NCBI GenBank assembly: GCA_963977445.1
Contig: CAXBPH010000035.1
Location: 1 to 37,502 of the forward strand
Direction: 5' to 3'
From: an uncultured bacterium
GTDB lineage: Bacteria > Hydrogenedentota > Hydrogenedentia > Hydrogenedentales > JAEUWI01
Length of the DNA: 37,502 nt
The notes beneath the pieces were generated by a model. The model was not told the origin of the DNA and did no database searches. It saw only the letters and a program-made list of their open reading frames with translations. The first letter of the stretch is position 1, and every line of letters starts with the position of its first letter. The position numbers were made by a program, and so were the translations under genes. Positions 1-37,502 of the stretch are shown here, piece after piece.

Positions 1-42
1 GTCCACAAGATTGGCCCCTGATTTATCGATATCCACCCGATG

Positions 43-105
43 GTGCCACCCGATCCCGCTCTTCATACGGCGTAGACGTAGGGAGAGCGGGTTCGGGTGC
101 CTTGA
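43..105 (+). repeat. Intergenic hairpin element, copy a (GTGC-stem family)
   Basis: GTGC(43-46), CACCCGA(47-53), T, CCCGCTCTTCATACG, loop GCGTAGA, CGTAGGGAGAGCGGG, T, TCGGGTG(93-99), CCTTGA. Inverted partner at 218-279. Confidence 0.8.
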
Positions 106-217
106 CCCACGTCTATGTCGGAAAAAATTGAATGTCACCGTAGCCTTGTTTGCCAAAATTCCCACAAGGAAACAAGGCCACCGCCCAGTTGTCCATTAGT
201 CACCCCGTAAACGAGGC

Positions 218-279
218 TCAAGGCACCCGAACCCTCCTGCGGCGGATCTTCGACCGGGAATACCGGATCGGGTGGCACC
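218..279 (-). repeat. Intergenic hairpin element, copy b (GTGC-stem family)
   Basis: Minus strand reads GGTGC-CACCCGA-T-CCGGTATTCCCGG-TCGAAGATCCGCCGCAGGAGGG-T-TCGGGTG-CCTTGA. Outer stem and tail match copy a; the interior matches copy c at 20811-20845. Confidence 0.8.
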
Positions 280-333
280 TCGGGGTCCATCTTATTCAGC
301 AAAGAGGCACGAGGTCTGTCTTCACCTATTTAG

Positions 334-1404
334 TCACTTCGGTGCGTTGCACGTTTGGCACGGGCCGTAGGTACCTCTCGCTTGTTGGAGGGTAAGGGGA
401 CGACGACTTGTATCCAAATGGTGACAGGTAGCGCGGTGATATTTTTTGCCTGAACTGGTGACGTAGACCATTTCGATCACGGTTTCGCGCTGGGAAGGTC
501 GGTCAAGTGTCTGGGTGCCACGTACCGGCGGATTTTCTGGCGGAGCGGTGGCAGGTGTTCCCGTTCGTGTTGGCGGCGTAGTGGGCCGGCCTGTAGCACG
601 GGCGGACGGTTTGGTACCTGCTTTCTGAAACTCCCAAGGGGGCACGGGTTCGGGCATACTCCAGAGGCCCAGATGACGTTCCTTCGCCTGGGCTTGAAAG
701 TGGGCCAGACGCTTGTCGTTGCCCGCATATTCCTGATACCAATGGGCCATGCCGACCTCGACCAGATGTTCGTTTAGATTGGTGCCGTCGGGCAGGGTGA
801 CGACAGCCACATGGCGCCCCGCCTGGTCGGTGCCCATGAGGCGAAGGGCGACATAGCGGTTCACACAGAGTTTTTCCGTATATGCTGTCGCGTTTGGCCC
901 AAAGGTCTGGCCCATTTCGGGGCAGTCAATGCCATAGAGGCGTACACCCGCTTCGTTGCCTTCGGAATCCAGGGCGGCCAGGGTGTCGCCGTCGAAGGCT
1001 TCCACAATGTATACCGTGATGTGTTCTTCCGCGTCTGTGGAAACTACGGGTGGCGGTGGCGGCGCTTGGGTGTCCGCCGCCAGTGTTGCGGAGGGCGTCC
1101 ACGCGCTATGCAATGGAGGTGTTGGCGGGTTTTCGGTCGTGTCACGGGGGTCAAAGAAAAACCCAAGATAAATCAGGAGTACAAAGGGAACAAGGATAGA
1201 GGTAAGGCACCCGATAGCTACGAAACTGCCGAAACGGTTGGTCGTTGCTTTCGACGCCGCAGCTTTCGGCGGGCCTTGCGTTCCCACCGGCATCGGTGGT
1301 ACCAAAACGGCCGCTCCACAATGGGTACACCGCCCCGGTTGCCCTGCGTAGGCTTCCGGTATCTCCAGCGAAGCGCCACAACGTGCGCAGTTTACGACTA
1401 TCAT
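334..1404 (-). CDS. Membrane-anchored thermonuclease (SNase family) with N-terminal Zn-ribbon and C-terminal Ada-like metal-binding domain
   Basis: SNase motifs DGDTL, VRLYGIDCPE, DxxGR, NEHLVEVGMA, GLW; N-terminal CxxC..CxxC; one TM helix; Pro/Thr linkers; C-terminal VYVTSSGKKYHRxxC...PCxxC. Confidence 0.88.
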   Translation of the reverse strand: MIVVNCARCGASLEIPEAYAGQPGRCTHCGAAVLVPPMPVGTQGPPKAAASKATTNRFGSFVAIGCLTSILVPFVLLIYLGFFFDPRDTTENPPTPPLHSAWTPSATLAADTQAPPPPPVVSTDAEEHITVYIVEAFDGDTLAALDSEGNEAGVRLYGIDCPEMGQTFGPNATAYTEKLCVNRYVALRLMGTDQAGRHVAVVTLPDGTNLNEHLVEVGMAHWYQEYAGNDKRLAHFQAQAKERHLGLWSMPEPVPPWEFQKAGTKPSARATGRPTTPPTRTGTPATAPPENPPVRGTQTLDRPSQRETVIEMVYVTSSGKKYHRATCHHLDTSRRPLTLQQARGTYGPCQTCNAPK

Positions 1405-1553
1405 TGGCCACGATTGCCCCTATGCATTTGTGCCTCTACGAAACGTCCCCTGCCGATGCTTGAGTACAAACAAAGGCAGTGTAGCAGTAGGATGCATGGG
1501 GGGCAAGTACTATTTCGTGTGTTCCGAGTGGGGGGGGCGGGGCGTTCGTGGCC

Positions 1554-2930
1554 TCAACCCGCCGGTGGAGCACCCGCCGCAGGCGACAAGGGGGCTATGG
1601 GCGCATCGGCCTCGGGTATCAACTCCGGCGTCCGCAGGAGATAATTGTCCCGGAGAACCCAATAGTTGTCTGAACGGCGTATGAGAGGGCGCCCATTTTT
1701 TACGCCGGGGTCGAGGTTATCTCGTAAGAGAAGGATGAGATCGGTGCTGGCCGCCGGGTTGGTCCAGAAGTAAGCATGGCCGGTGATGTCGCTCTTCACG
1801 TCCGCGTTGATAAAGGTCAACAGGGGCAGCGTCGTCAGCAGATTGCGCTCCTCAGCGCTCAAGTTATCGACCCCCAGGTTACCCAGACGTTTGACGCTGT
1901 CCATGAGCCAGGAAGAGATCAACAGGGCCCGGTCTTTGGGCGAGAGGTAGATGGTGAAACGCTCGGGCACCGCTATCATGCCGTCGGCGACGAGGGTCTG
2001 TTCTACCACGTCCACATCGATATCCGGTGCGGCGAGCACAAGGTTGCCGAGTTTGAGGGCGGTCCGTGTGTCCTCTCCTGCGGCACGATAGGCAATCATG
2101 AGTTCTCGGATGGCTGCCGTGGCGACGTCGGTGCCCCGACTGTGGGCAAGGATATGTATTTTTTCGAGACCCGGTGTTGCCGCCAGGGCCTGAAGAAATT
2201 GTTTGAGATGAAAAACGGTAAACTGAGAGGACTCCGTATCAAAGGTGTAGCCCCGGATGCCCCCCCGCCCTGCGGGCCAGGAATAGACGATAGGCACGCC
2301 CGGCCGGCCCATGAAATGCCAGAGCTGGGCCATGGTGAGGGTGGCGTGGTAGAACTGATTGTTGTAGCCGTGAATAAATACATAGGCTTCCTTGCGGTCA
2401 CTCACCGCGAGGGCGTTTTCTACCTCGGTGGTGAGCCGCGCTGCGACCGGGCTATCGGCAGCGACCACCTCGTCATTGGGGAGCATACCGTCGGGATTCA
2501 GGAGCCAGGTTTTCTGGGCCGGTGAAAAGCGTCCCAGCTCGGTGGTCTCCGTCAATTGGGGAACAAAGAGACGGTTCCGACGACGGGTCAGGCTGGCCTC
2601 GTGGAGTTCTTCCCAGGTGACCTGCTCACCCAGGGCAACGGTGGCGCGACCAAAGGCGAGACTGTCCGAGCGACTGTGCCCATATTGGATGCCCTGTCCG
2701 TGGGGCTCTTCCGGTTCCACTTCCTCGCCCCGATCCGTCGCATAGAGGAGGTCCACCGTAACTTTCTGTTGTTCGGGACGGATCTTCGTGAAGGGGTCGT
2801 CGTTGGTGGCGATATAGAGATTGGGTGTCTTCATCAGACCCGTGTGCTCACAGGCGGTAATGGGCAGTACACAGGCCAGCAGGAAGAGCAATCGGCCAAT
2901 CTGACGAAAATAGTAGCGAATAGGGTTCAT
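1554..2930 (-). CDS. Alpha/beta hydrolase (DUF900-like esterase/lipase), probable lipoprotein
   Basis: LLYATDR, FIHGYNN, YSWP, nucleophile elbow AHSRG, LAAPDID, late GHAYF; lipobox-like ITAC. Confidence 0.85.
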   Translation of the reverse strand: MNPIRYYFRQIGRLLFLLACVLPITACEHTGLMKTPNLYIATNDDPFTKIRPEQQKVTVDLLYATDRGEEVEPEEPHGQGIQYGHSRSDSLAFGRATVALGEQVTWEELHEASLTRRRNRLFVPQLTETTELGRFSPAQKTWLLNPDGMLPNDEVVAADSPVAARLTTEVENALAVSDRKEAYVFIHGYNNQFYHATLTMAQLWHFMGRPGVPIVYSWPAGRGGIRGYTFDTESSQFTVFHLKQFLQALAATPGLEKIHILAHSRGTDVATAAIRELMIAYRAAGEDTRTALKLGNLVLAAPDIDVDVVEQTLVADGMIAVPERFTIYLSPKDRALLISSWLMDSVKRLGNLGVDNLSAEERNLLTTLPLLTFINADVKSDITGHAYFWTNPAASTDLILLLRDNLDPGVKNGRPLIRRSDNYWVLRDNYLLRTPELIPEADAPIAPLSPAAGAPPAG

Positions 2931-3158
2931 GGTATCCCGACGGGGTTATCGATTAATTGGGGAACGGCAACCCTAAGTATAGCCGGGTTGCCAGTGAATT
3001 CACCAAAGAAGCTGCACCATCGCCCATACTCCTATCGAACGAGGCGGGGAAAGGTCGCGCATTGCAGCGCTTTCCTCTCCTTCGTCCATTCGCGCACTGG
3101 GTAGTGGCCGTGCTATCGTAATTTTTTCTGCAACCAAAAAGCGGGAGTATGCAATACC

Positions 3159-4610
3159 ATGACAAGGGGTCTACCTTTTACCTTCGGGTTTGCGATTGTA
3201 AGCATCGTTTCTTTACTCGTGCCAACCTGCGTCGACGCGACCACACTCCACATAGGAGCCTCCTCCCGGAGTATTACGCCCGACCAGCCCGTGGCCCTGG
3301 ATGGTCAGATGCGCACGCGCATTGCCCGCACGGTCGAGACGGAAGTGCAGGCCAACGCCCTGGCTATGGAATCCCGCGATGGCGATGCCGTAGTCGAGCA
3401 AGCTCTTTTCGTCGCCTGTGGTCTGGTGGCAGTAGGGGACGACATCTACCAGGGCGTGCAGGAAATCCTGACCCAGCGCATCCCGGACTTTGACGTCAGC
3501 AAACTCATCCTCAGTGCCACCCACACCCACACCGGGCCTGTCGTGCGCGACGGCATCTATGAGATTACCGATGAGGATGTGATACAGCCGAGAGACTACA
3601 AGAAGTTTCTGGTTGTACGTGTTGCCGATGCGGCCGAAGCCGCGTGGACGTCCCGGAAGGTTGCCAAAGCCGGTTGGGGCATGGCCCACGCCGTGGTTGC
3701 CTATAACCGCCGCTCCTACTTTGACGATGGCCATGCCCAGATGTATGGCGACATCAGCATCGATAGCTTTCGCGGCATCGAAGGGCCCGAAGACCACGCC
3801 ATCGAAGTGCTTTACTTCTGGGGCGAAGACGACGCCCTTATCGCGACGGCCGTGAACGTGGTGTGTCCCTCCCAGGAAGTAGAAGGCCGCAGCGCCATCA
3901 ACGCCGACTTCTGGCATCCAGTCCGCGAAGGGCTCAAGGCGAAATATGGTAAGGACCTCGTGGTACTCGGCTGGACCGGTGCGGCGGGAGACCAATCACC
4001 CCACATTCGCTATCGCAAAGCTGCCGAAGACCGCATGCGGGGATTTCGCGGCCTGGAGCGACTCGACGAGATCGCGCGCCGCATAATTGTGGCCTGGGAG
4101 GAGGCCTACGAAGGGGCCCAGCAGGACAAGCGGGACGACCTGCCCCTGGTGCACCAGATTGTGCCTATCGAGCTGCCGCGACGGATGGTGACCGAAGCCG
4201 AGTATGAAGAAAATAAGGTTGAAATCGAACGCCTCAAACAGACGCCCGGAAACTTTCGTGGTGTAGAGTGGCGAGGCGCTGTGCTCAAGCGTTACGAAGC
4301 CCAACAGGCGGGAACGGTGGAGCCCTTCATGATGGATCTCCACACCCTGCGCCTCGGCGACGTGGCCATCACGGCCAACCCCTTTGAACTCTACACCCAG
4401 TTTGGCATCCAGATGAAGGCCAAGAGCCCCGCGCTCCAGACCTTCGTCATCCAGCTTGCCGGGCCGGGCAGTTACGTGCCCACCCCCCACGCGGCAGAAG
4501 GTGGCGGCTACAGCGCCATCGCCCCGAGCAACGAAGTGGGCCACGAAGGCGGCCAGAAGTTGGTGGACGAGACGGTGAAGGCGGTGAAGGCGCTGTGGGA
4601 AGAGAAATAA
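3159..4610 (+). CDS. Secreted neutral/alkaline ceramidase-like metallo-amidohydrolase, paralog 1
   Basis: Signal peptide; SITP, SATHTHTGP metal motif, NRR, GAAGDQSP, PFELY, YVPT...GGYS motifs; RBS GGGAG upstream. Confidence 0.72.
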   Translation: MTRGLPFTFGFAIVSIVSLLVPTCVDATTLHIGASSRSITPDQPVALDGQMRTRIARTVETEVQANALAMESRDGDAVVEQALFVACGLVAVGDDIYQGVQEILTQRIPDFDVSKLILSATHTHTGPVVRDGIYEITDEDVIQPRDYKKFLVVRVADAAEAAWTSRKVAKAGWGMAHAVVAYNRRSYFDDGHAQMYGDISIDSFRGIEGPEDHAIEVLYFWGEDDALIATAVNVVCPSQEVEGRSAINADFWHPVREGLKAKYGKDLVVLGWTGAAGDQSPHIRYRKAAEDRMRGFRGLERLDEIARRIIVAWEEAYEGAQQDKRDDLPLVHQIVPIELPRRMVTEAEYEENKVEIERLKQTPGNFRGVEWRGAVLKRYEAQQAGTVEPFMMDLHTLRLGDVAITANPFELYTQFGIQMKAKSPALQTFVIQLAGPGSYVPTPHAAEGGGYSAIAPSNEVGHEGGQKLVDETVKAVKALWEEK

Positions 4611-4682
4611 CCCAGTCTTCTGTGAATCCGAACGCCAATCAAACTATCTCATTGAAGTAAGCCAGGTCGGAGACGATACCCC

Positions 4683-6116
4683 GTGAGTAAAACGTTGTTC
4701 CTCGTAATTTTTTTCATCATAGCGATCCTGTCGCCCCACGTAACCCATGCCGCCACCCTCCACGTGGGCGCGGCGTCTACTTCCATTACCCCCGATGGCC
4801 CCGTGGCCCTTTCCGGCCAGATGCACACCCGCGTCTCCACGGAGGTGGAAACGCCGGTGCAGGCCAACATCCTGGCCATCGAATCCCGGGAGGGCGACGT
4901 GGTGAAAGACCAGGCCATTTTCGTGGCCTGTGGACTCGTCGCCATTCGTGGGGGCATTGCGGAGCAGGTCGCGGCGGAACTGGCACCGCGAATCCCCGAT
5001 TTTGATATCGATAAGCTTATCCTCAGTGCCACCCATTCCCACACGGGTCCCGTACTCGTCGATGGAAACTACAACATCCCCGAGGGCGTTATGACCCCCG
5101 CCGCCTATCGCGATTTCTTCACGAAGCAGGTTGCCGATGCGGTCGAAAAGGCCTGGAAAGGTCGGCGCCCTGCCAAAGCAGGCTGGGGTTTCGGAAACGC
5201 GGTCGTGGGCCACAACCGCAGAATGATTTATGCGGATGGTACGGCGGTCATGCATGGCAGCAAGACCGTTGACGGCTTTCGTGGATTCGAAGGGCCCGAT
5301 GACCCGGGCATTGAAATGCTCTACTTCTGGGACGAAAATGATGCCCTCATCGCGACGGCCCTGAGTCTGGGCTGCCCCGCCCAGCGCGCCGGTAGTGGCA
5401 GCAAGGTGAATGCCGACTTCTGGCACCCCATCCGTGAATCGCTCAAGGAAAAATACGGTAAGGATCTCGTGGTAGTAGGCTGGATCAGCACGGCGGGAGA
5501 CCACACGCCCCACCTGCAGATCCGCAAGGAAGCCGAAGCGCGCATGAACGCCCTCCGTGGTCTCGATGAGATCGGCGAGATTGCCCGCCGTGTCGTTCAG
5601 GCCTGGGAAGAGACCTACGACGTCGCAAAGAATGAGCAGTTTACCGACATTCCATTCGTCCACCAGGTTACCCACGTCGACCTGCCCGAGCGTATGGTCA
5701 CGAAGGAAGAAATGGAAAACGCGAAGGAAGAAGCAGAAAACTGGTCCAAGAAAGAGGCGAAATTCTTCCGCCGCGTGAAGTGGCACCAGAGCGTCGTTGA
5801 CCGCTACGAACGCCAACAGGCCGGCGACATCCGCCCCTACGACCAGAAGCTTCACACCCTCCGTTTGGGCGATATTGCCTTCGCCACCAACGATTTCGAG
5901 CTCTTCCTCCAATACGGCCTCCAGATGAAAGCGAAGAGTCCGGCTCTCCAGACCTTTCTCATCCAACTCTGCGGTCCCGGCACCTACGTCCCCACGCCTT
6001 ACGCCGAAGCGGGCGGCGGCTACAGCGCGATTGTGCAGAGCAATGAGGTGGGTTCCGAAGGGGGCCAGGCGTTGACCGACGCAACCGTAGTGGCATTGAA
6101 AAGCATGTGGAAGTAA
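4683..6116 (+). CDS. Secreted neutral/alkaline ceramidase-like metallo-amidohydrolase, paralog 2
   Basis: GTG start after GGAG; colinear with 3159..4610 throughout (SATHSHTGP, NADFWHP, KAKSPALQTF, GGGYSAI). Confidence 0.72.
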   Translation: MSKTLFLVIFFIIAILSPHVTHAATLHVGAASTSITPDGPVALSGQMHTRVSTEVETPVQANILAIESREGDVVKDQAIFVACGLVAIRGGIAEQVAAELAPRIPDFDIDKLILSATHSHTGPVLVDGNYNIPEGVMTPAAYRDFFTKQVADAVEKAWKGRRPAKAGWGFGNAVVGHNRRMIYADGTAVMHGSKTVDGFRGFEGPDDPGIEMLYFWDENDALIATALSLGCPAQRAGSGSKVNADFWHPIRESLKEKYGKDLVVVGWISTAGDHTPHLQIRKEAEARMNALRGLDEIGEIARRVVQAWEETYDVAKNEQFTDIPFVHQVTHVDLPERMVTKEEMENAKEEAENWSKKEAKFFRRVKWHQSVVDRYERQQAGDIRPYDQKLHTLRLGDIAFATNDFELFLQYGLQMKAKSPALQTFLIQLCGPGTYVPTPYAEAGGGYSAIVQSNEVGSEGGQALTDATVVALKSMWK

Positions 6117-6214
6117 AGGGACCCGCTGTGGAAAACTGTTGGAAGAAAATACCTTCCTGGATTAATTGCGTTTGCGCGCTAGCGTAGCGCCGGTACAACG
6201 AGGGAAAATCAGTT

Positions 6215-6823
6215 TTGGCCAACCGTAGTTTCCTGTACGCCAGCGACCGAGTGCCAACGCGCACAGGGAAGGAGCCCATCCGATTTTTCGGGATATCGGA
6301 GTACAAGTGGGATATTCCCGTTGCATTCAAACTCCTGTTGAGCGGGAATCCCCGCCCCTGTCCGTCTTCCATCTGGCGCCTGAAAAAAGATATCGCTATT
6401 GTGGCAGACCTTGAGGCGGGCACGGCGGCACTGGAACGTTTCCTGGTGAGAATTGACGAAGCCCGTACCCATTGGCTGGTCCAGGAAACGCGGGATTGTA
6501 TGGAGGCATTCCGGCAAAAGGCACCGTATGTTGTGCTCGAGGCCGGTGAACTATTCGAGCTCACAGACATACCCATCCCGAAACAGATTGATGTCCTGCT
6601 CCGGGACATTCAGGGCGTGGAATCGTCTGCCAAATATGAGGCCGCCGTCAACGCGGTTAACGTGGGCCCCCCGAGAAAAAGTCGGTTACTCGCTCGTCTC
6701 GTTGGGGCGAAGCTCTCGGTCAATCCAATTCACGCCATGTATAAGCTGGGGTTGGGCGAATGGAGCGATACCCTCTCCATTCACCCGAATTCCGGTGGCG
6801 AATCGCCCGAAACCGACGGTTAA
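6215..6823 (+). CDS. Hypothetical protein (MANRSxLY start)
   Basis: TTG start 8 nt after GAGGGA; 202-aa globular-looking protein filling the gap between same-strand genes. Confidence 0.65.
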   Translation: MANRSFLYASDRVPTRTGKEPIRFFGISEYKWDIPVAFKLLLSGNPRPCPSSIWRLKKDIAIVADLEAGTAALERFLVRIDEARTHWLVQETRDCMEAFRQKAPYVVLEAGELFELTDIPIPKQIDVLLRDIQGVESSAKYEAAVNAVNVGPPRKSRLLARLVGAKLSVNPIHAMYKLGLGEWSDTLSIHPNSGGESPETDG

Positions 6824-7135
6824 TCGGTGGTGCGTCCGTCACCATCGTTTGGCGTCATCGAGGACGACGAAAGTCTGATGCCAACATATTCGAGCTTTGC
6901 GTAGGGGATATCATGAAATGCGCATGCGCTTAAAATCCGACAGCGAAAAAGATCTCCCGTAGATTGCCAAATCGCCCGATTCCAAGTAGACTGCCTTATG
7001 TAGCGTGTCGCTGAAGTAGGGCAGTCTCGGCGGTGCAGACAGAGTCTTGGTGCAGAAAGATTCACTGATCATCGCGATTCTCAGGGTGTGGAAGCGTTGA
7101 CGTATCGCGAAACCGTCTTCAGGGAGACAAGCGAT

Positions 7136-10100
7136 ATGTCTATCCAACGATTGCCGCGCGTTCTATGGTTTTTTTTCTTTGTGGTCCTACTGAATGGCTG
7201 TCTCGAGCCCGTTCCTGATCCCGATCCCGTTCCTGATCCCGATCCTTCGACGGACGTCGGGCCGAAGGCTTCCTTCACGGCGGACGCGACGTCGGGGCCC
7301 GCGCCGTCACTGATTTCTTTCGCCGATACCTCTGTAGCCGGTACCGCAGCCATTAGTGCCTGGGCGTGGAATTTTGGCGATGGCCTGGAGAGTACCCGAC
7401 AGAATCCAGTCCACGATTTCGGTGAGCCGGGTAGGTATACGGTTGCGTTGACGGTCACCACCTCGGTGGGGAGCAATACGTCGACCCAAAGTGACTTCAT
7501 AGAGATCGTGGCGGTGCCACCAGCCATGCCCACGGTGGTCGCGCCGGCCGGTCCGGTGACGGGCTCCAGTGTGATGCTTGCGGGGGAGACATCTCCCGGT
7601 GCCAGCCTCTTGATAACCGGGGGCGTGGAAAATGTAGCCGCTATCGCTGACGAAGAAGGTGCCTTTGGGGCCACGGTACTGATTGGGGCCAATCGAATCT
7701 CACGACTTTTTGTCACGGCATCGCTCAATGGGTTGGCTAGTCCACCGGTACCCGTGGAGATACTGCAAGACATGCAGCCGCCCACGGTCTTCATTGACTA
7801 CCCTGCGTCGGGTGAGCAACTGACGGAAGAACTGGTGACGGTGACAGGGCGGGTGGGCGACCTGTTGAGCGGTTTTACCGGGCTCCAGGTGAGTTTGGGT
7901 GGCATCGCTGGCCAGATTGCCATGGCCGTGGGCAATACGGGTACCTTCGAGGTGGCCAACGTGCCGCTGAGTCTGGGCGACAACCTCCTTGAGGTGTCCG
8001 CCATGGATGGGGCAGGTAACGCCATGACCGATACGATTACGGTGACCCGGGTGGCACCGGCAGGCGATCGTCTTCAGATAGTTTCGGGCAATGGCCAAAA
8101 GGGAATCGCCCGGATGGCCCTGCCGGAACCGCTTGCCGTCTCCCTGACCGACGAGAACGGTGTGCCGATAGTGGGGCGGGCTTTGGCCTTCGAGGTAGTC
8201 CGAAGTGATGGACGTCTCGATGGAACAGCCGACTTTATGACTCCTCGGCTTACGTTGGAAACCACCACGGACGAAGGCGGGGTGGCCCGTGCCTACTTAC
8301 GGCTGGGTGTGGACGCCGGTTGTGGGAACAACCGCGTTGTCGTTCGCGACGCGATCTCCGGCCGTCAGCTCACCTTCTGCGCCTCGGCCGAAGCGGGTAT
8401 GGCCAGCCAGCTCAATCTGGTGACGGGAAACAACCAGCGCGCCGCGGTCAAGGGGATGACGCCAGAAAAACTTCGTGTGCGGGTGAGTGATGGGGACAAC
8501 GGTGTTCCCGGCGTAATGGTCGATTTCATGGCGATGGTGGGCGGGGGGGAAGTGAACGGAGAGATCGTCGCAACGGTCGCAACGGATGCCCGGGGTATTG
8601 CTGAAGTATCCTGGGTCCTTGGTGAAGAGGGTGGCCCGAATACGGTGGTGGCCGAATGCCTGGAAAATGCAGGGGCGCCCGTTTACTTCGAAGCCCTTGC
8701 CGTTGCGTCTACCGAAGGTGTGACTACATCCCTTTCGGGTGTCGTTCTGGATAACAGCAGTCTACCCATCGGTGGCGCGCCCTGCGAACTGGAGATCAAC
8801 GGTCAGTCTTTACCCAGTGTGGTGTCGGATGGCGAGGGACGTTTTACGTTCTCCGATATTCCTGCGGGCCAGGGCCATCTCCACGTAGGGGGGCTGGTGG
8901 CTACCCAACTGAACGGGGAGAGTCTGGAGGCGGGCTCCTTCCCTGATCTTGCGGTGGCGGTGACGGTCGTGGAAAAGGCCGCCAATACACTGCCCACCCC
9001 CGTGCTGCTGCCCATGCTGGATCCGGCCAACGCCCGCACCTATGACGGCACAGCCGACGTGGAGTTGATCGTGGCGGGTATTGAAGGGCTCCGCATGATT
9101 GTCCGTGCCGGATCCATGCGTCGTGCCGACGGTAGCGTGCCCTCTCCATCCGATCCTGCCCTGCTGGCCTTGAACCAGGTGCACACCGACGATATTCCCA
9201 TGCCCTTGCCCAATGGGGTGTCGTCACCATTCGCCTGGACCCTCCAGCCTTCGGGAGCGACCTTCGATCCGCCGGTAGAGATTGTTTACCCCAACATGGC
9301 TGGCTTGCCTGCGGGCGCGGCGAGTTTCTTCCTGAGCTTTAATCACGATACCGGTGCCTTCGAAGTCGTAGGCACCGGTGCGGTTTCGTCCGATGGTTCT
9401 GAGATAGTGACCGATCGCGGCTCGGGCATCAGTGTCGCGGGATGGGGCGGCAACTGTCCACCCTATTCTGCCACGGGTGGAGCGAGCGCATGTGAGGCCA
9501 ACCTCAACGCTCTGTTGAAGGAATCGGTACGGTTTATTATCGCGGTGGGCAAAGACCTGAATAAATTTACCCAGGTGTTGAGTTGTTTTTCAGATATCGC
9601 ATTTAACGGGCCCGATTGTATTAAAGCCTATCGAACATTTCACGATGACGGTGCAAACGATGCCGTCAAAGCCGAAGCAGCGTTGAAGTGCGCCAAGGCA
9701 TTGAAAACAGTGGCCAACAATTGCGCCGATATTTTTCTGACCATCGATCCCTTCAAACTTGCCGGTCGCGCCAAGCTCCTGTCCGATGGTATCGCACGGG
9801 CCCTCGCCGCCGCCCAGGAAAATAAGTGTTTCGTCGGCTCCACCGGCCAGCGGGTGCTGAAGGGCCTGGAGGCCATCAACAACATGATTAATCCCTTCCT
9901 CGACCTGGCCAGCGATGCCTCGCCAAGAAAGCTGTTGATTACAACGGCCTGTTTCTTCATGCAGACTATCGTCGATGGGCTGGAATTTGGAAAGATACCC
10001 AACAAAGGGGGGGCGCTATACAGCGAAGAAACCTTGGCAGAGCTGGATGAAATGTTCGATGCGCTGCCCGCCATGCTTGACGAACTGGTGGCGGGAAATG

Positions 10101-13100
10101 ATGGGGTGCTCGCCCGAATAAACGATCCCGAGCTGCAAGGAGCTATTGCCGAGTCCATGGTAGAGTTGCAAGGGGCACTTGACGAGGAACTCGTAGCCAC
10201 AGAACTGGCCGGATTCACGGTTAGGCTAAGCAATCAAGTTGCGGTTGCCGACGAGTTCGGCCTGGTGAGTTTTGGAAACATCACCATTCCCGATGAGTTT
10301 GGCGCGGGCGGTCCGGGGACCCCACCAGACTTCGTTGGTGATGATATCTTGCGGGTGCTGGGTTTCAAGGAAACTGAAAGTGGCACCCGATACGTGGTGG
10401 GTCCGCCCTTTCAGATCGTGGCGGGTGTCGACTTCAACATAGAGTTTGACGACCTGACGTTTAGCGATACGGTGCCCCCATTTCCACAGACCCTGGAGCT
10501 GAATGCCGATTTCCTGGCGATACCGATGGGTGCAACAAGTCAGCTGACCCTCACCGGACGCTTTTTCAACGGTGCCCCCATTGATCTTACGGAGGCGGGC
10601 GATGGTACCACCTACCGCGTCAGTAATACGACTATTATTACCGTGAGTGCCGATGGGTTGATTGCGGGCGTGGGCACCGGGGTGGCCTATGTGACGGCCA
10701 GCAACAGCAGTGCGACCACAACACGACGGGTCACGGTGTCAGACGATTTAATCATGACAACCGTGGAGGGCCGGATTCTCGACTTCAATGGAGACCCTGT
10801 TTCGGGTGCCCAGGTCAGTACGGCCTTCGGCGGCGATTTGTTTAGCGATCTTGACGGATTCTTTAGCTTCTCCGTGATATTGCCCGGCGCAACGACAGGG
10901 CTTACCCTGATGATTAACGTCAACGGCGATAGCTTCAACTCCGGGGTGCTCAGCGTGGTCAGCGGAGGTACGACCACTGGGGGGGATATCCTCTTCGTTC
11001 CCTCGGATGCAGCAACGACGATCGTGGGGCGCGTGGAGCGCAGTAACGGCAGCCCCGTCGTGGGGGCCACGGTGAATACGGAGCAAGGGGGTGAAGGCAC
11101 GACCGATAGCTTGGGCGCCTTTTCATTCGAGGTGACCCTTCTTGATTTTATGTCGATTACAGCGTTTGCAAACTTCAGCAGTGAAACGGAAAGTCTCATG
11201 GGCGCGTCGGCTCCGGCCGTACCGGTCATAGAAGGTATCACGAACGTCGGTACCATCGAAGTCAATGAGCCGGCCCAGGTGTTCTACCCCCGACAGCGCA
11301 TCTTGACCCAGACGACACCCACGGATTTGGGCATTGCCGATTTTAACGGCGACTCCATTCCAGATGTCGTCGTGGTCAGTCCCGTGCACGATAGTATCGG
11401 GCTGGCCCTCGGACGCGGGGATGGAAGTTTTCACGGGCGGACGGACACGCTGATTGGCACCGATCCCAACTTTGGCATAGGAATCAACCCCGAAGCATTG
11501 GCTACGGGCGATTTTAACAAAGACGGTGCTATGGATGTCGCCACGGCAAATGCTTTTGTCCGTAGCCTTTCGGTGGTGCTGGGGAATGGTAACGGCACCT
11601 TTGTCGCGCCCACCCAGTTCGATACGGGGCTGGCACCAAAGGATATCATTAGCGCCGATCTGGACGGGGACGGAAACCTCGATCTCGCCACGGCGAACGG
11701 CAGCGAAGACACCATATCCGTCCTTTTGGGGAATGGCGATGGCACCTTCGATGACCAAGTGGTGTACGCGGTAAATGATTTTCCCGTGTTTCTGCGCGTG
11801 GCAGATTTCAACGGCGACGAGGTGCCTGATCTGGCCTCAGCAAACGATGGTCAGTTCTCCGCCTCCGTTTCCATCTTGCTGGGTGTTGGCGATGGAACCT
11901 TTGAGCCCCAGCGTTCTTTTGAGACCGGCATCGATACGGTTTCTCTCGCCACCGGCGATTTTGATGACGATGGGAACGTGGATATAGCGGTGAACCGTGC
12001 CGCCCTCTCTGGTCATCTCCTTACCATTTTCCAGGGCAACGGGGATGGCACGTTTATGATGACATCGGAGGTGCCCGTACTCTTGGTCGGTGGCATTGAG
12101 TCCGTCGATCTCGATGAGGATGGTGATCTGGATCTTCTCGTCTCCTTTTCTGGTCAACAATTCGGCGTGCAGATTTTGGTCGGAAACGGTGACGGCACCT
12201 TCGCCCTCGGGAGTCAGTTGGATGGGGGACAGTTTCCCCGGCGGGTGCTCGCCGCAGATCTGAATGACGATGGCAGTCTGGACGTGGCCCAGGTAAATCG
12301 GCAGAGCGACGATGTGTCCGTCTATCTCGCTGCGGCCGATGGCGTGTTTGATGACCTGCGATTCGGTGCCGGAACCGCGCCACTGCTTGTTGAGTTGACC
12401 CACGTGAATAGTGACGACAACATCGACGCGGTTGTCCTGAATAATGACAATACCAGCTCGCCTGTTTATTCCGTGTCCGTACTCGCCGGCAATGGCGATG
12501 GTACCTTCGCGGAAAGTGTGGAGACACCGTTAATGAGCACGCCAAATGCCATGGTGACCGGTGATCTCAATGGTGACGGAAATAGTGATGTTGTGGTATC
12601 CCGCTGTTGCGATGGTATGACGGACATCTTGTTGAGTGATGGCTCCGGTGCTTTCCAATCGGTGACTACCATCACGGTTGGTGACGGACTTTCCAATTTC
12701 GCCTTGGGCGATGTCGATGGCGATGGAAACCTGGACCTCGCACGGATTCAGGTTTTTGGCCAGTCGGAGGAGTTCGCCATACTGCTGGGCAAGGGAGACG
12801 GTACCTTCGAAACACCCCTAGCTTTTGCAGGGGGTGCGAGCCCCTACGCGGTTTCCCTGGTCGACATGAATAGCGACGAGCAATTGGATGTGGTCATCGC
12901 GCAGTTTACGGGGATTACGGTGGCCTTGGGCAGTGGTGACGGAACTTTCGCCACGCCTGCCATGAGAGCCGGTCTGAGCAATCCCACGGGCCTGGCCGTA
13001 GGCGACCTCAATGCCGATGGGGCACCCGATGTCGTTGTGGTCGAGATCAGCAACTCCGACCTGGTGGTTGCCTTGGGGAATGGTGATGGCACCCTGGCGG

Positions 13101-13378
13101 CATTCGTGCCTCAGGACGTCCGCCTCAATCCGGGTGCCGTCTCCCTGTCTGACATAAGCGGGGATGGCGTGCTGGATGCCCTCGTGGCGAATGAGCAGGC
13201 GAATACGATAGAAGTACATATCGGCCTTGGCGATGGTACGTTTGCCAGAGTCGATAGCTACGGTATCGGTCAGGCGCCCGTCGACATCGATGTGGTGGAT
13301 CTCAATGGAGACGATCTTCCCGATGTGGTGAGTGCCAACGAACGACAACGGGGTATCGGCGTCTTACTCCACAAGTAA
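7136..13378 (+). CDS. Giant surface lipoprotein: PKD + Ig-like repeats + Cys-rich helical domain + carboxypeptidase-regulatory-like domains + 14 FG-GAP/VCBS repeats
   Basis: ATG 7136 after AGGGAG (ORF track starts at 7088); lipobox LLNGC; PKD WAWNFGDG; Ig-like segments (VSGNGQ, TDEGGVA); 14 DxNxDGxxD-type repeats from ~11320 to the end. Confidence 0.85.
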   Translation: MSIQRLPRVLWFFFFVVLLNGCLEPVPDPDPVPDPDPSTDVGPKASFTADATSGPAPSLISFADTSVAGTAAISAWAWNFGDGLESTRQNPVHDFGEPGRYTVALTVTTSVGSNTSTQSDFIEIVAVPPAMPTVVAPAGPVTGSSVMLAGETSPGASLLITGGVENVAAIADEEGAFGATVLIGANRISRLFVTASLNGLASPPVPVEILQDMQPPTVFIDYPASGEQLTEELVTVTGRVGDLLSGFTGLQVSLGGIAGQIAMAVGNTGTFEVANVPLSLGDNLLEVSAMDGAGNAMTDTITVTRVAPAGDRLQIVSGNGQKGIARMALPEPLAVSLTDENGVPIVGRALAFEVVRSDGRLDGTADFMTPRLTLETTTDEGGVARAYLRLGVDAGCGNNRVVVRDAISGRQLTFCASAEAGMASQLNLVTGNNQRAAVKGMTPEKLRVRVSDGDNGVPGVMVDFMAMVGGGEVNGEIVATVATDARGIAEVSWVLGEEGGPNTVVAECLENAGAPVYFEALAVASTEGVTTSLSGVVLDNSSLPIGGAPCELEINGQSLPSVVSDGEGRFTFSDIPAGQGHLHVGGLVATQLNGESLEAGSFPDLAVAVTVVEKAANTLPTPVLLPMLDPANARTYDGTADVELIVAGIEGLRMIVRAGSMRRADGSVPSPSDPALLALNQVHTDDIPMPLPNGVSSPFAWTLQPSGATFDPPVEIVYPNMAGLPAGAASFFLSFNHDTGAFEVVGTGAVSSDGSEIVTDRGSGISVAGWGGNCPPYSATGGASACEANLNALLKESVRFIIAVGKDLNKFTQVLSCFSDIAFNGPDCIKAYRTFHDDGANDAVKAEAALKCAKALKTVANNCADIFLTIDPFKLAGRAKLLSDGIARALAAAQENKCFVGSTGQRVLKGLEAINNMINPFLDLASDASPRKLLITTACFFMQTIVDGLEFGKIPNKGGALYSEETLAELDEMFDALPAMLDELVAGNDGVLARINDPELQGAIAESMVELQGALDEELVATELAGFTVRLSNQVAVADEFGLVSFGNITIPDEFGAGGPGTPPDFVGDDILRVLGFKETESGTRYVVGPPFQIVAGVDFNIEFDDLTFSDTVPPFPQTLELNADFLAIPMGATSQLTLTGRFFNGAPIDLTEAGDGTTYRVSNTTIITVSADGLIAGVGTGVAYVTASNSSATTTRRVTVSDDLIMTTVEGRILDFNGDPVSGAQVSTAFGGDLFSDLDGFFSFSVILPGATTGLTLMINVNGDSFNSGVLSVVSGGTTTGGDILFVPSDAATTIVGRVERSNGSPVVGATVNTEQGGEGTTDSLGAFSFEVTLLDFMSITAFANFSSETESLMGASAPAVPVIEGITNVGTIEVNEPAQVFYPRQRILTQTTPTDLGIADFNGDSIPDVVVVSPVHDSIGLALGRGDGSFHGRTDTLIGTDPNFGIGINPEALATGDFNKDGAMDVATANAFVRSLSVVLGNGNGTFVAPTQFDTGLAPKDIISADLDGDGNLDLATANGSEDTISVLLGNGDGTFDDQVVYAVNDFPVFLRVADFNGDEVPDLASANDGQFSASVSILLGVGDGTFEPQRSFETGIDTVSLATGDFDDDGNVDIAVNRAALSGHLLTIFQGNGDGTFMMTSEVPVLLVGGIESVDLDEDGDLDLLVSFSGQQFGVQILVGNGDGTFALGSQLDGGQFPRRVLAADLNDDGSLDVAQVNRQSDDVSVYLAAADGVFDDLRFGAGTAPLLVELTHVNSDDNIDAVVLNNDNTSSPVYSVSVLAGNGDGTFAESVETPLMSTPNAMVTGDLNGDGNSDVVVSRCCDGMTDILLSDGSGAFQSVTTITVGDGLSNFALGDVDGDGNLDLARIQVFGQSEEFAILLGKGDGTFETPLAFAGGASPYAVSLVDMNSDEQLDVVIAQFTGITVALGSGDGTFATPAMRAGLSNPTGLAVGDLNADGAPDVVVVEISNSDLVVALGNGDGTLAAFVPQDVRLNPGAVSLSDISGDGVLDALVANEQANTIEVHIGLGDGTFARVDSYGIGQAPVDIDVVDLNGDDLPDVVSANERQRGIGVLLHK
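7208..7243 (+). repeat. 18-bp tandem repeat x2 encoding the PVPDPD linker
   Basis: CCCGTTCCTGATCCCGAT repeated exactly twice. Confidence 0.9.
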
Positions 13379-13402
13379 AAAACATCTCTGACGAACCCAG
13401 CC

Positions 13403-13444
13403 GTCGGCCCGATTTTCTCTTTAGAAAATCGGGTCGATGTTTAT
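13403..13444 (+). terminator. Probable intrinsic terminator after the giant lipoprotein gene
   Basis: GTCGGCCCGATTTTCT-CTTT-AGAAAATCGGGTCGAT stem with a short T-rich tail. Confidence 0.65.
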
Positions 13445-13605
13445 GGTAGGTAGCGTGGGACCATTCGGGTGGGAAGGGCAATGCGCATAGGCAGGGATAG
13501 CAACAGATAGCCGGCAGGTTGATGGGTGCCGGGTGCTGTCTTTTCTATCGTGCGTGGGGTGACACTCATGTAGTACCATCCCGCGATCTTAACCTGGAGT
13601 ACCCC

Positions 13606-14853
13606 GTGAACGAAATTGCCGAAGATGCCGTCTTGCAGGAAATAGAAGCTGCCCAACCCGTGCCCCCCGGTGCAGTTAAAACGACCATGAGCGTGTTGGT
13701 GGGACTCAGCCTTTCCCACATGCTCAACGACACGATTCAGGCCCTGATTCCTGCGATTTATCCCGTGCTCAAGACGAATTACTCCCTGACCTTTACGGAA
13801 ATCGGCTTGATTACCGTGGCGTTTCAGGTTTCCTCGTCCCTCTTGCAGCCTCTGGTTGGTCTCTATACCGATCGCCACCCCAAACCCTATTCCCTTCCCG
13901 TCGGCATGTGCATTACGCTCTGTGGCTTGCTCTTGCTCGCATCCGCAGGGGATTTTCATATGATTCTGGTTTCGGCGGCCCTCATAGGCGCGGGTTCATC
14001 GATTTTTCACCCCGAAGCGTCGCGGCTGGCCCACCTGGCCGCCGGTAAGCGCCACGGCTTTGCCCAGAGCCTCTTTCAGGTCGGCGGTAATTTTGGTAGC
14101 TCCCTCGGCCCACTTCTGGCCGCCTGGATCATCGTGCCCCGTGGACAACATGCGATTGCGTGGTTTTCCATCGTCGCCTGCGTGGGAATTGTTTTACTCA
14201 CCGCCGTGGGCCGGTGGTATAGCGCCCACCTGAGCGAACGGCGTCGTGCGCCCGCCTCATCGGCACCCGTGGTGAAAAAGTACAGTCTTTCAGCGGTTCG
14301 GGTTCGATTCGCCCTCTTGGTGCTTATCGTCCTCATTATTTCCAAATATTTCTACCTCATCAGCTTGACCAACTATTACACCTTTTATCTTATAAAGAAA
14401 TTCGACGTATCCGTGCAGGAATCTCAGATCTACCTCTTTCTGTTTCTCTTTGCCGTGGCGGCCGGTACCATCGCGGGCGGTCCCCTGGGGGACCGTTTCG
14501 GACGGAAGGCCGTAATCTGGGCATCGATTCTGGGCGTGGCCCCATTCTCACTCGCCTTGCCCCATACCGGACTCGTGGGTACCGTGATTCTCAGTATTTT
14601 TGCCGGACTCATACTCGCATCTGCCTTCTCGGCCATCCTGGTATTCGCGCAGGAGCTGGTGCCGGGCCGGGTGGGGCTGGTCGCGGGGCTGTTTTTTGGT
14701 TTCGCCTTCGGCGTCAGTGGTATCGCGTCGGCGGCACTGGGAAAGCTGGCCGATTTGACCAGTATAGAATACGTCTTTCAGGTCTGCGCCTATTTGCCCC
14801 TGATTGGCATGTTCGCCGCCTTCCTGCCCGGAACCCGGGATAGGGTGGCTTGA
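13606..14853 (+). CDS. fsr: MFS transporter, fosmidomycin-resistance (Fsr) family
   Basis: SHMLNDTIQ, LLQPLVG..TDR, GSSIFHPEASR, AQSLFQVGGNFG, GGPLGDRFGRK, AQELVPGRVG; ~12 TM. GTG 13606 after GGAG is preferred over 13519. Confidence 0.88.
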   Translation: MNEIAEDAVLQEIEAAQPVPPGAVKTTMSVLVGLSLSHMLNDTIQALIPAIYPVLKTNYSLTFTEIGLITVAFQVSSSLLQPLVGLYTDRHPKPYSLPVGMCITLCGLLLLASAGDFHMILVSAALIGAGSSIFHPEASRLAHLAAGKRHGFAQSLFQVGGNFGSSLGPLLAAWIIVPRGQHAIAWFSIVACVGIVLLTAVGRWYSAHLSERRRAPASSAPVVKKYSLSAVRVRFALLVLIVLIISKYFYLISLTNYYTFYLIKKFDVSVQESQIYLFLFLFAVAAGTIAGGPLGDRFGRKAVIWASILGVAPFSLALPHTGLVGTVILSIFAGLILASAFSAILVFAQELVPGRVGLVAGLFFGFAFGVSGIASAALGKLADLTSIEYVFQVCAYLPLIGMFAAFLPGTRDRVA

Positions 14854-15056
14854 CGGACTGCCGCCAATGAAGTTCGCAGCGTATTGATTGATACACGCAG
14901 GAAGTTATCCGTCATAGACCAGCTGATGACGGGTTGCCGTCTTTTGCCCACATCGTCGCTCGATGGTGTGGGCTTTTTCTGTTTTTATGGCCATCGGCGG
15001 ATTCCGTCGCCGCGAGTACCCTGATTTTTGAATCCATGGACATCGTATAAATCGAC

Positions 15057-15085
15057 TTGACAGATACCCCCTAGGGGTATATAAT
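15057..15085 (+). promoter_or_regulatory. Sigma70 promoter with CsoR operator in the spacer
   Basis: TTGACA(15057-62), 17 nt, TATAAT(15080-85); palindrome ATACCCC-CTA-GGGGTAT(15064-80), a G/C-tract operator of CsoR/RcnR type. Confidence 0.9.
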
Positions 15086-15112
15086 TGAGCTAGACATTCA
15101 GGAGAGTCAGCT

Positions 15113-15403
15113 ATGTTGAACAGCGAAAAACAGAAGAAAGTCGCCCATCGACTCAAACGCATTGAAGGCCAGGTGGCGGGTGTGCGACGTATGGTGGAGG
15201 AGGGCAAGTATTGTGTTGACATCCTCCTGCAACTCTCCGCCGCCCAGGCAGCACTTGCCCAGGCCAGCAAGGTGGTCCTGGCAGATCATATGGCAACCTG
15301 TGTTGCCGACACCTTCGAGACGGGTAGCGATGCCGAACGCGAAAATAAAATTGCCGAGCTGATGGATGTTTTTATTCGTTACGCAGGCACAGGCAAGCGA
15401 TAG
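15113..15403 (+). CDS. csoR: Copper-sensing repressor CsoR
   Basis: [15 protein letters not shown] (Cys ligand), HMATC (His-x3-Cys); RBS AGGAG; directly upstream of a Cu-ATPase. Confidence 0.92.
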
Positions 15404-15459
15404 ACCAATGTCGATCGCGCCAGAACTTTTGTTCCACCTCAACCGAAAGCGAGGTTTTT

Positions 15460-17787
15460 ATGAAACACGCCCACGCTGAAAAAGAAGTGGCTGGGAAAGC
15501 CGTTGACAAAGATCCGGTTTGCGGTATGGACGTATCCCCCGATACGGCCAAGCACACCCATGTACACGACGAGACGACCTACTATTTCTGTAGTGCCGGT
15601 TGCCTGGAAAAATTCAAAAAGGCCCCCGATGACTATTTGAAGCCCCAGGAATCGGAATCCGATCCGGCAGACAGCGCCCGCACCTATACCTGTCCCATGC
15701 ACCCCGAAGTGACCCAGCAAGGCCCCGGATCCTGTCCAAAATGTGGCATGGCCCTGGAGCCCGCCGATGGGGACGGTGGTGAAGAAGACACGACCGAGCT
15801 GGATGGGATGAAGCGCCGCCTGTGGGTGGGGGTGGTGCTAACGGTTCCCATATTTATCATCGCTATGGGGGCGATGGTACCGGGGCTCGAAGACGTATTT
15901 GCTCCACCTTGGTGGCGGTGGGTAGAGCTGGTATTGGCCACGCCCGTCGTCCTCTGGTGTGGTGGTGTGTTTTTTCAGCGGGGTTGGCAGTCCGTGTTGA
16001 ACCGCAGTCCCAACATGTTTACCCTTATTGCGCTGGGCACCGGCGTGGCCTATGTCTATAGCCTGGTGGCCGCTATCGCGCCAGGATTATTCCCGTCCAG
16101 TTTCCAGGATGACCTGGGCCACGTGGCGCTCTACTTTGAATCGGCCGCCGTTATCATTACCCTGGTTCTCGTCGGGCAGGTCTTGGAGTTGAAAGCCCGG
16201 AGTCAGACGGCCGGGGCCATCCGCGCCTTGCTGGAGCTTGCTCCCCGTTCTGCCCGGCGGATTCGAGAAGACGGTGAAGAGGAAGATGTCCCGCTGGATG
16301 AAGTGGTGGAAGGGGATCGGCTTCGGGTGCGACCCGGAGAACGCATTCCCGTGGATGGTGTCATCGACGAAGGCGAAAGCAGTGTGGACGAGTCCATGAT
16401 CACGGGCGAAGCGATGGCGGTGAAGAAAAGCGCCGACGACTCCGTAACGGGCGGTACTGTCAATGGCAACGGCAGCTTCATCATGCACGCAGAGCGGGTG
16501 GGCAAAGATACCACCCTCGCCCGAATTGTCGACATGGTCAAACAGGCCCAACGGAGTCGCGCGCCCATTCAGCAGGTGGCCGACACCGTGGCAGGATATT
16601 TTGTTCCGGCCGTCTTGGTCATCTCCGTGATCACCTTTGTGGTGTGGATGTTGCTCGGGCCCTCACCGGCCATCGCCTATGCCCTGGTCAACAGCATCGC
16701 CGTGCTCATCATCGCCTGCCCCTGCGCCCTCGGGCTCGCGACGCCCATATCCATTATGGTGGGTACCGGTCGGGGCGCCCAGGCCGGTGTCCTCCTCCGG
16801 AGTGCGGAATCTCTCGAAGCCATGGAGCGGGTCGATGTGTTGGTCGTTGACAAGACCGGTACCCTCACGGAAGGCCGCCCCCGCGTGGTAACCGTTGAGG
16901 TCGAATCCGGTCACAGTGAGGACGACGTAGTGAGATTTGCAGGTGCCCTCGAACGGGGCAGTGAACACCCCCTTGCGGCGGCCATCCTTGCCGAGGCCAA
17001 GGAGCGGGATCTGTCGTTAGCCGACGCACAAGACTTCGAAGCCGTCACCGGCAAAGGTGTCACAGGTATCATCGACGGTAAGAAAGTACTCCTGGGAAAC
17101 GGAGCGCTCCTCGCCGACCATGGTGTGGACACCGCGAGCCTCGTTGACCGTGCCGAGGCGCTGCGCGAGAAGGCCCAGACAGCCGTGTTGCTTGCGGTCG
17201 ATGGCAAGCCCGTGGGCGTGTTGGGCATCGCTGACCCCATAAAGGAAAGCACGCCCGACGCCTTGAAAGCCCTTCGGGCCGATGGCCTTCGCATCGTGAT
17301 GCTTACGGGGGACAGCGAGACCACCGCCAACGCCGTCGCCCGGGAGTTAGGGATTGACGAAGTGCATGCCGGCGTCATGCCCGAAGAAAAACTGCAGCAC
17401 ATCAAGGACCTTCAGGCGGGAGGCGCGACCGTAGCCATGGCAGGCGACGGCACCAACGATGCACCGGCATTGGCCCAGGCCGAAGTGGGCATTGCCATGG
17501 GCTCGGGCACGGATGTCGCCATGGAAAGCGCTGGTATTACCCTGGTGAAAGGCGATTTGTCGGGCATCGTCCGGGCACGTCACCTGAGCCGGGCAACCAT
17601 GCGCAATATTCGCCAGAACCTGTTTTTTGCCTTTGCCTACAACGCCTTGGGTATACCCCTGGCAGCCGGTATCCTCTATCCGGTATTCGGATTGCTGCTC
17701 AGTCCCATGATCGCCGCCGCCGCCATGAGTCTCAGCTCTGTGTCTGTGGTCGGCAACGCCCTTCGCCTTCGAAATATCGACCTGTAG
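15460..17787 (+). CDS. copA: Cu(I)/Ag(I)-translocating P1B-type ATPase with N-terminal YHS and CPMHP metal-binding domains
   Basis: DPVCGM..YYFCS (YHS), [48 protein letters not shown]. Confidence 0.95.
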
Positions 17788-17804
17788 GGAGTGGCTGCCA
17801 CTGC

Positions 17805-17847
17805 GGAGGGACGCAATGATACGGTTGGCCTATCATTGCGTTCCTTC
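17805..17847. terminator. Hairpin between convergent genes (probable bidirectional terminator)
   Basis: Perfect 11-bp stem ACGCAATGATA/TATCATTGCGT, extendable by GGAGGG/TCCTTC with G-U pairs. Confidence 0.55.
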
Positions 17848-17911
17848 GACTTCGGTTTCACGAAAGGAGGGGGCTTGCGCTCCCTGGTGGGTGATTGGGT
17901 TCGGTCGTCAC

Positions 17912-18466
17912 TCAGTTTGAGAGGAACGTATATCGATAGGAAATAGACTTCGTTTCGTCGGCGGCCACCGTGATGCGCCAGGTTAGCTCGGTGCTGGGAT
18001 TCAATTGTCCCGGACCGGCCGCACCGACGACCTGGCCGGGATTGCCATCAACGCGGACGATGTCGCCAGCGAGCTCTTTGCGGATGACCATGTTGACCGC
18101 TTCCTTGCGCAAATTTAGAATCGTCAGGGTGCCGTCCAGGGTGCTGCGGAAAAAGTTCTGACGGCCACGGGTAACGGCTTCCCGCTCGGCGACTTCAACT
18201 TCTTCGGTCCGCCCCGGAACACTTAGTGTCTTTGTGACGTAGGCCAGGCTTTCATTGCCGGGATTAACCCATTGGGTCGTTCGCTTGCCGATAAAGCGCC
18301 CATCCTCCACAACCAATGTCGGTCCCGTGGTCATCGGGAAAGGGAAGGGGTTCCGGAAGCGGACGGCATCCCAAAGCTCAGTCGTGTCGCTGTTGGTCGC
18401 ACCAGCGGGCATCGTCCTTTCTACGACGGTGTCACAAGACGCCTGGCATGGCCCGAACCTTGACAT
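17912..18466 (-). pseudogene. Probable 5'-truncated DUF4139-like gene (C-terminal beta domain only)
   Basis: LWDAVRFRNP..PMTTGP..GRFIG, GTLTILNLRKEAV, ELTWRITVAADETKSISYRY resemble DUF4139 C-termini; no signal peptide, no clear RBS and no room for an N-terminal part. Confidence 0.45.
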
Positions 18467-18535
18467 GGAATCCCATGGCCGCTACCATCATTGGTTATAA
18501 CAACTGGACAGCTAACCGAAAAGGACGTAAAGAGC

Positions 18536-20692
18536 ATGGAGCGTTTTTGGCGCATTGGGAAACGGGTGGGCACATGCAGTGTGCTGGTATGGGCATTCGC
18601 TGGATTGGCATATGCCGCCCCGGTGGATATCGGTTCGCGGCTCGAACCCATGGTGGACGATTATCTCATTGAATCGCTGGATGGATTGGAGCAGCGGCTC
18701 CATCATCCCACGGCCCGCGAAGTGGCCATTGCCTTTGACGCGCCCTGGGAAGGCAACATCAGTTGCTACGTGACGGTGTTTCAGGATGACGACCGTAGTC
18801 GTATGTACTTCCGAGGCTCGAACTACAATGTAGAGGATGGTAGTTATTCAACGCAATACGTTTGCTACGCGGAAAGTACAGATGGACTCACCTGGACGCG
18901 CCCGGAGCTGGGCATAGTCGAATGGGAGGGTTCCAAAGCGAACAACATCATCTGGGAGGGTGTCGGCGTACATAATTTCTCGCCCTTCAAAGACACCAAC
19001 CCCGATTGTAAGCCCGAGGAGCGTTATAAGGCCCTCGCCAGCGGAGAGAAGGGCGGGCTGGTGGCCTTTACCTCACCCGACGCCATCCACTGGACACTGG
19101 TAAGTGAGACGCCGGTCATCACGAAGGGTGCCTTTGACTCCCAGAACCTCGCCTTCTACGACAATGTTCGTGGACACTATGTAGATTTTCACCGGGGCTT
19201 CAAGGACGGGGTGCGTGCCATCATGACCAGCACCTCCGAGGACTTCAGCACCTGGACCGATCCCCAGTGGCTGGACTATGGCGACACGCCCGACGATCAC
19301 CTCTACACCAACGCCACGGTGGCCTACCCCCGGGCTCCCCATATCTTCATGGCATTCCCCAAGCGTTTCGTGCCGGCCCGGAGTACCAACGTCCATCCCA
19401 TTCCGGGGGTCTCCGACGGCGTGTTCATGACCAGCCGTGATGGAGAAAACTGGAAGCGCTGGCGGGAGGCCTTTATACGTCCCGGTGCGCAGGACAGTCG
19501 CTGGGTCAATCGAAATAACATGACCGCGTGGGGGATGTTGACCACGCCGAGCAGTCTGCCCGATACGCCCGATGAGATATCCCTCTATTCCACCGAGGGT
19601 TACTACGTGGGCCCCTGTAACCTGCGACGCTACTCCATACGACAAGATGGATTTGTCTCCGTTCATGCGGGGGGAACGGTTGGTGAATTTACGACCAAAC
19701 CCCTGATATTTGCCGACGATCCGGAAGCCTCCATAGCGGTCGAGCATCCGAAGACCGTTCGCATAACGGAAGACGCCATCGACGGAGCCCGCTCCCTCCA
19801 ATTTGACCAGGCCAGCACCATTGCCCTGCCGGGCACCCAGACACTAGGCAAACAGGCGACCTTTGCCGCCCTGGTTCGCGATGTGCCCAAGGGCCACCGT
19901 CGCCTTTTTTCTGCCTACAACGGTGGGGCCGTGGGAACAACCCAGGGTGAGATGTGGTTTGACTTTGATTCCAGCGGCGAAGGCATGGGTATTCGCTTTG
20001 GCGGGGAAGGGGAACTCATCGAGGCCGACAAAGACAAACTCTATGACTGGAGCAATACGGGCGACGACGGGAAGGCCCACCTTCTTGTGGCCACGTGGGA
20101 CGACGGCGTGGTGAAATTGTATCTCGATGGTGCACTCGTAGGAAGCGGTGGAACACCGGGCCGGGGTGCACTCGATTTCGCCCACGGCGATGTCCTCCTC
20201 GGGGAGGATTATCCGCCCACGACCCTGGCCAACGAGCCCTTCCTGGGTGTGGTGGACAATATACTCATATTGCGCCGCGCCTTATCGCCCGAAGCGGTTG
20301 CAACCTTGTATACGGAAGGCGTGGATACGGTAACGGGTACGACCGAGGATCTTCGGGTAGATTTTGAAACCGTCGACGGAGGCGCTGTTGCCAATGGATT
20401 CGGCGGGGAGACGACGTTCTACCTGCCCGGAGGCGAGGGGCCTGCCGACACGGTGCTGTCCCTCAATTACGCAACCTCGGCGGCGGGTTACCTCCGCTGC
20501 GAAATTCTGGACGCCTCTGGGGTGCCGATTCCCGGATATACCCTCGACGACAGCGACGAAATCTTCGGCGACGACATAGCCCGCCCGATGACGTGGAAGG
20601 GCAAGGCCGAGTTGAATGCCCTCGTGGGGACACCGGTGCAATTGCGTTTCGTTATGTTTGATGCCGATTTGTATTCCCTGCGCTTTCAATAG
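18536..20692 (+). CDS. Secreted five-bladed beta-propeller glycoside-hydrolase-like protein with inserted LamG/ConA domain
   Basis: Signal peptide ending LAYA; Asp-boxes ESTDGLTW, TSPDAIHW, TSRDGENW; GAFDSQN; LamG motifs HLLVATWD..KLYLDG, FLGVVDNI. ATG 18536 is preferred over 18491. Confidence 0.72.
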   Translation: MERFWRIGKRVGTCSVLVWAFAGLAYAAPVDIGSRLEPMVDDYLIESLDGLEQRLHHPTAREVAIAFDAPWEGNISCYVTVFQDDDRSRMYFRGSNYNVEDGSYSTQYVCYAESTDGLTWTRPELGIVEWEGSKANNIIWEGVGVHNFSPFKDTNPDCKPEERYKALASGEKGGLVAFTSPDAIHWTLVSETPVITKGAFDSQNLAFYDNVRGHYVDFHRGFKDGVRAIMTSTSEDFSTWTDPQWLDYGDTPDDHLYTNATVAYPRAPHIFMAFPKRFVPARSTNVHPIPGVSDGVFMTSRDGENWKRWREAFIRPGAQDSRWVNRNNMTAWGMLTTPSSLPDTPDEISLYSTEGYYVGPCNLRRYSIRQDGFVSVHAGGTVGEFTTKPLIFADDPEASIAVEHPKTVRITEDAIDGARSLQFDQASTIALPGTQTLGKQATFAALVRDVPKGHRRLFSAYNGGAVGTTQGEMWFDFDSSGEGMGIRFGGEGELIEADKDKLYDWSNTGDDGKAHLLVATWDDGVVKLYLDGALVGSGGTPGRGALDFAHGDVLLGEDYPPTTLANEPFLGVVDNILILRRALSPEAVATLYTEGVDTVTGTTEDLRVDFETVDGGAVANGFGGETTFYLPGGEGPADTVLSLNYATSAAGYLRCEILDASGVPIPGYTLDDSDEIFGDDIARPMTWKGKAELNALVGTPVQLRFVMFDADLYSLRFQ

Positions 20693-20731
20693 GCGGTTTA
20701 CACCAACCCAGACAGCCCCTTAAATAAAAAT

Positions 20732-21139
20732 GGTTCATGGGCAATTAATGGGTGCCAACAACGACTCACTCCACCAACACAAACTCAACACATCAATCGT
20801 GCCGCGCGATCCGGTATTTCCGGTCGAAGATGCGCCGTAGGAGGATTCGTGCGCGGATTGGGAGATACGACTACGTCTCTACATCAAGGCCAAGGCCAAG
20901 CACAATGCTCTTTTTCCAATGAACTCTTGAAGACTTCCCACAACTACATAGATCCCAACGAGGTCCCACAGTCCCTTCGCACGAACTGGAGTACCAGATC
21001 GCGCGGCACGTCCATGGTTTGTCGTTTTATCTGCAAAAAGTTGCGTAACGATATGATTCGCAAGAACCCATCGAGTCATTCTTTTACCTCCGGCACTCGA
21101 AATGTCGAATAAATCATCCCCACTAATTGCCCATGAACC
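20732..21139. mobile_element. ~408-bp non-coding element with terminal inverted repeats (MITE/REPIN-like), containing hairpin copies c and d
   Basis: 20730-20752 and 21119-21141 are inverted repeats (22/23); internal inverted hairpin modules at 20799-20853 (+) and 20978-21009 (-); left half repeated at 37358-37502. Confidence 0.65.
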
Positions 21140-21148
21140 ATAATAGAC

Positions 21149-21180
21149 CGACCCGATCGACGTCATAGTCGATCGGGTCG
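21149..21180. terminator. Perfect 13-bp hairpin downstream of the minus-strand gene ending at 21211
   Basis: CGACCCGATCGAC-GTCATA-GTCGATCGGGTCG. Confidence 0.65.
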
Positions 21181-21210
21181 TATTGTTACACGCTGTGCTG
21201 CAGACGTGTG

Positions 21211-22527
21211 CTATGCGATGTAATTCAAGAGTGCGTCGGCCGCCTTGCCACGACTTCCATCGCTGCGGAGAAACGAGGCAATCTGGGTGATGCGGTTGCC
21301 ACCGGCCGCCCGCTCGTCGACGTCGCGATAGCCCAGATCGATCTCCTCAATGCCCACATCGGTCAGGCGGAGCAATTCACCCGCTTCGGTGATGCCGTTG
21401 CCGTTGTCCAGGAAGACGCGGAGGGATTCGAAGATGGCGTCATCGCGATTAATCACGCCGTCGCCGTTGTCATCAAAGGTGCGTAATTCTTCAAAGCCAT
21501 TGCGGGCACCATGCTGTTCCCCGAAGAGTTCCAGACCACTGTTGATGAGGCCATCCCCATTCCGATCCAGGGCGAGGAAGGCATCGCCGCCCTGAACAAA
21601 GGCCACCTGTTGGGCACGGCCACTGCCGGTGAGATCAAATTGGGCACCCCGCTGGTAGCTGCTCAGCTCGATGCCATCACTGTCGAGGTCGAGGACAATA
21701 GGGTCACCTTGTTGGACGACGCCCTGGGTCGTGGTAACGCTCGCGCTGAACGAAAAGGAGAATTCGAGTTGAATTCCAGCGGCCTGCAATGCCTGTTTGG
21801 CATCACCCGCGCCACTACTTCCCCCAAGACCCAGCGCGGGCAGCAGGTCGCCCGCCAGGGTGTCATAGACACCGGAAATGAACTCGTTGAAGGCCTCGTC
21901 CAGATGTGCGGCATTAAACTCGCCATCACCCCCACCAATCAGGGAGAAGAAGTCGCTTAACAGTTCATCGGTCTGCCCCAGCAGCTTGTCGGTAATTTTG
22001 AGCAGCGTATCGAGCAATTCATTCGACTGAGCGGCTCCATCTGCTGTATTCGCGAAACCATCCAATGCGGCACCGGATATGGAAATAGAAAGGGAAAAAC
22101 GCGTGGATATTTCTTGCCGCGCACCGTAAAAGGAGGCCTGCTGGTTCCCGTTGAGCTTCTCCGCCGTGGCATCGGTGCGCCGAGTGAAGAGGGCCAACTC
22201 TTCATAGCGCGATTCCTGGAAGAAATCAAAGCTTAACTGCGTGGCTTCCACGCCCGGACTGCTGCCACCCTGGCCCAAGGAGGCGCTCAAGGTGGATAGT
22301 TGAAAAGACAGGGCTTGTCGCGTTTCCAGGGAGCGGTACACGGCACCTTCAGACGCTTCCGTTTGGGCCAGTGACGTATTGGGATGGACAAGGGCGGCAG
22401 CATCCTGTTGCGGGTCAGGAGATTGCGTGAGGAGCGCCCGGGCCGCACCACCCCCTGGACGGTCGAAATTGGACCGGGTGGCGGGAGATAAGAGGCCCGT
22501 CAATGAAGTTATGGCAGGTGTACCCAT
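21211..22527 (-). CDS. Protein with C-terminal FrpC-like Ca2+-dependent self-processing module (Asp-Pro autocleavage)
   Basis: ATG 22527 after GGAGGAG (438 aa; ORF track starts at 22623); GD|PIVLDLDSDGIEL, DAFLALDRNGDGLINSGLELFG, NGFEELRTFDDNGDGVIN, LRVFLDNGNG..GEL..L..GI..IDL. Confidence 0.75.
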   Translation of the reverse strand: MGTPAITSLTGLLSPATRSNFDRPGGGAARALLTQSPDPQQDAAALVHPNTSLAQTEASEGAVYRSLETRQALSFQLSTLSASLGQGGSSPGVEATQLSFDFFQESRYEELALFTRRTDATAEKLNGNQQASFYGARQEISTRFSLSISISGAALDGFANTADGAAQSNELLDTLLKITDKLLGQTDELLSDFFSLIGGGDGEFNAAHLDEAFNEFISGVYDTLAGDLLPALGLGGSSGAGDAKQALQAAGIQLEFSFSFSASVTTTQGVVQQGDPIVLDLDSDGIELSSYQRGAQFDLTGSGRAQQVAFVQGGDAFLALDRNGDGLINSGLELFGEQHGARNGFEELRTFDDNGDGVINRDDAIFESLRVFLDNGNGITEAGELLRLTDVGIEEIDLGYRDVDERAAGGNRITQIASFLRSDGSRGKAADALLNYIA

Positions 22528-22580
22528 GGTATTTACACTCCTCCAACGTAGGGAGTTATCAGTAATCCGTCGCACAATCC

Positions 22581-22607
22581 TTATCGGCAAACCCATGGCT
22601 AGCTTGA
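22581..22607 (-). promoter_or_regulatory. Sigma28 (FliA/SigD)-type promoter
   Basis: Minus strand TCAA-N15-GCCGATAA; exact -10 consensus, 53 nt upstream of ATG 22527. Confidence 0.75.
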
Positions 22608-22660
22608 GTCCGAAGTGGCCCAACAGGGATCCGATATAATTGGGTACGGCCCCCGCCGCT

Positions 22661-22669
22661 TGCTATAAT
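22661..22669 (+). promoter_or_regulatory. Extended -10 element for lptFG
   Basis: TGCTATAAT 30 nt upstream of GTG 22700. Confidence 0.55.
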
Positions 22670-22699
22670 TACGCTTTGACCCCCGGAAAGACCCTGAAC

Positions 22700-23797
22700 G
22701 TGACCATCCTTACCCGTTACACCCTGAAGCAAATCTGGATTCCTGCAACTATTGCAGCGATTGTGATCAGTTTTGTCGTGATGCTGGGAAGCATCGGCCA
22801 GGAGTTGGGCACTCTCATGAAGGAATTACCCATCGCCCATATCACGGTGATGGACATTTCCCTGATTTCGATCTATACCCTGCCCACCCTGGCAGAATTT
22901 GTCTTTCCCATTACCTTTCTTCTTGGCATCATGCTGACCTTCGGGCGCATGGCTCAATTCAGCGAATTGACGGCGGCCAAGGCGGCCGGCATTCCCTTGC
23001 GCCGTATGGTGCTGCCCGTCGTGGTTGCTGGTGCCGGGGTCAGTGTGGCGTGTTTCGTGGTTATGGATCGAGTGGAACCCCTTGCGTACAAACGTCTTGT
23101 GACACTTCTGGGGAGTGATATGCCCCACCGCATTACTTTCGACGTGTTTCCCACCGGGGTCATGCATGAATTCGGCGATTGGCGGGTATACATCGAGCGG
23201 CGGGAAAAGGATCGCTCCCTCCACGATATTATTGTGTTGACCCGCGATGGCGACGAGGTGACGGCCTATTATGCGGAAACGGCCCGTCAATTCACGGAGC
23301 AGGGCGTTCCCCGCATTGAAATGGAGAATGTCCAGATAGTGGGGCCAGGTTGGACCAATTATACTGAGCGAATTACCAAGACGCTGCCCACTTTGGATTC
23401 CATCGCTTTCGAAGGAGAGCGGGAAGGAATGCCCCTCACCACGTTGCTTCGTGAAGAGAAAAAGACCCGCGTGGCCTACGCGGAGTCTGGCAATTTCAAC
23501 TCCCTGAAATCCTTGGTAGCTATCCGGCGTGAAATCGGCGATCGATTGTCCTTCCCACTGATGTGCCTCGCTGTCAGCATCGTGGCGGCTCCGGTAGGTG
23601 CCCGGGCAAAGCGCTCGGGGCGCTCCTATACTTTCGCCAGTGGGTTGGCCATCGTGGCCGCCTATTTTATTTTGCGTTCATCCATGCGCTACATCGTGCC
23701 ACCTACCTTGGGGAGCGCTATTTTTATAACCCAATTCCCCAATCTTGTGCTGGTCGTGGTGGGACTCATCCTCATATGGCGGGTTGACCGCGTATGA
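22700..23797 (+). CDS. lptF: LPS export ABC permease, LptF/LptG family (first gene)
   Basis: ILTRY start, FGRMAQFSELTAAKAAGIPL, 3+3 TM layout with a periplasmic beta domain; GTG 22700 preferred; ATGA overlap with the next gene. The F/G assignment is by gene order. Confidence 0.85.
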   Translation: MTILTRYTLKQIWIPATIAAIVISFVVMLGSIGQELGTLMKELPIAHITVMDISLISIYTLPTLAEFVFPITFLLGIMLTFGRMAQFSELTAAKAAGIPLRRMVLPVVVAGAGVSVACFVVMDRVEPLAYKRLVTLLGSDMPHRITFDVFPTGVMHEFGDWRVYIERREKDRSLHDIIVLTRDGDEVTAYYAETARQFTEQGVPRIEMENVQIVGPGWTNYTERITKTLPTLDSIAFEGEREGMPLTTLLREEKKTRVAYAESGNFNSLKSLVAIRREIGDRLSFPLMCLAVSIVAAPVGARAKRSGRSYTFASGLAIVAAYFILRSSMRYIVPPTLGSAIFITQFPNLVLVVVGLILIWRVDRV

Positions 23798-24930
23798 CCA
23801 TCATCGATCGATATATTGGCACGCGTATTCTGGCGACACTGCTGAAGATTGTCCTGGCGTTGATGTTGCTCTACGTGGTGGTCGATCTCATCACAACACG
23901 CCAGCGGGTCATCGACAAATACGATGTGCCGTGGTTTGCGGTGTTTCAGTACTACGTGAGTCATGTGCCCATCTACTTACTTAAGTTTCAGGCCCTGGGC
24001 CTTGCGTTGCTCATCGCGACCCTGTTTGTGTTGGGCCGCGCGGCTCAAGATTCCGAGATCACGGCCTTACTGGCCGGTGGGGTCAGTATGGTACGTATTG
24101 CCCGCACGCCTGTCCTCATTGGCCTGATGCTGACTATCGGCGTATTCATTTTCGAGAATACGGGTGGGGTCTGGAGTGCCCAATTGGCCAACCGCCTGGA
24201 CGAAGAGTATTTCAGCCGGGCAAAACCGTCGGAAAGTCAGGGCCATAGTTGGACACGACTGGGCCCCGATAAATGGACCTGTCATATCCTACGCTTCAAT
24301 CGCGAGGCCCTCACCGGAACAGACGTATTTATTCACGCTTTCGGCCCGGCCGGCATGCAGGAAATTCGTGCACGGAGGATCTATTGGGAGCCGGATACCG
24401 CGCAGTGGATGTTGGAAGACGGGCGTTGGGCTATTATTCGTCGGATACCTGGTGAAAACGTTGCGGGGGGTGATTCCCAGATAGCGGCCCCGCTCCAAAG
24501 CGTAAAAGACGAGCGCCGTATCACGCAGATAGCAGCGCCCTTCAGCGAGACGCCAGCCATGCTCTTTGCCCTGGACGATCCACCGGAAAACAAATCCGTC
24601 TCCGTACTCTACCAGGATATTCAACGTGCCGATGCCATGGGCCAACCGACGGGACGGGCCCGCGTGGCGTTTCATACAAAGTTTTCTCGGCCCGCCCTTT
24701 GTTTTATAATCGTCTGGCTGGCCATCCCCTTTGCGCTTCGCATGCGTCGCGGGGGCATATTTTTGAGCTTTGGTGTAAGTATCGCTCTGGGGCTCGCCTA
24801 TGTTACGCTATACGCCATCGCCACGGGACTGGGAAACATTAATCTGGTGCCCCCGGTGGTGGCCGCGTGGTTCGCCAATAGCCTGTTTATGGCGGGCGGA
24901 CTGATCTTTTTTGGGCGAATGCGCACGTAA
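23794..24930 (+). CDS. lptG: LPS export ABC permease, LptF/LptG family (second gene)
   Basis: IIDRYI start, SEITALLAGGVS, AIPFA, PPVVAAWFAN; translationally coupled to the previous gene. Confidence 0.87.
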   Translation: MTIIDRYIGTRILATLLKIVLALMLLYVVVDLITTRQRVIDKYDVPWFAVFQYYVSHVPIYLLKFQALGLALLIATLFVLGRAAQDSEITALLAGGVSMVRIARTPVLIGLMLTIGVFIFENTGGVWSAQLANRLDEEYFSRAKPSESQGHSWTRLGPDKWTCHILRFNREALTGTDVFIHAFGPAGMQEIRARRIYWEPDTAQWMLEDGRWAIIRRIPGENVAGGDSQIAAPLQSVKDERRITQIAAPFSETPAMLFALDDPPENKSVSVLYQDIQRADAMGQPTGRARVAFHTKFSRPALCFIIVWLAIPFALRMRRGGIFLSFGVSIALGLAYVTLYAIATGLGNINLVPPVVAAWFANSLFMAGGLIFFGRMRT

Positions 24931-24964
24931 TTGGGCAAAAATCGGCCCGATAGTGCTAAAAACA

Positions 24965-25011
24965 ATACAATATGGCGTGGAGCTAGCTTGACAGGCCACA
25001 AGATGTGGTCT
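24965..25011 (+). promoter_or_regulatory. Candidate tandem NrdR boxes
   Basis: ATACAATATGGCGTGG(24965-80) and CCACAAGATGTGGTCT(24996-25011), 31 bp apart, both resembling acaCwAtATaTwGtg. Confidence 0.45.
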
Positions 25012-25016
25012 AAACT
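24988..25016 (+). promoter_or_regulatory. Sigma70 promoter upstream of the lytic transglycosylase
   Basis: TTGACA(24988-93), 17 nt, TAAACT(25011-16). Confidence 0.7.
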
Positions 25017-25306
25017 AGCAAAAAAATTACCGCACCCCGTTGGTCCGACTTACTTAGGTCGGGGGGGCGGTGGGTATCTCGTTCTTAATACCTTTCGATA
25101 GTGGACGACGATGAAGCAGATGGTGCTGAGGAAGCGGCTCGTGACAGTGTCACCCTGTGATCCCAGCCATCTACACCTCAACGATACACCGGAGACGGAT
25201 TGTTGTTACGTCACCAGACGTGGAAAGCACGTTCTGACGACAAAAGAGTTCCTCAGACAGTTCACGGTAGTATCTCAAATGAAAACCAAGGAGCATCAAC
25301 GTATCA

Positions 25307-27601
25307 ATGAAGAACTATGCACTTCTTGCGCTCTGCCTGGCGACCCTCTGGGTCAGCGGCTGCGCGACAACGGGACAATCCGCTCGGGGCGTAGAACAGT
25401 TTGACCCGATTCCACCGGTTGCTGTGGGCAGTGCGTCGCTGGAAGCGGTGCGCCCTCGGTCAGTCACCGATCTGCTCCGTGATGCCGATTTGGCCTTTCA
25501 GGCGGCCAACACGGCCCAGGAAGCGGGCGATGAAGAAGCCGCCCTTCGCCAATATGTGCTCATGTTGGAGTTACTGACAGAGGCCGACCTCGATCCCAAG
25601 CTGTTTTATGCGCTCCGGGATGAGTTTGGTACCATCCTGAACCGCACAAACCAGGAAGCGGCCCTGTATCAGCCACGGCAATACAGCCCATTGGATAGCG
25701 GCGAGTACACCGCCGGTAATCTCGGGGAATTCAGTATTCCTTTCCCCCTGCCGGAACAGGTCCTCGAAGAAATCGACCGCATTCAAAACGGCTACCCCAA
25801 GAATTTCCAGATCTTTTTGGACCGCAGCCAAAAGTATCTGCCTTATATTCGCGAGCGCATGCGTGCTGCGGGCCTTCCAGAAGAGATGGCCTACCTGGCC
25901 CTTATCGAAAGTGGCTTCCAGCCCAAGATCGTGTCTCGTGCTGGTGCAGGCGGTATGTGGCAATTCATGCGACCAACGGCCCGCCGTTTTAATCTTCGGG
26001 TAGATTCCCATGTGGATGAGCGCTATGACTGGGTTCGCTCTACCGATGCCGCCATCGAGTACCTGACCATTTTAAATCGGGAATTCGATAGTAGCTGGCC
26101 CTTGGCCCTCACCGCCTACAACATGGGTGAAGGTGGCCTCGCCCGGGCTATCGCGTCCAACGGCGGTGACAAAAACCTCTGGCGTCTCATTGAAACGCCA
26201 CCGGCATCCTATCGCATTCAGTTGGAAACGAAACGCTATTTTCCCAAGTTCATTGCCACCGTGATCGTGGCCGGATCTCCGGAGCGTTATGGTTTCACGG
26301 TAAACGCTCAGCAGCCTGAAATACTGACCCACGTACCGGTTTCCGGCGTTTTCGCCCTCGGTGAACTGGATCAGGCGATGGGCTATCCCGAAGGCACGCT
26401 GGCCCAGCTGAATCCCGCGCTGCTCAATGAAACAACGCCGCCCTCTGGTACCTTCAATATACTGGTTCCGCACCATGAGAAGGACAAATTTACGACCGCC
26501 CTGCGCAGTGCGCCCAAGATGAAGTATGCAAGCGGGACGCATAAGGTCAAGCGGGGCGAGACAGTTTCCCAAATTGCCACACGCTACGGGGTGTCGGCAA
26601 GCGAAATTATGCGCCACAATTCCATCAGTTCGGCCCGCAAACTTCGGGCAGGGCAAAATCTCAAGATTCCAGGTGCCCAGGGCGAGGGCCGTGGTGGCTC
26701 TGCAGAAACTACTGCACCTGCACCTGAAGTGGAAGTTGTGACGGCGTCAGCCGCACCGGTAACACGCACCGAAAAAATCAGTTACAAGGTGAAACCGGGC
26801 GATACCCTCTATGACATCGCCAATGCGCACAGCGTATCGGTGGCCGACCTCCAGAAGTGGAACGACAAGGGACGGCGTGCCCGCCTTAAGGTTGGTGAAA
26901 CGCTCAATGTCGGCGATCGGGTTGTTGCATCAGCGGCACCCGCTGCTTCCGCACCTGCGTCTAAGGGCGACGATGCCTATCACACCGTACGTGGTGGTGA
27001 GTATCCCGCAAAGATTGCACGAGACTACGGTATTCCCCTTCGTGATTTCCTCGCGTGGAACAATCTGGGTGCCCGTTCGACCATTAAAGTTGGTGACACC
27101 TTGATTGTGGCGTCCTCCGGAGCATCCAACAGTAACAAGCCCACGACGGACGCTCTCGATCCACCGGATCGTGCTCCGGCTCCTTCGCCCGTCGCTGCAC
27201 CAGCGCCGAAAGCGGAAAAAGAAATACAGCTTGCGTCTAACAAGTCCAGTTCCTCCAGTGCCCATACCGTACGTAAAGGCGAGAGTGCGAGCACGATCGC
27301 CCAGAAATACGGCATAAAGACCAGTGAATTTCTGGCCTGGAATGGACTGACAAACCGCTCCATTCTGCGAGCCGGTAAATCCTATGCGGTGAGTGGTCCT
27401 GAAGGCGGCGGCGTAGTGACCGCGTCAAGCGAACGGGAATCTTCGGCAAAAGAGCAGACCCACACCGTTTCCCGTGGCCAGAATCCCACCACGATCGCCC
27501 GCCGCTACGGCGTGAAAATAAGCGATCTCTTCAAGTGGAACAGCTGGCCTAAGAATCATGTTCTCCAGGTTGGGGAACAAGTGGTGATTCGAAAAGGTTA
27601 A
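25307..27601 (+). CDS. mltD: Membrane-bound lytic murein transglycosylase D-like lipoprotein (SLT domain + 5 LysM)
   Basis: Lipobox VSGC; IESGF catalytic Glu, AGAGGMWQFM, VDERYD, AYNMGEG, ETKRYFPK; five [H/Y]xVxxGE/D/Q LysM repeats; RBS AAGGAG. Confidence 0.9.
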   Translation: MKNYALLALCLATLWVSGCATTGQSARGVEQFDPIPPVAVGSASLEAVRPRSVTDLLRDADLAFQAANTAQEAGDEEAALRQYVLMLELLTEADLDPKLFYALRDEFGTILNRTNQEAALYQPRQYSPLDSGEYTAGNLGEFSIPFPLPEQVLEEIDRIQNGYPKNFQIFLDRSQKYLPYIRERMRAAGLPEEMAYLALIESGFQPKIVSRAGAGGMWQFMRPTARRFNLRVDSHVDERYDWVRSTDAAIEYLTILNREFDSSWPLALTAYNMGEGGLARAIASNGGDKNLWRLIETPPASYRIQLETKRYFPKFIATVIVAGSPERYGFTVNAQQPEILTHVPVSGVFALGELDQAMGYPEGTLAQLNPALLNETTPPSGTFNILVPHHEKDKFTTALRSAPKMKYASGTHKVKRGETVSQIATRYGVSASEIMRHNSISSARKLRAGQNLKIPGAQGEGRGGSAETTAPAPEVEVVTASAAPVTRTEKISYKVKPGDTLYDIANAHSVSVADLQKWNDKGRRARLKVGETLNVGDRVVASAAPAASAPASKGDDAYHTVRGGEYPAKIARDYGIPLRDFLAWNNLGARSTIKVGDTLIVASSGASNSNKPTTDALDPPDRAPAPSPVAAPAPKAEKEIQLASNKSSSSSAHTVRKGESASTIAQKYGIKTSEFLAWNGLTNRSILRAGKSYAVSGPEGGGVVTASSERESSAKEQTHTVSRGQNPTTIARRYGVKISDLFKWNSWPKNHVLQVGEQVVIRKG

Positions 27602-27617
27602 TAGCGTATAGACTACG

Positions 27618-27653
27618 AAACGTCGCATTCTCAACGGATGCGGCGTTTTTTTT
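27618..27653 (+). terminator. Intrinsic terminator
   Basis: AAACGTCGCATTC-TCAAC-GGATGCGGCGTTT, ending in a run of 8 T. Confidence 0.85.
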
Positions 27654-27748
27654 GGGAACATGAGCAAAACGAGGACATCTGACAACCATTTAGTTCTGAC
27701 AGCGCGGCGTGGGCAGGTGGCCCGTAACAGAATACGGCAGAGGAAGCT

Positions 27749-28714
27749 ATGGAAAACTCCAACGAAGCAACACTAACTCCAGCGGAAGCCCATGGACGTA
27801 TAAACCGGCTCAAAGAGAACCTGGCCACCGTCATTCAGGGCAAAGAGGAGGTCATCGACGTCCTCGTGACGGCCTTGGTGGCGGGGGGCTCTATTCTCAT
27901 GGAAGATGTGCCCGGCGTGGGTAAAACCACCATGGCAAAAGCCCTGGCACGGTCTATCAGTGCGGAATACAACCGTATCCAATTTACCCCCGACCTGTTG
28001 CCCGCAGATATCCTCGGCTCATCCATCTACAATCCGGTGGACGGCAACTTTAACTTTCGTGCCGGCCCAATCTTCTGTAACGTGCTCCTGGCCGATGAAA
28101 TCAATCGGGCGTCGCCGCGGACCCAGTCGGCCCTGTTGGAAGCCATGAGTGAGCAGCAGGTCACCATCGAAGGTCACTGCCATGGGCTTGGGGCACCTTT
28201 TCTGGTCATTGCCACGGAGAATCCCGTGGAATATCACGGAACCTATCCGCTGCCGGAGGCCCAACTCGACCGCTTCCTGGTTCAGCTCAGTCTGGGCTAT
28301 CCCAAGGCGGAAGCGGAAGTGGAAATGCTCTATGCCCAGGCGACGCGGCATCCCCTGGAGCGGCTGGAGCCTGTCATGAGTGCCTCTGAAGTGCTTTGCA
28401 TTCAACAGCTTGTGCGTGAGGTGACGCTCAGCGAAGATCTCGCGCGCTATCTCATCACCCTGGTAGAGCGGACGCGGAATGACGAACGGCTGAAGTTGGG
28501 GGTGAGTCCCCGGGCCTCGCTCATGTTGTTTCAGGCCGCCAAGGCGGCCGCTTTTGTCGCAGGTAGAGATTATGTCCTCCCGGACGACATACAACGAATG
28601 GCCCGACACGTGTTGCCCCATCGGGTGATGCTCACATCGAAATCCAAATATGACGGTACGTCAAAGTCGGCCGTCATCGAGGGGATTGTGGGGGATGTCG
28701 CGGTTCCCGTCTGA
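27749..28714 (+). CDS. moxR: MoxR-family AAA+ ATPase
   Basis: EDVPGVGKT (Walker A), RIQFTPDLLPAD, LLADEINR (Walker B), TQSALLEAM, GTYPLPEAQLDRF, GVSPRA. Confidence 0.93.
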   Translation: MENSNEATLTPAEAHGRINRLKENLATVIQGKEEVIDVLVTALVAGGSILMEDVPGVGKTTMAKALARSISAEYNRIQFTPDLLPADILGSSIYNPVDGNFNFRAGPIFCNVLLADEINRASPRTQSALLEAMSEQQVTIEGHCHGLGAPFLVIATENPVEYHGTYPLPEAQLDRFLVQLSLGYPKAEAEVEMLYAQATRHPLERLEPVMSASEVLCIQQLVREVTLSEDLARYLITLVERTRNDERLKLGVSPRASLMLFQAAKAAAFVAGRDYVLPDDIQRMARHVLPHRVMLTSKSKYDGTSKSAVIEGIVGDVAVPV

Positions 28715-28872
28715 CGGGCGACTAACCACCAGTAACCGACACGAAATGCCACCCCGACCGATGTCTTCAGCGTTTGTCGTCAAGAATTATTCCAAATTAT
28801 CTGGTACACTATGGGAAGTCAGGGGTGGGTTGGCGGAAGGGGATCCGCGTATGGGTCAGAAAAGGAAGATTC

Positions 28873-31800
28873 GTGAAAAAAAGCGACAGTAATTTGCATG
28901 GTGTGACAGTCTTGGGTGCGTTGGTAATCATAATGGCGGCTGCCGTTTCCTTTGCGGAGGTCCCCATAGCGCCAAAACTCAGTGGATTGAAACATGCACC
29001 GAAAGTGGTGCCCCTGGCCACAAAGCAGGTTGATGACCCCGAACGCCTGCGCCATGAAATATGGGGACAGTCCAGTTACGGTGACGGGTATGTATACGGA
29101 CCTAAAAATCGCCGTTCCGGGATGACTGTGGTCGACATCGACCTTGATGGGGACAACGATTTTGTATTCCCCAGCTCCATTACCAGCCCCCAGCTCATGC
29201 GGAATCTCGGCTCGAGCAGCGCCTTCTACCCCGGCGGATCCGTAGCGCTGGACATGGATCCCCTGCCACAAGATACCCGCTGGGACCTGAACATGGATTT
29301 CGCGGATATTACGGGCGACGGTCTGCCTGACATGATTGCGGTGGTGAATTATCAGGTGCCCGGAGATGGGAGCACCTTTACCAAACGGGTCGTCTATTAC
29401 AAAAACGAGGGCCCCCTGTCGAACCCCAAATTTACGTATCAGGGCAGTATATTCACCAGTGCCCAGGACGCCTTTGAACAAAGCGGTATGTGGATAGCCT
29501 TTGGTGACATTAACGGGGACGGGCTGCAGGATATTTTTATTGCGGAAGCCTGGATTTTCGAGACCGAGCAGAATCATCGGGTATATCAGATTCTCAATGC
29601 GGGCACGTCAACCGAACCGTTATTTCCCTTCTTTCTTGAGTTGACTGATCTCAATAACGTACTTCCTGATCGCATTTCCTTTGATGTAAAAACAAAGAAC
29701 GGCAAAGACCTGAAAGAGAATTCGTCCGACCCCGGGAAGAGCAGCGCGGCGAAGGGTACGAGTTATTCCTATAACCTGGGTGATATTGCCCTCTACGACT
29801 GGGACTTTGACGGCCTTCTGGACTTCATGTTTTATGATCGGACCAACGGCCTGACCCTGGTCCGCAATGTGGGAACGCCTACCGCCGCGGTATGGAACGA
29901 TAGGATTGGTACCGACATTGTCACCTACATTTACGATCATAACGCCCTCGACGACGTGAACTACGCCGAAGGCACCTTTGCGGTTCGGGAAAATCCCGAT
30001 TCTGCCCTGCCAGGCGTCGATTGGCTGCGGGATATTTATGTTTCGGTGAATTCCCGTCTCAAAAACTACCGGTTCTTTACCGGCGAAGGAGACAACGGGG
30101 CCTATCGTATCAATCAACAGAATGCCGTGGCCTTTGATGCCCAACAAGGGGACGTGGCATTTTGGGACGCCGATGGAGATGGTGATCAGGATATGTTTCG
30201 GATGGCGAACAATAGTAGTTCGGAAACCAGCCTGGTCATGTTCCGGAACGAGGGCGCACCCTACGCGCCGGCCTGGGCCGAGTATGATTCCAATTTGGTA
30301 TTCACCAATGTCATGTTGAATTCCGGAAGCGTAGACAACGACTTCCGCAACGAATTGTTTATGTTTGCAGACCACGACGGTGATGGGTCGGCCTCTCTCT
30401 TTGTGCAGGGGCTGGACGGACAAATAGCCCAGTATGGCGCTACCCAGGGCAGCACGACGGGTGCCCCCCGTTTCACGCTGTTTACCGGAAACTTCGGCAG
30501 CACCGTATCATCCAGCCACGTCAATCCCCGTGCCCGTGGGTTTACGATGGCGGATTTCGACCTGTACGACGGCGACGACTTTTCAGAAATCATCACGGTG
30601 TACACCTATGCCGGGGACACGGCGCTTCGGGTCTATGACATATCCGGCAATATCCTCTACGATCTCAACGATGGTAGTTTGCCTGCCAACTTCCTCCCCG
30701 ATCCCTACGACAATGGCTCCCCCATCAACCCACTCTATCTGGAAGCCATGACGGCGGGTGATTTAGATCTAGATGGCCGTCCCGACCTCATCGTCGCCTG
30801 GACAGAAGACCAAAACTTCGACAACACGGAGCTTCACTACTATCTCAACGTGGAGGTCACCGATCACAATAACTACACCATCCCGGCCTTCCGTTTTACC
30901 TATGGTGGCAGGCTGGCTGAGGTACAGAAAACAGATGCCCATTTTGGACGGATGCCCAAGATGGTGGATATCGACTCCGATGGTGACAAAGACGTGTTTG
31001 TCGGGCACCGCTATCCCGATACCAGTGGGACGAACCTGTTTTCGTACCTCCGTTTCTATCGCAACATTATTGATTCCGGTATCGATATCTATCGCCAACG
31101 TCTGGTGACAGATCAGGCCATCAATCTCAGTATCAGTGACGATCCCCACAGTTACTTCTCTATTCTCAATAACAGTGGCGGTACGCTGGAAACTTCAACC
31201 CAATATCGCACCGGGAGCACGGCTCCGGCCATCGACGTGCTCCAGAGCATCGGCTTGGAACGCAACGCCCGTGTCTTCCTGGACGTACTGCCGACCGTAG
31301 GACCCAATGATTCAAAAGCGATTATTGTGGTGGGCGATACCATGGATGACGCTCTCTATTCCACCTTTGCGACCCTGGCTGATTTTGCTTATTTTGTGTT
31401 GGAGTCGGAAGGTCTGCCTCGGGAAAATATTCGATTCTATGCCGACGACAGCTCCCAGCTTGATGGCGACGTGGCCGGCAAACCCACCCTGGCATCGCTG
31501 GAAGAATCGATCACAAATTGGGCCCAGGGTTCGGAAAAACTCCTCGTATATCTTATCGATCACGGGCAGCGGGATCGCTTTCGTATGAACGCGACCGAAT
31601 ATCTGGAAGCCGATGCTCTCGACGCCTGGTATGACACCTTGCAGGATGTGCCTCTGGCAGATCGCACCATGATAACCACGGTTATCGATACCTGCGAGGC
31701 GGGCAGCTTTGTCAATAACCTCCAGCTGAGCAAATCTCAGAAAGCAGAGCAAGATAAGGGTGCGTCCGGTCCCCAGCGCATAACGATGACCAGTTCAGGA

Positions 31801-33459
31801 CAGGGTCCCGTCGAGGGCGTGGCACTGTTTGACCAGGCCCAGTACATCAGTTTCTCCCTGAATTTCTGGTTTAATATCTTCAACGGCAGAGACTATGGTC
31901 AGGCCTTTGACGATGCCAAGATTTCCATAGAAGCGATTAACCCCCTTCAGGTGCCGCAGATTGATAGCGATGGAAACGGTATCGCCAATCAAGGGGGGGA
32001 CAGCGCCCTCGCCACAGGCCATCGTCCGGGTGCCAACTTTGACATTCAGGTGCCGGGTGTCTTTATTGGAAACATCGCCGACGATCAGGCGATCTCCACC
32101 AATGCGGCGACTCTCTCCATGGGTGGAATCGTGTCGCCCTTCCCGGTAGAAGGCGCGGGTGCACTGATTGTTCCGCCCAACTTCCAACGACCCTCCCTGG
32201 GCAACGACGATGAACAGCCCATTTCCGGTCTCGATTTCATCGATTTTGAATTCGACAACGCCTCCCAGACGTGGTCGGGTACCTACGATGGATTCACAGA
32301 AGGCGGCCTCTATCAGGTCCAATACTTTGTACGTGCGGGCGGTCAATTTCACGCGTCTCCCCGTATCGGCTTCGTGGACCGGATTGAAACGCCCGATGCG
32401 TGGGAACTGGATGACTCCTCGGAGTCGGCCAACTGGATTCCCATCAACTCGGTGCAGGGCCATAACTTCCATGACACCGACGATGCCGACTGGGTGCGCT
32501 TTTCGCCCTTACCCGGTCAGGTTGCCACCATTGGTGTCATTAATCCCGGCCAGAACAATCGGGCCGTGGTTGAGCTGTTCCTGGCGTCAGACATCCTCGC
32601 TGCGGGTACCGATGCGGTAGATCCAATCCGCGTTGAGACCAGCGAGGACTACGGTTCGGATCTGGTATTCGAGCAAAACTTCGACACGTCCGAGCAGTAT
32701 TTTCTTCGGGTTTCCAATGCCGATGGCGACATTCAAGGTGCCGGTACGTCCTACCTGCTGCTCGTCGCGGTCGGTACAGGCGGTACCAGTCTGATTCCCA
32801 CAACCTTGATCGTCACGGTGATGGATTCCAATGGGAATACACCCATTGAAGGTGCCGATGTGACCTTCGATGGCCGCAACGTTGGCAAATCCTCGCGGGA
32901 TGGTCTCTGCCACATGTCCGTGAGCGCCTATTCGACCTATCAGATTCAGGCGGCCAAGTCAGGATTTACGGCTACGTCGCAGAGTGTGAGGGTCAACAAT
33001 ATCATCGAAGAGGCCGTCATCATGATGGCCGCTGTTGGCGGCGAAGGTGAAGGTGAAGGCGAAACGCCTCTGTCTGAAATTGCTCTGGGCCTCATCAATA
33101 ATTTCGCCACGGCGGATACGAACGACGACAATCTGCTCTCTCTGGCAGAAGCTACGGGCGCATCGGGCAGTTTGACGGTGAGCCAGTTCAATCAGATGGA
33201 TACAAACAACGATAACTTCCTGAGTCAGGCAGAACTGTCCGCGCAGGTTGGCGGTGGTGAAGGCGAGGGCGAGGGTGAAGGAGAAGGAGAAGGAGAAGGT
33301 GAAGGTGAAGGTGAAGGTCCGGTCATAATGGTATGTGCGGGCGGAAAGACGGCGCTGACGAGTAGTGTCGGCGGCGATTTACTCATTGTGTTGCTCTGCC
33401 TGGGCGGACTCCTGTGGAGCACCGGCGCGGTGCGCGTAGGTCGTGGGGGCACGTGTTGA
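28873..33459 (+). CDS. Secreted FG-GAP-repeat protein with C13/caspase-like cysteine peptidase domain, EF-hand pair, poly-GE linkers and C-terminal membrane anchor
   Basis: GTG 28873 after AAGGAAG, signal peptide ending VSFA; multiple DxDGDGxxD repeats; clan CD dyad VYLIDHG / IDTCEAGSF; DTNDDNLLSLAE and DTNNDNFLSQAE EF-hands; terminal hydrophobic helix followed by Arg residues. Confidence 0.8.
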   Translation: MKKSDSNLHGVTVLGALVIIMAAAVSFAEVPIAPKLSGLKHAPKVVPLATKQVDDPERLRHEIWGQSSYGDGYVYGPKNRRSGMTVVDIDLDGDNDFVFPSSITSPQLMRNLGSSSAFYPGGSVALDMDPLPQDTRWDLNMDFADITGDGLPDMIAVVNYQVPGDGSTFTKRVVYYKNEGPLSNPKFTYQGSIFTSAQDAFEQSGMWIAFGDINGDGLQDIFIAEAWIFETEQNHRVYQILNAGTSTEPLFPFFLELTDLNNVLPDRISFDVKTKNGKDLKENSSDPGKSSAAKGTSYSYNLGDIALYDWDFDGLLDFMFYDRTNGLTLVRNVGTPTAAVWNDRIGTDIVTYIYDHNALDDVNYAEGTFAVRENPDSALPGVDWLRDIYVSVNSRLKNYRFFTGEGDNGAYRINQQNAVAFDAQQGDVAFWDADGDGDQDMFRMANNSSSETSLVMFRNEGAPYAPAWAEYDSNLVFTNVMLNSGSVDNDFRNELFMFADHDGDGSASLFVQGLDGQIAQYGATQGSTTGAPRFTLFTGNFGSTVSSSHVNPRARGFTMADFDLYDGDDFSEIITVYTYAGDTALRVYDISGNILYDLNDGSLPANFLPDPYDNGSPINPLYLEAMTAGDLDLDGRPDLIVAWTEDQNFDNTELHYYLNVEVTDHNNYTIPAFRFTYGGRLAEVQKTDAHFGRMPKMVDIDSDGDKDVFVGHRYPDTSGTNLFSYLRFYRNIIDSGIDIYRQRLVTDQAINLSISDDPHSYFSILNNSGGTLETSTQYRTGSTAPAIDVLQSIGLERNARVFLDVLPTVGPNDSKAIIVVGDTMDDALYSTFATLADFAYFVLESEGLPRENIRFYADDSSQLDGDVAGKPTLASLEESITNWAQGSEKLLVYLIDHGQRDRFRMNATEYLEADALDAWYDTLQDVPLADRTMITTVIDTCEAGSFVNNLQLSKSQKAEQDKGASGPQRITMTSSGQGPVEGVALFDQAQYISFSLNFWFNIFNGRDYGQAFDDAKISIEAINPLQVPQIDSDGNGIANQGGDSALATGHRPGANFDIQVPGVFIGNIADDQAISTNAATLSMGGIVSPFPVEGAGALIVPPNFQRPSLGNDDEQPISGLDFIDFEFDNASQTWSGTYDGFTEGGLYQVQYFVRAGGQFHASPRIGFVDRIETPDAWELDDSSESANWIPINSVQGHNFHDTDDADWVRFSPLPGQVATIGVINPGQNNRAVVELFLASDILAAGTDAVDPIRVETSEDYGSDLVFEQNFDTSEQYFLRVSNADGDIQGAGTSYLLLVAVGTGGTSLIPTTLIVTVMDSNGNTPIEGADVTFDGRNVGKSSRDGLCHMSVSAYSTYQIQAAKSGFTATSQSVRVNNIIEEAVIMMAAVGGEGEGEGETPLSEIALGLINNFATADTNDDNLLSLAEATGASGSLTVSQFNQMDTNNDNFLSQAELSAQVGGGEGEGEGEGEGEGEGEGEGEGPVIMVCAGGKTALTSSVGGDLLIVLLCLGGLLWSTGAVRVGRGGTC
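33256..33318 (+). repeat. Hexamer GGNGAR repeat encoding (GE)10-G linker
   Basis: Ten GGN-GAR units with mixed synonymous codons; a shorter (GE)4 lies near 33040-33063. Confidence 0.9.
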
Positions 33460-33500
33460 TACACCGCTTCATATAGATTAGACTGATTAGCGTCCTTACA

Positions 33501-33536
33501 GGGCCATGGGTCATCGGGATCCATGGCCCGTTTTTT
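33501..33536 (+). terminator. Intrinsic terminator
   Basis: GGGCCATGGGTC-ATCGG-GATCCATGGCCC-G-TTTTTT. Confidence 0.85.
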
Positions 33537-33564
33537 GTCTGAGCATGCAACGGAGAGATGAACG

Positions 33565-36500
33565 TTGAAATTTTACGGAATATCACGCATGGGGGTCTGT
33601 CTGGGCCTTTGCCTGATCGCTGCCACGGCAGTGATGGTGCCCGGTAGCCTTCGTGCTGCGGAAAAGACCTCGATTTTCGATCACGATAACCTAATAGCCT
33701 GGTGCATCGTCCCCTTTGACAGTCAAAAACGTGGGCCCGAGGAGCGCGGTGAGATGCTGGCCCGTCTTGGCATCAAGAAATTCGCCTACGACTGGCGCGC
33801 CGAGCATATTCCCACCTTTGACGAAGAACTCGACGTCCTCAAGCGCTACAACATCGAGCTCACGGCCTTCTGGTTCCCCTCCGGACTCAACGACGAAGCC
33901 CGCACCATCCTGGATGTGCTGAAACGGCACCAGGTGAAAACACAGCTCTGGGTCACCATGGGCGGCGGCGATATCGAATGCACGCCCGAAGAGCAGGCAC
34001 AACGCATCGCCCAGCATGTGGAAATCCTCCGGCCCCTGGTGGAAGCGGCCGCCGAAATCGGGTGTTCCATCGGACTCTACAATCACGGTAGCTGGTTTGG
34101 CGAGCCCGACAATCAGATCGCCATCATCAAGGCACTCGATGCACCCAACGTGGGCATCGTGTACAACCTTCATCATGGCCACGAACATGTGGATCAACTG
34201 CCCGAACTGCTGGAGCGGATGAAACCGTACCTCTATGCCGTAAACCTCAATGGCATGAATCGGGGCGGTGACAAGAAGGGGCAGAAGATTCTACCCCTTG
34301 CCCAGGGCGAGCTTGATCTCCATCTGCTCCAGGTCATCCAGGACAGTGGTTATGATGGGCCTATCGGGGTTCTCGGCCACACCCAGGACGACGCCGAAAC
34401 GACGGTGAAAGACAATCTAGATGGGCTGGACTGGCTCCTTCCCCAACTCGATGGTGGTGCGGCTCCCGGACCCAAACCCGTGCCCCAGCGGGAAAGTCTG
34501 CGTCCCAAGGCGGCCGCCGAAGCGTCGATTTCGGAAGCCTTCGGACAGGCCCTGGCAGGCGGTATGGTCGTCGAGGGGGACGATGGCTGGCGTCTTTCGC
34601 CCATTACGGTCCAGTGTCGTGCGCGGGTGGACAGCGCCGCCGGATTTAATATTCTCGTGGCGAGCGATACCAAAGCATCCAGCGCCCACTGGGAGATTTT
34701 CACCATGGGGGGCAGCGGCGCCCTCTCCGTCTACCTGCCCGGAAGCACGCCCGACCACCTTCGCTCGGAGCGGAATATCGCCGATGGCGCATGGCACCAC
34801 ATTAGCTTTCACTACGGCGAAGACGAGGCGACGCTCTTTGTCGATGGGGCAGAGGTCGCCCGGGGCGCAATAACCCGCAAGGCCGGTGGCGGTGTGCCCG
34901 GTGGCCTTGCCTTTGGCCGTCTAGTCGAGGGGGGCATTGGTCTGGATGGTGCCGTGGATGATGTTCACATCCTCCGGGGGCTCCAGCCGGTCGCGGAGGT
35001 GCCTGCAACACCCGCCACCCGCAACGATGATACCCTGGGCCTGTGGGACTTCAACGAACTCCCCGCCCAGGCCCAACACCAGGCCCCTGCCGTAGAAGAT
35101 GGCGCTATCCGGGCGGGCCTGCCCGAATATCAGGTCATCAAGGCCGCAACCGATGAAGAATTGACCCCGGCCAATGGCTTCCCGAACGCGGAAGCCTACA
35201 CCACCTGGCAGCGCTCCCTGGGCGACCATTCCAACAGTCGCTACGCCGCATCGACGCAGATAAATCGCGAGAACGTGAAGGGCCTCCAGGTCGCCTGGGA
35301 ATATCGGTCGGGGGACGGAGAAGGTAACATCCAATGCAATCCCGTGGTTGTGGGTGATACCCTCTACGTCCCAACGCCCGGCAATCACCTGGTGGCAATC
35401 GATGGCCGCACCGGCGAAGAAAAATGGCGCTTCAAGGGCGAAGGCCGTCCCGCACACCGGGGCCTGACCTATTGGCCCGGCTGGGGCACCCACGGGCCCC
35501 GACTCCTCGTCAGCATTGGTGCCGACCTCTGGGCCATCGACCCCGCAACGGGACAACCCATCGCCGATTTTGGCGAAGGGGGCAAGGTGGAAGCGGGTCT
35601 CGCCGTCGTCGCCGGTGCCGTCTACCAGAACGTCCTCGTGTTGCCCGGATTCCAACGGGACGTCTGGGGCTACGACATTATTACGGGCGAGCGCCTCTGG
35701 ACCTTTCACACCGTGCCCACGGGCGATGAATACGGCGCAGACACCTGGGAAAACACTGAAGATGGTGCCAACTGCTGGGGCGGCATGGCCCTCGATGACC
35801 AGCGGGGTATCGCCTACATTTCCACCGGCTCCCCCAAGCCCAACTTCGTCGGCGTGCACCATCGCGGCAGCAACCTCTTCGCCAATTGCGTCATCGCTCT
35901 CGATGCCCTCACTGGCGAGCGCCGCTGGCACTTCCAGGAAATTCGTCACGACATCTGGGATCTGGATATTCCCGCGCCGCCCAATCTGGTCACCGTCACG
36001 CGGAATGGAAAACGGGTGGACGCCGTGGCCCAGGTGACCAAAATCGGAAACACCCTACTCCTCGATCGGGTCACCGGAAAACCCCTCTATCCCGTTCGAT
36101 TGCGCCGGGCACCCGTCTCCACCTTGCCCGGTGAGCAGACCTGGTCCTACCAGCCCGATATCGAGATTCCCGAGCCCTTCGCCCGCCAGACCTTCACCCC
36201 CGACCAGATTACCCAGCGCAACGAAGACGCCACGACCTACGTGAGCAACATCGTCAACTTGGCCAACTATGGCTGGTTCGAACCCTTCGCCGACGGCAAG
36301 CCCACGATATTCTTTGGCCTCCATGGTGGTGCCGAATGGACCGGGGCCGCCTACGACCCCACAAGCAGCAAGCTCTATGTGAGTGCCAATGAACTGGCCT
36401 GGAATGTGGCCGTCATCAAAGCCGTGGAAATCCGCCGGAAAGCCGGTGCCGACCCCAGTCGTGGACAGGCCATCTACGAAGAGCGGTGCATCCAATGCCA

Positions 36501-37146
36501 CGGCAACAACTTTCAGGGCAACAGTCTGGCACCACCCTTGATTGGGCTGTCCGAACGACTGAAAGACGACGAAGTACGGGCCCTGTTGAAGACCGGCCGC
36601 AACCTCATGCCCGCCGCCGAAGGATTGACCGAGGCCGACGAGGCCGCCTTACTCGACTACGTGTTCCTCCGCGAACCCGACCTGGAAGTCATTCGCCCCG
36701 AAGACAACGGCGTGCCCCGCTATACCTTTAATGGCTACAACAAACTTCTCGACCACGAAGGCTATCCCGGCGTCGTGCCGCCCTGGGGCACCCTCAACTG
36801 CATCGATCTCAACACGGGAAAAATCGACTGGAAAGTACCCCTCGGCTACTACCCCGACCTCGCTTTCTGGGGTGACGACAAGACCGGCGCGGAAAACTTC
36901 GGCGGCGCCATGGTAACGGCGGGCGGCCTGGTATTCTGCGCAGGCACGCCCGACAACCTCATCCGCGCCTTCGACGCCGACACCGGCGAAGAACTCTGGC
37001 AACACGAACTCCCCTTCGGCGGCTACGCGCCCCCCGCGACCTTTGAAATCGACGGCAAGCAATACGTCGTCATCGCGGCGACCGGTGGTGGCAAGCTGGC
37101 CACAGAGGCAGGCGATGCGTGGGTGGCCTTTGCCTTGCCGGGGTAG
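33565..37146 (+). CDS. Secreted fusion: xylose-isomerase-like TIM barrel + LamG + PQQ-dependent glucose/quinate-type dehydrogenase with inserted cytochrome c
   Basis: Signal peptide; LYNHGSWFGEPDNQ, VYNLHHGH (TIM barrel); DGAWHHI..LFVDG (LamG); QINRENVKGLQVAW, GANCWGGM, WHFQEIRHDIWDLD, GGAEWTG, PPWGTL, GGAMVTAGGLVF (PQQ); CIQCH heme motif. The start (TTG 33565 or ATG 33589) is uncertain. Confidence 0.85.
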   Translation: MKFYGISRMGVCLGLCLIAATAVMVPGSLRAAEKTSIFDHDNLIAWCIVPFDSQKRGPEERGEMLARLGIKKFAYDWRAEHIPTFDEELDVLKRYNIELTAFWFPSGLNDEARTILDVLKRHQVKTQLWVTMGGGDIECTPEEQAQRIAQHVEILRPLVEAAAEIGCSIGLYNHGSWFGEPDNQIAIIKALDAPNVGIVYNLHHGHEHVDQLPELLERMKPYLYAVNLNGMNRGGDKKGQKILPLAQGELDLHLLQVIQDSGYDGPIGVLGHTQDDAETTVKDNLDGLDWLLPQLDGGAAPGPKPVPQRESLRPKAAAEASISEAFGQALAGGMVVEGDDGWRLSPITVQCRARVDSAAGFNILVASDTKASSAHWEIFTMGGSGALSVYLPGSTPDHLRSERNIADGAWHHISFHYGEDEATLFVDGAEVARGAITRKAGGGVPGGLAFGRLVEGGIGLDGAVDDVHILRGLQPVAEVPATPATRNDDTLGLWDFNELPAQAQHQAPAVEDGAIRAGLPEYQVIKAATDEELTPANGFPNAEAYTTWQRSLGDHSNSRYAASTQINRENVKGLQVAWEYRSGDGEGNIQCNPVVVGDTLYVPTPGNHLVAIDGRTGEEKWRFKGEGRPAHRGLTYWPGWGTHGPRLLVSIGADLWAIDPATGQPIADFGEGGKVEAGLAVVAGAVYQNVLVLPGFQRDVWGYDIITGERLWTFHTVPTGDEYGADTWENTEDGANCWGGMALDDQRGIAYISTGSPKPNFVGVHHRGSNLFANCVIALDALTGERRWHFQEIRHDIWDLDIPAPPNLVTVTRNGKRVDAVAQVTKIGNTLLLDRVTGKPLYPVRLRRAPVSTLPGEQTWSYQPDIEIPEPFARQTFTPDQITQRNEDATTYVSNIVNLANYGWFEPFADGKPTIFFGLHGGAEWTGAAYDPTSSKLYVSANELAWNVAVIKAVEIRRKAGADPSRGQAIYEERCIQCHGNNFQGNSLAPPLIGLSERLKDDEVRALLKTGRNLMPAAEGLTEADEAALLDYVFLREPDLEVIRPEDNGVPRYTFNGYNKLLDHEGYPGVVPPWGTLNCIDLNTGKIDWKVPLGYYPDLAFWGDDKTGAENFGGAMVTAGGLVFCAGTPDNLIRAFDADTGEELWQHELPFGGYAPPATFEIDGKQYVVIAATGGGKLATEAGDAWVAFALPG

Positions 37147-37169
37147 GAGGTCGGGCATTCCTGCCTGAC
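37146..37169 (+). repeat. Single REP-like hairpin after the stop codon
   Basis: GGAG followed by GTCGGGCA-TTCC-TGCCTGAC. Confidence 0.45.
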
Positions 37170-37357
37170 ACAAGAATGACTGCATATTCACACGTGAGCG
37201 GCGGGGCCGTATGGGGAGTAACAAGGCAGATTGAAACTATATTGGTGGGTCGGCAATCAAAAATAGGAACAGGGCAGCTACAGGCAATTTCAGGTATAGC
37301 GTGTTTCGCTACAATCTCGCGATTCAGGGGCGTACAACGGCCCCATAGAATTAAAAA

Positions 37358-37502
37358 GGTTCATGGGCAATTAATGGGTGCCAACAAAGACTCACACCGT
37401 CAAAACAAACTGATCCCATCAATCGTGCCGCGCGATCCGGAATTTCCGGTTCGTGCGCGGATTGGGAGATACGACTACGTCTCTACATCAAGGCCAAGGC
37501 CA
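37358..37502 (+). mobile_element. Second copy (left part, cut by the window end) of the 20732-21139 element, containing hairpin copy e
   Basis: Starts GGTTCATGGGCAATTAATGGGTGCCAACAA as at 20732; 37450-37502 is identical to 20846-20898 (53 nt); lacks the 22-nt insert found at 20824-20845. Confidence 0.8.

Follow-up and report, generated by a model that had tools for sequence, protein, structure and literature searches.

A stand-alone FrpC-type self-processing module protein with a sigma28-type promoter motif in Ca. Hydrogenedentota

The locus and its self-processing module

The window, by which we mean the whole analysed stretch of 37,502 nucleotides from an uncultured bacterium of Ca. Hydrogenedentota, carries on its minus strand a gene for a protein of 438 aa (P0001) that ends in a self-processing module (SPM) of FrpC type. 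The gene and its associated features are as follows.

21211..22527, minus strand: monocistronic gene for the 438-aa stand-alone SPM protein P0001, from the ATG at 22527 to the stop at 21211
22581..22607, minus strand: sigma28 (FliA)-type promoter motif, TCAAG-14 nt-GCCGATAA, read from the sequence and conserved in relatives
22538..22544, minus strand: ribosome-binding site GGAGGAG, 10 nt 5' of the ATG, read from the sequence
22249..22527, minus strand: residues 1-93, a poorly conserved, low-confidence N-terminus (pLDDT 32-62 in two models)
21835..22248, minus strand: residues 94-231, the conserved helical N-domain (pLDDT 74-94 for residues 101-180)
21700..21705, minus strand: D275-P276, the predicted scissile bond (FrpC D414-P415 in the alignment), with Gly274 before it
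21214..21702, minus strand: residues 276-438, the FrpC-type self-processing module (Pfam PF26745 SPM), which ends at its last strand
21149..21180, no strand assigned: 13-bp hairpin, 30 nt past the stop codon, without a strong U tract

A preliminary description of this DNA had reported an ORF of 438 aa with D275-P276 at codons 21705-21700 and a series of quoted motifs, all of which are present. The promoter (TCAA-N15-GCCGATAA) and the GGAGGAG ribosome-binding site that it placed upstream were both located in the sequence, with TCAAG at 22607-22603 and GCCGATAA at 22588-22581 of the minus strand, and the start Met of P0001 is the same Met that opens the alignment of its closest relatives. A scan for sigma70-type promoters upstream of the gene gave no sites. 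Next to the gene lie lptF/lptG, a divergent pair, and a convergent gene for a LamG-domain protein, and the 13-bp hairpin is likely a terminator that is possibly shared with the convergent gene. As had been claimed, P0001 showed no signal peptide, transmembrane helix or RTX repeats; a hydropathy heuristic revealed no hydrophobic N-terminal or transmembrane stretch, and the protein contains neither an RTX nonapeptide nor a Cys.

In a phmmer search residues 276-434 of P0001 aligned with the FrpC SPM 6SJW (E 2.8e-27, about 40% identity), the next unrelated match being at 0.048, which upholds the earlier assignment of the last 163 aa to this module; PF26745 SPM, found in precomputed annotation, is its newer Pfam name. 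P0001 was modelled twice with AlphaFold, from alignments of 70 and 136 sequences, and in both models the pLDDT of the module block was mostly 90-98. The likeness to the FrpC SPM extends to structure: with the AlphaFold models as queries Foldseek gave significant matches only to 6SJW/6SJX (E about 4e-14, TM 0.76 on the target), and VIA-align superposed 153 residues of the model on 6SJW with a Z of 22.2 and an rmsd of 1.7 A, whereas the chain ranked next had a Z of 8.1. By sequence and by predicted fold, the C-terminal part of P0001 is confirmed as an FrpC-type SPM.

The FrpC residues named in PMC7078468 were placed on P0001 by hand via the phmmer alignment. The equivalents of FrpC D414/P415, D419, G424, D456, D462, E474, G477, D499, D510, E532 and D579 showed no or almost no variation in alignments of 70 and of 78 sequences, and the same holds for P0001 D280, D315, D321, E333, G336, D352, D363, E384 and D431, the last of which corresponds to D579. 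The scissile Asp was kept in 70/70 and 77/78 aligned relatives and the Pro in 69/70 and 78/78, with codons for the two residues that differ synonymously among relatives. Ligands of the four EF-hand-like Ca2+ sites (in FrpC D419-G424 with D456, D462-E474, D499-D511 and D521-E532) are conserved in the aligned sequences, and one Ca2+ loop, the third and last, is short by one residue compared with FrpC (11 residues, not 12). According to PMC7078468, D478 and D579 of FrpC make up a fifth Ca2+ site, by which the scissile bond is twisted; of this pair D431 is invariant in 70/70 sequences, and the D478 equivalent is Glu337 in P0001 and Asp in 66 of 78 relatives.

The one SPM feature that P0001 fails is the T-shaped pair of W451 and W519. 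Two positions that are Trp in FrpC had been noted as Phe in the preliminary description, and the alignment with 6SJW bore this out, W451 corresponding to F310 and W519 to F372; in FrpC, W451 was described as lining the port around the scissile bond (PMC7078468). The residue before the scissile Asp (position -1), on which the preliminary description did not remark, is Gly274 in P0001, and Ser (44), Ala (14) or Gly (13) in most of 78 family members. With Gly, Asp or Pro at this position the FrpC SPM was reported to show minimal cleavage in 60 min (PMC7846742), and the SPMs shown to be active are, according to PMC12538545, at least 60% identical to FrpC, or that of ApxIVA. Against activity of the P0001 module stand its Phe/Phe in place of the Trp pair and its Gly at -1, as well as the short third loop, the Glu337 and an identity to FrpC below that of the active modules. 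Gly, Ser or Ala at -1 combined with the Phe/Phe pair would slow the reaction relative to FrpC, and a slow reaction would possibly amount to a delay until docking.

The family, its promoter motif and its distribution with flagella

A protein search gave 205 matches; among the 120 listed, about 105 have the same N-domain as P0001, and the named proteins among these are from Ca. Hydrogenedentota. The relatives with a P0001-type N-domain number more than 100 and are about 400-475 aa long. In a scan of species genomes 410 matches were obtained, of which the best 80 loci were retained. Every one of these 80 has a frame that closes 161-170 codons past the start of the SPM match, one of them at a contig edge. 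Since the frame stops at this point, the family is without a C-terminal tail, and the claim that the module ends the protein can be extended to these relatives. A conserved operon or partner gene was sought in 81 neighbourhoods and none was found; lptF/lptG, adjacent or near in 20/81 loci, was the commonest neighbour and was read as synteny. P0001 and its relatives make up a family that is conserved in Ca. Hydrogenedentota and whose genes are monocistronic.

The N-terminal 90 residues vary across the family and are of low confidence in the models, and the best part of the N-domain is a helical domain at residues 101-190 that was modelled with moderate confidence. For the N-domain, Pfam gave only EF-hand, dockerin-like and scattered weak matches, structure comparison (VIA-align, with the N-domain as part of a longer model) only generic helical bundles with a Z of up to 8.1, and the Atlas no usable feature match. 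Weak likeness in the Atlas was seen to the predicted structures of DUF5610 (PF18433) proteins, at a TM of 0.41-0.49 and hence below 0.5, and to a cluster with 10% CiaI carriers, also at a TM below 0.5; DUF5610 was absent among the 25 of 32 Pfam families that were listed for 70 members. A sigma28-type motif and, at the N-terminus, an FlgM-like one occur in the host's own DUF5610 gene, and no paper was found under the term DUF5610. None of the Lys residues of the N-domain is conserved across the family, the best being present in 25/70.

Because about 0.4 sites of T[AC]AAG-N14-GCCGATAA are expected per genome by chance, the promoter site of P0001 alone is only suggestive. The pattern T[AC]AAG-N13-15-GCCGATA was scored in the 200 nt upstream of relatives and was found exactly in 51/77 and with at most one mismatch in 67/77 of those scored (from the best 80 loci of 410 matches), as the preliminary description had anticipated for homologs, compared with 1/352 control ORFs from those loci; the TCAAG variant of P0001 itself is covered by the pattern, which was fixed after the loci were inspected, and several loci are close kin. 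Three of the 80 loci had no usable start and were left unscored, and one scored miss is mis-started and shows an exact site. Spacer, start distance and gene neighbours differ among relatives in which the motif itself is kept, and the conservation of the motif shows that the site is non-random. A chance promoter was ruled out by this conservation together with the recurrence of the motif in distant stand-alone SPM genes. In the host sequence TAAAG-N14/15-GCCGATA precedes a flagellin gene (fliC), flgM and a candidate fliD, read as such from its sequence. Sigma28 regulons are known to include cytoplasmic proteins as well. The E. coli FliA sites of Table 2 of PMC4183435 are comparable to the P0001 motif. 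We consider it very probable that the P0001 gene is under sigma28 control.

The flagellar genes that the earlier proposal presupposes are present in the host genome, which has fliA, flhA and flgM along with four flagellins and two more flagellin-domain genes. None of the outcomes named in advance as counting against that proposal, in so far as they can be checked by computation, turned up. Of 135 genomes of the phylum, 101 gave a fliA match and 105 an flhA match, and 77 matched the family profile, from which three were dropped (two paralog-type matches and one 71-codon fragment), leaving 74 carriers. Co-occurrence with flagella, another expectation of that proposal, was seen throughout, as 73/74 carriers have fliA, flhA or both and the last one (60% complete) has a flagellin-domain gene. 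This gives 74 flagellated carriers, no unflagellated carriers, 35 flagellated non-carriers and 26 genomes with neither, a distribution whose nominal p of 3e-11 overstates the association, since a single family accounts for 21 of the 26 unflagellated genomes and only about two or three contrasts are independent. In family f3 only 2/23 genomes are flagellated and the same two are the only carriers; in genus g27 the same 8/10 genomes have both flagella and the gene and the other two (96% and 94% complete) have neither. No carrier was found among the 14 genomes of family f7, 13 of which are flagellated. Since it is absent from 35/109 flagellated genomes, including these 13, the P0001-type gene is accessory. 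Of 22 further carrier genomes in the locus set, 21 have fliA and the remaining one a flagellin-domain gene.

The wider class of stand-alone modules

SPM-like domains are numerous, with 22,056 representatives at E 0.001, and many copies stand two to four per giant RTX protein. In a sample of 301 genomes from the phylum to which an alphaproteobacterial carrier belongs, SPM matches were present in 59 and lay mostly in long ORFs, and five further stand-alone cases that were inspected were all accompanied by fliA. The protein P0260, from a cultured carrier, is placed by NCBI in Undibacterium. In the sampled genomes and 80 metagenome loci taken together 40/120 SPM ORFs stand alone, a frequency that is biased because the metagenome set was fetched with the stand-alone alignment. 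Removal of 5 duplicates or repeats and 4 Hydrogenedentota-type proteins from the 40 left a distant set of 31, whose N-domains are unrelated to that of P0001. A sigma28 matrix score of at least 12 was reached upstream of 15/31 of these distant stand-alones, with 16/31 below it, compared with 2/120 neighbouring ORFs and 0/33 other SPM ORFs. Among the neighbouring ORFs of the distant members, 59 of 95 were scanned against NCBIfam and gave no flagellar family at E 1e-12. Plasmid searches gave no full-length stand-alone match, and the three records inspected had SPMs in longer, tailed proteins.

The Asp-Pro bond was kept in 47/50 stand-alone representatives compared with 21/232 SPM copies in other architectures, the latter drawn from a ranking that favours multi-copy giants, and in the loci it was kept in 38/40 stand-alone compared with 48/80 other modules, leading to the conclusion that the Asp is dispensable for the fold and yet retained in the stand-alones. 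The D478 equivalent is Asp in 40/52 stand-alone and 11/69 other SPMs. A Trp at the W451 position was found in 10/52 stand-alone compared with 69/69 other modules, and at the W519 position in 12/52 compared with 68/69, so that loss of the Trp pair is class-wide in stand-alone SPMs, a point beyond what the preliminary description had noted. In an SPM-only tree of 121 rows the stand-alone and other forms were separated with 2 changes (39 when shuffled); as the tree is unrooted, no order of origin was drawn from it. The stand-alone form may be a deep SPM branch distinct from the RTX-embedded one.

RTX nonapeptide repeats were found in none of three stand-alone sets (0/77, 0/27 and 0/34). An FlgM-like N-terminal motif, D-x-hydrophobic-x-hydrophobic-S, which opens the Pfam FlgM match, was present in 15/77, 11/27 and 11/34 of the same sets and in 50/3322 proteins of a crude host proteome, and P0001 itself is without it; a marker in these sets and not an established signal, this motif may have a role in export. 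Taken at its broadest, the class might be a widespread and old one of flagellum-exported "covalent glue" proteins across many phyla, in which a Ca2+-armed SPM would weld a fast-evolving N-domain to surfaces, matrix or cells as the flagellum is completed and would thereby tie motility to irreversible attachment, a generalisation that we put forward as rather less likely than not to hold in full.

Proposed mechanism, alternatives and significance

According to PMC7078468, the FrpC SPM stays unfolded at the Ca2+ level of the cytosol, needs more than about 100 uM for folding and has an affinity for Ca2+ of about 150 uM. Since it folds only above this level, such a module suits a channel for unfolded proteins and would be armed only outside the cell. 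Our analysis suggests that P0001 is quite probably exported via the flagellum, with residues 1-93 as a candidate type III export segment. Membership among the RTX or type I exoproteins was ruled out by the lack of repeats and tail and by a length of 438 aa as against more than 1000 aa. The host has sub-cutoff HlyB-like (548 bits) and partial HlyD-like (106 bits) genes, and the HlyD family TIGR01843 gave no match at E 1e-45 in 135 genomes, in a scan that scored 12 candidates per genome and found its control in 1/14.

With regard to the acceptor, each of the four host flagellins contains no more than 1-3 Lys, located close to the termini or at a single position in mid-chain, which makes the filament a poor acceptor and weakens the earlier suggestion of covalent attachment to the filament; flagellin as the main acceptor is disfavoured by this Lys content, and the acceptor is probably not bulk flagellin. 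The host FliD-like protein has 12 Lys. Candidate acceptors are the cap (FliD-like), envelope or matrix proteins, other cells and other copies of P0001.

The reading that we prefer, and hold with a confidence a little short of even, combines late flagellar export with a slow, Ca2+-triggered cut at D275-P276 and a covalent bond to an amine of a nearby partner. FliA would switch the P0001 gene on after hook completion, and P0001, unfolded at cytosolic Ca2+, would pass the flagellar channel with its N-terminus first. Outside, Ca2+ would fold the SPM, which would strain and slowly cut D275-P276, and the anhydride left on the N-domain, the putative targeting part, would react with an amine on whatever the N-domain had docked to. 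We rate cleavage at D275-P276 as likely, and productive linkage, once cleavage is given, as about equally likely.

An alternative is a cut that leaves no link. The flagellum-exported sigma28 product would then use Ca2+-dependent cleavage only to release or mature the N-domain or the SPM, and the anhydride would hydrolyse or cyclise, fates that PMC7846742 describes as the default without a docked target. A selected Asp-Pro fits cleavage of either outcome, and there is no conserved acceptor Lys, no partner gene in 81 neighbourhoods and little Lys in the flagellins; against this, Lys is missing from the 25 residues that precede the Asp in 50/77 relatives, so that the anhydride would remain available to an external amine, a weak argument since the N-parts of relatives are Lys-poor overall (2.4%). 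We consider this outcome unlikely, and only marginally more probable than one in which the module does not cleave at all and serves as a Ca2+-folding domain (a switch, an export ratchet or a sensor) on a flagellum-exported protein, comparable to the Asp-less copies of giant adhesins. The class-wide loss of the Trp pair, the small residues at -1 including Gly and the shortened third loop would fit such a module, and as most SPM copies in large proteins are without the Asp, the fold does have non-cleaving uses; those copies, however, lose the Asp, whereas the stand-alones keep the Asp-Pro (47/50) and the D478/D579 pair.

It is also conceivable that P0001 is sigma28-regulated and not exported by the flagellum, staying in the cell or being released through a type I-like ABC exporter or on lysis. 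The HlyB-like and HlyD-like genes of the host, which lie below curated cut-offs, and the absence of the FlgM-like motif from P0001 are consistent with this, but RTX repeats are absent and nothing follows the SPM in the protein, the SPM requires Ca2+ above cytosolic levels, and the lack of a TIGR01843 match at E 1e-45 in 135 genomes adds a weak argument (12 candidates per genome, control in 1/14), so that we regard it as somewhat less probable again than a module without cleavage. It seems very improbable that chance plus shared ancestry account for both the promoter motif and the co-occurrence with flagella, in a gene unconnected with them. The kin are not independent and the unflagellated genomes are mostly of one family, which would favour such a reading; yet the motif stays while spacer, start distance and neighbours vary, it recurs in distant stand-alones with unrelated N-domains and not in other SPM genes, and two genomes of one genus (96% and 94% complete) are without both flagella and the gene.

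P0001 resembles the SPMs of FrpC/FrpA of Neisseria meningitidis and ApxIVA of Actinobacillus, as far as these are described in PMC7078468 (6SJW/6SJX), in its fold, its N-terminal Asp-Pro and four Ca2+ sites, and it keeps the FrpC D579 equivalent and the narrow-port residues L475, G477, G491 and L582. In FrpC and ApxIVA the SPM lies within an RTX protein that exceeds 1000 aa and has a type I tail, whereas in P0001 it is C-terminal in a protein of 438 aa that, unlike FrpC, has no RTX repeats, type I tail or FrpD-like partner gene. The P0001 gene has a sigma28 motif and FrpC is under iron regulation; P0001 has Phe/Phe for W451/W519, Gly for Tyr at -1 and a third loop one residue shorter, and its host belongs to an environmental candidate phylum, unlike the hosts of FrpC and ApxIVA. 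P0001 is predicted to work like the FrpC module while standing outside the SPM-bearing RTX family.

Export of non-flagellar proteins by the flagellar type III system was described for CiaI, FlaC and FspA of Campylobacter (PMC5223770). Like these, P0001 has no Sec signal, a likely disordered N-terminus, probable late-flagellar co-regulation and a role accessory to motility. CiaI and FspA are under sigma28 control. No sequence relation of the three to P0001 was shown, and the portions of PMC5223770 available describe no self-processing or cross-linking module in them. The literature searched, in which subscription journals are thinly covered, gave no paper on a stand-alone or flagellum-linked SPM, and our verdict on P0001 is that of an undescribed flagellum-coupled variant of clip-and-link chemistry.

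Natural modules of about 163 aa that are free of the Trp pair and have Gly or Ser at -1 offer a direct test of the twisted-amide mechanism, as well as a source of slower or differently tuned protein ligation of the NeissLock type. If active, P0001 would amount to a genetically encoded electrophile with the flagellum as its means of delivery and would couple motility to covalent attachment in a new way, and it would give clip-and-link chemistry a testable role beyond pathogens.

Neighbours of the SPM gene and the control motif

The gene encoding the protein with the FrpC-type self-processing module (SPM) is accompanied in the window by the following genes.

7088-13378 (+): large FG-GAP-repeat protein, 2096 aa, which also contains PKD and Ig-like domains
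22700-24930 (+): lptF and lptG as a pair, oriented divergently to the SPM gene
28774-33459 (+): large FG-GAP-repeat protein, 1561 aa, matching peptidase C13 weakly

The last of these is preceded by a MoxR-type AAA gene, and the synteny of lptF/lptG with the SPM gene was kept in 20 of 81 loci. At locus L049 a second exact sigma28 motif was found near 3929 (+), about 1 kb upstream of the SPM-gene ortholog, and it was the sole match among the control ORFs in the motif count.

Sigma28 motifs in the host genome

Further exact motifs were located in the host genome (G000) as listed by contig and position, together with the DUF5610 gene.

C6:43010, 43304, 43523 and 44931 (+), locus L212: four motifs, beside the flagellin cluster
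C9:28089 (-): upstream of the gene for an 1816-aa protein
C20:778 (+): upstream of an uncharacterised 271-aa ORF
C110:15528 (-): upstream of an uncharacterised 140-aa ORF
C365:5339 (+): upstream of an uncharacterised 97-aa ORF
C83, L211:1480-2010 (-): DUF5610 gene

The first three C6 copies span about 500 nt and no convincing ORF was seen downstream of them. A flagellin gene lies about 490 nt beyond the fourth. It is possible that these motifs drive small RNAs or a long leader. The 1816-aa protein starts with a stretch resembling a signal peptide, contains repeats of a kind common in surface proteins, and is possibly a FliA-controlled, Sec-exported surface protein. The 97-aa ORF resembled FlgM by eye and gave no match to PF04316. 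The DUF5610 gene carries a sigma28 motif with one mismatch and its product a FlgM-like motif in the N-terminus; DUF5610 may be a further late flagellar export substrate.

SPM copies mostly lacking the scissile Asp

G000:C172:8171-9475 (+): second SPM-like protein of the host

This protein has a signal-peptide-like start and Thr-Pro in place of Asp-Pro, and is likely a paralog of a non-cleaving type. In the giant RTX proteins P0121-P0259 (1000-7700 aa), two to four SPM-like domains lie close to the C-terminus, and the Asp is mostly absent from them (retained in 21 of 232 copies); this is a non-cleaving use of the fold that is apparently undescribed.
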